Positions 1 to 59,879 of a stretch of 59,879 nt of DNA are shown here, piece after piece; the first letter of the stretch is position 1, and each line of letters begins with the position of its first letter. The DNA comes from Vulcanimicrobiota bacterium (GTDB lineage Bacteria > Vulcanimicrobiota > Xenobia > Xenobiales > JADMJV01): positions 1-59,879 of the forward strand of contig JBFWNU010000014.1 of NCBI GenBank assembly GCA_050250895.1. The letters run 5' to 3'. The notes below the pieces were generated by a model that was not told where the DNA came from, did not search any database, and saw only the letters and a program-made list of their open reading frames with translations. The position numbers were made by a program, and so were the translations under genes.

Positions 1-16
1 GCCGAAAAGTCGGCAA

Positions 17-53
17 CGAATCAGCAACGATTTACCGATGGCGAATCAGCAAC
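17..53. repeat. 12-bp direct repeat CGAATCAGCAAC x2 (17-28, 42-53), candidate integrase arm-type sites
   Basis: Exact repeats seen, plus a related TCGGCAAC at 10-17, about 30-70 nt from the tRNA fragment. Confidence 0.45.
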
Positions 54-80
54 TTAGCATAAACGCTACGAGTGTAGCGG

Positions 81-127
81 CGTTCGGGACGAAGAGGTCG
101 TAGGTTCAAATCCTATCGCCCCGACCA
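81..127 (+). mobile_element. 3' half of tRNA-Pro(CGG), probable att site (duplicated tRNA end) of an integrative element lying left of the window
   Basis: CG-TTCGGGA-CGAAG-AGGTC-GTAGG-TTCAAAT-CCTAT-CGCCCCG-ACCA gives anticodon loop, T-arm, acceptor 3' strand and CCA. Upstream sequence cannot supply the acceptor 5' strand or D-arm, and the anticodon stem pairs only at its inner 2 bp. Confidence 0.8.
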
Positions 128-130
128 ATT

Positions 131-154
131 AAACCCGCTAGTGATAGCGGGTTT
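131..154. terminator. Intrinsic terminator, probably bidirectional
   Basis: AAACCCGCTA-GTGA-TAGCGGGTTT hairpin between the tRNA end and a convergent ORF. Confidence 0.8.
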
Positions 155-160
155 CGTCTT

Positions 161-400
161 TTACTCGGCCAATCCCAGCCGCACGGGCACGGCCTCTATT
201 TGCCACTGTCCGTTGAGGTCCTGGACCAGAAAGCCCACCTCATAGTCGCCGCTGGGCAGCTCTTGCAAAGACAGGTCGATACTGTCGACCTCTTCCAGGT
301 CGAGTTCGGCCCCCGCAACGCGTTGGGTCTCGCCGTTTTCGTCAACGCAGGCGTAGAGCGGGCGCACCCGGTCTCCGGCCGCGAGTTCGAGCTGACGCAC
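161..400 (-). CDS. Small protein or remnant resembling the C-terminal beta domain of long clostripain-family proteins
   Basis: GDRVRPLY...LPSGDYEVGFLVQDLNG pattern. An in-frame TAG lies shortly upstream, so there is no catalytic domain. Confidence 0.4.
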   Translation of the reverse strand: MRQLELAAGDRVRPLYACVDENGETQRVAGAELDLEEVDSIDLSLQELPSGDYEVGFLVQDLNGQWQIEAVPVRLGLAE

Positions 401-527
401 GCGGGCGGAATCGCGGCGGGTGGCCTCACCGCGGCGGATGAACTAGCGTTTACAAGGTGTTAATTGGCCCGACCCCCAATTTGTATATCTTACTGGCGAA
501 GGATTCAGCCAGGAGGAAAGAAAGAAA

Positions 528-1004
528 ATGGTTATTTCAGCTGCTCACACCGCACCCACCACTCGCCCGGCCGCCCAGGCCCCTAAATCCCCCGCCTCGC
601 CGAAGAGCCTCGCCGCCGACGTTTTGACCCTCGGCGCCACCCGCGAAGGCGAGAGCTACTACTCAGCCGGAAAAGTTTTGACCCGCGCCGCCAGCGGAGC
701 CATCGGCGGCGCCATCACCCTCTATCTGTCGGGCGGCGGCATCGGTAACACCGCGCTGCTCGGCGCTGGCGTCTACGGGGCCATCGGCGTCGTAGTCGGC
801 GGCGTAGCCGGCGCCATCGCCGGTGCTGCTTCCGAGACCAGCCCTGTCGGCGGCGCCGCCATCGGCGCGGTCGTCGGCGGCGGAACCGGTGCTGTCACCG
901 GAGCCATCAAAGGCGCTATCCTCGGCGGCGTGGCCGGACTGATCGGCCAGGGCCCCGTGTCCGGCGCCATCGCCGGTGGCCTGCTCGGCGCTGCTGGACT
1001 GTAG
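528..1004 (+). CDS. Glycine-zipper membrane protein
   Basis: AGGAGG SD; many GxxxG repeats (GAIGG, GAVVGG, GAILGG). Confidence 0.75.
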   Translation: MVISAAHTAPTTRPAAQAPKSPASPKSLAADVLTLGATREGESYYSAGKVLTRAASGAIGGAITLYLSGGGIGNTALLGAGVYGAIGVVVGGVAGAIAGAASETSPVGGAAIGAVVGGGTGAVTGAIKGAILGGVAGLIGQGPVSGAIAGGLLGAAGL

Positions 1005-1477
1005 TGCGAATCTCTGGCTATTCTAGCTTGCCTGTTCCCGCTCGCCCGAGCGGGGACTGCGGTTGCCCCCGCGGTCCACAGGACGAGCTGACCCCGGCTC
1101 CTCGCGACGACGACGAAGAAAAGCTCAAACGCACTTTTCTCTGGTCGTTCGTGGGGGCCGGAGCCACCGCAGCCACCACCCTGGCTTGCACCGCCGCTTA
1201 CGCAAGCGGCGGGCATCCGCTGGGCTTTCCGGTGGCCGCCGGCCTGACTCTGGCCGGCGGAGTGGCTGGAGCCTTGCTGCTAGGACCCGAGCTGGATTCT
1301 AGCAAGAAGCATCTAATGGGCTTCTCGGCCGGAGCCGGAGCCCTGGCTCTAGCCGCGACCTTTGGCGCCTCGGCCGGCCTGTCGTCGAGCCCCGCTTTCG
1401 CGGGTCTGGCGGCGGCCGGAGCGGCGGGCGCATTCGGCTTTCTGTATGGGGGCTTCGGAGCTCTCATCTTGACATAG
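1004..1477 (+). CDS. Hypothetical Gly/Ala-rich membrane protein (about 4 TM)
   Basis: Start overlaps the previous stop; hydrophobic segments; followed by a terminator. Confidence 0.65.
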   Translation: MRISGYSSLPVPARPSGDCGCPRGPQDELTPAPRDDDEEKLKRTFLWSFVGAGATAATTLACTAAYASGGHPLGFPVAAGLTLAGGVAGALLLGPELDSSKKHLMGFSAGAGALALAATFGASAGLSSSPAFAGLAAAGAAGAFGFLYGGFGALILT

Positions 1478-1502
1478 ATTCGGCGTCGAGAGTGACCGAA
1501 AG

Positions 1503-1530
1503 AAAACCCTCGCGATTCGCGAGGGTTTTT
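1503..1530. terminator. Bidirectional intrinsic terminator
   Basis: AAAACCCTCGCG-ATT-CGCGAGGGTTTTT between convergent genes. Confidence 0.85.
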
Positions 1531-1573
1531 GCGTTAGCGCTTGCCGGGGCGACGCTTCCCGGACACGCCTTGC

Positions 1574-2701
1574 TCAGCTGCCTCCGAGCGCGGCCTTGAA
1601 GAGTTGACGATGGGTGTCATAGTCGAGCGGACGCGGATTGGTGGCGGCGCTGGGATCGGCTGTCGCCTGCCTGGAGAGTTCGTCGAGGGCCGCTCCGTCC
1701 ACTCCCAACTCCTGGAGCGTGGCCGGGATCTCCAGTTGCTGGCGCAAGTCGAGAATCCAGTCCAGCAAGCTACCGGGCAGCTCGAGGTAGCGCTCTAGTC
1801 GGGGCAGCTTCTCGCCCAGGTGGGACTGGTTGAATTCGAGCACGTAGGGCATGACCACGGCGTTGGTCAAGCCGTGGTGGGTATTGAAGAGGCCGCCCAC
1901 CGGATGGCTCATAGAGTGGATGGCCCCCAGACCCTTCTGAAAGGCTACCGCTCCCATTAGCGACGCCGCCAGCATCTCGGCGCGTGCTGGCAGGTCGGTG
2001 CCGTCGCGGTAGGCTTTGACCAGCGAGTTCTTGATCAGCCGCATCCCTTCCAGGGCTACTCCGTCGGCCATAGGATGAAAGGTCGGGCTGCAGTAGGCTT
2101 CGAGGTTGTGGGACAGGGCGTCCATCCCCACCGCCGCCGTTAGGCGGGCGGGCATTCCCACGGTCAACTCGGGATCGGCGATGACCAGGGCCGGAACCAG
2201 GCGGGGATGGAAGATGAGCCGTTTGCTGTGGCGGGCCGCGTCGGTGATGACGGCCACCCGGCCCACTTCGGCGCCGGTGCCGCTGGTGGTGGGCACGGCG
2301 ACCACCGGGGCCATGCCGGCCACCTCGACCCGCTGGTAGTTGTCGCCCTCGTCTTCAAAGTCCCACAGGGGGCGGTGCTGGCCCACCATGAGGGCCACCG
2401 CTTTGCCGGCGTCGAGCGAACTGCCGCCACCCACCGCCACCACCCCGTCGCAGCCGGCAGCCCGAAAGGCTTTTAGCCCCTCCTGGACGGTCTCCCCGGT
2501 TGGGTTGGGACGAACCTGATCGAAGACGGCCGCCTGGGGCAGCAGGCTGCGCACCTTCGCGAGCACGGGGGTGCGGGCCAGCTCGGGGTCGGTGACCACC
2601 AGCGGGCGGGCCATCCCGGCCTGGACCAGGGCGGCCGGCAACTCGGCCAGACGTCCGGGTCCGAACCAGATCGAGGTGGGATAATTCCAGTTGACCTTCA
2701 T
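1574..2701 (-). CDS. Iron-containing alcohol dehydrogenase
   Basis: GGGSSLDAGK, PTTSGTGAE, DALSHNLE, H-x-MSH and HG metal ligands. Confidence 0.92.
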   Translation of the reverse strand: MKVNWNYPTSIWFGPGRLAELPAALVQAGMARPLVVTDPELARTPVLAKVRSLLPQAAVFDQVRPNPTGETVQEGLKAFRAAGCDGVVAVGGGSSLDAGKAVALMVGQHRPLWDFEDEGDNYQRVEVAGMAPVVAVPTTSGTGAEVGRVAVITDAARHSKRLIFHPRLVPALVIADPELTVGMPARLTAAVGMDALSHNLEAYCSPTFHPMADGVALEGMRLIKNSLVKAYRDGTDLPARAEMLAASLMGAVAFQKGLGAIHSMSHPVGGLFNTHHGLTNAVVMPYVLEFNQSHLGEKLPRLERYLELPGSLLDWILDLRQQLEIPATLQELGVDGAALDELSRQATADPSAATNPRPLDYDTHRQLFKAALGGS

Positions 2702-4059
2702 GGAAGCTCTCTCCTGTAGTGATACGATTTGGGGCGGGTGAGTTGTTCATAACCTACCCGAGAGAGGGTGCACCCTCGGCCCGAGTCTTTGACCCCCACC
2801 CAGGCCAGCGCCGGGTCAAGGTAGTCGCAACGGTTCAGAAAGACGGTTCCCGTTTCGAGCTGGTCACCAAGCTCGAGGCAAGCCTCGAGATCCCGGCTCC
2901 AAAGCGAGGCGGTCAGGCCGTAGCGGCTGTCGTTCATCAAAACCACGGCCTGGGCGTCGCTGTCCACGGGCATGACGCCCACCACCGGGCCGAAGGTCTC
3001 TTCGGTCATCACCGCCATGCCGTGATTGACCTCGGTCAAGATCTGCGGGGCCAGATAGGCTTGCTCCGGGGGGCGGTGGGGGAGCAGGGCCCGGGCTCCT
3101 TGAGCCAGGGCGGCTTCGGTTTGCTCGAAGACGGCCCGGGCCGCCCGGGCCCGCACCATGGGACCAAGGCTGGTGCTCGGGTCGAGGGGGTCCCCCAGCA
3201 CCAGCTTCTCGACCTCGGCTTGGAAAGCTTCGAGGAACGGCTGATAGATGCGGCGGTGGACATAGATGCGCTCGATGCCGCAGCAAGACTGTCCGGAGTT
3301 GAAAAAGGCGCCGTCGGCCAGGTGAACCGCGCACTTTTCCAGCTCGGCGTCGGCTCGAACGTAGGCCGGGTCTTTACCGCCCAGCTCGAGACCGGCGGCC
3401 ACGAACCGTGACCGCAGGGCTGCTTGCACCGCCCGGCCGCCTTCTACCGAACCAGTGAAGGCGACCTGGCTGATCGAGGGGTCGGCCAGCAGTTGCTCGG
3501 TTGCCTGGTGAGTCAGGTGGAGAAAGTCGAACAGACCCGGCGGACCGCCGGCCTGCTCGAAGGCGGCCACCATGCGCTCGGCGCACAGCGGGGTCTGCGA
3601 GCTGTGCTTGAGGAGCACCGCGTTGCCGCTGAGCAGGGCCGGAACCACCGAGTTGACGGCGATCAGATAGGGATAGTTCCAGGCCGCGACGACCAGCACG
3701 ATCCCCAGGGGCTGGCGACGGATAAAGCGCCGAAAGGCTGGGCTGTGCTCGATTTCGATGTCGGCCAGCGCCTCGGGGGCAAGCTCGAGCAGCCTGAGTG
3801 CTCGCTCTTTAAAACCGCCCAGTTCGCCCGGGGTCTGGCTGATGGGACGCCCCATCTGACACGTGATCTCCTGGGCCAGTCCGGGCTGGCGCAGGAACGT
3901 ATCGAGGAAGGCCTCGAGCACTTCCATCCGTCGATGAAGAGCGGTTCTGGCCCAGTCTTGTTGGGCCTCGGCGGCCCGCGCCAGGCGCGGTTTCGGGTCG
4001 ACGTATTCGCGCTCGAGATAGACCTTGCCATCGATGGGTGAGACGACCTCAAATGTCAT
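2698..4059 (-). CDS. Aldehyde dehydrogenase
   Basis: AWNYP, FTGS, LELGGKDP, FNSGQSCC, EETFGP. Start placed at MTFEVV; 4-nt overlap with the ADH gene. Confidence 0.92.
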   Translation of the reverse strand: MTFEVVSPIDGKVYLEREYVDPKPRLARAAEAQQDWARTALHRRMEVLEAFLDTFLRQPGLAQEITCQMGRPISQTPGELGGFKERALRLLELAPEALADIEIEHSPAFRRFIRRQPLGIVLVVAAWNYPYLIAVNSVVPALLSGNAVLLKHSSQTPLCAERMVAAFEQAGGPPGLFDFLHLTHQATEQLLADPSISQVAFTGSVEGGRAVQAALRSRFVAAGLELGGKDPAYVRADAELEKCAVHLADGAFFNSGQSCCGIERIYVHRRIYQPFLEAFQAEVEKLVLGDPLDPSTSLGPMVRARAARAVFEQTEAALAQGARALLPHRPPEQAYLAPQILTEVNHGMAVMTEETFGPVVGVMPVDSDAQAVVLMNDSRYGLTASLWSRDLEACLELGDQLETGTVFLNRCDYLDPALAWVGVKDSGRGCTLSRVGYEQLTRPKSYHYRRELP

Positions 4060-4150
4060 GGCCGGCAGTTCGCCGAGCCGGGCCGGGCGCCTCTCGACAA
4101 GTTCCCTACCCACGGGGGGGAATCGTTCCCGACCGCGAACTCGGTGCGGT

Positions 4151-6256
4151 ATGTCCGAGGAAGAGAAACCTCAGCCACCAGAGAAGCCGCGCCTCAACCT
4201 CCCTCCAGGCCAATTGGTGTTCTGGGCGAGTTGCGTGGGTCTCTTCCTGGAGTTGGCCATCATCCGCTGGGTCTCATCCGAGGTTCGCGTCTTCGCGTTT
4301 TGCAAGAATCTGGCCCTGGTCGCCTGTTTTCTCGGCTTTGGGGTGGGCTGCTTCCTGTGGAAAAAGGGCGTTTCGTTGGCTCGTTCTCAATTGCTGCTGC
4401 TGTTGTTTGCGCTGGTGGTGGTGCTGCCCTGGCGCCCACTGAGACTGTACGGACCCCAAGAAGTATCCACCGTCATGGCCCGCATGCCGTCGATGATGGT
4501 GTGGCAGACGGCCGCCCCCGAAGTGGCCTGGACCGACTTTCTGGGCACCCTCTTTGCCGTGGGTTGGACGACCGCGCTCTTCTTTACCATCGCTTTGATC
4601 ATGCTGCCCTACGGACAGTTGACCGCCAGCGGCATGAACGAGATTCGTCCCGTATTGCGGGGCTATTCGGTGAACGTGGCCGGCAGCCTCACCGGGATTC
4701 TGCTGTATACCCTTACTTGCGTAGAATGGCTCTCGCCCTTCTGGTGGTTCGCGGGGGCCGCCGCGGCGGCGGTGTGGTTGGGCTGGCGCCACAGTGAACG
4801 GCAGCTACTGGTCGGTCTGGCCATCGCCCTGGGGCTGGTCTTCATGCCCAATAACAGCCCCCAGCGCCAGACCACCTGGTCCAACTATCAGAAACTGACC
4901 CTGGCCGACCATCGCCATATCTGGGTCAACAACGTCGGCTATCAAGACATGTGGCACATGCCGCTCGAGAAAGATCCCGAGATCGTCGAACGGTTCAACA
5001 TGCCTTATCACCTGCGCAAGCCGCCGGGCAAGGTCCTCATCGTAGGGGCCGGCAGCGGCAACGACGCTTCAGCCGCGCTGGTGGCCGGGGCCAAAGAGGT
5101 GACCGCAGTCGAGATCGACGAAGCCATCTATCGGATCGGTCAGAAGTATCATCCCAACCAGCCCTATCGCGACCCGCGGGTGTGGGTCGTACTCGACGAC
5201 GCTCGGCATTTTCTCAAGACCACCCAGGAGAAGTACGACGTCATCGTCTTTAGCCACCTCGACTCCCACACGGTCTTGTCTTCGTTCACCAATGTCCGCC
5301 TGGACAACTACATCTACACCGTCGAGTCGTTCGCCGAGGCGCGCAGCCGCCTGGCCCCGGGTGGTATCCTCTACGTCTCCTTCTACTCCGAGCAGCCCTT
5401 TATCGGGCCTCGACTCTATCACAACCTCACCAACGCCTTCGGCCACGCGCCCGTATTTATCGAGGGGTCTCGTCCGGGCGAGCAAGAGGACTATTGGAGA
5501 AACCTGCATTTTCTCATCGGCGAGCCCGAGGTGATGCCCGAGATCGAGGCCGAGGTCCCCACCTGGGACGGCTACAAGCTCATCACCAACCCGGACCCCA
5601 CCATCATCGCTTCCACTGACGCCTGGCCGTTCTTGCCGCTGCTCAACCGGCAGATCCCGCCGATCATGCTTTTGATCTCGGTGACCATCCTGCTGGTCTC
5701 GGTGGTCCTGGTGCAGCCCAATCGCCCTCGCGAAGACCGTTTCGACGGTCGCGTCTTCTGGCTGGGAGCGGCCTTCATGCTGCTCGAGGTGCACAACGTT
5801 TCGCGCCTGTCGCTGGTCTTCGGCACCACCTGGCACGTCAACGCCTGGGTCATCGCCGGCATCCTCAGCGTCATCCTGCTGGCCAACCACGTGCGCTTGC
5901 ACTATGGCCAGGCCTTTCCCAGGGCCACCAATATCGGGCTGTTCGTGAGCCTGGCGCTCGCCTTCGTGGTCCCTTTGGAGGCGCTCACCTTCTCGTCGCG
6001 GTTCTTGACCGGCCTGCTTGCCACCGCCATCATGACGGCTCCGATCTTCTTTGCCGGATTGGTTTTTGCCGACGCTTTCGCTGAAACTTCTTCGCCTGGC
6101 TTTGCCCTGGGATGGAACGTTCTCGGCTGTGTGGTCGGTGGACTTTGCGAGAATTTGTCTTATCTGACGGGGATTCCGGGTATGATCCCTCTGGCGGCGC
6201 TTTTCTATGCCCTGGCTCTGTCCTGGCCTGTTCCTGCCCGGCAAGAGGCGAATTGA
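4151..6256 (+). CDS. Multi-TM spermidine synthase-like (SAM-fold) membrane protein
   Basis: N- and C-terminal TM bundles flank VLIVGAGSGND, VEID and DDARHFL motifs. Confidence 0.8.
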   Translation: MSEEEKPQPPEKPRLNLPPGQLVFWASCVGLFLELAIIRWVSSEVRVFAFCKNLALVACFLGFGVGCFLWKKGVSLARSQLLLLLFALVVVLPWRPLRLYGPQEVSTVMARMPSMMVWQTAAPEVAWTDFLGTLFAVGWTTALFFTIALIMLPYGQLTASGMNEIRPVLRGYSVNVAGSLTGILLYTLTCVEWLSPFWWFAGAAAAAVWLGWRHSERQLLVGLAIALGLVFMPNNSPQRQTTWSNYQKLTLADHRHIWVNNVGYQDMWHMPLEKDPEIVERFNMPYHLRKPPGKVLIVGAGSGNDASAALVAGAKEVTAVEIDEAIYRIGQKYHPNQPYRDPRVWVVLDDARHFLKTTQEKYDVIVFSHLDSHTVLSSFTNVRLDNYIYTVESFAEARSRLAPGGILYVSFYSEQPFIGPRLYHNLTNAFGHAPVFIEGSRPGEQEDYWRNLHFLIGEPEVMPEIEAEVPTWDGYKLITNPDPTIIASTDAWPFLPLLNRQIPPIMLLISVTILLVSVVLVQPNRPREDRFDGRVFWLGAAFMLLEVHNVSRLSLVFGTTWHVNAWVIAGILSVILLANHVRLHYGQAFPRATNIGLFVSLALAFVVPLEALTFSSRFLTGLLATAIMTAPIFFAGLVFADAFAETSSPGFALGWNVLGCVVGGLCENLSYLTGIPGMIPLAALFYALALSWPVPARQEAN

Positions 6257-6415
6257 GACCCGGCGAGCCAGAGGTTCACAAGCACGCAACAACCCGGACG
6301 ACGGGGCAACTTATTATTCACAAAAGATTTTGTGGAGGTCTTTCGTGGTGGAGATTATTTACGTGGAAAATGCCGAACTGATCACGATTCTCACCAGCTA
6401 TCCCGGCTTCGTGAA

Positions 6416-7636
6416 TTAGACTTTTCCGTCCCAGCCCGAGTCTCTCGAGAGGTCCAGGTCCGCATAGTAGGCGCCTGGGCCTTCTTCATGGTCGCCGGCC
6501 AGATGCAGTGACATCCCCTGGGCGTGCTCGTAGTCGACCGAATAGAAGCGGTTTTCTACCACCGTCTGCCGGACGGCCTGGCCTAGCTGGTGCGCCGCCT
6601 GGCGTAGCTCGGGCCCCAATCCCTCGTCTTCGGCCACCAGCTGGGCGAAATGGCCGACATCGCGCAGTCGCTGAAACGAGTGTCCCTCGGCCTGGGGCCC
6701 GACTTCTTGCGTGCGCATGAAGTGCTGGGATTGGCTGGCCAGTTCGCTCAAACGCTGACCCTGGTCGGCTGCCGCGGCGGCCTGACGGAACTGAGCCAAG
6801 GCCCCGGCAAAGCTCTCCATCTGGCTCAGGTCCTGGGCCGAGAAGGTCAGGCTCGAGACAGGGTTGAGGCTGTTGATGACCACATCCACCGCGTCGCGTG
6901 CGTCCAGGTTTCGAGCCCGCATTCCCTTGCCCAGCCTGGCATAGTCGAGACCGGCCGTAGAGATGACCTCTTCCGAACCCAGATAGAACTCGGCGTGGTC
7001 TTTGAGCTGATAGCCGATCTCAGCCCCTCCCAGCAGGCAAGAGTCGGCCACGACCACCTCGGCTTTCTGGCCGCCGCGGGCAACTTGGAGCGCGGCCAGA
7101 CCCGCTTGCAGGTCCTGAGGGCTCAGGCCCTGGCCGTGCAGGTCGTCGTGCAGGCCACCTTTTGGACCCTCGCCGTGGCCACCGAAAATGACCATGAAGT
7201 GTTCGGCCGGATACTCGCGGTGGGCCCACAGTAGAAAGTCGATGAAGCTCTGGCGGGCCCCCATGTTGGTCTTGCCTAGCTCTTCCACCCGGTCCGGGCG
7301 CTTGGTGCAGGGATCGAAGGCGCCTTTGCGGGCCAGGTGCAGCCGTTGAGCTTGACCCCCGCGCGAGCCCGAGCTGATCTGGGCCACGAAATCGGTAGTC
7401 TTGGAAGAGCCGGGGTCGGCCAACCGGTCGATTTTGGAGTGCTCCTGGGTCTCGAGGTCCGAGTTGCCGTTGGAGTAGACGACCACTGTCCACTCGCGGG
7501 CGGGGGGAGCAAACAGCCTCTTGAGCGGCGCCAGCCACCCCTTCTCGAACCGATCCACGGGCTCGCCCGACGGCGGCGGTTGGGCGGCTTGACGTGGGCG
7601 AGCTGTGAGTTGGACCTGATCGGGCCGGATGACCAT
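6416..7636 (-). CDS. Clostripain-family (C11) cysteine peptidase
   Basis: WTVVVYSNGNSDLE, GHG (catalytic His), DSCL (catalytic Cys), GSEE. Confidence 0.85.
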   Translation of the reverse strand: MVIRPDQVQLTARPRQAAQPPPSGEPVDRFEKGWLAPLKRLFAPPAREWTVVVYSNGNSDLETQEHSKIDRLADPGSSKTTDFVAQISSGSRGGQAQRLHLARKGAFDPCTKRPDRVEELGKTNMGARQSFIDFLLWAHREYPAEHFMVIFGGHGEGPKGGLHDDLHGQGLSPQDLQAGLAALQVARGGQKAEVVVADSCLLGGAEIGYQLKDHAEFYLGSEEVISTAGLDYARLGKGMRARNLDARDAVDVVINSLNPVSSLTFSAQDLSQMESFAGALAQFRQAAAAADQGQRLSELASQSQHFMRTQEVGPQAEGHSFQRLRDVGHFAQLVAEDEGLGPELRQAAHQLGQAVRQTVVENRFYSVDYEHAQGMSLHLAGDHEEGPGAYYADLDLSRDSGWDGKV

Positions 7637-7707
7637 CGTCTCTATCTTAGCGCAAACTCTGCGATGGTTACAGCGATTTAACGCTTTGCCCGCCAAACTC
7701 TGTTGGG

Positions 7708-9162
7708 ATGGGGCTTATGCAAGCCAAAGAAACCGAAGATATCGGTCTGGTCGAGTCGCTGCGGCTCCTTTTCGGAGCCTCCAAAGCCTTCTGGTTGGTG
7801 AACCTCGTCAACCTGGGCGACGGCATCTGCTATTTCGGAATGCTGGGTCTCATGACGCGCTTTCTGGGCGTCAACCTGGGGATGTCCGACAAGTTGACCG
7901 GAATGACCATGTCATTCTACCTGGGTTTCGTCACCCTGTTCATGCTTGGCGGCGGCTACATGTCAGACTGGCTCGGCGTGCGTCGGGCCCTGTCCTGGTC
8001 CCTCGGGATCATGGGTATCGGACGTATCATCCTGTCGGCCGCACCGGACCAGGGCGGTCAGTGGGCGGCCTGGTTCGGACTGTTCCTCATGGCCTTCGGA
8101 ACAGGGGTATTGCAGCCTGCTCTTTATGCAGGGGTTAAAGAATTTACCGACGAGCGCACCGCCACTGTCGGCTACGGTATCCTCTATGCCGTGATGAATA
8201 TGGGGATTGTGGGGGAATTCCTGGTTTCGCCCTGGATCCGGACTAAAGAGGTCGATCTCTACTTCACCAAGATCGTGGGTCTGGGCTGGGGCATCGACGG
8301 CGTGTTTTGGACGTGTACCGCCCTGACTGGCCTGGTCCTGCTGGCTCACCTGGCGCTGTTCACCAAGACGGTCGAGCAGCAATGTCGCGTTGGGGAACCG
8401 CCCGAGGACACTATCGACACCCGAGGCCTGGCCGAGAGGGTTGCCGACATGCCGATCTTCAATCCCAGGTTCGCATACTTCATCTTCATTCTGTTGCCGG
8501 TGCGCACGCTCTTCGCCCACCAGTGGATGACCATCCCCGACTATGTCTTTCGTTGCTTTCCCAAGGAGGTGCACGACAAGTTCGAGTGGATCAACGCTTT
8601 CAATCCCCTGATTATCGTGATTTTCGTGCCGCTGATCGCGGCCGCCACTCGCAAGTTCAAGGTCATCGACATGATGATCGTAGGCACTTTGATCAGTGCC
8701 TTGACCACGTTTCTGCTAGTGCGACAGCCTGACGTTCGCTTTCTGCTGCTTTACGTCATCCTGTTCTCGCTGGGTGAGGCCGTCTGGTCGTCGCGCTTTC
8801 TCGAATACGTGGCTGATCTGGCCCCTCCGGGCCAAGTCGGAGCATACATGGGCATCGCCGGTCTGCCCTGGTTTTTGGCCAAGTTCACCACCGGTTTCTA
8901 TAGCGGGGCAATGATCAGCCACTATATCCCCGAGCACGGAGTGCAACATCCGGGCCAACTCTGGTTGATCTACGGCCTGGTAGCCCTGGTCAGCCCCATC
9001 GGCCTCGTCCTCGGCCGTAGCTGGATTCTGCGGGGTGAACGTCCGACCGTGGCTCGGGTCCAAAAGCCGGCCACCGGCTTCTCGCCTGAGCCCGATGTCG
9101 AAGCTCCGAATGAGCCGGCCGCCGAACTCGAGGAGCCGCAAGAGCCCACCGTTTCATCCTGA
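7708..9162 (+). CDS. MFS transporter (POT/peptide-like)
   Basis: About 12 TM; GGYMSDWLGVRR motif A; FSLGEAVWS. Confidence 0.88.
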   Translation: MGLMQAKETEDIGLVESLRLLFGASKAFWLVNLVNLGDGICYFGMLGLMTRFLGVNLGMSDKLTGMTMSFYLGFVTLFMLGGGYMSDWLGVRRALSWSLGIMGIGRIILSAAPDQGGQWAAWFGLFLMAFGTGVLQPALYAGVKEFTDERTATVGYGILYAVMNMGIVGEFLVSPWIRTKEVDLYFTKIVGLGWGIDGVFWTCTALTGLVLLAHLALFTKTVEQQCRVGEPPEDTIDTRGLAERVADMPIFNPRFAYFIFILLPVRTLFAHQWMTIPDYVFRCFPKEVHDKFEWINAFNPLIIVIFVPLIAAATRKFKVIDMMIVGTLISALTTFLLVRQPDVRFLLLYVILFSLGEAVWSSRFLEYVADLAPPGQVGAYMGIAGLPWFLAKFTTGFYSGAMISHYIPEHGVQHPGQLWLIYGLVALVSPIGLVLGRSWILRGERPTVARVQKPATGFSPEPDVEAPNEPAAELEEPQEPTVSS

Positions 9163-9191
9163 TTTCAGGGCCTGGCCCTAGGCTTGTCGTG

Positions 9192-10649
9192 ATGAGGCAG
9201 GCCTCCTCCAACGATGCTCACTATCGCCTGGCCTGGCGCCGCATCGACGGAACCCAGCAGATCTATCGCCAGAGCGATAGAAGCGAGCAACTGGTTTCTT
9301 GCGATGCCCACGGCCAGCCCGGCGACGGCAATTCCTTCGCACCCGTGCTCTCGGGCGATGGCCGCTACGTGGCCTTCGAGTCCGATGCCGCCAACCTGGT
9401 CGAGGGTGACGACAACCAGGCTCGCGATGTCTTTCTCAAAGACCTCGAGACCGGTCAAGTCCAGCGTCTGAGTCACGAGTCTTCTTCATCGGCCCGACTG
9501 AGCGGCGATGGTCAGACGGTCATGTTCACCAGCGGCGCGACCACCCTGCAATGGCGGGCCGGCAAGCTCGAGCAGCTGGCCGAGCACCACGACAAAGTGA
9601 GAACTTTTCCCGGTGACCTTTCCTCTGACGGGCAACTGGCTCTGCTGTGCAGCGAGGGCGTGCTTGAGGGTGAGATCCGTCTGCGCTACTGCGACGGCTC
9701 GAGCCAGAAGATCGCTCCCGTGCCGGGGGACCGCCAGGCCTACGGCGCCACCTTCTCGGCCGATGACCGCTACGTCGCCTACTCTTCCCGGGGCGGGCCG
9801 CGCAACGAGCACGTGAAGGTCTTCGACCGCCTGCGCCAGACCCATGAAATCGTCAGCCGGGCCAGTGATGGCACCCTGGCGAACGGAAGCTGCCACCTGC
9901 GCGAATTCTCGCCCAGCGGCCGCTACCTGACTTTCGGGGCCTACGCCGACAACCTCGACCCGGCTGACACCAACACCAACCTGGACCACTATTTCCACGA
10001 CCGGCTCACCGGCGAGACTCGCTGGGTGGCCGAGCATCACCTCGACCAGGGAGAGGCCTGGCCTACCGACTGCAACTATCTGGCCCTGGAGCCGGTGCGG
10101 CAGATTCTCGACGGCTTACCGCCCGAGGCTCGCGAATACTGTTCGAAGCGCCTCTCTCGATGGGGCGAGTTCGACTGGTCGGCGGTCCGAGATTTCCTCG
10201 AGCAGGGCCAACGCCTGGCCGATCCGGCCCGCCTCGAGGCCTTTCGTCGCCTGGACATGCCTGCGGCTGAGCTCTTCCCGGCGCTAGAGGTGGTGGGCGA
10301 GCGGCCAGAATGGGCTGAGCGCTTTGGCGAGCTCAGGGCCAGAGCAGACGACTTTCGCTCGGCTCGGGTCGTCTTCGAACTCTGGCGGGGCTGCCACGAT
10401 GACCGTCTCCTGGAGCACCCCCCTCGGCTGAGCCCAATCGAACTCAAAGCGGCCGAAGACTCGAGGGAACATCTGGCCGGCTTTTATGGCCGCTTCGGCG
10501 AAGCCGTCTTCGAGCAACTCGGCCAGCCTGACTTTCACCATCGGGTGAAGCTTTGGGCCGCCCAGGCTCCCCGTGAACCCGTGAGGCTGAGCGAACAAGA
10601 CGGCTATCTGGTCATCGGCGATGTCGAGCTTGGCACCCGCCAAATCTAG
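9192..10649 (+). CDS. TolB-like/PD40 beta-propeller protein with helical C-terminal region
   Basis: SGDGRYVAFES-ANLV-GDDN-DVFLKD repeats. Confidence 0.8.
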   Translation: MRQASSNDAHYRLAWRRIDGTQQIYRQSDRSEQLVSCDAHGQPGDGNSFAPVLSGDGRYVAFESDAANLVEGDDNQARDVFLKDLETGQVQRLSHESSSSARLSGDGQTVMFTSGATTLQWRAGKLEQLAEHHDKVRTFPGDLSSDGQLALLCSEGVLEGEIRLRYCDGSSQKIAPVPGDRQAYGATFSADDRYVAYSSRGGPRNEHVKVFDRLRQTHEIVSRASDGTLANGSCHLREFSPSGRYLTFGAYADNLDPADTNTNLDHYFHDRLTGETRWVAEHHLDQGEAWPTDCNYLALEPVRQILDGLPPEAREYCSKRLSRWGEFDWSAVRDFLEQGQRLADPARLEAFRRLDMPAAELFPALEVVGERPEWAERFGELRARADDFRSARVVFELWRGCHDDRLLEHPPRLSPIELKAAEDSREHLAGFYGRFGEAVFEQLGQPDFHHRVKLWAAQAPREPVRLSEQDGYLVIGDVELGTRQI

Positions 10650-11404
10650 GCTTTTTCGGGGTCGAGTCCGGCCTGGCGCAGTTGCTCGGCTAGCCGGGTC
10701 GCCCGAGCGATCGCTTCCTCTGCTTCGACTTTAGCCCGGTCGGCCTCGGCTTTAGCTCGATCCGCCTCGAGGCGGGTTTGAGCGGCCAACTCCTGCCCGG
10801 TCAACAACAGGTTGCCCTCGAGATCGGTGAAGCGCAGGTAGCGGGCCGGGTATTTGCCATATTCTCCATCCCACCAGATAGGCTTGAGGCCGAGCGACTC
10901 GAGGGGGCTCATCGGGTCGGCGAACTCGACGTAGCGCGTGCCTTTGAGTTCGAAAAGCCGCAGCGGCCTCTTGCTGAGATGGCCGTCGGGGTCACAGATC
11001 AGATAGTAGGACACATGCAGGCGCTGGTAGTGCTCGACCTTGCGGGTGTCTTCGCCTCCCTCGCGGTTGGACACAATCTCGACCACCAGGTCCGGGGGCT
11101 TGCCGTAGCGCCACACGAAGTAGCTTCGGTTCTTCTTGGCGTGGATGTCGGTGGTCGGAAAAACGACCTCGAGACTGAGCAACACGTCCGGCACCACGGG
11201 GGGTTCTTCCACCAGGTGAAACAAGCCGACATTGGCCAGTGAGATGAAGGGTACGCCTGGCTTGTAAGAAGTCTCGAGACAATCACAGATCAGTTTCATC
11301 TGGCGTTCAGAAAAGATGCTATCCACCGGCTCGTCATCCTCGGTTACAAGATGAGAGACGTCAGGTTCTTCTATGACTTGATCGTCGATGATAGGGTCCA
11401 ACAT
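10646..11404 (-). CDS. Uma2-family (PD-(D/E)XK) putative endonuclease
   Basis: VVPDV, PPDLVVEIVS, YLICDP; C-terminal AEADRAK coiled coil; GGAGG SD. Confidence 0.88.
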   Translation of the reverse strand: MLDPIIDDQVIEEPDVSHLVTEDDEPVDSIFSERQMKLICDCLETSYKPGVPFISLANVGLFHLVEEPPVVPDVLLSLEVVFPTTDIHAKKNRSYFVWRYGKPPDLVVEIVSNREGGEDTRKVEHYQRLHVSYYLICDPDGHLSKRPLRLFELKGTRYVEFADPMSPLESLGLKPIWWDGEYGKYPARYLRFTDLEGNLLLTGQELAAQTRLEADRAKAEADRAKVEAEEAIARATRLAEQLRQAGLDPEKA

Positions 11405-11568
11405 GAACAACCTCCGGCGAACTCTCATCAGATTAGCACACTCCCTGGTCTGGCTCCAGTCTAGCCGTGCGGTTTGGCCGGGATGTGACTGGCTGGTTAC
11501 CGACGTATTGCCGCCAGATTGCCATTGGATAAACAGCGAACGAACACCATGTTACTGGAGTTCGGCTT

Positions 11569-12642
11569 CTAGAGCGCCAGGCAAGCCTCGACGGCCAGCC
11601 AAAAGAGCTTCTGGCGCAGGCTCGTGTGCTGATCCCAGTCGCGAAAGTCCCACTCTTGCCCGCTCAAGTCATCACCGCAGTAGAGCAGTTGAGCGAAGGG
11701 AACTCCACGGTATTGGGCCACGGCGAGAAAGCTGGCCGACTCCATCTCGACGGTCAGGCAGCCTTGCTGGCGGCGGCGCTCGAGGCGGGGCGGGGTCTCG
11801 CGATAGAGGGCGTCGGTGGTCCAGGTGCAACCGCTGCAGAAGGGCGCTCCGGCTTGCCGCAGGGTGGATTCCAAGGCGGTTATGGCGGCCGACGACGCGG
11901 CCACCGTGCGGGCGGGCGGGAGGTATTGATAGCTGACTCCCTCGTCACGCACGGCCTCGGTCACGACCACCAGGTGACCGACTTGCTGCTCGGGCTTGAG
12001 GCTGCCGGCCCCGCCCACGGCTACGAACTTGCTGCAACCCAGAGCGATCAGCTCTTCCAGGCTGGCGGCGGCCAGGGGGCCGCCCACGCCCGGATGGGCT
12101 ACCGCTATCGGTTGGCCCCCGTGCTCGATCACGAAGACAGGGTTTGGCCCGATCTCCGACCCCAGCCGGGTTAGGGGGTTCTCGAGTTCGGCCAGCACCT
12201 CTTGGAAAAAGACCAGCACGCAGCGCTCGGGCAGGACCTGTTCGGTGAAGCGGCGGCCCGGTTCGATGAAGGCTGGACCCTCATCGAGTGGCTCGAGTAG
12301 CGGGGCTTCGAATCGGCCCACCTCGGCCGGCAACACGAAGCTGCCATCGGGGCCGGGGGCCAGGGGGAGCAGCGCTACCACCGCGGCGCGTTCGAGGGGG
12401 CCGTAGAGGTGAGGAAACTCCTGGCCGGTCTGATAGCAGTCTTCAAAGACCACCGGGGCTGTCAGACGGGCGGGGTCGATCACCAATAGCCACAGGTGGT
12501 CACGGCCTCGAAAGCGGTCGTTGGCCACCCAGGCTACCTGGGCGGCGGTGGAAAAGTGAATGAACCCCTCGTTGGCCAAAGAGTCGGTAACGTAGGGGTC
12601 CGACTGGCCCCAGGCGGCCAGAGTGGTGATGTGATAGAGCAT
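11569..12642 (-). CDS. DUF952 domain fused to nucleoside phosphorylase (PNP/UDP family)
   Basis: N-terminal LYHI, GFIHFST, FPHLYG; C-terminal GVGGP, RDEGVSY, WTTDALYRET, VEME. Confidence 0.85.
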   Translation of the reverse strand: MLYHITTLAAWGQSDPYVTDSLANEGFIHFSTAAQVAWVANDRFRGRDHLWLLVIDPARLTAPVVFEDCYQTGQEFPHLYGPLERAAVVALLPLAPGPDGSFVLPAEVGRFEAPLLEPLDEGPAFIEPGRRFTEQVLPERCVLVFFQEVLAELENPLTRLGSEIGPNPVFVIEHGGQPIAVAHPGVGGPLAAASLEELIALGCSKFVAVGGAGSLKPEQQVGHLVVVTEAVRDEGVSYQYLPPARTVAASSAAITALESTLRQAGAPFCSGCTWTTDALYRETPPRLERRRQQGCLTVEMESASFLAVAQYRGVPFAQLLYCGDDLSGQEWDFRDWDQHTSLRQKLFWLAVEACLAL

Positions 12643-13929
12643 CTAGAGCGGCTTCACGGTGAGTTTGCTGTCTGACAGCTGATAGGTGTAGCCTGCCGCC
12701 CCCAGCACCAGACCGACGGCCCGCTCGGCCGGTACTCCGTTCAAGTTCAACAGCACCTCGGCCTCGAAATCTTCGGGCAGCACCACCTCTTTGACCTTGA
12801 GCGCCAGGGCCGCCTGGTCGAGGACCTCTTTAACCGGCACCGCTTCCCAATAGCGTTCGGGCTCGAACGTCAGCCGGGGCCCGGCGCCGCCGGCCTTCAC
12901 GGGAGGAATGGTCAGGACACCGTCTTCGAGCAGGCTGTCCCGCTCGCTTACCACCAACTCGAGGATCCGTCCGGCACTCACGGGATCCGGCGTGCGCAGT
13001 GTGATCTGCCCCTCGATTTTGGTCGAGGCGACGAAACTGAGCCCCAGCTTGCGCACCAGCAGTCCGACCAGAAAAAGCTGGTCCACCTCGACGAAATCGC
13101 AGGCAAGTTCTGGTCCTGCCTCGGGCAGCTCCAGGCGTCGTTGGGCCGAGGGCTTGGCGGTGAGCCTCACCAGCCCGTCGTCTTCTTGATAACACAGGCC
13201 TCGCAGCTCGACCAGGGTCCGCAGCACCGAGTCGGGGTCGCAATCTTCCAGGTCCAGACTGATGCTATCCTCGACCGGGGTCGAGATATAGATGCCTTTG
13301 TTCTGGGCCAGGGCCAGCTGGCGAAAGAGAGCCAGCAGCGGCAGGCCTTCGACCCTCAAGCTCGCCTTTCCGTGGGAAAGTTCATCGAGTTTGGCCAGGC
13401 GCGCCGGGTCGGCCACTACCAGAGTCTGACCGAGGATGGCAAAGCCCAGTGGGCTCGACTGCTTGGCCAGGTTGCGTTCCAGAAATTCGCCGGCCGGCAG
13501 CCCTTTGGCCTCGTCACTGACGACCCCCTCGACTCCGGGCGCTAGCAGGGCGTTCTTGCCCAACAAGTGGGCCACCCAACCTACCACGTAGCGCAGATCA
13601 GCCCATTCGAAGCGGGCCGTGATGGGGGTGCTCAAGTCGCCCTCGCCGGCCGGGCCGGGGAACTCGTCATAATAGCTGCGCAAGGGATAGTCGTAGCGGT
13701 CGGAGTCCCGCTCGAGGACGGCCTTTTCGGCACCGACTTCGGCCACCTTGTAGTCGCCACTGACCTCGCCCTCGGCCAGCACGATGGTCTCGCCGGTGGC
13801 GTCGAAAAAACCATAGTTCGCCTGGGGCGTCTTGAGGTAGCCCCGATAATCTACGCCGGGAGGCTCGCCCCAGGCCAATCCCGCCAGCCAGAGGAGCAAA
13901 CCTAAGAGATAGATCGGCTCAGACTTCAT
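12643..13929 (-). CDS. Exported protein with a PilP/GspC-HR-like domain plus repeated secretin N0/STN-like domains, no secretin barrel
   Basis: Signal peptide; four segments of the type ITARFEWADLRYVV...NALLAPGVEGVVS. Confidence 0.6.
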   Translation of the reverse strand: MKSEPIYLLGLLLWLAGLAWGEPPGVDYRGYLKTPQANYGFFDATGETIVLAEGEVSGDYKVAEVGAEKAVLERDSDRYDYPLRSYYDEFPGPAGEGDLSTPITARFEWADLRYVVGWVAHLLGKNALLAPGVEGVVSDEAKGLPAGEFLERNLAKQSSPLGFAILGQTLVVADPARLAKLDELSHGKASLRVEGLPLLALFRQLALAQNKGIYISTPVEDSISLDLEDCDPDSVLRTLVELRGLCYQEDDGLVRLTAKPSAQRRLELPEAGPELACDFVEVDQLFLVGLLVRKLGLSFVASTKIEGQITLRTPDPVSAGRILELVVSERDSLLEDGVLTIPPVKAGGAGPRLTFEPERYWEAVPVKEVLDQAALALKVKEVVLPEDFEAEVLLNLNGVPAERAVGLVLGAAGYTYQLSDSKLTVKPL

Positions 13930-15883
13930 CCAGGGCCCTCAGTTCGCGCACGAAGCCACCCGAGAGAATGGGAAAGCGGCACCAGGTCTTGGGGTCGAGG
14001 TTGGCGTCATCGACGTGAAAGGAGGGAGCATAGCGCTCGCGCTTCCACTGGTTGCGGCACCACAGGGTGAAGAAACGGCGAATCCAGGCCTTGAGCTGGG
14101 CAGGGTCTTGTTCGGGTTGCTCAAAGCGTAGGATGTGATAGATGGCTACCGGAGTCTCCTTGTCGCGAATGGCCGCCTTTTCGATGCGGTCGAGAATGGG
14201 ATACGGCATCAGGTCGTCTTCGTCGGTCTGGCCGGCCGCCTGGGGTCGCAGTTCGGCGGTGGGCGCCTGCGCGTTGATGGCGTGCAGGGCCGGCACCGGG
14301 CCCAGGCCCGTCGGACCGACCGACTCCATCCAGTAGAGCCAGCGGCGTAAAAAGGCCTTGTCGATGCCAGCGATGGGCGAAAGACCGCCCGAGGTGTCAC
14401 CATCCATGGTGGCATAACCCACCGCGGCCTCGGAGCGGTTGCTGGTCGAAACCAGCAGGGCCCCTTTGATGTTGGCCAGCATCCAGACCCCCGGAGAGCG
14501 AACACGAGCCTGGATGTTCTGCAGGGCCAGGTCATCGGTTTCCCAGCCGAGGTCACGGCCGAGCGCTTCCCCAACCATCGCTTTATAGCCCTCGACCATC
14601 GGGTCGACATCGAACTCCATGTAGGTGGCTCCCAGGGCACGGGCCAGCCCGCTGGCAGCCGAGCGGGTAACCTCTCCGCTGTTGCGGGTAGCCTGATAGA
14701 CGCAGGTCAAGAGGTGGGTCAGCGGTTCCTTCGCCTGTTCGGGGCTAAGCCGCAGTCGGGCTCGCATGCCTTCTTCTCCTAGCTGCTGGCGCGCCATCTT
14801 GACCATCAAAGCCACCAGGGTGGCGCAGGCCGCCGAGTCAGCCCCTCCCGAGAGAGAGACCACGAAGCCCCGCGACCAGCTTTTGCGCATATAGTCGAGC
14901 AGGCCGAGGGTGATGGCCCGGGTGAACTCCTCTTCTTTGGAGTGGGGGCCGCGCTCCCAATCTTCGCGCTCATCGTGGGCCTCAGCCGGTGGGGACTCGG
15001 GCACCTCGAAGGGGATGCGCACGCAGCAGACGCTCTGGTCGGCTAGATCGGGAACATAGCTGACGGTGCGTCCCTGGGTTACCCGGTTGCGCTCGATGTC
15101 GACCACCGCTGTGGTCAGATCCCAGTCCTCGAAAGAAAAGCGCCGCCCGCAAGCCAGTAAGCGCCCGGCCGAGGCGACCATGGCGCCTCCATCATAGATG
15201 GCTCGGCCGGCTTCGTTGCCCACCAGGTTGGTGTAGACGTAGGCCACCGAAAAAGCCCGTGAGCCTTCGACCACGAACCGCTCGCGGATGGTCTGTTTGG
15301 CGAAGGCAAAATGGCTGGCGCTGGGGTTGAGGATGATATCGACGGCCTGACGGGCCAGATGTCCGCCGGGCCGTTGAGCCACCCAGGCGTCCTCACAGAT
15401 TTCGAAGCCAATCCGCAGGCCGCCGATGTCGAAGATCAAGTCGCCGATAGGATAGCCCCGCCCGTCGAGTTCGAGCTGGTTGATGGTGTTGTCCGGCCAG
15501 GGCTTGAACCAGCGGGGTTCATAGTGGATGCCATCGCCGGCCAGATACTGTTTGGCCACAAAGCCCCGCACCTGGCCGTCGACGGCCAGGCAAGCCGCGT
15601 TATAGATGGCGTTGCGAAACCAGACCGGTAGCCCGAACGAGACCACCATCCCAGCCGTGGCCGGTAAGAGCTCCTGCAATACTCCCCAGGAGGTGGTCGA
15701 GGTCGAGGGTGAGTGAAAGGCGTCCTCGCAGCCGTAGCCGCAAATGCACATCTCGGGCAGGCACAGTACCGAGACCTGCTCTTCGCGGGCAGCATCTAGA
15801 GCCTGGGCGATATGCGAGCGGTTGCCTTCCCAGTCGAGGGGGGTCTGATTGAGGGTGGCGGCAGCCACTTTGATCAGTTTCAC
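13919..15883 (-). CDS. nadE: Glutamine-dependent NAD+ synthetase
   Basis: Nitrilase domain (PE, K, EICED) plus SGGADS, QNIQAR, PTAEL, QTDEDDL, QWKR. Confidence 0.95.
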
Positions 15884-16806
15884 GGTAGCGTCTCCAGATA
15901 ACTTCCCAGCAGATTAGCGATGGAAAAGACTTTCAGGAAGTCGTCGGCGAGTTCGACCGCCCGAGGATGGGTGTCGGTGCAGATCATGCGCCCAATCAGT
16001 CCGCTCTCGCGGATGCGCTGCAACGATTCGCCCGGAAAGACACCGTGCGTGGTCACGGCCGAGCAGGCGGTGGCTCCGGCGGCCAGGTAGGCTTCGGCCG
16101 CTTTGAGCAGCGAGCTGCCGCTGCGCACCATGTCGTCATAGATGACCACTTCGCGTTCTTGAACGTGGGCTCGCACGGCGGTGATCTCGACGTTCTCGCC
16201 GTCGAGGCGCCGTTTGAAGACGAACGAGGCGGGCACGCCCATGTCGTTGGCCAGCGATTCGACCCACTTGGCCCGGCCGGCATCGGTGCTGGCCAGCACG
16301 AAACCGTCGCCACCCAGTTCGCGAGCCGCTTCGATGACGACGGGCTTGGCATAGAGATGCACATGGCGAATTCCGCCTTCGAAGTAGTGAGGCAGGCCGG
16401 CGGCGTGAAGATCGACCATGATGACCCGGTTGGCCGTGCCCGCCGGAGGGATGGCCGAGAGCAGGCGGGCGCGCGTCTTGGAGGTGACCACCTCGAGCGG
16501 CTCGACAGCCCGCTCCATGGTGGAGTAGCCGAAGTAGGGGATGACCAGGGTCAAACTACGGGCCCCATGTTTGGCCAGGGCGCAAGCCAGGTCATAGAGC
16601 TCTAAAGTGTCGCTATCGCTGATGGTACCACCCAGGAGCACCACCCGACGGCCACACGGATCGTCGAGGATCCGCTGGTAGCGCTCCCCGTCGGGAAACT
16701 GCTTGACCTCGACCCGACCGCTCTCAAAGGCCCCCCAGCGACAGATCCGTTCGAGGAGATAGGCGTAGCTTCGGATGGCGAACAGCAGCAGCGGTTCAGG
16801 CTTCAC
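15880..16806 (-). CDS. prs: Ribose-phosphate pyrophosphokinase
   Basis: FPDGE, IPYFGY, DLH, D-x-[12 protein letters not shown]. Confidence 0.92.
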
Positions 16807-16862
16807 GCACGGGCCCTTCCTGCAGGGTTGTCAGACCTCCTCTCGCATTGTATTCTGCTGCT

Positions 16863-17816
16863 ATGGAAATTCGTCCGCTACGCCCGGTCCTGGCCCGCCA
16901 GGCTGCCTCCGGCGGCCCTGTCGAGGGGGCGCGCTCGAACGACGAGTTTCGGCCCGGCCGGCCCTATGAGGGAGGCAGCCTCACCGGCGAGTTTCGGGTC
17001 CACACCATCTCGTCAGACGTGCTGGGCAACACCCGTGATTTCTACGTCTATCTTCCTCCGAGCTATGGCCGCGACCCTGGCCGGCGCTATCGGGTTCTCT
17101 ACTTGCAAGATGGCCAGAACGTGTTTGACCGGCGCACGGCTTTCATGGGTCGCGAGTGGGGCGTGGATGAAGTGGCGGACGAACTGATTCGCCAGGGCGA
17201 GATCGAAGAGTTGATCATCGTGGGGGTCTCGAACACCCCCGCCCGTATGGACGAATACTCCCAGGTGGCCGACCCCGACTATGGCGGCGGCCAGGCCGAC
17301 GCCTACGGACACTTTCTGGTCGACGAACTCAAGCCGTATGTCGACGCCAACTATTTGACCGACACCCGACCGGCTTCGACCACCCTGGCCGGCAGTTCGA
17401 TGGGCGGTCTGGTTTCGCTGTTTCTGGCCTTTCAATATCCGCACGTCTTCGGCACGGCCGGAGCGTTGTCGCCCTCGCTTTGGTGGGCCTCGGGCGACCT
17501 GGCCACCCGCATCGCGGCCGACCGGCGACCCGGTCCCACCAAGATTTGGCTCGATATGGGCACAGCCGAGGGGACGTCCGACACCATCTCGCCACGACCG
17601 CTGGACCGGGACGGCAAGTTCGGGTCACCCGGCCCGGCTAACGGCGTCAAAGATGTGCTCGACTACACTCGCGAGATGCGTCAGGCCCTGCTCTTTCGCG
17701 GCTATGAAGAGGGGCGCAACCTGCTTTACCTCGAGGTTCCCGGCGGGACCCACACCGAAGAGTCGTGGTCGGCTCGCATCGGGCTCTTTCTGAAGGCGGT
17801 TTATGGCCGGGGTTAA
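16863..17816 (+). CDS. Alpha/beta hydrolase (putative esterase, enterochelin-esterase-like)
   Basis: YLPPSY, LYLQDGQN, GSSMGG nucleophile elbow, HTE-SW. Confidence 0.88.
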   Translation: MEIRPLRPVLARQAASGGPVEGARSNDEFRPGRPYEGGSLTGEFRVHTISSDVLGNTRDFYVYLPPSYGRDPGRRYRVLYLQDGQNVFDRRTAFMGREWGVDEVADELIRQGEIEELIIVGVSNTPARMDEYSQVADPDYGGGQADAYGHFLVDELKPYVDANYLTDTRPASTTLAGSSMGGLVSLFLAFQYPHVFGTAGALSPSLWWASGDLATRIAADRRPGPTKIWLDMGTAEGTSDTISPRPLDRDGKFGSPGPANGVKDVLDYTREMRQALLFRGYEEGRNLLYLEVPGGTHTEESWSARIGLFLKAVYGRG

Positions 17817-18273
17817 CGTGCGCAGGGCAATTGCCGTGGTGGTCTGGCTGTTGGTGGCTGGGGGTGGAGTCAGCGCCCAGGAACGCGACGCGGTTCTTCA
17901 GTTCGAAATCACGAACACGCTCAAAGCCAGCGCTGAGGCCTGGAACCAAGGCGACCTCGAGCGCTTCATGCAGGATTATCTTCGCAGCCCCGAGATGACC
18001 TACACCGCCGCCGGCAAGATCGTGCGTGGCTACGAAGCGCTCGCCCAACGCTATGCCACTACTTATGGCACCGACAAAAGCTCGCTTGGTCACCTCACTT
18101 TTTCGGAGGTCGAGGTCTGGAAACTGGGGGATTCGCATGCCCTGGCTGTGGGTAAATGGTTACTCAAGCGCCGCGATAAAGAAGACGCTTACGGTGTGTT
18201 CTCACTGATCTTCGTGCGCCAGGAGGGTGCCTGGAAGATCCTTCACGACCACACCTCGAGCCTCACCAAATAA
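17803..18273 (+). CDS. Exported NTF2-like (DUF4440/SnoaL) protein
   Basis: Signal peptide; AWNQGDLERFM...WKILHDHTS. Confidence 0.85.
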   Translation: MAGVNVRRAIAVVVWLLVAGGGVSAQERDAVLQFEITNTLKASAEAWNQGDLERFMQDYLRSPEMTYTAAGKIVRGYEALAQRYATTYGTDKSSLGHLTFSEVEVWKLGDSHALAVGKWLLKRRDKEDAYGVFSLIFVRQEGAWKILHDHTSSLTK

Positions 18274-18485
18274 GACGGCGTTCCGCACGCTTCGTGCGAT
18301 ATTAACATCCCTGAAAAAAAACTGAAAGCGAATTCTGTTCTTATGTCTGAGGAACAGAAGAGATGCGAACCCTACTTCGCCACGGGGAAACGTCGTTGGC
18401 CACTACCGCTATGCAATCGCGGTAGTTAACGGCCTCGTCGAGGCGGGTCAAGTGATAGATAGAGTCGCAGTTAAGGAGACTTATA

Positions 18486-18980
18486 ATGTACGCAGCCGGT
18501 AGCAAAGTTATGCACGCCCTACACGGTCTAGGAACCATTGAGACTATCGAGGAGAAGGCGATCCTCGACACCGTATGTCGTTTCGCCGTCGTGGCCTTCG
18601 AGAAGATGCAGGTAATGGTCAACCTCGATGGTCGGAGCACTTCGATCCGGAACCCTATTCCTGCCGATGAAGTCGAGAAGGTGATGGACTTCCTCAAGTC
18701 CTGCCAGCCCGAGCTTCCCAGCAATCACAACCAGCGCCACAAGGCCATCCTCGAGCTCATCAAGAGCGGCAATATATACAAACTCTGTGAAGTCGTCAAA
18801 GGCCTCACCCAACTATCCCAAAAGCGCAATCTAGCTTCCCGCGACGCTCGCGCTCTCGAGCAGAGCCTGCGGCTGATGTCTGAAGAACTCGGACACGCCA
18901 CCGGTTGCCAACCCACCGACCTCGAGCAGGCCATCACCCACACCTGCACCGTCGGTACCCCCGAACTCGCAGCTGTCTAG
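18486..18980 (+). CDS. CarD/CdnL-family transcription factor
   Basis: G-x-KV-H-x-x-HGLG-I-x-x-IEEK; AAGGAG SD; C-terminal SG-x-I...EL helices. Confidence 0.85.
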   Translation: MYAAGSKVMHALHGLGTIETIEEKAILDTVCRFAVVAFEKMQVMVNLDGRSTSIRNPIPADEVEKVMDFLKSCQPELPSNHNQRHKAILELIKSGNIYKLCEVVKGLTQLSQKRNLASRDARALEQSLRLMSEELGHATGCQPTDLEQAITHTCTVGTPELAAV

Positions 18981-19224
18981 GGAGCGCTTCGCTCCGCTCA
19001 GCGGGAGAAGGAGCGCTTCGCTGCGCTCAGCGGGAGAAGGAGCGTCGGTCGCTTCCGCTCCCTCCGAGAGATCTTTCTCGGCGCAGCCGCTCCTTTCTCC
19101 CGCCCGCAGGGCCGGGCTCCCTGTCGACGCGCAGCGTCGAAATCTCGGCGCAGCCGCTCCCTGTCGACGCGCAGCGTCGAAATCTCGGCGCAGCCGCTCC
19201 CTGTCGACGCGTAAGCGTCGAATC
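18981..19224. repeat. REP/BIME-like palindromic tandem repeat cluster
   Basis: 29-bp unit x2 (18981-19038) and 40-bp unit about x2.7 (19116-19224) containing a TCGACGC-GCA-GCGTCGA hairpin. Confidence 0.8.
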
Positions 19225-19259
19225 AGGGTTTGTTAAGGCCTCGGTCTTAAACTGGATCC

Positions 19260-20015
19260 ATGATGATCAATCCCTCTGTCTGCAGCCCCGTCCCCAGCCG
19301 GGCCTGTCACTCCCGTTCTTGCACGACCGAGGCGTCGGCCGCCGCGTCTAGCGCTCCGGTCGACGCGGTGGAGTGCTCGGGTTGTTCGGCCGTGGCTTTG
19401 CCCGACCCGAAACAAGTCGGGCTCGAGGCTGCTGCCAGTGCGGTCGGAGGTCCCACCGGAGTGGCATTTCGACTTCTGGTTGCCGGTCCGCCCGGCAGCG
19501 GAAAAAGCACCCAGGGTCGCACCATTGCGGCCGAGCACGGCGTGCCTCACATCTCCACCGGCGATCTTCTAAGGGCTGAGGTCGAGGGTAAGACTGACCT
19601 GGGCAAGATTATCGGCCCTCTCATCGAGAAGGGCGAGATGGCCCCCGACGAGTTGATGTTGGAGATTCTCGACCAGCGCCTGGCCAAAGAGGATGCGCAA
19701 CAAGGTTTCGTGCTCGACGGCTTCCCTCGTACCATGGCTCAGGTTCCGGCCTTCGATGCCCGCTTTCCCGAGGGCGTGTCGCTCTTACATATCGATGTCG
19801 ACGATGACCAGGTTCGCCACCGCCTGCTAGCGCGCGGACGCAAGGACGACACCCTCGAGGTGATCAACCATCGGCTCGATGTCTATGCCGAGCAAACTCG
19901 CCCGGTCATCGAGGAATTCGCGAGCCGGGGTCTGGTCGTTCGCGTGGACGGCAACGGCGACATCGAGCAGACGGCCGCCAACGTCCGCCAGGCCCTGGAC
20001 CCTCACACGACCTGA
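19260..20015 (+). CDS. adk: Adenylate kinase (short LID) with about 70-aa N-terminal extension
   Basis: GPPGSGKSTQ, HISTGDLLR, LDGFPRT, RGRKDD. Confidence 0.88.
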   Translation: MMINPSVCSPVPSRACHSRSCTTEASAAASSAPVDAVECSGCSAVALPDPKQVGLEAAASAVGGPTGVAFRLLVAGPPGSGKSTQGRTIAAEHGVPHISTGDLLRAEVEGKTDLGKIIGPLIEKGEMAPDELMLEILDQRLAKEDAQQGFVLDGFPRTMAQVPAFDARFPEGVSLLHIDVDDDQVRHRLLARGRKDDTLEVINHRLDVYAEQTRPVIEEFASRGLVVRVDGNGDIEQTAANVRQALDPHTT

Positions 20016-20050
20016 AATACCCAGATTCGGTAGGCCGGGTCTGAACCGTG

Positions 20051-20435
20051 CTAAAGCCCCCGAGGTCCTCGGTCTCGAACTCGAGGTGCCACAAACCGGC
20101 CTCGACTAGCCTTTCGAATTCGTCTTGAAAGCCCAGAGTCTGATAAAGGTCCCATGGCGCGCCGCAGCATTTGTTGGGAAAGGTCGAGGGCAGTCAGGTT
20201 CTCGAGCCCGAGCCGCGCCAACTCGGCCCCCACCAATCCGGTGCCGGCTCCGACATCGAGCACCGGTGCCGCCGGCTCGATTCGGGCCGCCACCAGGCTG
20301 GCCGCCTGGCGGGGAGCGTGCCAGCCTAACTGGTCGAGGTCGAGGTCATAGTCTTGCGACCGGGCATCGTAGGCCAGCGAGAGTTGCGCTGGCTTTGGCT
20401 TGATAGACGCGCTCGAGATGCTCCTCGACGCTCAT
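20051..20435 (-). pseudogene. Frameshifted and truncated class I SAM-dependent methyltransferase
   Basis: ATG at 20435 overlaps the upstream stop. MSVEEHLERVYQAK then shifts frame to LAYDARSQDYD...VLDVGAGTG...LDLSQQML; the C-terminal half is missing. Confidence 0.7.
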
Positions 20436-20893
20436 TTGCCAATCATCTCGACCACCTTGTCGAGCAACTCGTTGGGGATGGGCACAGTCAGGTGGTACTG
20501 CGCGATCTTCCAGTCGGAGCCGCTTTTGACCATCACTCCGGAGCCGCGTGTCTGGCCATAATTGTCGTTGGCGAGAATCTCGTCGAACCAGGCGGTCTGG
20601 CCGTCTTGAGCCAGGTAGATCTTGCGAAAGGTGGGTCGATACGTCCAGCCCTTTCCTTTGGCGAAAATCGGCAGCGCATAGGCCTTGAATTGGTCGAGGT
20701 CCCAGCGTTCGCTCAGGTCGGTGCCGAGAAAGACCGCCTCGGGACTGAAGTGTCCAAAGTAGCGAGCGCCGTCGGCCTGAGAAGCGGCCTGGTGGAAGTC
20801 ATCGAGGACTCGGCCGACTTCTTCGCGCGGATCGGCCAGGGCCGGCGCCAGCATCAGCCACACCAGCAGCAGGGGTAGGAGGTTTCGCATCAC
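20432..20893 (-). CDS. Exported SnoaL-like/NTF2 protein
   Basis: Signal peptide; LDDFHQAAS, FLGTD-x-x-ERW, WKIAQYHL. Confidence 0.85.
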   Translation of the reverse strand: MMRNLLPLLLVWLMLAPALADPREEVGRVLDDFHQAASQADGARYFGHFSPEAVFLGTDLSERWDLDQFKAYALPIFAKGKGWTYRPTFRKIYLAQDGQTAWFDEILANDNYGQTRGSGVMVKSGSDWKIAQYHLTVPIPNELLDKVVEMIGK

Positions 20894-20929
20894 CGTCCAT
20901 TCACGGCGGGGGCAGAACCGACCTGCGGA

Positions 20930-22081
20930 TTATCTGGCCGGCACCGGTCGCACCGCGTCGAGCAGCTCCAGAAAACGCTCGAGATCGCCTCGATCGTTGT
21001 AAAAGTGGGGCGAAACGCGAATGCCACAGTCGGGTCGGTAGTCGACGATCACGTTGCGGCGCTCGAGTTCATCGCGCACCTCCCGGGCCCCTTCGAGGTC
21101 AAAACAGAGCATGCCATTGCGCTTTTCGCCATCGGCCGGCGACTTGAGCTGCAAACCCCGTTCTTGCAACTCGCTATAGAGCCACTCGGTAGCTCGCTGC
21201 GAACTCTGCCGTATCTGCTTGAGACCCACTTCGAGGATGGTCTTGATCCCTTCTCGGGCGGCATAGATGCCGGGCACGTTGGGGGTACCGCCCAGAAAAC
21301 GCCAGACCCCCTCGTGGTGTTGCCCGGCCCCGGTGTCGAGCTGATAGTCGAAGGGATCCTGCAAGCCAAACCAACCCGTCAGGCCGGGCTTGAGCTGCTC
21401 TAGCCGCTCGGGAGCGACATATAGATAGCCTGCCCCGGGGCCTCCGCACAGCCACTTGTGGGAGCCGCCAACGAAGAAATCTACCGGTGTGTCCCGCACT
21501 GAAACCGGCACCGAGCCCACGGTCTGGTATCCGTCCACCATCAGAAAGACATCGCGCCGACGCGTTTCGGCCGAAAGGGTGGCCAGATCGGCCAGGGCTC
21601 CCGAGCGAAAATAGGCATGGCTGGTGATGACCATCAGGGTGTCATCGTCGATAGCCTCAAGGAGGCGCTCGGCCGGCACCACCACCCCGTCGGGCGACTC
21701 GACGATGACCAGTTCGGCGCCCAATCTCTCCTGGCCCCGCCAGAGCGGGAAGGTGGTCGTGAATTCGAGGCTCGGGACGATGATCTTGCGGCGTTTCTTG
21801 TAGTCGAAGCAGCTGGCGACGGCCGCCATAGCCCGAGTCACGTTCTGCATCGGCACCACGGACTCGGTCGGGGCATCCAGGACCCGTTCGATCAAGCGGC
21901 CGAATTCGCGTACCGAGGTCCACCAGGGACCATCCCAGGCTTTGATGCCCAGGTGACTCCATTCGTGATAGTACTGGGCCAGCGACTCTTCGGTTTGGCG
22001 CGGTACCGCCCCCAGCGAGTGACTGCACAAGTAGGTGGTCGTGTCGAGAATCGGAAACCGCTCGCGCAGCAAGCCGTTCAT
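20930..22081 (-). CDS. kynU: Kynureninase-like class V PLP enzyme
   Basis: YLCSHSLG, DGYQTVG, SHKWLCGGPG; overlaps the TDO gene by 4 nt. Confidence 0.78.
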   Translation of the reverse strand: MNGLLRERFPILDTTTYLCSHSLGAVPRQTEESLAQYYHEWSHLGIKAWDGPWWTSVREFGRLIERVLDAPTESVVPMQNVTRAMAAVASCFDYKKRRKIIVPSLEFTTTFPLWRGQERLGAELVIVESPDGVVVPAERLLEAIDDDTLMVITSHAYFRSGALADLATLSAETRRRDVFLMVDGYQTVGSVPVSVRDTPVDFFVGGSHKWLCGGPGAGYLYVAPERLEQLKPGLTGWFGLQDPFDYQLDTGAGQHHEGVWRFLGGTPNVPGIYAAREGIKTILEVGLKQIRQSSQRATEWLYSELQERGLQLKSPADGEKRNGMLCFDLEGAREVRDELERRNVIVDYRPDCGIRVSPHFYNDRGDLERFLELLDAVRPVPAR

Positions 22082-22947
22082 AGAGTCTCCTGTTTTTCGA
22101 GGTAGGTACGCACCTCCCAGAGATACGGGAAGCACTGCTTGGTGGTGGTCGATTCGAGGTAGGACACCCCCTCTGAGCCTCCCGTCCCCGGCTTGTAGCC
22201 GATGCTGCGAGCCACCACTTTGACATGATGCTGGCGCCACAAACCCAACTGCAGGTCGAACTCCACCAGCGACTCGCTGAGCAGATAGAGGGGCAGGTTC
22301 TGATCGGGGTCTTGATAGATGCTGATCAGCGCGCCCATCACCTCCTTATGCTCCTCGTTTTCTTGCTGAGTCTCCAGGGCCGGGGCGTCGTAGCCCAGAT
22401 CGCGCAGCAAACGATAGTAGGTACCCCGCAGGCTGGGCCCCTCAAGACGGCGCTGCAGGCGCTCTTGAAGCTCGGGCTGACCGCGAAAAGCCTTGATGTA
22501 GGACGGATTTTTGAGTCCGGCTAGAAATTCCAACTCGCGGAACTGGACCGACTGAAAGCCGCTGGCGGGCATCAGGCGGTCGCGAAAGCCAAGAAATTCG
22601 GCCGGGGTCATCGTCTCGAGGATGTGGATCTGCTTGACCAGCAGCTTCATTACCTCGACGATGCGGCGCACGAAGTGGTTGGCGCGCAAGATGCGACCCA
22701 TCCGCATGAACTCGATGGCCCGCTCCATCTCATGCAGGATCAGCTTGAACCACAGTTCGTAGGCCTGGTGAATGATGATAAAGAGCATCTCGTCGTGATG
22801 CGGCGGAGAGGACTGCGAGATCTGCAAGCTCAGCAACTCGGGGACTTTGAGATACTCACCATAGGTGAGTCCTCCCTGAGTGCGAGGCACGCTGCCGGCC
22901 ATCGGGCAGCCGGGAAGATCGTCCTCGTGAGTCGTCGTGGGTTCCAT
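22078..22947 (-). CDS. kynA: Tryptophan 2,3-dioxygenase
   Basis: YGEYL, HDEMLFIIIHQAYELWFK, ASGFQS-QFR, GTGGS-GV-YL. Confidence 0.95.
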   Translation of the reverse strand: MEPTTTHEDDLPGCPMAGSVPRTQGGLTYGEYLKVPELLSLQISQSSPPHHDEMLFIIIHQAYELWFKLILHEMERAIEFMRMGRILRANHFVRRIVEVMKLLVKQIHILETMTPAEFLGFRDRLMPASGFQSVQFRELEFLAGLKNPSYIKAFRGQPELQERLQRRLEGPSLRGTYYRLLRDLGYDAPALETQQENEEHKEVMGALISIYQDPDQNLPLYLLSESLVEFDLQLGLWRQHHVKVVARSIGYKPGTGGSEGVSYLESTTTKQCFPYLWEVRTYLEKQETL

Positions 22948-23061
22948 ACCGATCATCTTACCCCCAGACCAGGGCGAGAAACGTTTCCCCGCAGGGGCCA
23001 ATGACGAGAAGTTCGCACTCTCTCAACCTGGCCTGGCCGAAAAAGAGCTAAGCTGGTATCG

Positions 23062-23628
23062 ATGATGATCCACGCCCACGCCCCTGTGCCTCGGACCTGG
23101 CAGTCGTTTCGCCCGGCCCATTCTGCGAGCGGCTCAGCCGCACCGTCCAGCGAACCCCAGGACCAGGTTGAACTCGGTTCGTTTCCCAGGTCGTGGGTGG
23201 GTGACTGGCAAGGCTCGCTGCACATCCAGGGCGGGAGTAACGACGGCGAAGTCGTGCCGATGAAATTATCGATCGCCCCGCGCGGTCCTGAGTGTTATAG
23301 CTGGACCATTCAGTACGGCGACCAGCCAGCCAGACCCTATGAACTGCAGACCATCGACGCAGCCAGTGGTCACTATCTGGTGGACGAGAAGAACGGAATC
23401 CTGATCGACTCCTTCTTGAGCGGCGACTCACTGGTCAGCCAGTTCGAGGTCAATTCCAAGCGGATTACAGCCCGCTATCGACAGACTGGCGAGCGGTTGG
23501 TGGTCGAGATGGAAACCTTCTCCAGCCAGCCCCTGCGGCGCTCCGGCGCGGGCAATTTCTTGGTCGACGCCTTCGCCCTCGAGAGCATCCAACGGGCCGA
23601 ACTCGTTAGAGCCGCGACTGGGTCCTGA
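23062..23628 (+). CDS. Hypothetical beta-rich protein with N-terminal leader
   Basis: FPRSWVGDWQG, RPYEL, DEKNGI globular domain after a low-complexity leader. Confidence 0.7.
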   Translation: MMIHAHAPVPRTWQSFRPAHSASGSAAPSSEPQDQVELGSFPRSWVGDWQGSLHIQGGSNDGEVVPMKLSIAPRGPECYSWTIQYGDQPARPYELQTIDAASGHYLVDEKNGILIDSFLSGDSLVSQFEVNSKRITARYRQTGERLVVEMETFSSQPLRRSGAGNFLVDAFALESIQRAELVRAATGS

Positions 23629-24307
23629 CGCAGCGGGCGAGCTGAGCGGCCTGGAAGTCGCTCAAACCGTCGAAATAGCAGCCAACATCCAGCGTGTCGT
23701 CAGGGGCCGGGTGCGACCAGGCCACCACCATGTGGGTCTCGACCACTGTCGTGCTGCGTCGGTCGGGCAGTTGCAGCGTGACGGGAAGTCGCTGGCCGGG
23801 TTGGAGCCTTTGTTTACAGCGAAAACCCATTCCCTGAACCGAAAGGTCGCGAGCGAACAGCATCCGGGATTGACCTTCAATTTCGGTGGCGAAGGCTAGT
23901 GGTAACCCCAGCCTGAAGAAGCGGCGTTTGCCACCGCCCCCGAAATTGGTCATCATCCGTTCGAGAGTGGCCGTCACCTCTTCGCTAGGGTAAAGGATCT
24001 GACAGCCGTGAACCCAGGTCCCCCCGGGCAGGCGCTCGGTCCACACGACCCTTACCCGCAGAGCCAGCCTGGCGGGCAGGGCCGGCCCGAAACCGGCTAG
24101 ATTGAGTTCAAACTCGAGGGTTCTTCCGGTTTCGAAGTGTTGATCCAGGTTGACCCGCAGCCCACCCAGCGAGATGTCGACCAGGTAGGCGTAGAAAACC
24201 TCGGGGTGACCACCTTCGTCAGCGATCTCGATCTGAGTCAGCTTGTTGACAGTAGAGATTTTGCGCGCCTGACGCCTGCGCTCACTCCCGGCTTGGCCAG
24301 TTTCCAC
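23606..24307 (-). CDS. Tandem PilZ-domain protein
   Basis: RRQAR...DISLGG and KRRFFR...DLSVQG. Confidence 0.85.
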   Translation of the reverse strand: METGQAGSERRRQARKISTVNKLTQIEIADEGGHPEVFYAYLVDISLGGLRVNLDQHFETGRTLEFELNLAGFGPALPARLALRVRVVWTERLPGGTWVHGCQILYPSEEVTATLERMMTNFGGGGKRRFFRLGLPLAFATEIEGQSRMLFARDLSVQGMGFRCKQRLQPGQRLPVTLQLPDRRSTTVVETHMVVAWSHPAPDDTLDVGCYFDGLSDFQAAQLARCVRTQSRL

Positions 24308-24343
24308 CCCTGGGGTTTCCGTGGGTTTGTGGCTGCGACCTGC

Positions 24344-25276
24344 TTACTCGAAGTGGGCTCGATCCTTGCCGCTCTTTTTGGATTTGTACATCTGGGCGTC
24401 GGCCCGCTTGAGCAGGTCGGCCACCTCGAGCTTTTCGCTGGTGGTGACGACGCCGATGCTCAGCCCCACCGGCCAGTCCTTCTGCTGCATACGATCGCGG
24501 GTCCGCTCCAGGATACGCTCGATGACGGTCTCGGCCTGATCCGAGCCGGTCTCGGGCATCAACACCAGAAACTCGTCCCCCCCGATGCGGGCCACGATGT
24601 CCGGCTTGCGAAGATTCTCGCGCAAGGTTTGAACCACCGTGGTCAAGACATCGTCCCCCGTCTCGTGACCGAGCTGGTCGTTGACGGTCTTGAAGTTATC
24701 GAGGTCGAGGTAGACCAGGGTGAGGGGACGCCCGTAGCGGGCAGCGCGCTCGATCTCGCCCTCCGCCAGTTCTTGGAAGTAACGTCTGTTGACGGCTCCC
24801 GTGAGGTGGTCTTTCTGGGACAGATCACGCACACGGTTGAGCTCGCGTCGGACCGTCCCCACCAGGTAATTGACGATCAGGAAAAAAGCGAGCCTCACAC
24901 CGGCGTTCCAATAGCCAATGACGGGATTGGAATAGATCTTTCCGTCGAGAACCTCGGCCGCCAGCCAGAGGATGCCCCCCAGAATGGCGAAGAGCCGGCC
25001 GGTAGGGCGTCCGGCGAACCACGAGATCAGGGCGATAGGGGCCAGATAGAAAATGGAAAAAGCCAATTCGTCGCCTGTTTCATAGTCAAGCCAGGCGACG
25101 ATGGCCATCCAGCAGAGCGCAACCGAGATCTGGGCCGGGCGAGAAGAGTGACCGAACCATCGCAGCGGTGGCCACTGTTCGAGGTCAAAGCGACTGGAGG
25201 ATCCTAGTTCAGACAAAGCCCTCGCCAATGGGGCCCCGCTGGTCCGGAGAGCAGCTCCAGGCCCCACCCATGGCAT
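24344..25276 (-). CDS. Membrane-anchored diguanylate cyclase (start uncertain, probably downstream of 25276)
   Basis: About 4 TM; DHLTG, DLDNFK-VND-x-x-GH, RIGGDEF; RKPD I-site. Confidence 0.88.
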   Translation of the reverse strand: MPWVGPGAALRTSGAPLARALSELGSSSRFDLEQWPPLRWFGHSSRPAQISVALCWMAIVAWLDYETGDELAFSIFYLAPIALISWFAGRPTGRLFAILGGILWLAAEVLDGKIYSNPVIGYWNAGVRLAFFLIVNYLVGTVRRELNRVRDLSQKDHLTGAVNRRYFQELAEGEIERAARYGRPLTLVYLDLDNFKTVNDQLGHETGDDVLTTVVQTLRENLRKPDIVARIGGDEFLVLMPETGSDQAETVIERILERTRDRMQQKDWPVGLSIGVVTTSEKLEVADLLKRADAQMYKSKKSGKDRAHFE

Positions 25277-25332
25277 CCGTCTATCTCGTTGGCGAGGAAC
25301 TCGAGTTCCTCGGGGGTGAGTTCGTCATCCAC
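25204..25332 (-). CDS. Putative 42-aa acidic small protein (MDDELTPEELEFLANEIDGCHGWGLELLSGPAGPHWRGLCLN)
   Basis: GTG start with GAGG upstream; below the ORF-track length cutoff. Confidence 0.4.
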   Translation of the reverse strand: MDDELTPEELEFLANEIDGCHGWGLELLSGPAGPHWRGLCLN

Positions 25333-25418
25333 ACGGGCTAATTCCTCACTCCAGGGTGTGGTTCCCCCGCGGGTCCCCCGAAAGAGGGGCGACCACCGGC
25401 CGGGTTGAAAGAAATTCT

Positions 25419-26216
25419 GTGCCCAAAGAGCGTGTTGATAAGCTTTTGGTCGCCCGGGGGCTGTGTGAGAGTCGAGAGCGCGCCCAGGCGCTGGTGATGG
25501 CTGGTCAGGTGTATGCTGCGGATCAAAAAGTGGTAAAGCCTGCCACGCAGGTGGAGCTGGATTGTCCCCTCGAGGTTCGTCAGGGACTGGCCTATGTGAG
25601 TCGGGGGGGGCTCAAGCTGGAAAAGGCTCTGGACAGCTTCGGGCTCGAAGTGTCGGGACGGGCTGCTCTGGATATCGGGGCCTCGACCGGCGGGTTCACC
25701 GACTGTCTACTCCAGCGCGGGGCGCGCTCGGTGATGGCCGTGGATGTGGGCAAAGGGCAATTGGCTTGGAAGCTGCGCCAGGATGCCCGGGTGCACGTGC
25801 TCGAGAAGGTCAACGCCCGTTACTTGACGGCCGAGCAGTTACCGACCCCGGTCGAGGCGGTGACGGCCGACGTCTCGTTCATCTCGCTGGAACTGATCCT
25901 CGAGCCGGTGGCGCGATTGCTCGCGCCCGAGGCCTGGGTAGTGACTCTGGTCAAACCGCAGTTCGAGGCCGGGCGCCGCCAGGTCGGCAAGGGTGGGGTC
26001 GTCCGCGACCCGTCGGTCCACCAACAGGTTATAGAAAAAGTCATGGCCTGTGGAGCGCGGCTCGGGCTGGTTTTGTCAGGACTGACTCACTCTCCCATTC
26101 AGGGTCCGGCCGGAAATATTGAATATTTGCTGGCGTTTGGGGGAAGACCAATAGATACGAGCGCGGAAGCGGTGGTGCGAGCAGCCCACCTACATTTTCG
26201 GGAGCAGGGAGTATAG
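25419..26216 (+). CDS. tlyA: TlyA-family RNA methyltransferase
   Basis: S4 domain; YVSRGGLKL, DIGASTGGFTD, DVSFIS, KPQFE, GNIEY. Confidence 0.95.
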   Translation: MPKERVDKLLVARGLCESRERAQALVMAGQVYAADQKVVKPATQVELDCPLEVRQGLAYVSRGGLKLEKALDSFGLEVSGRAALDIGASTGGFTDCLLQRGARSVMAVDVGKGQLAWKLRQDARVHVLEKVNARYLTAEQLPTPVEAVTADVSFISLELILEPVARLLAPEAWVVTLVKPQFEAGRRQVGKGGVVRDPSVHQQVIEKVMACGARLGLVLSGLTHSPIQGPAGNIEYLLAFGGRPIDTSAEAVVRAAHLHFREQGV

Positions 26217-27284
26217 ATGTCGGGACAAGCAAAAGTGGGGCTTTTGGTGGTCACTCTGGCTCTCATCATGCTCTACACAGCCCCGGGCCAGCATCGGCGC
26301 GCCCCGGTCCTGGGACATAGCCTCAAATTGCTGTTCACCCAGGTGCACGGTCTGCGCGAGGGTGATCCGGTCAAATTGGCGGGCGTGCCCAGCGGGGTCA
26401 TCACGCATATCGACTTCGCCTCGGAAGAGCTGCGCAATCAGTTTTCGCTGGTGACCGGCGGACTGCCGCTGATCGAGGTCTCGGTTTCGCTCAACGCCAA
26501 CGCCAAGGTGCCCTCGAACTCTTATTATCAAGCCATCAGCAACCTCAACGGCACGCGCTGGATCGACATCACCCCGGCCGGCGGTGACACCTATATTGGG
26601 GCCGGAGAACCGTTTTTTGCCGAGCGCACGTCGATCCAGGACGACCAGCTCACCCGCACTTTGCGCACATTGCGGACCCTGAGCGACCAGACGGTCGAGT
26701 TGCGCGACGCCATTGCCGACGCAGAGTTCCGTCGCCAGGTCAAGGACACCGTCTCGAACTTGCGTTTCTATTCGCGAGAGTTGGCCGAGGCCAGCCGTAA
26801 CGCCCCCGAGCAGTTGGCTGCGATCGAGCAAGAGATCGATCAGCAAGAGGCCCGGCTGCTGTCCCAGGTCGACAACATGGACGCCAAAGTGGCCGAGGTC
26901 CATGACCGTCTTCAGACCATGACTCCCCAGGTGCGAGAGAATCTCGCCGCCTGGCGCGAACGTCTCGACAAGTCCAGTGGCGAGATCGAGCAGATGTTGG
27001 AGCAGGCAGTCGCGCTGACGGACGACTACAACCGGGCGGTGGAAGAGGCGGTCGAGGGCTACTCGGACCCGGCCACGCTCGAGAAGTTCGTGATCACGGC
27101 CCGCAAGTGGAGCCGTCAGATCGATGCTATGATGGCCATCGCCACCGACCTTCACTCGCTCAGCTCGGACCCCAAAGTGCAAGAAGACCTCAAGGGCATG
27201 CTCACCAAGTTGAAAGGGCGCTCTGAAGACCTCAAGAAAAGGGTTGACCAGCTTGAGCGCAAGATCGACACGCTGCCGTTCTGA
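26217..27284 (+). CDS. MCE/MlaD-domain protein with helical extension
   Basis: N-terminal TM; GLREGDPVKLAGV; long helical C-terminus. Confidence 0.85.
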   Translation: MSGQAKVGLLVVTLALIMLYTAPGQHRRAPVLGHSLKLLFTQVHGLREGDPVKLAGVPSGVITHIDFASEELRNQFSLVTGGLPLIEVSVSLNANAKVPSNSYYQAISNLNGTRWIDITPAGGDTYIGAGEPFFAERTSIQDDQLTRTLRTLRTLSDQTVELRDAIADAEFRRQVKDTVSNLRFYSRELAEASRNAPEQLAAIEQEIDQQEARLLSQVDNMDAKVAEVHDRLQTMTPQVRENLAAWRERLDKSSGEIEQMLEQAVALTDDYNRAVEEAVEGYSDPATLEKFVITARKWSRQIDAMMAIATDLHSLSSDPKVQEDLKGMLTKLKGRSEDLKKRVDQLERKIDTLPF

Positions 27285-27287
27285 CCT

Positions 27288-30023
27288 ATGAGTGGCAAGT
27301 CTCTGTCGCCGACGGCGCGGGCGCTGATGCGCACAGCCGAGTTCTGCTACCGCCACCCGGTCATCATTCTGGTCACGACCTTCCTGCTCTTCCTCGCTTG
27401 CGTGGGCATTTCGGCCCGCTGGTTGGTGTTCGAGTCGGATCGCGGGGCGCTGGTCTCTGAGAACGACGAACTCCATGATGTTCAGCAACGCTTTCTCGAT
27501 GAATTTCCCGAGTCAGACGATGTGGTCATCATGGTCGAAGGGGGGCAGGCCAGAGAGCGTGAGCATTTCATCGATGCCCTGGCCGAGCGACTCGGGCGTG
27601 AGCCCGATCTCTACCGCCATGTGTTCGCCCACATCGACCTGCCGTTCTTGCGCGAACATGCGCTGTATTATCTCGACCTCGATGACCTTGACAGATTAGA
27701 AAAGTCGCTGCGTGAAGCCGAGCCTTTTCTCAGGGCCCTGTCAGGCGCGGACGACCTATCCGAGCTGCTCAACGGCTTTGGCAAGTCCTCGCAGAAGTCG
27801 GGTCTAGGGCCTTTGTTGCCGTTTCTCAACCAGGTGCTCGACCAGCTGCTGGTGAGCTTGCAGACCCGCGGTCGCTTCGAGTATCACTCTCCGTGGGGTG
27901 ACCTTTTCTTCGGTGATTCGAGCATGACCGAGGTGCCTTCCGAGCTGCGTCAGCCGGGCCACCACGTCTTCTATCACACGCTGGCCAACGGTTCCATTCA
28001 TCTGTTGATGCTCCGGCCGGACAAAGACAATCCTCAGGCCGTTCCCAAGCTTCGCAAGCTGCTGCTCGAGGTCCAGAAGGAGTATCCCAGGCTGCGCGTA
28101 GGGCTAACCGGCGAGTTGATTCTGGAATACGACGAAACCGTGTCCAGCGAGCAAGACTCGCAACGCTCGGCCATTCTCTCTCTGCTGTTGGTAGCGGCCC
28201 TTTTCTCCTTCGCTTTCCGCCAGTTGCTAAGACCTTTGATGGCCATCTACGCCCTGATCATCGGAGTGGGTTGGACGGTCGGTTTCACCACCCTGGCCAT
28301 CGGCCATCTGAACCTTCTCACCGTGACCTTTGCCACCATCTTGATCGGGCTGGGCATCGATTTCGGCATTCATTTTCTCTTTCGCTATGAAGAAGAGTTC
28401 CACCAGCACCCCGAGACACTCGAGGCCATGCGTAAGACCATGGCAGGGGTCGGAGTCGAGAACCTGATGGGAGCGCTGAGCACGGCCGTGGCGTTCTGGG
28501 CGGTGGGTTTCACCGGCTTCAAGGGGGTGGCCGAAATCGGGATCATCGCCGGCACGGGCGTGATGCTGTGTTATGTGTCCATGGCCACGGTATTGATCAC
28601 GCTGGTGTTTCTCCAGGACCGCCGTCGCCGCGCCCCCGAGACCAGCGGCGAACCCGGCATGTCGATTGCCATCGAACGCTGGGTGCTGCGGCGCAACCTG
28701 TGGGTGCTGGGATCGGCTTTGTTCGTGTCGTTGTGGTGCCTGGCCCAGTTGCCCTACATGCATTTTGACTATAACCTGTTGCGTCTCCAGGATCCCTCCC
28801 TCGAGTCGGTCCAGTCCGAGCTTCGACTGATTCGGGCTGGGGACCGCACCGTTCTTTTCGCCGTCTCGCTGGCCGATTCGGTCGAGGAGGCGCTGGAGCT
28901 GTCGCGTCGCTACGAGGCCTTGCCCGAGGTGAGTCAGGCCGAATCGTTGGGGCCGCTGATTCCCCGGGGCGCCGCCGAAAAGTCCAAGCGTATTCGCGAT
29001 ATTCAGGCCCTGCTGGCCCGCATCAAGGTGCCGGCTACGCCCGAGCCGGGACTCGAAGATGGGCAGGACCTTCAGAAGATGGCGGTGGGCTTTCTAGAAC
29101 TCGACAGGGCCTTCCGTCGTGCCTATCCTGAACTCGTCAACAGCGGTGACGCCGAGGTTCGGGCCAACGCCATCGAGTTCAAAGAGTTGTTGGACCGGCT
29201 CTTTAGCACCCTCGAGAATATGGGTCCCGGCCCCATCGAGGACGGGCTCGAGTCTTTCCAGCGCCATTTCTTTGGCGATTTGGCCGGCATGCTGACGTTT
29301 CTCAAGAATCAACGAGTCGGCCCTCCCCTTACCATCGACGAGTTGCCTGATAATCTCAAGATTCGTAGCGTGGGCACCACCGGCAAGCTGGTGGTCCGCA
29401 TCTACCCTTCCCACAATATCTGGGAGCGCGAGGCCATGGAGCGCTTCGTGACCAAAGTGCGCAAGATCGACCGCGAGGTGGTGGGGGCGCCGGTGATGAT
29501 GCTGCACCACACCTCCGCCCTCAAAGGCGCCTTCGAGACTTCGGGGGTGTATGCGCTGGCGGCGGTGTGCGTGATCCTGTTGCTTCACTTTCGCTCGCTC
29601 AAGACCGCCTTGCTCGCCCTGCTGCCACTCTTTCTGGGCATCCTGTGGATGCTGGGAGCCATGAAGTATTACGGCGTCTGGTTCAATCCCGCCAACTTCA
29701 TGGGCTTGCCCTTGATTCTGGGCATCGGCCTCGATTTTGGGATCCACGTGGTGCATCGGGTGCTCGAAGAGGGCAAGGCCGAAATGTTCACCCACTCGAC
29801 GGGACCGGCCACAACCCTTTCGGGGCTGACCACCGTGGCCGGGTTTGGCACGATGGCGCTGGCCCACCATCAGGGCATCGGTAGTCTGGGGTTTGTGCTC
29901 ACGGCCGGCGTCGTCTCGATCATGATAGCTGCCCTGGTGGTCTTGCCGGCGATCTTTCGCTTCTCGGAACGTTTCCGTAAGAAGGACGCGGTTCGAGCTG
30001 GTTATTTGAGCCCGGGCGAATAG
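27288..30023 (+). CDS. MMPL/RND lipid transporter (HpnN-like)
   Basis: Two RND halves with GLGIDFGIH and GIGLDFGIH; G-LNLL; FDYNLL-LQ. Confidence 0.88.
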   Translation: MSGKSLSPTARALMRTAEFCYRHPVIILVTTFLLFLACVGISARWLVFESDRGALVSENDELHDVQQRFLDEFPESDDVVIMVEGGQAREREHFIDALAERLGREPDLYRHVFAHIDLPFLREHALYYLDLDDLDRLEKSLREAEPFLRALSGADDLSELLNGFGKSSQKSGLGPLLPFLNQVLDQLLVSLQTRGRFEYHSPWGDLFFGDSSMTEVPSELRQPGHHVFYHTLANGSIHLLMLRPDKDNPQAVPKLRKLLLEVQKEYPRLRVGLTGELILEYDETVSSEQDSQRSAILSLLLVAALFSFAFRQLLRPLMAIYALIIGVGWTVGFTTLAIGHLNLLTVTFATILIGLGIDFGIHFLFRYEEEFHQHPETLEAMRKTMAGVGVENLMGALSTAVAFWAVGFTGFKGVAEIGIIAGTGVMLCYVSMATVLITLVFLQDRRRRAPETSGEPGMSIAIERWVLRRNLWVLGSALFVSLWCLAQLPYMHFDYNLLRLQDPSLESVQSELRLIRAGDRTVLFAVSLADSVEEALELSRRYEALPEVSQAESLGPLIPRGAAEKSKRIRDIQALLARIKVPATPEPGLEDGQDLQKMAVGFLELDRAFRRAYPELVNSGDAEVRANAIEFKELLDRLFSTLENMGPGPIEDGLESFQRHFFGDLAGMLTFLKNQRVGPPLTIDELPDNLKIRSVGTTGKLVVRIYPSHNIWEREAMERFVTKVRKIDREVVGAPVMMLHHTSALKGAFETSGVYALAAVCVILLLHFRSLKTALLALLPLFLGILWMLGAMKYYGVWFNPANFMGLPLILGIGLDFGIHVVHRVLEEGKAEMFTHSTGPATTLSGLTTVAGFGTMALAHHQGIGSLGFVLTAGVVSIMIAALVVLPAIFRFSERFRKKDAVRAGYLSPGE

Positions 30024-31258
30024 ACGAGGATCTCCTCTTGAACTTCATGGAGCACGGCTAGAATCGACGGCGAGAAGTGGGCTCCGGCTTGTTCTAGCAG
30101 ATGTTCGACGGCTTGCCCAGGCGGCACCGCAGGATCGTAGTCGCGATGGGTGACTAGGTGATCGTAATAGTCGGCCAGAGCCACCAATTGCGCGCCGATG
30201 GGAATCTGATCGCCGGCCAGGCCGTGGGGATACCCGGAGCCATCCCACTTCTCGTGGTGGTGCAAGATGATGGGACGAAAATCCCAGCGCACCGAGCAAG
30301 CCTCGTTGGACATGGCGGCGTGACCATCCTCGGGGTGGCTGCCGAGCAGTTCGGCCGTTTCTTCGGTGAGCTCGTCATCGGCCATGTCGAAGATGTCGTC
30401 AGGCAGGCTCACTTTGCCCACATCGTGGAGCAGCCCACCCAGGCGCACCGTTTTGACCTCGTCGTCGGTGAGACCGATGTGCAGCGCCATGAAGCGCGCC
30501 ACGTCGGCTACCCGCAGCGAGTGGTCGCGCAGTTCGGCCCCGTACGAATCGAGGATGCGCAGCACGAGTTGCAGGAAGTCGCGTTCTTTCTCGGTGTAGT
30601 TCTGCTCGTCGCTGATCGAAGCGCCGAACTGGTGTAAGAGCGCCGCCATCTCGCCCGCCTCGCGGCTGATAGCCAGGCACAGCGGAGTGTGGCCAAAGAA
30701 GTCGCCACGATTGACCTCGGCGCCATTGACCAGCAAAAACTGGGCCAGGCGCAGGTTGTTCTGGGAAACGGCCTGATGCAAGCAGGTGCGCCCGTCGAGA
30801 TCGGCCACTCCGGGGTCGCCTCCGGCCAGGGCCAGGGCCTCGACCATTTCCAGGCTGCCCGAAGCCACGGCCAACCAGAAGGGAGACTGGCCAAATCGGT
30901 TGCGATAGTTGACCCGCGCCCCGTTGTCGATGAGACGCCCAGCCTCGGCCAGGTCGCCCATCACCACGGCTCGATGCAGCCGGGTCGAGCCGGTGTCGTT
31001 GACGGCCAGGGCGGCCAGCCTCAGCACGATGATCATCTGCCGGTTGTGGCGGCGAAGCTGGTCGAGCAGGCCCTCCGAGAGCACGTTCTCGGGAGCCCGA
31101 TAGCGAAAGTTCTCGCCGTCGATGGTCAACATGACCCCGGCCGCTTCGAGCTCGTCAAGGGCGTCGAGAAACTTCTCTTCGGTCAGTAAACGCGCGACGT
31201 GCTGTTCTAGTTTGTTGGCGGCCCCCCCGCCGAACATGGTCTGAAAGCTTGGTTTCAC
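30002..31258 (-). CDS. TubC_N-like domain + ankyrin repeats + HD-GYP phosphodiesterase
   Basis: G-T-LH-A ankyrin repeats; HSLRV, LHDVGK, HHEKWDGSGYP. Confidence 0.85.
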   Translation of the reverse strand: MKPSFQTMFGGGAANKLEQHVARLLTEEKFLDALDELEAAGVMLTIDGENFRYRAPENVLSEGLLDQLRRHNRQMIIVLRLAALAVNDTGSTRLHRAVVMGDLAEAGRLIDNGARVNYRNRFGQSPFWLAVASGSLEMVEALALAGGDPGVADLDGRTCLHQAVSQNNLRLAQFLLVNGAEVNRGDFFGHTPLCLAISREAGEMAALLHQFGASISDEQNYTEKERDFLQLVLRILDSYGAELRDHSLRVADVARFMALHIGLTDDEVKTVRLGGLLHDVGKVSLPDDIFDMADDELTEETAELLGSHPEDGHAAMSNEACSVRWDFRPIILHHHEKWDGSGYPHGLAGDQIPIGAQLVALADYYDHLVTHRDYDPAVPPGQAVEHLLEQAGAHFSPSILAVLHEVQEEILVYSPGLK

Positions 31259-31286
31259 GACACGATCCTTTCGACTTCGAATGGCC

Positions 31287-33104
31287 TCAACCTGGTAGCG
31301 GTGCGCCGCAGCTCTTGCAGTTAGCCAGGCCGGCCTCGTTGGTGGTTCGGCAATAGGGGCAGGTCTTGGCGTTAGCCTCTTGCGGGGGCGCCGCCGCCCG
31401 GGCCCCGGCCCGGCGCAGGATGGCGGCCAGTTCGCCATGATCGAGATAGGTCCCCTTGCACTGCCGACAGATGTCGAGTTTGAGCGAGTCGAAATCTAGC
31501 AACTCGAGGCGTTGACGACAGCGCGGGCACAACCGTTGGTTCTCGGGGATGCCGCGGGTGAACTCCGAGGCTTTCTTGGTCTCGAGCAAGCGGGCCGGCA
31601 CCTCGGGCAACTCTGATAGGGCGTCGAGTTCGTGATCATCGAGCCACACCCCGCCGCAGCGCGTGCACTCATCGATCTCGATGCCCGACACGTCCAACAG
31701 TTGCATGGTCTGACCGCAGCCGGGACAGTTGGCTCCCTTGCCCTTCACCCGGACCAGGCCCAACCTGGTGGCCAGGTTGCGGGTGAAAGAGCCGCGCCGT
31801 CGACGGCGGGGGGCCTCGGGCGCCGTCAGGCTGGGGCGAGACTGGGTGTTGGACGGGTTGGGGCCGGTATCGACGCAGCAGAATCCGATATCGCCGACGC
31901 GCCCATTCTCGTCGGCGCAGCAACAACAACAATCGCAACAGTCACAGCAATCACAGCAGCCGCCACCTTCGCTGCCACAACCGTCGCAGCAGTTCCAGTG
32001 ACAGCAATCTCCCTGGCCGCCGTCGCAGCCGCAGCAGCTGATATTGCAGCAATCCGAGCCGCCGCCTCCCCCGCAACAGCTGAGATCGCAACAGTCGGAC
32101 CCACCACTTCCGCAGCAACTGGCGTCGCAACAGTCCGAGCCGCCGCCTCCGCAGCAGCAGTCGCCGTCACAGCCTGAACAGCAACAGCCGTCGTCACATT
32201 CGGCCCGCACGTAGCCGGCTCGGGCCAGGGCGGTGCGGCGCTCGCGCGCCAGGGCTGGAGCGGCCAGCAGCTCGAGGCGCGTGTGCTGGCGAACCCGTCC
32301 GCGCAGGCTTTTGAGCAGGCGGTCGATGAGCGGTTGGCGCGATCCGAGCTCAAGCGACTTGGCTGCCTTCTCTAGTTCGCTCAGATGATGAAGCAAAAGC
32401 ACGCGAACGGTGCGAAAGTCTCTCTCGAGCACGCTCGAGATGGCGTTGAAGTGGCCCTTCTTGTCGTCTTTATCCAGGTCTTCGAGGGCGTCCCAGAGAT
32501 AGACAAAGCCGCCCAGGTGGGAACCGAAGTCGGTCAGGCCCTGGCGGGCCTGGGGTTGGTCGAATAAGTCGGCGATAAAGGCAAAACTGGCTGCCGTCAG
32601 TTGACGAGTGGGCGCCGCCAGGCTGGCCAGGTCGACGGGAGAGGCTTCGACAGCGGCCTGGCGCCGAGTTAGCTGGGTCAGTTGCTCGAGGGGAAAGCCG
32701 ACTGCCACCAGTTGGGTATGAGCCTTCTTGAGAGCCGCTCCAAGCAAGGCCAATCCGGCCCGCGCTACCGCTTTCTCGCCGTCTTCGAGGTTGTCTTCGA
32801 GCTTGGCCCCCACCAGGGCCAGGTTGAGGGCCGCCATGGTCTCGCCCAGCCGGGACGAGACCGGAGCCACGTTGACCTTCTGGAAGGGCAAAGCCGTGCA
32901 GGGTCGACGTTCGAGGGCCGGTTCGGGCTGGTCGAAGGCGGCCGCCACCAGAAACCAGACGGTGATATCGTAGTTGGTCAACAGTGACGAACGCAATCCT
33001 CCGAAGGACCGCATGTTGTGACACACCGAGCAGAAGTGGGCGCGGTAGAGGCGACGATCTTCAGGCTCCAGCCCGCACGTATTCAGGCGCAGAAAACCGA
33101 ACAC
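31287..33104 (-). CDS. DUF5685-like protein with Cys-rich block, two zf-TFIIB-like domains and a C-terminal zinc ribbon
   Basis: MFG...YRAHFC-VC...TNYD...DA-EDL-x-D; CPGC...IDECTRCGGVWLD-x-EL twice; CPYC...CKSCG. Confidence 0.75.
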   Translation of the reverse strand: MFGFLRLNTCGLEPEDRRLYRAHFCSVCHNMRSFGGLRSSLLTNYDITVWFLVAAAFDQPEPALERRPCTALPFQKVNVAPVSSRLGETMAALNLALVGAKLEDNLEDGEKAVARAGLALLGAALKKAHTQLVAVGFPLEQLTQLTRRQAAVEASPVDLASLAAPTRQLTAASFAFIADLFDQPQARQGLTDFGSHLGGFVYLWDALEDLDKDDKKGHFNAISSVLERDFRTVRVLLLHHLSELEKAAKSLELGSRQPLIDRLLKSLRGRVRQHTRLELLAAPALARERRTALARAGYVRAECDDGCCCSGCDGDCCCGGGGSDCCDASCCGSGGSDCCDLSCCGGGGGSDCCNISCCGCDGGQGDCCHWNCCDGCGSEGGGCCDCCDCCDCCCCCADENGRVGDIGFCCVDTGPNPSNTQSRPSLTAPEAPRRRRRGSFTRNLATRLGLVRVKGKGANCPGCGQTMQLLDVSGIEIDECTRCGGVWLDDHELDALSELPEVPARLLETKKASEFTRGIPENQRLCPRCRQRLELLDFDSLKLDICRQCKGTYLDHGELAAILRRAGARAAAPPQEANAKTCPYCRTTNEAGLANCKSCGAPLPG

Positions 33105-33199
33105 TTTTCACCCTTCCACTTTGCAAATGCGAAACCCTATTGAGTCAACGGTCGCAGAGCGCGGCCGGGATGCACTCGGCCTGGCGGGTGCTCAGCCGC

Positions 33200-34156
33200 T
33201 CAGACCTTTAGCAGAATCTTGCCCACGTTGAGGTTGGAACTCATCCGTAGATGCGCTTGCTCGGCCTCTTGCAGCGGCATGACCGTGTCGATGACGGGCG
33301 AGACCTGGCCGCTCTCGATCAAGGGCCACACCTCGGCCGCCAGACGCTCGACGAGTTCAGTCTTCTCCTTCACCGAACGACTGCGTAGCACCGAGCCCTT
33401 CAAAGTGAGCCGCTTGGTCAGGATGGGCCCCAGCGGCAGGGTGCCCTCGCGGCCTCCCATCAGTCCGATGTTGACCAGGCGCCCGCCAGGACGCAAGGCG
33501 AAGATGTTGCTCTCGAGATAGCTCGCCCCCACCGGATCCAAAATCACATCGGCGCCCCCCCAGGCCCGCACGGCCGTACCCCAGGGACCCTCATGGCGAT
33601 TGGCCGTCTGCTGGGCTCCCAGGGCGCGACAACGGTTCTCTTTGTCGGCACTGCCTACAGTGACGAAGATAGGGTTGCCCCAGGCCGCACAGAGGCTGAT
33701 GGCGGCCGTGCCGACCCCGCTGGCCCCGGCGTGGACCAGCACCCGCTCGCCTTCTTTGAGTTGGCCTTCCAGCTTGAGATTGAGATAAGCGGTAGCAAAG
33801 ACTTCGGGCAAAGCGGCTGCCTCGGTCAGCGACAGCCTTTCGGGAACCGGCAACACGCAACCCACCGGGCAGACCACCTGGCTGGCGTAGCCGCCTCCGG
33901 CCAGCAGGGCGCAGACCTCGCGGCCGAGCCAGGCCGGGTCGACCTCGGCACCCACCTGTTCGACTCGTCCCGAGCACTCGAGCCCGAGGATCTCGGAGGC
34001 GCCCGGTGGGGGAGGGTAGTGGCCCTGGCGCTGGACCAGGTCAGCCCGGTTGACGCCGGCCGCGTGGGTGGCGATCAGCACCTCCCCGACACCAGGGGTG
34101 AGGTTGGGCTGGTGGCTCAGAATCAGCTTTCCGTCTTCTTCTACGATGGCTTGCAT
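33200..34156 (-). CDS. NAD(P)H-quinone oxidoreductase, PIG3 family
   Basis: GVNRAD-x-QR-G-YPPPPGAS-ILGLE, HAGASGVG, GS-LRSR. Confidence 0.92.
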   Translation of the reverse strand: MQAIVEEDGKLILSHQPNLTPGVGEVLIATHAAGVNRADLVQRQGHYPPPPGASEILGLECSGRVEQVGAEVDPAWLGREVCALLAGGGYASQVVCPVGCVLPVPERLSLTEAAALPEVFATAYLNLKLEGQLKEGERVLVHAGASGVGTAAISLCAAWGNPIFVTVGSADKENRCRALGAQQTANRHEGPWGTAVRAWGGADVILDPVGASYLESNIFALRPGGRLVNIGLMGGREGTLPLGPILTKRLTLKGSVLRSRSVKEKTELVERLAAEVWPLIESGQVSPVIDTVMPLQEAEQAHLRMSSNLNVGKILLKV

Positions 34157-34196
34157 GGGGGCCGCTTCCGGTCGCAAGCGGCTGCGACCTGCCCCC

Positions 34197-34222
34197 AAAA
34201 AAAAGACCCGCTCTCGCGGGTC
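34197..34222 (-). terminator. Intrinsic terminator
   Basis: 7-bp GC stem, 4-nt loop, U8. Confidence 0.85.
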
Positions 34223-34342
34223 CATCCGTCATGCAGTTCTTTGGGGCCGGTCTCCACGCCAATAGATCGGGCCCCGACGAGGCTCCGGAAGCACTGACAA
34301 GCAAAGAGGAGGGATGTGCTCTGGTCCGGGGCGTCTCGTCTT
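34197..34342 (-). ncRNA. Candidate structured small RNA, copy A
   Basis: TATACT at 34354-34349; GACCAGAGC; hairpin with UUGGCG loop; terminator GACCCGC-GAGA-GCGGGTC-T8. The 5' end is estimated. Confidence 0.5.
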
Positions 34343-34446
34343 GTAAAGAGTATAGCTACCCGAGCTTGGTAGGTTGATGGCTGAGGCGGCCGGATGTTGC
34401 CGGGTTGTTATCCGAGTGTATCGATCTTGCGGCCCGTTCAGAAGGC

Positions 34447-34472
34447 AAAAAAAAGACCCGCAAAAGCGGGTC
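34447..34472 (-). terminator. Intrinsic terminator
   Basis: Same 7-bp stem as 34197-34222, U8. Confidence 0.85.
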
Positions 34473-34585
34473 AAGAGTCCACATGGTCATCTAAGCTACA
34501 GAGCTGAAGTTCCACGCCAATGGTTCAGCATGGATAGATTACCCGCCGCGCTCTGGTCACAGGTTGGGCCGACGCGAGGGTTGTT
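34447..34585 (-). ncRNA. Candidate structured small RNA, copy B
   Basis: GACCAGAGC; hairpin with UUGGCG loop; terminator GACCCGC-TTTT-GCGGGTC-T8. The 5' end is estimated. Confidence 0.5.
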
Positions 34586-34652
34586 ACAAAAAGGTTGACT
34601 GGTGGTTTCCGCTTTTTGAATGAAAGCACCGTCGGGCCGCGAACCGGCCAGA

Positions 34653-35603
34653 ATGTCCCAGCGTAAAGCCGGTGAAGTGCTGCACAAACGCTATCGAGTC
34701 GAGCGTTGTCTTGGCAATGGTGCTATGGGGTCGGTCTATCTGGTCTTTGACCAGCAACTCGAGGCGCAATGGGCCCTCAAAGAACTCGACATCGGTATCG
34801 TGCTCGAGGCAGAGAAGGACTCGGCCCTGGAGCTGTTTCGGCGGGAGTCCGAACTGCAGGCCACCTTGAGCCATCCGGGCCTGCCCCGGGTGGTTGACTT
34901 CTTTCTCGACGAGAGTGGCAGCCGTTGTCTGGTCATGGAGTTCATTCCCGGGCGACCCCTCGACGAGGTGCTCGAGACCATCGGTAGACCGCTCCTGTTA
35001 CAAGAGGCGATCCCGATTCTGCTGCAGGTGACCCACGTCTTGGAATATCTTCATCGCTGCGATCCGCCGGTGGTCTTTCGTGACCTCAAGCCGTCGAATC
35101 TGATGTTGACCCCTGAGGGCAAGGTGACCTTGATCGACTTTGGCATCGCTCGTCACTATGACAAAGATCGCAAGAAGGATACGCAAGAGTTGGGGACCCC
35201 GGGCTTTTGCGCGCCCGAGCAATATGGGCATGGCCAGAGCACGCCCCGTTCGGATATTTATGCTGTGGGCACGACCTTGTTTCATCTGGTCACCCGTGAC
35301 GACCCTCAGTCGTTCCATTTCAAGTTCCCCAAGCTTTCCAGCAGGATGTCGGTGCCGGCGGGGCTCGACGAGTGTCTCGAAAGCGTGCTCAAGCTAAACC
35401 CCGGCGAGCGTCCCGAATCGGTGGTCAAGGTTCGCCAACAGCTTGAAGCTGTGCTGGTGGCCCTCGACCCTCTGGCTCCGGTGGCCACCCGCACGCTCTT
35501 TCCCGGACTCTTGCAGCTTTTGCGGCACGCCAATCTGGTGCGCAGCGAGCAGGACAAATCACCATGGCAGTTCTGGAAGAACTGGTTGAGCGAGGTATTC
35601 TGA
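34653..35603 (+). CDS. Hanks-type Ser/Thr protein kinase
   Basis: LGNGAMG-VY, ALKE, FRDLKPSN, DFG, APEQ. Confidence 0.92.
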   Translation: MSQRKAGEVLHKRYRVERCLGNGAMGSVYLVFDQQLEAQWALKELDIGIVLEAEKDSALELFRRESELQATLSHPGLPRVVDFFLDESGSRCLVMEFIPGRPLDEVLETIGRPLLLQEAIPILLQVTHVLEYLHRCDPPVVFRDLKPSNLMLTPEGKVTLIDFGIARHYDKDRKKDTQELGTPGFCAPEQYGHGQSTPRSDIYAVGTTLFHLVTRDDPQSFHFKFPKLSSRMSVPAGLDECLESVLKLNPGERPESVVKVRQQLEAVLVALDPLAPVATRTLFPGLLQLLRHANLVRSEQDKSPWQFWKNWLSEVF

Positions 35604-36505
35604 TGGGCTATTTCGAGCAAGGCGAGTGGAGGACCGGCTGGTATCCGTCCGACAGTCAAGGACGCTTCCTGCGCCCTCCCACTACTTTTCGCCAGCAACT
35701 GAAGGCTGGCGCGGTAGAAAAGGGCCGCTACCACCTTTATGTCTCCTGGGCCTGCCCCTGGGCCCACCGCACCCTGATTGCCAGAGAGTTGCTGGGACTG
35801 CACGATTATTTCTCGGTGGGAGTAGTGGATTGGCTGCTCGATGATGACGGCTGGGCCTTTCGCCCCGAGCCCGAGCAACTCTATGGTTTTTCCTTTCTGC
35901 GTGAGGCCTATCTCAAGGCCCAGCCCGATTATACCGGCCGGGTCACCGTGCCGGTGCTGTGGGATAAACAGCAAGAGCGGATCGTCAATAATGAGTCTCG
36001 CCAGATCCTGCGAATGATGACCACCGCCTTCGAGCAGAACCCGCTCGAACTCGCGCCCGAAGAGCGGCGCGAAGAGATCGACCAGATCCTCGATGCCATC
36101 TACGACCCGATCAACAACGGCGTCTATCGAGCCGGATTCGCCACCTCTCAGCAGGCCTACGACGAGGCGATCGGCGAGTTATTCGAGGCGCTCGACGGCT
36201 GGGACGAGGTGCTGGCGCGCCAGCCCTATCTGCTGGGCCAGCAGCTCAGCGAGGCCGACCTCTGTATGTTCACGACCCTGATTCGCTTTGATCCCGTCTA
36301 TTTCGTGCATTTCAAGTGTAGCCGGCGGCGCATCGCCGATTATCCTCACCTCTCGAGCTATCTAAAACGTCTGTACGCTTTGGAAGCCTTCGCCCGGACC
36401 TGCAACTTCGACCACATTCGCCACCACTACTACGAAAGCCATCGCCGGGTCAATCCCCACGGCCTCGTGGCCGCGGTCACTCAGGGAACGATCGGCTTGA
36501 CCTAG
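35603..36505 (+). CDS. Glutathionyl-hydroquinone reductase (GST, YqjG/ECM4-like)
   Basis: RYHLYVS-ACPWAHR, TVPVLWD, NNES, NNGVYR-GFA. Confidence 0.92.
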   Translation: MGYFEQGEWRTGWYPSDSQGRFLRPPTTFRQQLKAGAVEKGRYHLYVSWACPWAHRTLIARELLGLHDYFSVGVVDWLLDDDGWAFRPEPEQLYGFSFLREAYLKAQPDYTGRVTVPVLWDKQQERIVNNESRQILRMMTTAFEQNPLELAPEERREEIDQILDAIYDPINNGVYRAGFATSQQAYDEAIGELFEALDGWDEVLARQPYLLGQQLSEADLCMFTTLIRFDPVYFVHFKCSRRRIADYPHLSSYLKRLYALEAFARTCNFDHIRHHYYESHRRVNPHGLVAAVTQGTIGLT

Positions 36506-37682
36506 CCAGCGCCTCGTCGGCGTCGAGGCGACCGGCTCCCTGGGCCAGAGGGTCGATGCCGGCCAGAGGGTCGGCCGTCTCCATCAGGATGGTCTTGATC
36601 TGCTGGTGGGTGAGTTCGGGGTTGGCTTCCAGCATCAGGGCAGCCAGACCGGCCACCATCGGGGTCGCCTGCGAGGTTCCGTCGAGACTCAGATATTCGC
36701 GCCAGTGAGGCCAATCCGAGTGGTCCAGTTCGGAACCGGGCGAGAGAGGGCCGTAGACACCGACGCCGGGAGCTACCAAATCGGGCTTGTGAACCCCGTC
36801 CGGGCGGGTGGGGCCGTGACTCGAGAAGGCGTACATCTTGTCATCCTCGTGTCCGGGAGTGGCCTGATCGTCGAGGGCCCCCACCGTGATAGCCTCGGGC
36901 AGCAGACCAGGGGTCGAGATGGTGCCCGGGCAGACATCGCTGCGGCATTCGTTGCCGGCCGCCACCACTACCACCAGACCGGCGTCGATGGCTTTCTGGG
37001 TGGCCTGAGCGAACGGGTCTTTGGCATAAGGCAGACGAGGATTGTCGCCCAGCGACATGTTCACCACTTGAATGCCCAGCCGCTCTTTGTTGGCGATCAC
37101 CCACTCGAGCCCGCGGATAGCTTCGCGGGCGTTGGTGATGCGCACTCCCACCAGGTTGGCTTCGGGGGCCACTCCGCTCATGTGAGGGCCGTGGCCGGCC
37201 AGAATTCCGCTGACGTTGGTGCCGTGACCGTGGGGGTCGTAGGCCGAGTTGCGGCCCGATGTCATGTCGGCGAAGCCTTTGATGCGCTGTTCGAAGTCGG
37301 CGTGGGGATAGAGCCCCGAGTCGATCACCGCCACCGTCACTCCTTTGCCCGTCAAGCCTTGTTGATGCAGCCGTTCCAAGCCATCGGGTCTGGCGATAAA
37401 CGGAGCCTCGTCGCCCGTAGGTGCAGACCTCTGGCTGAACTCGGCTTCACCCGGCTCGATGTAGTGAATCGGCTCGTCGATACGCAACGTGGCCTCGGCT
37501 GGAAGCAGGTCGCGGAACTGCTCGAACTTGTCCTCGGGTACCTCGAAGACATAGCCGTTGACCAGGTCGAGCTTCTCTTTGGGGACCAGACAGAGTTCGT
37601 CGCCGCAACGACGCGTGACGGCGGTTCGGTCGTAACGGTCGGGCAGTCCGACGATGACTGGCAAGGCTCTGGCTGGCTGCAT
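36477..37682 (-). CDS. Subtilisin-family (S8) serine peptidase, AprX-like
   Basis: VIDSG, HGT, AAGN, GTSQATP. Confidence 0.9.
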   Translation of the reverse strand: MQPARALPVIVGLPDRYDRTAVTRRCGDELCLVPKEKLDLVNGYVFEVPEDKFEQFRDLLPAEATLRIDEPIHYIEPGEAEFSQRSAPTGDEAPFIARPDGLERLHQQGLTGKGVTVAVIDSGLYPHADFEQRIKGFADMTSGRNSAYDPHGHGTNVSGILAGHGPHMSGVAPEANLVGVRITNAREAIRGLEWVIANKERLGIQVVNMSLGDNPRLPYAKDPFAQATQKAIDAGLVVVVAAGNECRSDVCPGTISTPGLLPEAITVGALDDQATPGHEDDKMYAFSSHGPTRPDGVHKPDLVAPGVGVYGPLSPGSELDHSDWPHWREYLSLDGTSQATPMVAGLAALMLEANPELTHQQIKTILMETADPLAGIDPLAQGAGRLDADEALARSSRSFPE

Positions 37683-37717
37683 GCAGACAGCCTAGTCGTC
37701 ACTTCCAGGGCGGAGCG

Positions 37718-38371
37718 TTACGATTTTGTAAACACAACCCGGGTATTGCCTATCCGAAGGCGATCTCCAGGGCGCAGCACGATCGTGTCGTCGCCGCGCA
37801 ATTCGGTGCTCCAGGTGGCTCCGTCGACGGTGCGGGTGACGAAGATATCGATCTCTTCCTCAGAGGCCTGCGAGACCTGAAAGGTCTGATCCTTCTGCAC
37901 CCACCCGAAGGCCAGGGCGGTACCCACCTGGGTCACGCACTGAGGTCGGGTCAGCGTATGTCGCTCGTCGGTGCGGCCGTCGAATAGGTAAAATCCGCTG
38001 TCGCCTTCGTCGAGCATCGTCTCGGTGTCGCGGGGACTGGCCGAGGGCACCATCTCGACCGTCATGCATACGGTTCCAACCCGCAAGGTGTCGCCGATCT
38101 GGAGTCGGTGCTGCTCGATGGGCTGATCGTTGATCACGGTGGGGTTGGTCTGAGAACGATGGCTGAGCACGAACGCGCCCTCGGCTTCGTCCCAGTTCAA
38201 CTCGGCATGCAGTCGCGAGACGGTGTGGTCGTCGAGGAAGATCCATCCTTCGAAGCCGTCTTGGGGCTGGTTGCTGCGCCCCAGCCGCATGGTCGGATAG
38301 CGCAGCGGGTAGAGGGTGCCGAGCCCGGGACCGCCGGTGACCCGTAGTTGCAGACTAGCGGTAAAATTCAC
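37718..38371 (-). CDS. FHA-domain protein (second degenerate FHA-like domain at C-terminus)
   Basis: LGR, VSRLHA, SQTNPT-IN, LQIGD-LRVG. Confidence 0.85.
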   Translation of the reverse strand: MNFTASLQLRVTGGPGLGTLYPLRYPTMRLGRSNQPQDGFEGWIFLDDHTVSRLHAELNWDEAEGAFVLSHRSQTNPTVINDQPIEQHRLQIGDTLRVGTVCMTVEMVPSASPRDTETMLDEGDSGFYLFDGRTDERHTLTRPQCVTQVGTALAFGWVQKDQTFQVSQASEEEIDIFVTRTVDGATWSTELRGDDTIVLRPGDRLRIGNTRVVFTKS

Positions 38372-38457
38372 CCCTCCCCATACGACAAGTTTCGTCGGCC
38401 CCCTGCGCGCACATCCGTTCGAAAGGTTGAGAAACTTTCACGGAGAACTAACCCTTG

Positions 38458-40908
38458 ATGGCTCTGGAACATGTCCTCTCTCGCTTTGTCCGCGACGAGA
38501 CCAAGAAAGGCAACCTTGCCGCCCTGAAAACGGTCGAACCGCGCGCGGCCGACTATCGCGATTGGCCCGACCGGCTGCGTCCCGAACTGGTCGAGGCCAT
38601 GGTGGGCCGCGGCATCGCGCGACCCTATTCGCATCAGGCCGAAGCCATCGAACTGGTGCTCGAGGGTCATCACACCGTGGTGGTGACTCCCACCGCCTCA
38701 GGCAAGACGGTGTGTTACAACCTGCCGGTGGTTCACTCGGTGCTTGAGGATCCCACCTCGCGCGCCCTCTACATGTTTCCCACCAAGGCTCTCAGCCAGG
38801 ACCAGCTGGCCGAGCTGATGGCTCTCGATCAGGCGGCCGGCACCCGGTTGGGCGTTTTTACCTACGATGGCGATACTCCCAGCGACGCTCGCCGGGCCAT
38901 CCGCTCGCGGGGGCACGTGGTCATCACCAATCCCGACATGCTGCACACCGGTATCTTGCCGCATCACACCAAGTGGTCGCGCTTTTTTGGCAACCTCCGC
39001 TACGTCATTCTCGACGAGTTGCACACCTATCGCGGTGTCTTCGGCAGTCATCTGGCCAATGTCTTGCGCAGGCTGCGGCGCATCTGCGAGTTTCACGGGG
39101 CCAATCCCACCTTCATTATGTGCTCGGCCACCATCGCCAATCCCAAGGAGCTGGCCGAGAAATTGATCGAGGATACGGTTCGCCTGGTCGACCGCAACGG
39201 GGCTCCCGCGGGCAAGAAGACCATGGTCTTCTACAACCCGCCCATCCTCAACAAGGAGCTGGGCATTCGCCGCTCCTATCTGTCGGCCACCCGGCGCATC
39301 GCCTCGCTGTTTCTGCGTGAAGAGATTCGCAGCATCGTGTTTGCCTCGTCGCGACTCAATGTCGAGGTGCTCACCCGCTATCTCAAAGACCGGTTCGAGC
39401 GCACTCGCGCCGAAGAGGGTCGTATTCGAGGCTACCGAGGCGGTTATCTTCCCAGCGCCCGGCGCGAGATCGAAAAGGGCCTGCGTGAAGGCGAGATCCA
39501 CGGGGTGGTCAGCACCAACGCCCTGGAGCTTGGCATTGACATCGGGGCGCTCGAGGTGGCCATTCTGGCGGGCTATCCCGGCACTGTGGCCAGTACCTGG
39601 CAGCAGGCCGGGCGAGCCGGCCGACGCCAGGGCGAGGCAGCCGTCATCCTGGTGGGTCGCAGCGACCCTCTCGACCAGTTCTTGATGCAGCATCCCGATT
39701 ATTTCTTCGGAGCCAGTCCCGAACACGCCCTGGTCAATCCCGACAACCTGGCGATTCTGGTCAGCCATATCAAGTGCGCCACCTTCGAGTTGCCCCTCGA
39801 AGAGGGCGAAAAGTTCGGCACGGCCGAGGTCACCGAGATCGCCGAATTTCTGGCCGAGAAGGGCGTGCTCCACAAGTCGGGCAACCAGTTCCACTGGACT
39901 CAAGAGGCCTACCCGGCCGACGGCATCTCGTTGCGTAGCGCCTCGCCCGAGAACTTCGTCATCATGGATCTCGACCGCAACAACCGGGTCATCGCCGAGG
40001 TGGATTGGTCGGCCGCCCCCTCCACCGTCTATGAAGACGCCATTTACATGTGCGAGGGCAAGACCTACCACGTCAAGCGCCTCGACTATGACCAGCGTCG
40101 GGCCTACGTGCGGGCGGTGGGGGTCGACTATTATACCGATGCCATCACCTCGACCTCGGTCAAGATTCTCGACGGCTTCGAGCGGGAGGAGCGGGAATCG
40201 TTGGTCACTCGCGAGCATGGTGAGGTGCATGTGACCTGGCGGGTCTCGGGCTTCAAAAAGATCAAATTCGATTCCCGCGAGAATGTCGGCTATGGAGAGG
40301 TCAATCTGCCCGACCACGAGATGCATACCACCAGCTTCTGGCTCACCCTCGACCACGGTCTGCTGGCCAATCTGGGCTACGCCCGCAGCGACTTACTCGA
40401 TGGCGTGGTGGGACTAGCCTATGCTCTGCATCATCTGGCTCCCTTCTATTTGATGTGTGACATCCACGACCTCAATCGGTGTGTCGGTGATCGCGCGGCC
40501 AACTGGTTCGCTGATGAAGAGCGGCAGGGTAGGGGAAGAATCCAACTGGGCGACGAGAGTGACGAGCCCGAGCAGAGTCAGGAGACCTGGCTGCGCATCG
40601 GCGTGTTGCCCGAATCGAACCAGGACCAGCTGAGCCAGCGGCTTGACGAACTGGGGGTCTTCGAGCCTACCATCTTTCTCTACGACAACTACCCCGGCGG
40701 AATGGGCTTCTCTCCCCAACTCTACGACCAATTCGACGAGCTTTTGGCCCACGCTCGCCACCTGCTCGAGAACTGTCCCTGCGAGTCGGGCTGTCCGTCG
40801 TGCGTGGGGCCGCCCAACGAGGTGGGCAATCTCGCCCGCGAAGTCGGCTTGAGCATTCTCAAAGGGCTTGAAGTCGGCGCCAATCCGCTGCTGGCGGCGG
40901 GGGTCTGA
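38458..40908 (+). CDS. MrfA/YprA/Hrq1-type DEAH helicase with DUF1998 zinc domain
   Basis: TASGKT, PTKAL-QDQ, DELH, SATIANP, QQAGRAGRR, C...CPC-x-x-GCPSC. Confidence 0.92.
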   Translation: MALEHVLSRFVRDETKKGNLAALKTVEPRAADYRDWPDRLRPELVEAMVGRGIARPYSHQAEAIELVLEGHHTVVVTPTASGKTVCYNLPVVHSVLEDPTSRALYMFPTKALSQDQLAELMALDQAAGTRLGVFTYDGDTPSDARRAIRSRGHVVITNPDMLHTGILPHHTKWSRFFGNLRYVILDELHTYRGVFGSHLANVLRRLRRICEFHGANPTFIMCSATIANPKELAEKLIEDTVRLVDRNGAPAGKKTMVFYNPPILNKELGIRRSYLSATRRIASLFLREEIRSIVFASSRLNVEVLTRYLKDRFERTRAEEGRIRGYRGGYLPSARREIEKGLREGEIHGVVSTNALELGIDIGALEVAILAGYPGTVASTWQQAGRAGRRQGEAAVILVGRSDPLDQFLMQHPDYFFGASPEHALVNPDNLAILVSHIKCATFELPLEEGEKFGTAEVTEIAEFLAEKGVLHKSGNQFHWTQEAYPADGISLRSASPENFVIMDLDRNNRVIAEVDWSAAPSTVYEDAIYMCEGKTYHVKRLDYDQRRAYVRAVGVDYYTDAITSTSVKILDGFEREERESLVTREHGEVHVTWRVSGFKKIKFDSRENVGYGEVNLPDHEMHTTSFWLTLDHGLLANLGYARSDLLDGVVGLAYALHHLAPFYLMCDIHDLNRCVGDRAANWFADEERQGRGRIQLGDESDEPEQSQETWLRIGVLPESNQDQLSQRLDELGVFEPTIFLYDNYPGGMGFSPQLYDQFDELLAHARHLLENCPCESGCPSCVGPPNEVGNLAREVGLSILKGLEVGANPLLAAGV

Positions 40909-41210
40909 TGCTGCCACCACTGACTCCGCAAGAACTTGCCGAATTCTCCGACCGGGTGGTCGAGGGCACCATCGAAAGCCTTACTCAAAAGGTGGTCGAA
41001 GTCAAAGATGGCACCAACATCGTCTATCAGGCGAGCCTCGGCGGGGTCGAATTTACCTTCTGGCAGGTCGACCAGCGTCCCATGGGCTGGGCGGGTCCCT
41101 GCGGCCAGGTCGATTGTCCCGAGCAAGGTCAGACGGGGCGGGCCTATCTGCGCCAGGGCGACGACGGCCGACTTCACTTGCTCGAGCCCAACGGGTGGCA
41201 ACCCGGTTGA
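40908..41210 (+). CDS. Hypothetical protein
   Basis: Start overlaps the helicase stop (TGATG). Confidence 0.6.
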   Translation: MLPPLTPQELAEFSDRVVEGTIESLTQKVVEVKDGTNIVYQASLGGVEFTFWQVDQRPMGWAGPCGQVDCPEQGQTGRAYLRQGDDGRLHLLEPNGWQPG

Positions 41211-41343
41211 AACTTCTGGGCAATGTTTTTGCAACAAATTTTTAACACCGTCCGAGAGATTTCCAAATGCTCTTCACGGACGGCCGGCTACCATCGGTGT
41301 ATAGGACCGGGCCCACCCGGCCAGAACCGAGGAGAGAGTGTGC

Positions 41344-41751
41344 ATGAATTCCGTTGACCGTCTGATGGAAGAGTTCGAGAACGTCGCGCTCACGGTGCGA
41401 CAGTCCCCCAACGCCAACGCTGTGATTCCTGGCTTGGTGGTGGTGGAGGACCGCCCCCTCAACCGCTACCGCAACTCGGTGGCCAACGCCGCCCTCACTT
41501 ACAGCGAGCGCTCCAGCGGCAGCCGGTTCATGGACAGCGTCGGTCGGCTGAGCCTGCGCGAGACCTGCCTGTGCAACGGGGTGACCGTCGAGCAGCACTG
41601 GTCCTACGAGCGCAACGGGCAGGCCGAGAAGTATGTCTTTGTGCGTTCCTTCAAGGAGATCGGCTGGCGCGACCGCACCACCCTCGAGCGCAGCTTGGAA
41701 GACGATCAGGTGGTTTTCGCTACCTCCCGCGAGAAGCTCCAACAGGCTTAA
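41344..41751 (+). CDS. Hypothetical protein
   Basis: GAGGAG SD; strong GC3 bias. Confidence 0.7.
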   Translation: MNSVDRLMEEFENVALTVRQSPNANAVIPGLVVVEDRPLNRYRNSVANAALTYSERSSGSRFMDSVGRLSLRETCLCNGVTVEQHWSYERNGQAEKYVFVRSFKEIGWRDRTTLERSLEDDQVVFATSREKLQQA

Positions 41752-42219
41752 GTGAATTACAAGGTGGTGGCCGGTGACCTGCTCGACCAGCCGGTCGAGG
41801 TCATCGTCAACGCCTGGAACCGCAACGTCATTCCCTGGTGGCTGTTGTGGCCTCAGGGCGTCTCCCGGGCCATCAAGCGCAAAGCCGGAACCGAGCCCTT
41901 TCGCGAGGTCGCCCGTCACGGGCCCATTCCGTTGGGGGGTGCCGTCTTGACCGGGGCCGGGCGACTGGGTTTCAAAGCCATCATTCACGTGGCCGGCATC
42001 AACCTGCTCTGGCGCGCCAGCGAAGGGTCCATCCGCGATTCGGTCAAGAACGCGATGGCGATCTATACCGAGCACGACTTTCGCTCCATCGCTTTTCCTC
42101 TCATCGGGGCCCACTCCGGAGGCTTCTCGCCCGAAAAGTCTCGCGCTCTGATCGAAGAAGAGCTAAAGGCCTGGATTGCTCCAGGCCTGGCTCTGGTCGT
42201 CGAGTATGTGCCTCGCTAG
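41752..42219 (+). CDS. Macro-domain (ADP-ribose-binding) protein
   Basis: GDLL, IVNAWN, GVS-AI, IIHVAG, SIAFPLIG-x-x-GG. Confidence 0.88.
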   Translation: MNYKVVAGDLLDQPVEVIVNAWNRNVIPWWLLWPQGVSRAIKRKAGTEPFREVARHGPIPLGGAVLTGAGRLGFKAIIHVAGINLLWRASEGSIRDSVKNAMAIYTEHDFRSIAFPLIGAHSGGFSPEKSRALIEEELKAWIAPGLALVVEYVPR

Positions 42220-42229
42220 TCGTTCGTGA

Positions 42230-44302
42230 TTAAGCCAGTTCGATGATCCCGGCCACATCGCCGTCGAGGGTGATGTAGTTGCCGTCGCCCCGTTCGTAGC
42301 CAGCGTTGCCGTCCACGCGATTGACGGCGTCGAAGCGACCGTCCGCCAGCACGACGTTGGCAGCGTCTACCATTTCGGTGATGGCGTCGAGGCGATCGGC
42401 GCCCTCGGGCAGGTGGTCGTAGATCCGACCCACCAGGGCAGCGGCGTCTTCGTCGCGCGAGGCGAATTCTTCATAGTCGATCTCGCCCGACAGATAGTCG
42501 AGGAAGTCGTCGTTCTCGCCGAGGTCGGCCACTCGCTCGACATCGGCCTTGTAGACCTGGTTGGCGGTGCCCGAGTTGCCGGGATCGGCGTAGGCGAAAG
42601 CTTCGCCATACTGAGCAACGGTTTCGAAGGCCGCCTGCGACTCCTGGTCGAGCACCGTCTGAGCGCGGTTGATGTCGTCACGGTTGAACTTTCCGTCCAC
42701 GGTGTCGCCATTGTCCGAGTCGTCGGCGCCGTCAACCAGGGCCAGCAGGTCGTCGTCGGCCAGCACGGTCTGGGCGGCTTGCTCGAGGCGGTCGGCCCGG
42801 GCATTGGCTTCTTCGGTGGTGTAGAACTCACCGGTTTCGGGATTGACCGAGTCGGTGAGATTGCCGACGTAGCCGTCGCGGTTCCAGTCGCCGTTGGTGT
42901 CGAATCGGCGCAGGTCCGAGTCTACCTCGGCGGTGTCGCCGCCGTCACCGTTGTCGGGGTCGGAGACCCAGTTGAAGTCTTCTTCGAGCACGCTCAAAGC
43001 TTCGTCGGCGGTCATGTCGGCCGGCTGAGTCGGCTCGGCGGCGGGGGGTTCTTCGGTGGCCGGGGGCTCTTCGGTGGCCGGGGGCTCCTCGGCCACCGGC
43101 TCGCTGCCGGGCTCGACTAGCTGGCCGTCTTCGTTGGCTACATAGGTGCGGTCGCCGATGGTGACCTGCTCGACGCCCTGGACATCCACGCTGGTGCCGT
43201 TCTCGAAGGTGACGGTGTTGTGGCCGGTCTCGGCATCAAACGACACCGTGGCGTTGCCGTTGCCGCTGATGGTGGCCGAGTCGTTGCCGCTGCCGCCCAC
43301 GATGGTGGCGGTATCGGCTTCTTCGCCGTTGACATCGAGAGTGATGTTGTCGTTGCCGACGCCGCCGCGCAGGTTGATGTCATCGGCTCCTTCGCCGCCG
43401 CTGGCGCTGACGTTGTCATTGCCGCCGCCGCCGTTGACGTTGATCTGGTCGCTACCGGCGCCGCCGTCGGCGGTCACTACATCGTTGCCGTGGCCGGCCA
43501 GCGAGTCGAGCTGGTTGTCGCCGTCGTTGCCGGCCAGGGTGATGTTGTCGGCTTCCTCGGTGCCGTCGCGGGTGATGTTGTTGGCCTCGCGAGTGGTGGG
43601 CACGACCAGGGTCTGGTCGGGGTGAATGGTGTAGTTGTCATCGAGGTCGTTGGCGGCGGCCACTTTGTCGAGCAAGCTCTGGCCGTCTTCACCGGCGCCG
43701 TAGATCTCCTCTACCGTGTAGCCCTGTTCGCGCAGGATGCCTTCGAGGTGATCGTTGGGGTTGTCATCGTTGGGATCCCAGGCCACCACGTCCACGGTGG
43801 TGGCGTTGTGTTCGCCCTGATAAGGATTTTCGGGATCGTTGACATCGAGAACTTCGTGCTCTTCTTCACCAGCGGGGGCCTCGGCCGCGGCCGGAGCTTC
43901 GGTTTCGGCCGGTGCTTCGGCTGCCGGGGCTTGACTCTCGGGGGCGGCCGTTTCGCCGGGGTCGACCGCATAAGCGACTACGGTGGCGTCTTCGCCGGCC
44001 TCGTCACTGTCGCTGGCTGCGCTGCTGCTATAAGTCTGAATCGCGTGGTTCCAGGCGGTGCTGCCCGACGAGGTGGGGGTGGCGTCGGCGCCGTTGCCCG
44101 AGCGGGCCACGGTGGTCTCGAGGTCGGGGTTCAGTCGCAGAGGGCGCACCGTCGGGCGGGGCTCGCTGGCGGGGGCAGCCGTGGTGGTGGCGGCGGCGTG
44201 GTCAGCGGCTGCCGGCGAGGTGGCCGGGGCGGGGGTGCGCGAGGTCACGCGGGTAGTGGTGGTGCTACGGGTGGTGGAGGGGCGTGCTGCGATGTCGTTC
44301 AT
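42230..44302 (-). CDS. Acidic extracellular-type protein with LysM-like domain, RTX-like GGxGxD repeats and Asp-rich Ca-binding-like motifs
   Basis: VAAANDLDDNYTIHPDQTLVVP; GGAGSD, GGGGND, GGEGAD, GGVGND, GGSGND; EEPPA x3. Confidence 0.75.
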   Translation of the reverse strand: MNDIAARPSTTRSTTTTRVTSRTPAPATSPAAADHAAATTTAAPASEPRPTVRPLRLNPDLETTVARSGNGADATPTSSGSTAWNHAIQTYSSSAASDSDEAGEDATVVAYAVDPGETAAPESQAPAAEAPAETEAPAAAEAPAGEEEHEVLDVNDPENPYQGEHNATTVDVVAWDPNDDNPNDHLEGILREQGYTVEEIYGAGEDGQSLLDKVAAANDLDDNYTIHPDQTLVVPTTREANNITRDGTEEADNITLAGNDGDNQLDSLAGHGNDVVTADGGAGSDQINVNGGGGNDNVSASGGEGADDINLRGGVGNDNITLDVNGEEADTATIVGGSGNDSATISGNGNATVSFDAETGHNTVTFENGTSVDVQGVEQVTIGDRTYVANEDGQLVEPGSEPVAEEPPATEEPPATEEPPAAEPTQPADMTADEALSVLEEDFNWVSDPDNGDGGDTAEVDSDLRRFDTNGDWNRDGYVGNLTDSVNPETGEFYTTEEANARADRLEQAAQTVLADDDLLALVDGADDSDNGDTVDGKFNRDDINRAQTVLDQESQAAFETVAQYGEAFAYADPGNSGTANQVYKADVERVADLGENDDFLDYLSGEIDYEEFASRDEDAAALVGRIYDHLPEGADRLDAITEMVDAANVVLADGRFDAVNRVDGNAGYERGDGNYITLDGDVAGIIELA

Positions 44303-44356
44303 AGCCACATTCTGCCAGGTGCTGGCTGGAAGTTGGCTGGAGGCGAGTTCCAAATG

Positions 44357-48052
<3,696 letters not shown>

Positions 48053-48145
48053 GACCCAGGTCGGTTCAACAGCAGGCCCGAGGGTGCCTGGTTTTCAGAC
48101 TTTTTTAGGCCGCCCGAAGTAGTCTGTGGTCGGAGGAAGAACGAA

Positions 48146-48559
48146 GTGCCAGGTGGTTCCGTAAAAAGATTCGCAGAGCCCTATCCCATCGACCGGCGAG
48201 CCCAGGGCGTGGCCGGACTGCTGGGTTGGATGGCCATCCGCCTCAGCGCCGTGCTCGGCGTCATCGGCGGCCTGCTCTTCGGCGCTTTCCTCGGGGGGTT
48301 AGCGGGACTGGTCGGCGGGTTCGGAATCCGCCGGGCCCATCTCATCGGTGGCCCTGGTCTTTGGGTGGTCAGCGATGTGCGCCGGAGCCTTTCCCACACT
48401 CACCTGCCCGGTTTCGTAGCCGGCGCTGTGGCCGCTCTCGTCGGGGCCGCCGTGGGCTTCTTGACCGGCCCCTTCTGGTTCCAGTTTGTCGGCTTCAACG
48501 GTGGCCGCGCCATGGGCGAGAACCTGGCCGAGCGTTGGTCCTCAAGCCTCGATTTCTAA
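48146..48559 (+). CDS. Hypothetical Gly-rich membrane protein
   Basis: GGAGG upstream of GTG; two GxxxG-rich hydrophobic segments. Confidence 0.55.
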   Translation: MPGGSVKRFAEPYPIDRRAQGVAGLLGWMAIRLSAVLGVIGGLLFGAFLGGLAGLVGGFGIRRAHLIGGPGLWVVSDVRRSLSHTHLPGFVAGAVAALVGAAVGFLTGPFWFQFVGFNGGRAMGENLAERWSSSLDF

Positions 48560-48614
48560 GAGCAGCATCCCACGGTTCCCCTCTTGTCATTCTAGAGCAG
48601 ATCGTCTAGCATGG

Positions 48615-48636
48615 TAGTTGACTATTTGGTCAACTA
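48615..48636. promoter_or_regulatory. Palindromic operator TAGTTGAC-N6-GTCAACTA
   Basis: Perfect 8-bp inverted repeat just upstream of the GST SD (GGAGG). Confidence 0.65.
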
Positions 48637-48649
48637 TTGGAGGTGCTCT

Positions 48650-49273
48650 ATGAAACTATACGGAGCCGATGTTTGTCCCTTTGTCCATCGCGTGCGACTG
48701 GCTCTTGGCCTCAAAGGCCTCGAACCCGACTATGTGGCCATCGATCTGGCCAACAAGCCAGACTGGTACCACGATGTCTTGCCCAGCGGCAAAGTTCCCC
48801 TGATCGAGCATGATGGCAACCGAATCTGGGAGTCGGTCATCATCCTGGAATATCTCGACGACGCCTTTCCCGACAAGCCTCTCTATCCCAAAGACCCGGG
48901 TCAGAAGGCGCGCACGCGCCTGGCCATCGAGTGGGTCACCAACGAGTTGGTGGCGCCATTTTACGGTCTATTGACCGGCAACGAAGAGGATCGGTCTCGC
49001 CTGAAAGAGACGCTAGAGACTCTCGAGCGCGACTACCTTAGAGACGAGTTTCTCAGCGGAAATAAGCCCGGGGCGCTCGACGTGGCCACCTATCCCTGGT
49101 TCGAGCGCATGGTCGTGCTCGAGCACTATCGCGACTTTGCTCTCGACGAAGGCCCGCTCAAGGCGTGGGCGGCGAGAATGGCTTCCCTCGAGGTCGCCAG
49201 AGCCACGGCTAATCCAGATTCGTACTATATCGACCTGTATACCCGCTACGCCCGCCAGGAGGCGGCAGTCTAG
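48650..49273 (+). CDS. Glutathione S-transferase (omega/Cys-type)
   Basis: CPFVHRV, KPDWY, GKVP, WES-x-I-EYLD. Confidence 0.92.
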   Translation: MKLYGADVCPFVHRVRLALGLKGLEPDYVAIDLANKPDWYHDVLPSGKVPLIEHDGNRIWESVIILEYLDDAFPDKPLYPKDPGQKARTRLAIEWVTNELVAPFYGLLTGNEEDRSRLKETLETLERDYLRDEFLSGNKPGALDVATYPWFERMVVLEHYRDFALDEGPLKAWAARMASLEVARATANPDSYYIDLYTRYARQEAAV

Positions 49274-49376
49274 AAGTTTACAGCCTGTTCGCGGATTTTT
49301 AACAAATTCTGTCCCGAGGAATAAATCGGGGGGATGCGAGGCCCTTATTCTGGTCATACCAGAGGAGGGAATCCGC

Positions 49377-49802
49377 ATGCACGCCAACCAGAAGCAACTA
49401 TCCAAACAGACCGCCGTCTATCAACTTCAGCAAAGAGCCAGACTCGAGCGATTCTCCTGTCTGGCCTCGGGCTACGAGCAAGCGGCCTGCTGTCTGGAAA
49501 ACGTGGCGGGAGAGACTCTCGACGACATTTATCGCGAGGCTCACCAGAGCGAGCGGTCCTGGTCGAAGCTTAAGCCCTGGATCATGGCCGCTTTCTGGCT
49601 GGCCACTTGCTGTCTGATCGGGGTGTTGGCCTGGGCGGCCGGCGCCACCAGCGCCGAATTGATGTTGTTCGCCATCTGTACGCCGTTCCTGGGCGTCGTG
49701 GCGGCTAGCATCGCGGCCGGGCTCTGCCACGACCAGATGGTTCGGAGCAACGAGATCCAGCAGGCCTGCGGCACCGCCTGGAGGCTGGCCACCGGAAGCT
49801 AA
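49377..49802 (+). CDS. Hypothetical 2-TM membrane protein
   Basis: GAGGAGG SD; two hydrophobic helices. Confidence 0.65.
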   Translation: MHANQKQLSKQTAVYQLQQRARLERFSCLASGYEQAACCLENVAGETLDDIYREAHQSERSWSKLKPWIMAAFWLATCCLIGVLAWAAGATSAELMLFAICTPFLGVVAASIAAGLCHDQMVRSNEIQQACGTAWRLATGS

Positions 49803-49842
49803 TCCTCACAGGACTGCCCGCCGGGGCGCGGAACTTGCCTGG

Positions 49843-52497
49843 ATGGATTCTCGCGAGTTGCTGCGCCGTCGCCTGGTGGCTAACGGCTTTCTGCGGGCCA
49901 CCCCGGGCCAGCCCATCGTATTACGGGATGGCGCGCCGGCCCCCTGGATCCTCTATCTTTGGAACGAGAGCCTCGACTCTCAGGGAGCTCGCCTGATGGC
50001 CGACTGCTTCCTGGCCGAACTCCAACACTTTCGCTCGCGCCAGTTGGCCTGCCTTGGCTATACCGGCATGCCGATGTTGCTGGGTTGCCTGCTTGGGGGG
50101 GAGGGTTACACCGGGCTCTGTGTGCGCGACGAGCGCAAGCCGCACGGCACCTGTCGGCGTGTCGACGGCCCTGGCGACCGCTCTCGACCGGTGGTGGTGC
50201 TCGACGACTCGATCAGCTCAGGCCACAACATGACCCGGGCTATCGAGGCCCTAGAGCAAGAAGGCTTCACCGTCGAAGGCGCGCTCTGCCTGGTGCGCTT
50301 TCCCTGGCGAGGAGGCTTCGAGCGACTGGCCGCTCTCGGCTACCAGTGCCGTGCCGTGTTTGACGATGTCTGGACCGACCTCGAGTGCCGACCGCTGGAT
50401 TTCGTTCCCGGCTATCAGGGTCCCGAACCCCGGTGGGGCGAGGCCTTGCCCGACGGCCTGCATCCGACCCAGGCCGCGCGACGAATGATCGAGCAACTGC
50501 TAGCGGGGGCGGCCCTACCTCGGCCTCCGGCGCGGTTCGATACCGACTATCAGGCTCCGGGCGGGGTCTTCATCAGTTTGCGCAGCGTGCCAGACGACTA
50601 TCGGCGAGCCCGCGATGGCTTCTGGCACTTCGACCCCGAGCAAGCAGACTTCGGGCGGGATCTGGCCCTGGCCGCTCAGGCCCTGGTGACCAACTGCCGG
50701 CCTCGCTTGCGGACTCTTGACGGACTCAAGCTCGGGCTCTCTTTGCTCGGCCCCTTTGAAAAAGTGAAGCCCGGTCAGTGCGACTTCAATGCCTATGGCG
50801 TCGTGGCCCGCAGCCGGGGTCTGGGCTCCAAGCTCGGCGGAGCCCTGCCGAACACCCAGGTCATCCACAACACCGAGCATCAGTTGCGCCACGCGCGCTG
50901 GACCAACGCTTGCATTTTCGACTATGAGCCGATGGACTATTACCGCTACACCGTCGAAAAACTGGTCGAGCCCGGCCACCGCTGGCTGGCCTATGGCGGC
51001 AGCACGCCCACCGACGCCTGGGCCGTGCCGGCTCAGGGTCAGGCCATGCTCGACTTCGTCGCCGAGGTGATGGCTGGTCAGGGGAACGAGGACGACCTTT
51101 GCTCACAAGTTCGTTTCGGGCCCGAGTTTCTGCCCGTTCCCGTAGATGCCGTGGCCGTCACCCTCTACCATCGAGGCATCGTCGGCTGCGGCATGGCGTA
51201 TGGAGACAGCCTCGAGCGCTGCCTGTTTCGGGCCGCTCGACTGGCTGCCTCAGACCCACGAGCCGCTTCGACCACGGCGGTTTCGGTCACGATTTTTCAC
51301 GACCAGGAGCAAACAGCCAGCGAGCCCGCCACCAACAAGATGCGGCCGGGTCTTGACGGGGTATCGGTCTTTCAGGCTGATCGGGTCGGTTTTTTTCTTC
51401 CCTCGGTTTGCGTCTATCAGAACTGGGACCGCGACCAGACCCGGCGGGCACTGCTGGACAAGGTGGGGATCGGCACCGGCGGGCGCTGGGCGATCTATCC
51501 CACCGTGACCTGGCTTTCCGGCCCGAGCGGCCCCTGCAAGTTGCGCTTTGGTTTTCGCGAGCGGGCCCAAATGCCGGGCCACGCGCTCGAGCTGTTGGCC
51601 GGCTATCTGGCTCGGTCCATCGACGATTCGGGGCTGCCGGCCGCCTACTATTACCCCATCGGAGACCAGATCCTTGCCCGAGGCAGCGTGGCCCGAGCGG
51701 CTCTGAGCCTTTATGCCCTCGAACAAGCGGCCCTGGTGCTGGGTCGCGACGACTGGCTCGAGCTAGCTCGGCGGGGCTATGCGGGGCTGGTGCCCGAGAC
51801 CCCTATCGATGGAGCCCTCACTCTGCTGGCGACGGGGTCTTTGCAGCTGATCGAGGAGGTGGCGGGGATGGTCTGCCCCGATGGCCGGATCACCCCCCGG
51901 GCTGATAGCCGAGGAGTGGGTTCCGACCACGACTTTCTGCCCGGCACGGTCTTGCTGGCCCTGGCGCGCCGGGGTCGGCTGCCTGACCTCGAAGCTTGCC
52001 TTGATTTCTACCGGCGCCGTTTCGGGCTGATCCATCCCTGGGGCATGGTGGGCTGGCAAACCCAGGCCTGGGAGGCCATCCACGCTCTTGACCCCAGGCC
52101 AGAATATGCCGAGTTTGTCTTTGCCATGGCCGATTGGGCCCTCGACTATCAAGAGGAGTCGACGGGCGGCTTCATGACCGGGCTGCACCCTGATGGCCCG
52201 AGCTTTCACACTGGCTTTGTGGCCGAGGGGCTTTGTGCCGCCTGGCGGCTGGCCCGCCGAGTGGCCCCCGAGAAAGAGGCAGCCTATGGCCAGGCCTTCG
52301 CCCGAGCCATGGATTTTCTGGCCCAGCTGGTGTTGCTGCCCGAGGACGCCTTCGCTCTCACCAATCCCGAACGGGCCGTGGGCGGAGTGCGCGGCTCGCT
52401 CAACACCTCGTGGGTGCGCAACGATTTCGTGGCCCACTCGCTGCTGGCTTTGGTTTACGGTCATGTCTTGACCCACGGGGATTTGGTGGGAAAATAG
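49843..52497 (+). CDS. Multidomain enzyme: OPRT-like phosphoribosyltransferase + two AMMECR1-like domains + helical (alpha/alpha-like) C-terminal domain
   Basis: RDERKPHG loop and VVVLDDSISSG; GGVFISL...SLLG...YGVV...GGALP; VTL...GC...AA-DPR...PGLDGV...FLPSV. Confidence 0.75.
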   Translation: MDSRELLRRRLVANGFLRATPGQPIVLRDGAPAPWILYLWNESLDSQGARLMADCFLAELQHFRSRQLACLGYTGMPMLLGCLLGGEGYTGLCVRDERKPHGTCRRVDGPGDRSRPVVVLDDSISSGHNMTRAIEALEQEGFTVEGALCLVRFPWRGGFERLAALGYQCRAVFDDVWTDLECRPLDFVPGYQGPEPRWGEALPDGLHPTQAARRMIEQLLAGAALPRPPARFDTDYQAPGGVFISLRSVPDDYRRARDGFWHFDPEQADFGRDLALAAQALVTNCRPRLRTLDGLKLGLSLLGPFEKVKPGQCDFNAYGVVARSRGLGSKLGGALPNTQVIHNTEHQLRHARWTNACIFDYEPMDYYRYTVEKLVEPGHRWLAYGGSTPTDAWAVPAQGQAMLDFVAEVMAGQGNEDDLCSQVRFGPEFLPVPVDAVAVTLYHRGIVGCGMAYGDSLERCLFRAARLAASDPRAASTTAVSVTIFHDQEQTASEPATNKMRPGLDGVSVFQADRVGFFLPSVCVYQNWDRDQTRRALLDKVGIGTGGRWAIYPTVTWLSGPSGPCKLRFGFRERAQMPGHALELLAGYLARSIDDSGLPAAYYYPIGDQILARGSVARAALSLYALEQAALVLGRDDWLELARRGYAGLVPETPIDGALTLLATGSLQLIEEVAGMVCPDGRITPRADSRGVGSDHDFLPGTVLLALARRGRLPDLEACLDFYRRRFGLIHPWGMVGWQTQAWEAIHALDPRPEYAEFVFAMADWALDYQEESTGGFMTGLHPDGPSFHTGFVAEGLCAAWRLARRVAPEKEAAYGQAFARAMDFLAQLVLLPEDAFALTNPERAVGGVRGSLNTSWVRNDFVAHSLLALVYGHVLTHGDLVGK

Positions 52498-52512
52498 CGA
52501 AAAGGGGTGTCT

Positions 52513-53376
52513 ATGAGTCAAATCGGTCCGAACTTTCAACCCGAGTCCTTCCAGGTGCGCAACCCGTTCTCGGGTGGGCCGCCACCCACCGGTAACGGCT
52601 GGATGGCCCCCAACCCTCAGGTCCTGCAGTCGTTCTTCCAGGCCTTGTCCCAGTTGTTCGCCCTCTGGGGGCAGTTCGGCGGCCAGCCGCAGCCGACACC
52701 TTTCCCTTATCCACCCATCCCCGAGGTCATCGCCGAGGCGCCTCCGCCGATCTTCGAAGCTCCGCCCCGGCCGATTCCCGAAGTGATCTTCGAAGCTCCG
52801 CCCCGGCCCATCCCCGAGGTGATCTACGAGGCCCCGCCCCGGCCCATCCCCGAGGTGATCTACGAGGCCCCGCCCCGGCCGATTCCCGAAGTGATCTTCG
52901 AGGCTCCGCCTCGGCCCATCCCCGAGGTGATCTACGAGGCCCCGCCCCGGCCGATTCCCGAAGTGATCTTCGAGGCTCCGCCTCGGCCCATCCCCGAGGT
53001 GATCGTCGAAGCTCCGCCCCGGCCCATCCCCGAGGTGATCGTCGAAGCTCCGCCCCGGCCCATCCCCGAGGTGATCTACGAGGCTCCGCCCCGGCCGATT
53101 CCCGAAGTGATCTTCGAAGCTCCGCCCCGGCCGATTCCCGAGGTGATCTTCGAAGCTCCGCCCCGGCCCATCCCCGAGGTGATCTACGAGGCTCCGCCCC
53201 GGCCGATTCCCGAGGTGATCTTCGAAGCTCCGCCCCGGCCCATCCCCGAGGTGATCTACGAGGCGCCGCCCCGACCGATTCCCGAAGTAATCGTCGAAGC
53301 TCCGCCCCGGCCCATCCCCGAGGTGATCTACGAGGCTCCGCCGCCAATTATCGAGGCTCCTCCTCGTCCTTACTAG
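52513..53376 (+). CDS. Pro-rich tandem-repeat protein
   Basis: About 80-aa unique N-terminus, then 16 x EAPPRPIPEVI[F/Y/V]; variation between units is mostly synonymous, supporting this frame. Confidence 0.85.
   Translation: MSQIGPNFQPESFQVRNPFSGGPPPTGNGWMAPNPQVLQSFFQALSQLFALWGQFGGQPQPTPFPYPPIPEVIAEAPPPIFEAPPRPIPEVIFEAPPRPIPEVIYEAPPRPIPEVIYEAPPRPIPEVIFEAPPRPIPEVIYEAPPRPIPEVIFEAPPRPIPEVIVEAPPRPIPEVIVEAPPRPIPEVIYEAPPRPIPEVIFEAPPRPIPEVIFEAPPRPIPEVIYEAPPRPIPEVIFEAPPRPIPEVIYEAPPRPIPEVIVEAPPRPIPEVIYEAPPPIIEAPPRPY
52756..53331 (+). repeat. 16 x 36-bp coding tandem repeat
   Basis: 576 bp = 16 units, with degenerate units on both flanks. Confidence 0.95.
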
Positions 53377-53413
53377 CCCGGCGGGTCGTCTCGGCCCCAT
53401 TGCGTTAAGCTGT

Positions 53414-54460
53414 TTGGTCCTGGGTTTGCTGGCTCTGCTGGCCTGGCCGATTCCGGCCGCCCAGGCCCTCGTGTTGCGCAACCTGACCCTGGAGGGTAAG
53501 TCGGTCTCTGTGACCATTGCCGAGGGCAAGATCCAGTCGGTCGGTGGTTCCGGCCCGGGACTCGACTGCAAGGGTCTGACGGTGGTTCCGGGCTTCATCG
53601 ATACCCACGTTCATCTGGGCTTCTTCAAGCCACGCGAGTTGCTCGAGGGTGGATTGACCACGGTGCGCGACCTCGGCTGGTCACCTGAACTGGCCTTTGG
53701 GTGGAAGAAGGCCAGCCGTCAGCCAGAATGGGGCCCCCTGGTGCTGGTGGCAGGCCCGATCGTTACCGTGAAGGGTGGCTATCCGACTCGGGCCGGATGG
53801 GCCCCTGCCGACGCCGCCGCGGTCTTTCGCCCGAGGATGGTCAAGACGTTGCGGGAGTCGGGCGCCTCGGTCGTCAAGGTCGCTCTGGAGCCTCGCGCCG
53901 GCCCCACGCTGTCCCTGGGCGAGCTCGAGCAGTTGGTCCGTGAGGCCCACCAGCAAAAGCTGCGAGTGGCCGCCCACGTCAGCACTCTGGCCGAACTCGA
54001 CAAGGCCCTCGACGCGGGCGTCGACGAGTTGGTGCATCTGGTTTTTGATGACGTGCGAATCCCCGACGCGACTCTGGCGCGAATCGTGGCCCAAAAGGTG
54101 GTGGTGGCGCCGACTTTGCGAGTGGGGCCAGGCGCGAACCGGCTCGCGAATCTGGCCCGGCTCGAGAAGGCCGGGGGCCGCATCGTCTTTGGAACCGACC
54201 TCGGCAACGGCGGACGAGCCGGCATCGACATTGAAGAATTGCAGTGGATGGTGCGGGCCGGGCTGCCGGCCGAGCGCATCCTGCGTTCGGCCACCCGCGA
54301 CGCGGCCGACTGGCTGGGGATGCCCGAGCGAGGGCGTATCCGAGTCGGCGCGGTGGCCGATCTATTGGTGGTAGAGGGTGACCCTCGCCAGGATTGGACG
54401 CGGCTGGGTCGCCCCCGCCTGGTGATGCGTCAGGGTCGGATCATCGTCAACCGAATCTAG
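53414..54460 (+). CDS. Exported amidohydrolase-superfamily protein (start uncertain)
   Basis: PGFIDTHVH, TTVRDLG, VAAH, H, GTD, G-I-x-G-x-ADL. Confidence 0.88.
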   Translation: MVLGLLALLAWPIPAAQALVLRNLTLEGKSVSVTIAEGKIQSVGGSGPGLDCKGLTVVPGFIDTHVHLGFFKPRELLEGGLTTVRDLGWSPELAFGWKKASRQPEWGPLVLVAGPIVTVKGGYPTRAGWAPADAAAVFRPRMVKTLRESGASVVKVALEPRAGPTLSLGELEQLVREAHQQKLRVAAHVSTLAELDKALDAGVDELVHLVFDDVRIPDATLARIVAQKVVVAPTLRVGPGANRLANLARLEKAGGRIVFGTDLGNGGRAGIDIEELQWMVRAGLPAERILRSATRDAADWLGMPERGRIRVGAVADLLVVEGDPRQDWTRLGRPRLVMRQGRIIVNRI

Positions 54461-54580
54461 ATCGCAGGCATCGTTTTTAACGGTTTTGTCTGGTGGATAT
54501 ACCGATGGATACTCATGGCCTAACCTCATGGCCGGGACGCTTGCTGATTTATACGTTATAATGGATCAGGGATGTGTGCT

Positions 54581-55006
54581 ATGCGGTTGAAAACCCCCCC
54601 GGGGGCAAGAGGGGTTAGCCTTCTGCTCGAGGTTTTGTTTGGCTTTGGCTTGTTCGCTGTGGCCTTACTGCTGGTCTTCGGGCTCTTTCCGACTTCACAC
54701 CGGGCCACCACCAGCACCAAGAATCTGGCCATCGCCTCGGACCTGGCTCGCGAATTCATGGAGCAAGAACTCGCCAACGACTTTGGCAGCATCGCGAGCC
54801 GCCCACCGGTGGACATTCCCGTTCCCGTGACGGTCAACGGGGTAGCCAGTCAGACGACCTTCACGGTTGGGGTGGATGTCTTTCCCGAAGCCCCCGGGGC
54901 GCCCCCCAATAACTTCGAGCGCAAGAGGGTCCTGGTGACCGTCACCTGGCCCGAGGGCACCGGGGCCATCCGCTCGACCCGCTTGGAGAGCTATGCCATT
55001 CAATAG
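54581..55006 (+). CDS. Type IV minor pilin/pseudopilin (PilV-like)
   Basis: RG|VSLLLEV class III signal; V-VTVTW near the C-terminus. Confidence 0.75.
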   Translation: MRLKTPPGARGVSLLLEVLFGFGLFAVALLLVFGLFPTSHRATTSTKNLAIASDLAREFMEQELANDFGSIASRPPVDIPVPVTVNGVASQTTFTVGVDVFPEAPGAPPNNFERKRVLVTVTWPEGTGAIRSTRLESYAIQ

Positions 55007-55613
55007 GCGCGCCTTCAGCTTGCTGGAACTGGTGGTTTACGCCAGTCTGCTGCTGCTCTTGTTGGGCGGCGTAACCATGGTCGTAGTGGGAGGGGTGCGT
55101 TACCTGCAAACAGGCTCAGCCTATCAGACCGCTCAGAACGAGTCGCTGATTGCGATGCGCAAGCTGGTGGAGGACCTGGGTCGCAGCACGGCCCAGTTTC
55201 GACGTCCGGCTTCGCCTCTGAGCGACAGTGACCACATCATCTTTCTTTCGCCCGAGCCGCCGGCTGGGGGTAGTGATTGGACCTATAACAACGACGAGCT
55301 GCAGTATCACTTCTGGATCTGCTATTATTGGGATATGGGGCAGCGAGAGTTAGTCAGAGCACGATTGCCGGTAGGGGGCACCCCCATCACGCGAAGTACC
55401 ATCCCGGTTCCCACCGCTCCCCCCCTGGCCAACTTCAGGCCACCCGCTAATAATGACGTGCGGGTGATAGCCCGTGGCATCACCGATTTTGCCATCAACG
55501 ACGGGGCTACGGCGCAACAACTTGCCGTCCGCCTCAGCAGTTCGGTGGCCACGGCTTCCGACAAGCAGACGACCGTAACCACCCGAAGCCTGATAAGAAT
55601 GCCTAATCCATGA
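54993..55613 (+). CDS. Type IV minor pilin (PilW-like)
   Basis: RRA|FSLLELVV prepilin motif. Confidence 0.8.
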   Translation: MPFNRRAFSLLELVVYASLLLLLLGGVTMVVVGGVRYLQTGSAYQTAQNESLIAMRKLVEDLGRSTAQFRRPASPLSDSDHIIFLSPEPPAGGSDWTYNNDELQYHFWICYYWDMGQRELVRARLPVGGTPITRSTIPVPTAPPLANFRPPANNDVRVIARGITDFAINDGATAQQLAVRLSSSVATASDKQTTVTTRSLIRMPNP

Positions 55614-55631
55614 TGCGAAAAGGAGCCGAGT

Positions 55632-57053
55632 GTGAAAACTAGCACCAAAAAGAGGCGCGGAGTCGCTCTCGTCGTCATCTTGATGAGTCTGGCTTTGCTG
55701 GCTGCCGTAGCCATGGGTCTGGCCACCATCAGTTCAGGTCAGTTGATGCACGCCCACTCCGAGAGTCAAAGTCTCGAGGCGCTCTATGCCGCCCGAGCCG
55801 GGGCCTGGATCAAACTGGGTCAGGTCAGAGCGGGCGATACCAGTGCCATCGGCCCCATCGCGCTGGCCACGACCGGCGCTACCTATAGCGCCACGGTCAC
55901 GGTGGGCCCGGGGCCGGGCACTCCGCCCTTTCCGCCGGCCGACACCTATTATGTCGAGGCCACGGGTACCAGCAAAGGCGGTCATCAACGCAAAATGGCC
56001 ATTCTGGCTTCGCTCAGCCAGACCCGCTGGAGTCACGCTGCCTTCGGTAATACCCAGGTAAGAATGCAGTCAGGGTCTTACACCGACAGCTTTGATAGCA
56101 GCGGCGCCACCGTCGATCACAGCAAAGCTACCGTGGCGAGCAACGCCAAGATTAACGGCATCTACATCGAAGACCCCGAGAAAGTTGTGGTGGGCTGGGC
56201 CAACTCTACCGACATTTCCACCGGCAAGAAGAAGAAGGGCAAGAAAGACGACGATGTCGAGCTCAATCCCGAGGCCCGGGCGATGGGTCCGCCGGCCTCG
56301 GTCGAGAGCCAGGTGATCACCGGCAGCGCCAAAGCCCACGAAGCCTACAAAGGGTTCGCCACCACCAGCCAAAAAATGAACGTCGATCCCGTCACCATGC
56401 CGCTGCTGCCAGCCGGAGCTTCGGGGGCGGTGGTCGATCCTCTGGTGTCGACCAATCCCTCGGTGAGTGGGGCCGCCCTCTCACAAATCCTTCCCGGCGC
56501 CTACCACGATCTCGCGGCTACCACCGGAGAGACGGCCGTGCTGGATGTATCGGCTTTGCCGCCCGGTTCGACGGCGCAGTACGTCTTCCATCACATCGAC
56601 CTGAACCAGGCCACCTTGCAGATTAAGCAGCCGGCCGCGCCGGCCGCCCCGGTGACCGTGCAGATCTACGTCGATACTGGCAAAGGGGCCAGTGCTGACC
56701 CCACCGCCGGCATCCGCATGACCGGCGCCTCGCTGGTCAATGACAAACAGGTTCCGGCTCTGCTTCAGATCCTGATCGCCGGCACGGGCAAGAATATCCT
56801 CGAAGGCCACGACGAACTCAAAGACGGGGTGGGCCCTCCCACAGCCTATTATGTCGTCTATGCCCCCGAAGGGCTGGTGGATGTCACTCGGGGTCAGATC
56901 TACGGCGCGGTCGTGGCCGATGTGGTCAAACTCGATGGCGAGTCTTTGACCGACCCCGACAAGGCTCCGGCCGTAATCCATTTCGATACGGCTCTGCTCA
57001 ACGATACCAGCAACCCGGCGATGTTCAACGTTCTGAGTATCCAGAACCTGTAG
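55632..57053 (+). CDS. PilX-like minor pilin with large C-terminal beta domain
   Basis: KRRG|VALVVIL (no E5), ALYAARAG, YYVEATG, VYAP...IYGAVVA. Confidence 0.78.
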   Translation: MKTSTKKRRGVALVVILMSLALLAAVAMGLATISSGQLMHAHSESQSLEALYAARAGAWIKLGQVRAGDTSAIGPIALATTGATYSATVTVGPGPGTPPFPPADTYYVEATGTSKGGHQRKMAILASLSQTRWSHAAFGNTQVRMQSGSYTDSFDSSGATVDHSKATVASNAKINGIYIEDPEKVVVGWANSTDISTGKKKKGKKDDDVELNPEARAMGPPASVESQVITGSAKAHEAYKGFATTSQKMNVDPVTMPLLPAGASGAVVDPLVSTNPSVSGAALSQILPGAYHDLAATTGETAVLDVSALPPGSTAQYVFHHIDLNQATLQIKQPAAPAAPVTVQIYVDTGKGASADPTAGIRMTGASLVNDKQVPALLQILIAGTGKNILEGHDELKDGVGPPTAYYVVYAPEGLVDVTRGQIYGAVVADVVKLDGESLTDPDKAPAVIHFDTALLNDTSNPAMFNVLSIQNL

Positions 57054-57954
57054 ACACGGGGCCCTCGAGCCGATCCAGGCGCCAACCCCCCTCGGTCGGG
57101 ATCAGGGTCCAGGTCCAGGCTGTTGCCTGGCGGATGTCGGGGCCCGGTTCGACCCGCACCTTCATCTGATTGGATCTGGTCTCGAGCGGCGAGATCTTGC
57201 GAGATTGAATCTCCCAGCGGTTGGTCTCGTCGGCCAGCCAGGCCGAGACCTTTTGCTTGAAGGCATCCTCGGGCAGTTTCTCTTGCAGGCGGGGAGTGAG
57301 CAACATCCAGGCCTGGTGCAGTTCACGCAGGCGCAGCAACTGGTGGAAAGAGCGGGCCACATCCACGGCTTCGTCCTCGGCCACTGCCCTGGGGGTGGGT
57401 TGGTCGACGGATACCGGCCCGGGTCGGCGGGCCAGACCCCAGCCCATCAGAAGCAGCAGTCCGAGACCAACGGCCGCAATCAGTGCGGCCGGCGGAGGAG
57501 AAGTGGACCGAGCGCGCTGGCTCACGGGCGCCACGGGCTCAGCCTGGCGCAAGCTGCGACCCAGTTCGCGGCCGTAAGACTCCCACTGGACTCGATCGCT
57601 GACGGTGAAGGCGCCGGCCGCGGAGTCGTCGGCATAGAGCCAACCCACCAGACCCTGCTCGGCGTTTTGGATGGGCACGCAGAGGGCCGAGCCGATATCG
57701 GAGGACGGTAGCGAGGCTAACAGCCGATCCTCGCGGTCACTCACCAGCAGGGCCCGGCCGCTGGCCTGCGCGGCTTGAAGCACGGCTGAGCAGGCCGGGC
57801 TGAGATTGGTGAAGTCGCCGCGACCGCCTCGCACCACCAGTTCGCCGCCGGGTTCGTCGGCGAGCAGGACCAGCACGCGAGAGCCTGGGCTGCGGCCCCT
57901 CTCGGCGAAGGAGAGAGCCTCTTTGATGACCCCGCCGGTCGTGCGCCGGCTCAC
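57025..57954 (-). CDS. GAF-domain membrane protein with C-terminal NTF2-like domain
   Basis: SALCVPI...VGWLYAD...F; single TM; AW-LL...GWRL. Confidence 0.7.
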   Translation of the reverse strand: MSRRTTGGVIKEALSFAERGRSPGSRVLVLLADEPGGELVVRGGRGDFTNLSPACSAVLQAAQASGRALLVSDREDRLLASLPSSDIGSALCVPIQNAEQGLVGWLYADDSAAGAFTVSDRVQWESYGRELGRSLRQAEPVAPVSQRARSTSPPPAALIAAVGLGLLLLMGWGLARRPGPVSVDQPTPRAVAEDEAVDVARSFHQLLRLRELHQAWMLLTPRLQEKLPEDAFKQKVSAWLADETNRWEIQSRKISPLETRSNQMKVRVEPGPDIRQATAWTWTLIPTEGGWRLDRLEGPVSTGSGYSER

Positions 57955-58782
57955 CTAGCGGCCCTGGGGGCGGGGCAGTAGATAGACCAGCCCGGCGCCC
58001 GTCAGGAACCCGCCCAGGTGGGCCCAGTTGTCGATGTTGAGAATGTTCAGATCGGCCAGTTGCATGGCAAAACCATAGGCCAGATAGCCGAGCAGATAGA
58101 TCCCCCAACCGCGCATTTCCTCGGAGCCAAACAACCCGAATCGCTTGTGCAGCGCCAGAAAGGCGGCTCCCACTCCGAAAAGGGCTCCGCTGGCCCCGAT
58201 ACTCCCCTCGATTCCGGCCAGCCAGCTGGTCAGGCTGCCCCCCACCCCCGAAGCCAGATAGATCAAGGTAAAGAGGCCCGAACCGTAGACCCCCTCGAGT
58301 TCGGGGCCATAACGATACAGGAAGCCCATGTTGAAAGCCACGTGCCAGATGGCGAAATGCACGAACATGGGGGTGAAGAATCGCCAATACTGGTGCCGGG
58401 CGACAAAATAGTCATAGTTCACCAGGTAGTTGCCAATGAAGTCTGCTCCCGCGGGGATCTGGGCGGCTACAAAGATGGTCAGGTTGATGGCCAGCAGGAC
58501 CCCGGTGACCTTGGAGAGCGGAGTCATGTTGGCAAAACGCGGGGTATATTTCTCGCGCATCGCCTGCTGCAACTCGTCGGTGATCTCGCCGGTGCCCTCG
58601 CACGAGGCACAGGTCTTGGGGCACTCGACCTGACCGCTGCCAGCACAGCTCTTGCACTGGTAGGTCGTGCCGCGAGGCGTCGAACGACTGCCGGCGCCGT
58701 CGCAGGCCGGGCAGGGCAAGAATCCGCTGCCCTGGCAATCGACGCATACCCCCCGTCCTTCACATCGTGGACACTCCATCAT
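57955..58782 (-). CDS. Rhomboid intramembrane protease with N-terminal DnaJ-type zinc finger
   Basis: 5 x CxxCxGxG; WR, H-x4-H-x3-N, GASG, AHLGG. Confidence 0.9.
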   Translation of the reverse strand: MMECPRCEGRGVCVDCQGSGFLPCPACDGAGSRSTPRGTTYQCKSCAGSGQVECPKTCASCEGTGEITDELQQAMREKYTPRFANMTPLSKVTGVLLAINLTIFVAAQIPAGADFIGNYLVNYDYFVARHQYWRFFTPMFVHFAIWHVAFNMGFLYRYGPELEGVYGSGLFTLIYLASGVGGSLTSWLAGIEGSIGASGALFGVGAAFLALHKRFGLFGSEEMRGWGIYLLGYLAYGFAMQLADLNILNIDNWAHLGGFLTGAGLVYLLPRPQGR

Positions 58783-58861
58783 GGGGTTTTGCTCTTATCA
58801 GGAAGGATTTCCTCTGCCGGGCTTCCAAATTTAGGTCGATTGACGAGGGAGGCTTTGGCCA

Positions 58862-59632
58862 GTGAAAAACGGGTTCTCTAGATTCGTCCTTGCCACCGCG
58901 GCCAGCCTTTGCCTGGCCGGTCCCGCCTGGGCGCAGGGTGAGGTGTATCAGACCGGCAGTTCCAGCTATGGCGGGCAAACGGTCAACTCCTATACAAACG
59001 TTGGGGCGGCCGAATACCGCAAGAGCATTCGCGTCTCGCGGGGGGGCGGTATCTATAACGTGGTGCCCTTCAACCCGCCCACCCGCAGCAGCCGCAAGTA
59101 TAAGGTTCCCAACGTCTACTCTTACAAGGCCAGCGCCAATAAGGACCTGCCTGCCCGCGAGATCTGGGTGATCGAGAAAGAGATCGTGGACGGCCGTCTC
59201 TTTCGCCGGCGCAAATCCATCGATTTATCCGACATCATCGAAGCCGAGGCCAAGCGCAACAATGTCGACCCCTTGCTGGTGGAAATCCTGATTCGTCATG
59301 AATCCAACTATCGCCCCGATGCGGTCTCGCGCACGGGCGCCCAGGGCCTGATGCAGCTGATGCCCGGCACGGCTACCATGCTGGGTGTGAGCAACGCCTA
59401 CGACCCGGCTGCCAACGTGGCCGGCGGCACCCGCTATCTGGCTCAGCAACTGGCCACCTTCAAAGACCTTCGTTTCGCCCTGGCCGCCTACAACGCCGGC
59501 CCCGGCGCCGTCAAGATGCACGGCGGGGTCCCGCCTTATGCCGAGACCCAGAACTACGTCAACTCCATCGTCAGCGAATACTCCCGCCGCCAAAAGCTCG
59601 AAGACACCAACTCCAAAGACGACGACGAGTAG
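58862..59632 (+). CDS. Exported lytic transglycosylase (SLT domain)
   Basis: HES, GAQGLMQLMP, AAYNAG, PPYAETQNYV. Confidence 0.93.
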   Translation: MKNGFSRFVLATAASLCLAGPAWAQGEVYQTGSSSYGGQTVNSYTNVGAAEYRKSIRVSRGGGIYNVVPFNPPTRSSRKYKVPNVYSYKASANKDLPAREIWVIEKEIVDGRLFRRRKSIDLSDIIEAEAKRNNVDPLLVEILIRHESNYRPDAVSRTGAQGLMQLMPGTATMLGVSNAYDPAANVAGGTRYLAQQLATFKDLRFALAAYNAGPGAVKMHGGVPPYAETQNYVNSIVSEYSRRQKLEDTNSKDDDE

Positions 59633-59879
59633 TAAACCGCGGAGGACCCCCGGTGGGGCTCGCTCGTGAAAAAACCGCGGAGGACGCAGAGGTCGCGGAG
59701 GCGTGGCTGAGGCTTCAGGGGCGGTGTCTCTGGTGGTCAGTGGCCGTCTTGGAGAGTTAGGAGATTGGGGTGGAGAAGCCACGGATGATCGGGTGGGCGC
59801 TCATTCGACGGGGCGCTAAGTTCCTCGGTACGGCCGCCCAATCCCAAAAAAGACCGGTCGAGCACCAACCTTCCAGATG

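Follow-up and report, generated by a model that had tools for sequence, protein, structure and literature searches.

The window, by which we mean the whole stretch of 59,879 nucleotides that was analysed, contains on its forward strand a long gene for a multidomain enzyme, followed after 16 nt by a gene for a repeat protein. The features of the locus are as follows.

49377..49802 (+), small ORF of 141 amino acids that contains hydrophobic stretches and stops 40 nt short of the enzyme gene (sequence reading)
49843..52497 (+), enzyme gene, an ATG-started ORF of 884 amino acids (ORF reading of the window)
49843..50397 (+), domain 1, residues 1–185, type I PRTase, OPRT-like (profile, fold, loops)
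50425..51018 (+), domain 2, residues 195–392, divergent AMMECR1 fold (fold comparison, hhalign, Pfam matches of homologues)
51019..51567 (+), domain 3, residues 393–575, canonical AMMECR1 (Pfam PF01871 and PDB profile)
51568..52497 (+), domain 4, residues 576–884 plus stop, (alpha/alpha)6 toroid (structure comparison with the PDB)
52513..53376 (+), partner repeat-protein gene, 287 amino acids, candidate substrate (repeats, codon pattern, conserved adjacency)
52749..53342 (+), 36-nt tandem array within the partner gene, 16.5 copies (TRF: 87% matches, score 873)
53414..54460 (+), amidohydrolase-family gene directly downstream of the partner (Pfam Amidohydro_1, 99 bits)

The four-domain architecture of the enzyme and the folds of its domains are established by PDB profile and structure comparisons and by an AF2 model of the whole protein (pLDDT 90.6), in agreement with the initial annotation, which had read the protein as a PRTase–AMMECR1–AMMECR1–helical chain. 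The motifs quoted in support of that reading are all present, at residues 117–127 (VVVLDDSISSG), 95–102 (RDERKPHG) and 859–865 (R-N-DFVAH). An antisense ORF at 51763–53598, matched in 14 loci, was dropped as a shadow of the enzyme gene.

A profile of 30 family sequences matched domain 1 to OPRTs of the PDB (2wns_A, E 1.1e-15; 2p1z_A, E 1.2e-14), and residues 1–182 of the model superimposed on Mycobacterium tuberculosis OPRT 5hkl_A with a Z-score of 23.8 and an rmsd of 1.6 over 167 aligned residues, bearing out the proposed OPRT-like domain with an intact PRPP motif. The flexible loop, previously described as altered, is not: VRDERKPHGT aligns to VRPERKGHGT of the A. pernix OPRT. The 30 aligned homologues all share D121, D122, S126, G127 and R95, and at least 90% of them have K99; because both the PRPP motif and the loop residues are thus invariant or nearly so, PRPP chemistry in domain 1 is plausible.

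OPRTs are the best named sequence matches of the enzyme, as would be expected if it were the cell's orotate phosphoribosyltransferase (pyrE) carrying additional domains. This identity is already contradicted by family scores and we consider its probability negligible: the enzyme reaches only 33.2 bits against TIGR00336 (36.5 in the genome search), under the cut-off of 106.8, whereas a second gene in the same 9.5-Mb genome (C1:361273-361821) scores 121.1 bits as pyrE, and the enzyme query found no match in 15 of 15 same-family genomes. The presence of this separate pyrE, so that the enzyme is not the sole one, supports the earlier suggestion that the protein does not serve pyrimidine synthesis.

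Domain 3 matches Pfam PF01871 with 44.5 bits (cut-off 25; best stretch 474–545) and, as a profile, the AMMECR1 structures 1zq7, 1vaj and 1wsc (E 2.6e-15, for 1zq7_A, to 9e-11). It carries G-C449-G at the position of RGChG, and D471-P-R473-A; the RGChG cysteine and DxR[aromatic] are conserved AMMECR1 motifs in the published description (PMC2034487). Domain 2 was modelled in isolation (pLDDT 92.4) and compared with 48,161 PDB representatives, among which AMMECR1 1zq7_A was the sole match with Z of at least 5 (Z 13.4, rmsd 4.8, 174 of 201 residues aligned; next-best PDB match Z 4.5). An hhalign alignment of domain 2 with domain 3 runs collinearly through 154 columns (E 0.0013, probability 18%), and Pfam AMMECR1 matches domain 2 directly in two homologues (P0127 and P0198).

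The family-specific motifs of domain 2 are ARDGFWHF (256–263), which occupies the equivalent of the RGChG stretch with the canonical cysteine replaced, and GGALPNTQ (332–339); its conserved residues are R247, R254, R257, N355, E362, K373 and E376 (invariant) and H262 (at least 90%). With a mean column identity of 57% (alignment A2), compared with 48% for the whole protein (alignment A1), it is the best-conserved part of the family, so that of the two AMMECR1-like domains proposed initially both folds hold but the description of one as degenerate does not. The C449 column of domain 3 contains Cys in 16 and Tyr in 12 of the 30 aligned homologues; because cysteine is found in only these 16 and is lacking in domain 2, a shared cysteine-based mechanism is unlikely. 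Membership of the AmmeMemoRadiSam system was rejected, the enzyme scoring 24.6 bits against TIGR04335 (cut-off 99) and no Memo or radical SAM domain occurring in the 17 window ORFs scanned, from 38455 to 59632. A literature search found no assay or substrate for AMMECR1.

The helical C-terminus of about 300 residues is an (alpha/alpha)6 toroid, with the GH76 enzyme 6shm_A as the best structural match (Z 23.0, rmsd 3.0, 276 aligned, residues 576–877) and YteR, GH88/105 and squalene-hopene cyclases next at Z 20–21.5, many families being tied at Z 20–22. Of the three possibilities raised earlier for this region (LanC, terpene cyclase or glycosidase toroid), the glycosidase and cyclase folds were recovered, whereas no LanC-like chain was among the matches listed by the structure search of the PDB. 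A specific glycoside hydrolase or cyclase sequence family was rejected: no Pfam family matched residues 576–884 at E≤1, and the sequence profile gave only weak, partial squalene-cyclase-like matches in the PDB (E 3e-5). R618, R726, W738, Q770, E795, R850, R859, D861 and H865 are invariant, and the domain ends in GGVR...VRNDFVAH.

The partner gene, which had been missed in the initial annotation, starts with an ATG 16 nt past the enzyme stop, preceded by AAAGGGG. Its product has a non-repeat N-terminus of about 70 amino acids, including a predicted amphipathic stretch (PQVLQSFFQALSQLFALWGQF), and then 16 exact-pattern units EAPPRPIPEVI[F/Y/V]. Eight of the 10 variable columns of the repeat are third codon positions, and the codon differences comprise 354 synonymous and 81 non-synonymous changes, with the latter all in the last codon; by this codon pattern, the gene is coding and under purifying selection. 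The amidohydrolase gene beyond it has Xaa-Pro dipeptidase as its best named match (NCBIfam NF051886, 108 bits, under the cut-off of 500); it has no homologue in 80 related loci and may be a window-specific accessory gene. The small ORF at 49377..49802 matches no Pfam or NCBIfam family and likewise has no homologue in those loci.

The enzyme family is rare, with 187 matches in 185,579 species genomes, and its members occur in Acidobacteriota, Actinomycetota and Pseudomonadota, including many soil bacteria. Most of the short or split versions are fragments cut off at contig ends. When genomes were searched with the enzyme, a full-length copy was found in 0 of 15 of the same family and in 2 of 5 of the sister family, giving a patchy distribution. 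Such patchiness, the hypervariable acidic repeat of the partner, and a STAND-type kinase and a helicase upstream of the enzyme in the window would each fit a conflict/defence or toxin–antidote pair, in which the enzyme depletes or alters nucleotides and the repeat protein acts as inhibitor or decoy. This is nevertheless very improbable, as a search of PADLOC-DB 2.0 with the enzyme returned 0 defence families at E≤1, the neighbours of its relatives are biosynthetic and tailoring enzymes, and neither the kinase nor the helicase is conserved alongside it. As candidates for conserved neighbours, GST, amidohydrolase, small ORFs, kinase and helicase were all rejected, each being found in 0–2 of 80 loci (kinase 2, helicase 1).

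The one near-universal neighbour of the family is the repeat gene: in relatives, the enzyme almost always has a P/E repeat protein encoded beside it on the same strand. Among 80 related loci, which are partly akin and include about 30 from Pyrinomonadaceae so that counts are not independent, 59 carry a tandem array, in frame and no further than 3.5 kb from the enzyme gene, and 32 have a same-strand ORF with 11–113 copies of PE[VI]. A same-strand ORF with at least five copies of E-[LIVFM]-x0-1-P lies within 2.6 kb at 49 of the 80, as against 1 of 4,391 ORFs more than 3.5 kb away. Of the 21 loci that lack an array, seven encode homologous 'ELP-motif' proteins of about 155 amino acids directly upstream and eight have a truncated flank. 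Six of the 59 arrays (L007, L008, L014, L025, L027 and L045) show no P/E motif in the frame read, with L007 and L008 showing one in another ORF.

The partners are 90–630 amino acids long and consist of nearly pure P/E/I/V repeats of the type P-E-[I/V]-x-P, the simplest being GPEV and KPEI; both same-order relatives have GIEAPEP repeats upstream of the enzyme. Averaged over 51 loci, the motif has P at −1 (0.68), E, I/V at +1 (0.73) and P at +3 (0.58). The repeat DNA varies among clades with the peptide motif kept, motif classes track enzyme clades, and in Microbacterium deminutum two enzyme paralogues each have their own repeat type.

Peptide-tailoring genes also occur near relatives. In 32 of the 80 loci, a gene for a B12-binding radical SAM protein is found no more than 8 kb from the enzyme, so that the reported absence of radical SAM partners is correct for the 17 ORFs scanned in the window but not for the family. 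Matches in relatives include the TIGR03975 RiPP radical SAM (B12) C-methyltransferase (560 and 533 bits; cut-off 282), the TIGR03913 rSAM/SPASM peptide maturase (636 bits; cut-off 592), Lant_dehydr_N (LanB-N-like) proteins at two loci (L019 and L020) and 2OG oxygenases. MvdD-type ATP-grasp enzymes, a class that activates Glu/Asp carboxylates, are encoded between repeat gene and enzyme at L096 and L097; the MvdD-type ATP-grasp of the same-order relatives was found neither in the window nor in the other 80 loci, save for a partial match at L077.

A B12-type radical SAM gene beside the enzyme was also considered for the window's own genome and rejected, the search giving just weak matches elsewhere (E 7e-8 and 2e-4). 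The match on C4 lies near a different gene, for a PRTase–beta-propeller protein whose PRTase head is 32% identical to that of the enzyme, and no tandem repeat was detected nearby. The same architecture is found directly downstream of a family member at L029, and family variants of about 1,240 amino acids have a PQQ-type beta-propeller inserted inside.

The initial annotation had proposed a self-contained small-molecule pathway, a reading that overlooked the repeat gene and is unsupported or incomplete. On such a route, the PRTase would convert an orotate-like base into a nucleotide-like 5-phosphoribosyl compound, which the AMMECR1 and toroid domains would modify further, with the repeat protein unrelated or involved indirectly, as carrier or regulator. 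The closeness of domain 1 to OPRT in fold and loop and the likeness of the toroid to sugar-acting six-hairpin enzymes are consistent with such a route, as is the catalytic role, on nucleotides or RNA bases, that was predicted for AMMECR1 in 2007 in the same description (PMC2034487). It would, however, leave unexplained why, in different phyla, a repeat protein is almost universally encoded next to the enzyme on the same strand, and why relatives have peptide-directed tailoring enzymes; moreover, no other nucleotide-pathway gene is conserved near the enzyme in related loci; we regard it as an unlikely alternative, albeit the least unlikely of those considered.

Because a P/E repeat gene lies beside the enzyme in many soil bacteria, the enzyme probably represents a novel type of peptide modifier rather than an enzyme of nucleotide synthesis, with the repeat protein as its likeliest substrate. 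That it acts on the adjacent repeat protein is suggested with reasonable, if modest, confidence by this conserved adjacency; a shade more cautiously, we lean towards the enzyme being the signature of an undescribed two-gene module for peptide or protein modification. We found no publication describing the family. Work by Burroughs et al. in J Biol Chem in 2019 reportedly covers Memo–AMMECR1 contexts and may bear on an earlier description of such fusions.

As the most likely chemistry we tentatively propose, at low confidence, a PRPP-dependent phosphoribosylation of the repeat glutamates. The two AMMECR1-fold domains and the Arg-rich toroid would hold the extended, acidic, proline-rich repeat, and the OPRT-like domain would transfer 5-phosphoribose from PRPP onto each repeat with release of pyrophosphate. 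The acceptor would most likely be the side-chain carboxylate of the conserved Glu in P-E-[I/V]-x-P, because this is the only reactive side chain in the simplest partners, GPEV and KPEI. Domain 2, with its conserved Arg/His/Asn/Glu/Lys set, would take up the phosphoribosyl adduct or act on it further, and in other lineages RiPP enzymes would additionally tailor the same type of precursor. Type I PRTases normally use nitrogen nucleophiles, and we know of no PRPP-dependent peptide modification; domain 1 is so canonically OPRT-like that a small orotate-like base may remain a candidate substrate.

The PRTase might instead be a sensor-regulator of PRPP or nucleotides, as PyrR/PurR-type domains sense or bind these as regulators, leaving the AMMECR1 and toroid domains to do chemistry on the repeat protein. 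Among Atlas structural neighbours, which serve as leads only, an AMMECR1–toroid module occurs that lacks the PRTase or is joined to an Asp/Asn beta-hydroxylase, and it is domain 2 that is most conserved in the family. Against a purely sensory head, conservation extends beyond the binding loop to the catalytic residues (D121/D122, loop R95/K99), and related PRTase–beta-propeller proteins recur in the same contexts; we hold this reading to be distinctly improbable.

If the proposed glutamate phosphoribosylation is right, it would amount to a novel post-translational chemistry, and its products would form a new class of modified proteins or ribosomal natural products. RiPP and protein-modification biology would gain both a new enzyme class and a new modification. 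The AMMECR1 fold, which also occurs in archaea and eukaryotes and in the product of a human disease gene, would receive its first class of substrate, with the tandem domains as a peptide- and adduct-handling module. Because the family links AMMECR1 folds and a PRPP enzyme to a candidate substrate encoded next door, the role of the fold can be tested directly using two genes and a synthetic 12-mer (EAPPRPIPEVIY). Peptide phosphoribosylation would further explain the annotations 'orotate phosphoribosyltransferase / AMMECR1 domain-containing protein' in genomes of soil Acidobacteriota and Actinomycetota.

Each part of the enzyme resembles a known system. With OPRTs of the short actinobacterial/archaeal type (5hkl/5hki, 2p1z, 2yzk) it shares the type I PRTase fold, the acidic-pair PRPP loop and the flexible loop R-x-E-R-K-x-H-G-T, but here the PRTase is one domain of four, adjoins a repeat-protein gene, has no linkage to pyrimidine genes and lies far under the pyrE family cut-off. 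Both middle domains have the fold of AmmeMemoRadiSam protein A (PF01871, TIGR04335; 1zq7, 1vaj, 1wsc), and domain 3 of the window's enzyme retains its G-C-G and D-x-R. Unlike protein A, the enzyme has a tandem AMMECR1 duplication with distinct motifs in domain 2 and no Memo partner, the domain 3 cysteine is missing in 14 of 30 homologues, and in relatives that do have a radical SAM partner this is a RiPP C-methyltransferase of the B12 type and not the AmmeMemoRadiSam enzyme.

Domain 4 shares its toroid with six-hairpin enzymes (GH76, YteR/GH105, GH88 and squalene-hopene cyclase; about 250–290 residues at Z 20–23), from which it differs in its identity of 10–18%, its lack of Pfam membership and its family-specific conserved residues (five Arg, Q, E, D, H and W). 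In the OPRT-like PRTase–PQQ-type beta-propeller protein, encoded at a separate locus on C4, the beta-propeller replaces the AMMECR1 and toroid domains. To our knowledge, the PRTase–AMMECR1–toroid fusion belongs to no known RiPP class. Compared with RiPP clusters, the 287-residue partner is long for a precursor, and among the 17 window ORFs scanned (38455 to 59632) neither a protease, an exporter nor a known RiPP tailoring enzyme lies beside the pair. The window's pair may resemble such clusters, with a candidate precursor gene beside its putative modifying enzyme, and the relatives add genes of RiPP type (TIGR03975, TIGR03913, MvdD-type ATP-grasp, LanB-N-like and 2OG oxygenase); among multi-core or repeat-precursor RiPPs, we take the appropriate comparators to be proteusin-type methylation by B12-dependent radical SAM enzymes and the ATP-grasp clusters of graspetides.

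The enzyme ORF had been read in the initial annotation as a phosphoribosyltransferase (PRTase) followed by two AMMECR1 domains and a helical C-terminal part, and the gene directly 3′ of it encodes a repeat protein.

49843-52497, + strand: enzyme ORF, 884 aa, with an ATG start and a TAG stop at 52495-52497
52513-53376, + strand: partner repeat-protein gene, 287 aa, with its ATG 16 bases past the enzyme stop and preceded by AAAGGGG

All three motifs first quoted for the enzyme were found (VVVLDDSISSG at residues 117-127, RDERKPHG at 95-102 and R-N-DFVAH at 859-865). Single-sequence library scans of the enzyme are weak, with Pfam AMMECR1 at 44.5 bits (best stretch 474-545) and Pribosyltran at 12 bits only. 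An AlphaFold2 model built from a 30-sequence whole-enzyme alignment has a mean pLDDT of 90.6 and a pTM of 0.90, and profile and fold matches of all four domains confirm the four-domain architecture, with two corrections. Domain 1 (1-182) matches orotate phosphoribosyltransferases (OPRTs) in the PDB by profile (2wns_A, 1.1e-15; 2p1z_A, 1.2e-14), and its model does so by Foldseek (5hki_A, E 7.8e-10) and VIA (OPRT 5hkl_A, Z 23.8, rmsd 1.6, 167 aligned). Domain 3 (393-575) is a canonical AMMECR1 (1zq7_A, 2.6e-15; 1vaj, 1.1e-12; 1wsc, 9.2e-11). The helical C-terminal part, domain 4 (576-880), proved on structure comparison to be an (alpha/alpha)6 toroid, best matched by GH76 6shm_A (VIA Z 23.0, rmsd 3.0, 276 aligned), with YteR, GH88/105, squalene-hopene cyclases and AGE-type epimerases tied behind it at Z 19-21.5; by sequence profile, squalene-cyclase-like hairpins alone were matched, weakly (E 3e-5).

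Both corrections concern the N-terminal half. The loop described as altered is normal, VRDERKPHGT aligning with VRPERKGHGT of the A. pernix OPRT; loop residues R95 and K99 are conserved, as are the PRPP-binding residues D121, D122, S126 and G127. Domain 2 (195-392), described as a degenerate AMMECR1, is not decayed, being the best-conserved part of the enzyme family, with R247, R254, R257, N355, E362, K373 and E376 invariant. An hhalign comparison with domain 3 gives a weak, collinear match (E 0.0013, probability 18%, 154 columns) in which ARDGFWHF falls opposite the G-x-G-C-G strand, and GGALPNTQ opposite the LLPSV motif, of domain 3. Folded by itself from its own alignment (pLDDT 92.4), it has AMMECR1 1zq7_A as its sole match at Z of at least 5 among 48,161 PDB representatives (Z 13.4, rmsd 4.8, 174 of 201 aligned; next Z 4.5), and Pfam AMMECR1 matches it directly in two homologues, so the AMMECR1 fold is supported for both middle domains. 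At 884 aa, the window's enzyme falls about 50-70 aa short of most relatives (about 940-960 aa). A toroid stretch present in other relatives (alignment columns ~800-830) is missing at about 51780-51840 (residues ~645-665), and model pLDDT falls below 50 at residues 655-665.

The initial annotation had also placed the enzyme outside pyrimidine synthesis, in a self-contained pathway. The first part stands: the 9.5-Mb genome (17 contigs, 99.6% complete) holds a separate pyrE at C1:361273-361821 that scores 121.1 bits, above the family cut-off, against 36.5 bits for the enzyme's domain in the same search. In a single-sequence scan against NCBIfam pyrE the enzyme reached 33.2 bits (cut-off 106.8), and this sub-cut-off score together with the separate gene rules it out as the genome's pyrE. 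The second part gives way to a wider finding, an enzyme/repeat-protein pair.

A homologue search returned 111 proteins including the query at E ≤ 1e-3, most of 900-970 aa with 94-100% query cover and 32-48% identity, which their sources name 'AMMECR1 domain-containing protein' or 'orotate phosphoribosyltransferase'. A domain 2 profile matched 625 cluster representatives at E ≤ 1e-3 (134 at ≤ 1e-30) among 1.84 billion, in nearly all of which the domain lies at about residues 200-400 of a protein of ~900-1000 aa. Scanning one genome per species (185,579 species) gave 187 stretches encoding relatives, and all neighbourhood counts rest on the best 80 of these loci, which are not independent, about 30 being Pyrinomonadaceae. 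The 80 span Acidobacteriota (Thermoanaerobaculia, Terriglobia, Pyrinomonadaceae, Bryobacteraceae), Actinomycetota (Hamadaea, Microbacterium, Cellulomonas, Actinomycetospora, Mycobacterium, Acidimicrobiia) and Pseudomonadota (Paraburkholderia, Dyella, Acetobacteraceae, Caulobacterales). With this query, a full-length copy turned up in none of 15 same-family and two of five sister-family genomes within a set of 30 relatives of the window's genome, which marks the gene as accessory and patchy. A fragment with 93% identity carries the label Candidatus Eremiobacteraeota. No paper on this family was found in literature on AMMECR1 with phosphoribosyltransferase, radical SAM, precursor peptide, Memo or dioxygenase; the papers joining AMMECR1 and radical SAM were the RAGNYA fold paper and an eLife article that does no more than cite Memo-AMMECR1 systems. 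Nor did we find literature joining phosphoribosyltransferase, precursor peptide and radical SAM, or anything relevant by title among the RiPP, PRPP and peptide matches listed; the AMMECR1 literature since 2015, among the matches listed, consists of genetics or expression studies.

The partner protein begins with about 70 non-repeat residues and continues as EAPPRPIPEVI[F/Y/V] units, encoded by an array with a 36-nt period and 16.5 copies (TRF score 873). Among 16 exact-pattern units, the DNA columns that vary number ten, eight of them at third codon positions, and codon differences number 354 synonymous versus 81 non-synonymous, every one of the latter in the last codon. Judged from this pattern of variation, the repeat is translated and under selection as a protein. 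A sigma-70-like site, by consensus match only, lies at 52468-52495 on the + strand (TTGACC, 16-nt spacer, GAAAAT, with TG), in the last codons of the enzyme gene and just 5′ of the repeat gene.

When the ORFs of the 80 loci were clustered all-against-all, only the enzyme, its antisense shadows and a radical SAM gene were commoner than a cluster of repeat proteins, with repeats such as RPIPEVAPEI, GPEV (113 copies in L034, a Microbacterium deminutum locus), KPEI and IVEVAP. A same-strand ORF with 11-113 PE[VI] copies occurs in 32 of the 80 loci, the next highest value being 7. Tandem arrays outside the enzyme gene (within 3.5 kb, period a multiple of 3, TRF score at least 80) were found in 59 loci; six of these lack a P/E motif in the frame chosen (L007, L008, L014, L025, L027 and L045), L007 and L008 having it in another ORF, and the flank is truncated in eight of the 21 array-negative loci. 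A motif test that asked for at least five E-[LIVFM]-x0-1-P matches in an ORF on the same strand and no more than 2.6 kb away was passed by 49 of the 80 loci, compared with only 1 of 4391 ORFs more than 3.5 kb from the gene. Array-negative Proteobacteria and Terriglobia loci carry directly upstream a protein of ~155 aa with 4-6 ELP/EIP motifs and a central helix, homologues of which lie upstream in ten loci, seven of them array-negative. Across 51 loci, the mean motif around Glu is P(-1) 0.68, E, I/V(+1) 0.73, A(+2) 0.35 and P(+3) 0.58, and mean repeat composition is P 0.24, E 0.20, I 0.14 and V 0.09; further variants include ERPDIVEVV, PERPELPEF, PEIPET, PDHSEV and VVEFAGP. Many Pyrinomonadaceae-type repeat proteins (for example L053:5424-5915 and L054:5440-6024) end in KKY or KKKY past the last repeat; these proteins have a short Lys-rich N-terminus, with no signal peptide evident by eye.

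In a FastTree phylogeny of the 75 enzymes that reach 800 aa (six of 81 were shorter and excluded), partner motif classes follow enzyme clades; as related enzymes have labels in common, the pattern shows co-inheritance over a long time and does not prove co-evolution. M. deminutum has two paralogues from different clades (L028 and L034) about 25 kb apart on one contig, one with PDHSEV repeats downstream and the other with 113 GPEV-type copies upstream.

Several family variants extend the architecture: in proteins of ~1240 aa a PQQ-type beta-propeller is inserted ahead of domain 2, and one of 1370 aa adds a C-terminal APH kinase. A PRTase-beta-propeller protein lies directly downstream of the enzyme in one related locus (L029), and the window's own genome encodes another on contig C4.

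L087:10405-12300 (C4), - strand: OPRT-like PRTase fused to a PQQ_2/ACSF4-type beta-propeller, 631 aa

It shares 32% identity with the window's PRTase domain, as against 29% for PyrE from this genome; near it lie an S8 subtilase and a radical SAM gene. Atlas structural neighbours, as leads only, suggest that the AMMECR1-toroid module also occurs without the PRTase or fused to an Asp/Asn beta-hydroxylase. C4 further encodes a 575-aa protein (C4:30893-31543; L094:448-2175) sharing the C-terminal toroid (28% identity over ~200 aa), with weak GH127, GH88 and LanM-C matches; similar ORFs of ~550-720 aa occur in two relatives' genomes (G018 and G024).

On balance, the enzyme probably acts on the adjacent repeat partner, which would be its substrate. 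The PRTase domain could move 5-phosphoribose from PRPP onto the partner, with a Glu carboxylate as the putative acceptor, Glu being the sole reactive side chain in the simplest partners (GPEV, KPEI); this Glu phosphoribosylation is a speculative proposal that we think unlikely to be correct. Domain 2 and the Arg-rich toroid may hold the acidic, proline-rich chain or its adduct. GYF binds proline-rich peptides. The RAGNYA fold class is described as including peptide binders, GYF among them (PMC2034487). Cys catalysis is not proposed here, as domain 3 retains the AMMECR1 cysteine in no more than 16 of 30 homologues and domain 2 lacks it.

Across the 80 related loci, no other gene neighbouring the pair in the window is conserved alongside the enzyme.

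53414-54460, + strand: amidohydrolase gene following the repeat gene (best named match Xaa-Pro dipeptidase, 108 bits, cut-off 500)
44357-48052, - strand: Ser/Thr kinase fused to an AAA_16 STAND-type ATPase, 1231 aa, upstream of the enzyme
38455-40908, + strand: DEAD/Helicase_C/WHD_HRQ1/MZB helicase, 817 aa, upstream of the enzyme

The STAND kinase recurs in two and the helicase in one of the 80 loci. The amidohydrolase, which has no homologue in them, is the window's only candidate accessory gene.

Relatives' loci do carry enzymes of peptide tailoring. By cluster count, a B12-binding radical SAM gene occurs in 32 of 80 loci (Pfam confirmed on three members; Pfam Radical_SAM matches three more neighbours of ~650 aa), and the two members tested are TIGR03975 'RiPP maturation radical SAM C-methyltransferase' (560.6 and 533.5 bits, cut-off 281.85). 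2OG-Fe(II) oxygenases were counted in 17 loci, carbamoyltransferases in 13 and rSAM/SPASM proteins in 12, one of the last matching TIGR03913 (636.1 bits, cut-off 591.75). Loci L019 and L020 add ~880-aa Lant_dehydr_N proteins, CmcI-type methyltransferases, a TP_methylase and an SDR. Two same-order relatives, both with GIEAPEP repeats upstream, have an MvdD-type ATP-grasp between repeat gene and enzyme (PF21068, 44.6 and 34.9 bits, cut-off 27), the group being flanked by an S8 subtilase and a SAM methyltransferase. The conserved enzyme/repeat-protein pair looks like an undescribed peptide-modification system, resembling RiPP-like clusters in its constant core pair and, across relatives' loci, variable tailoring genes.
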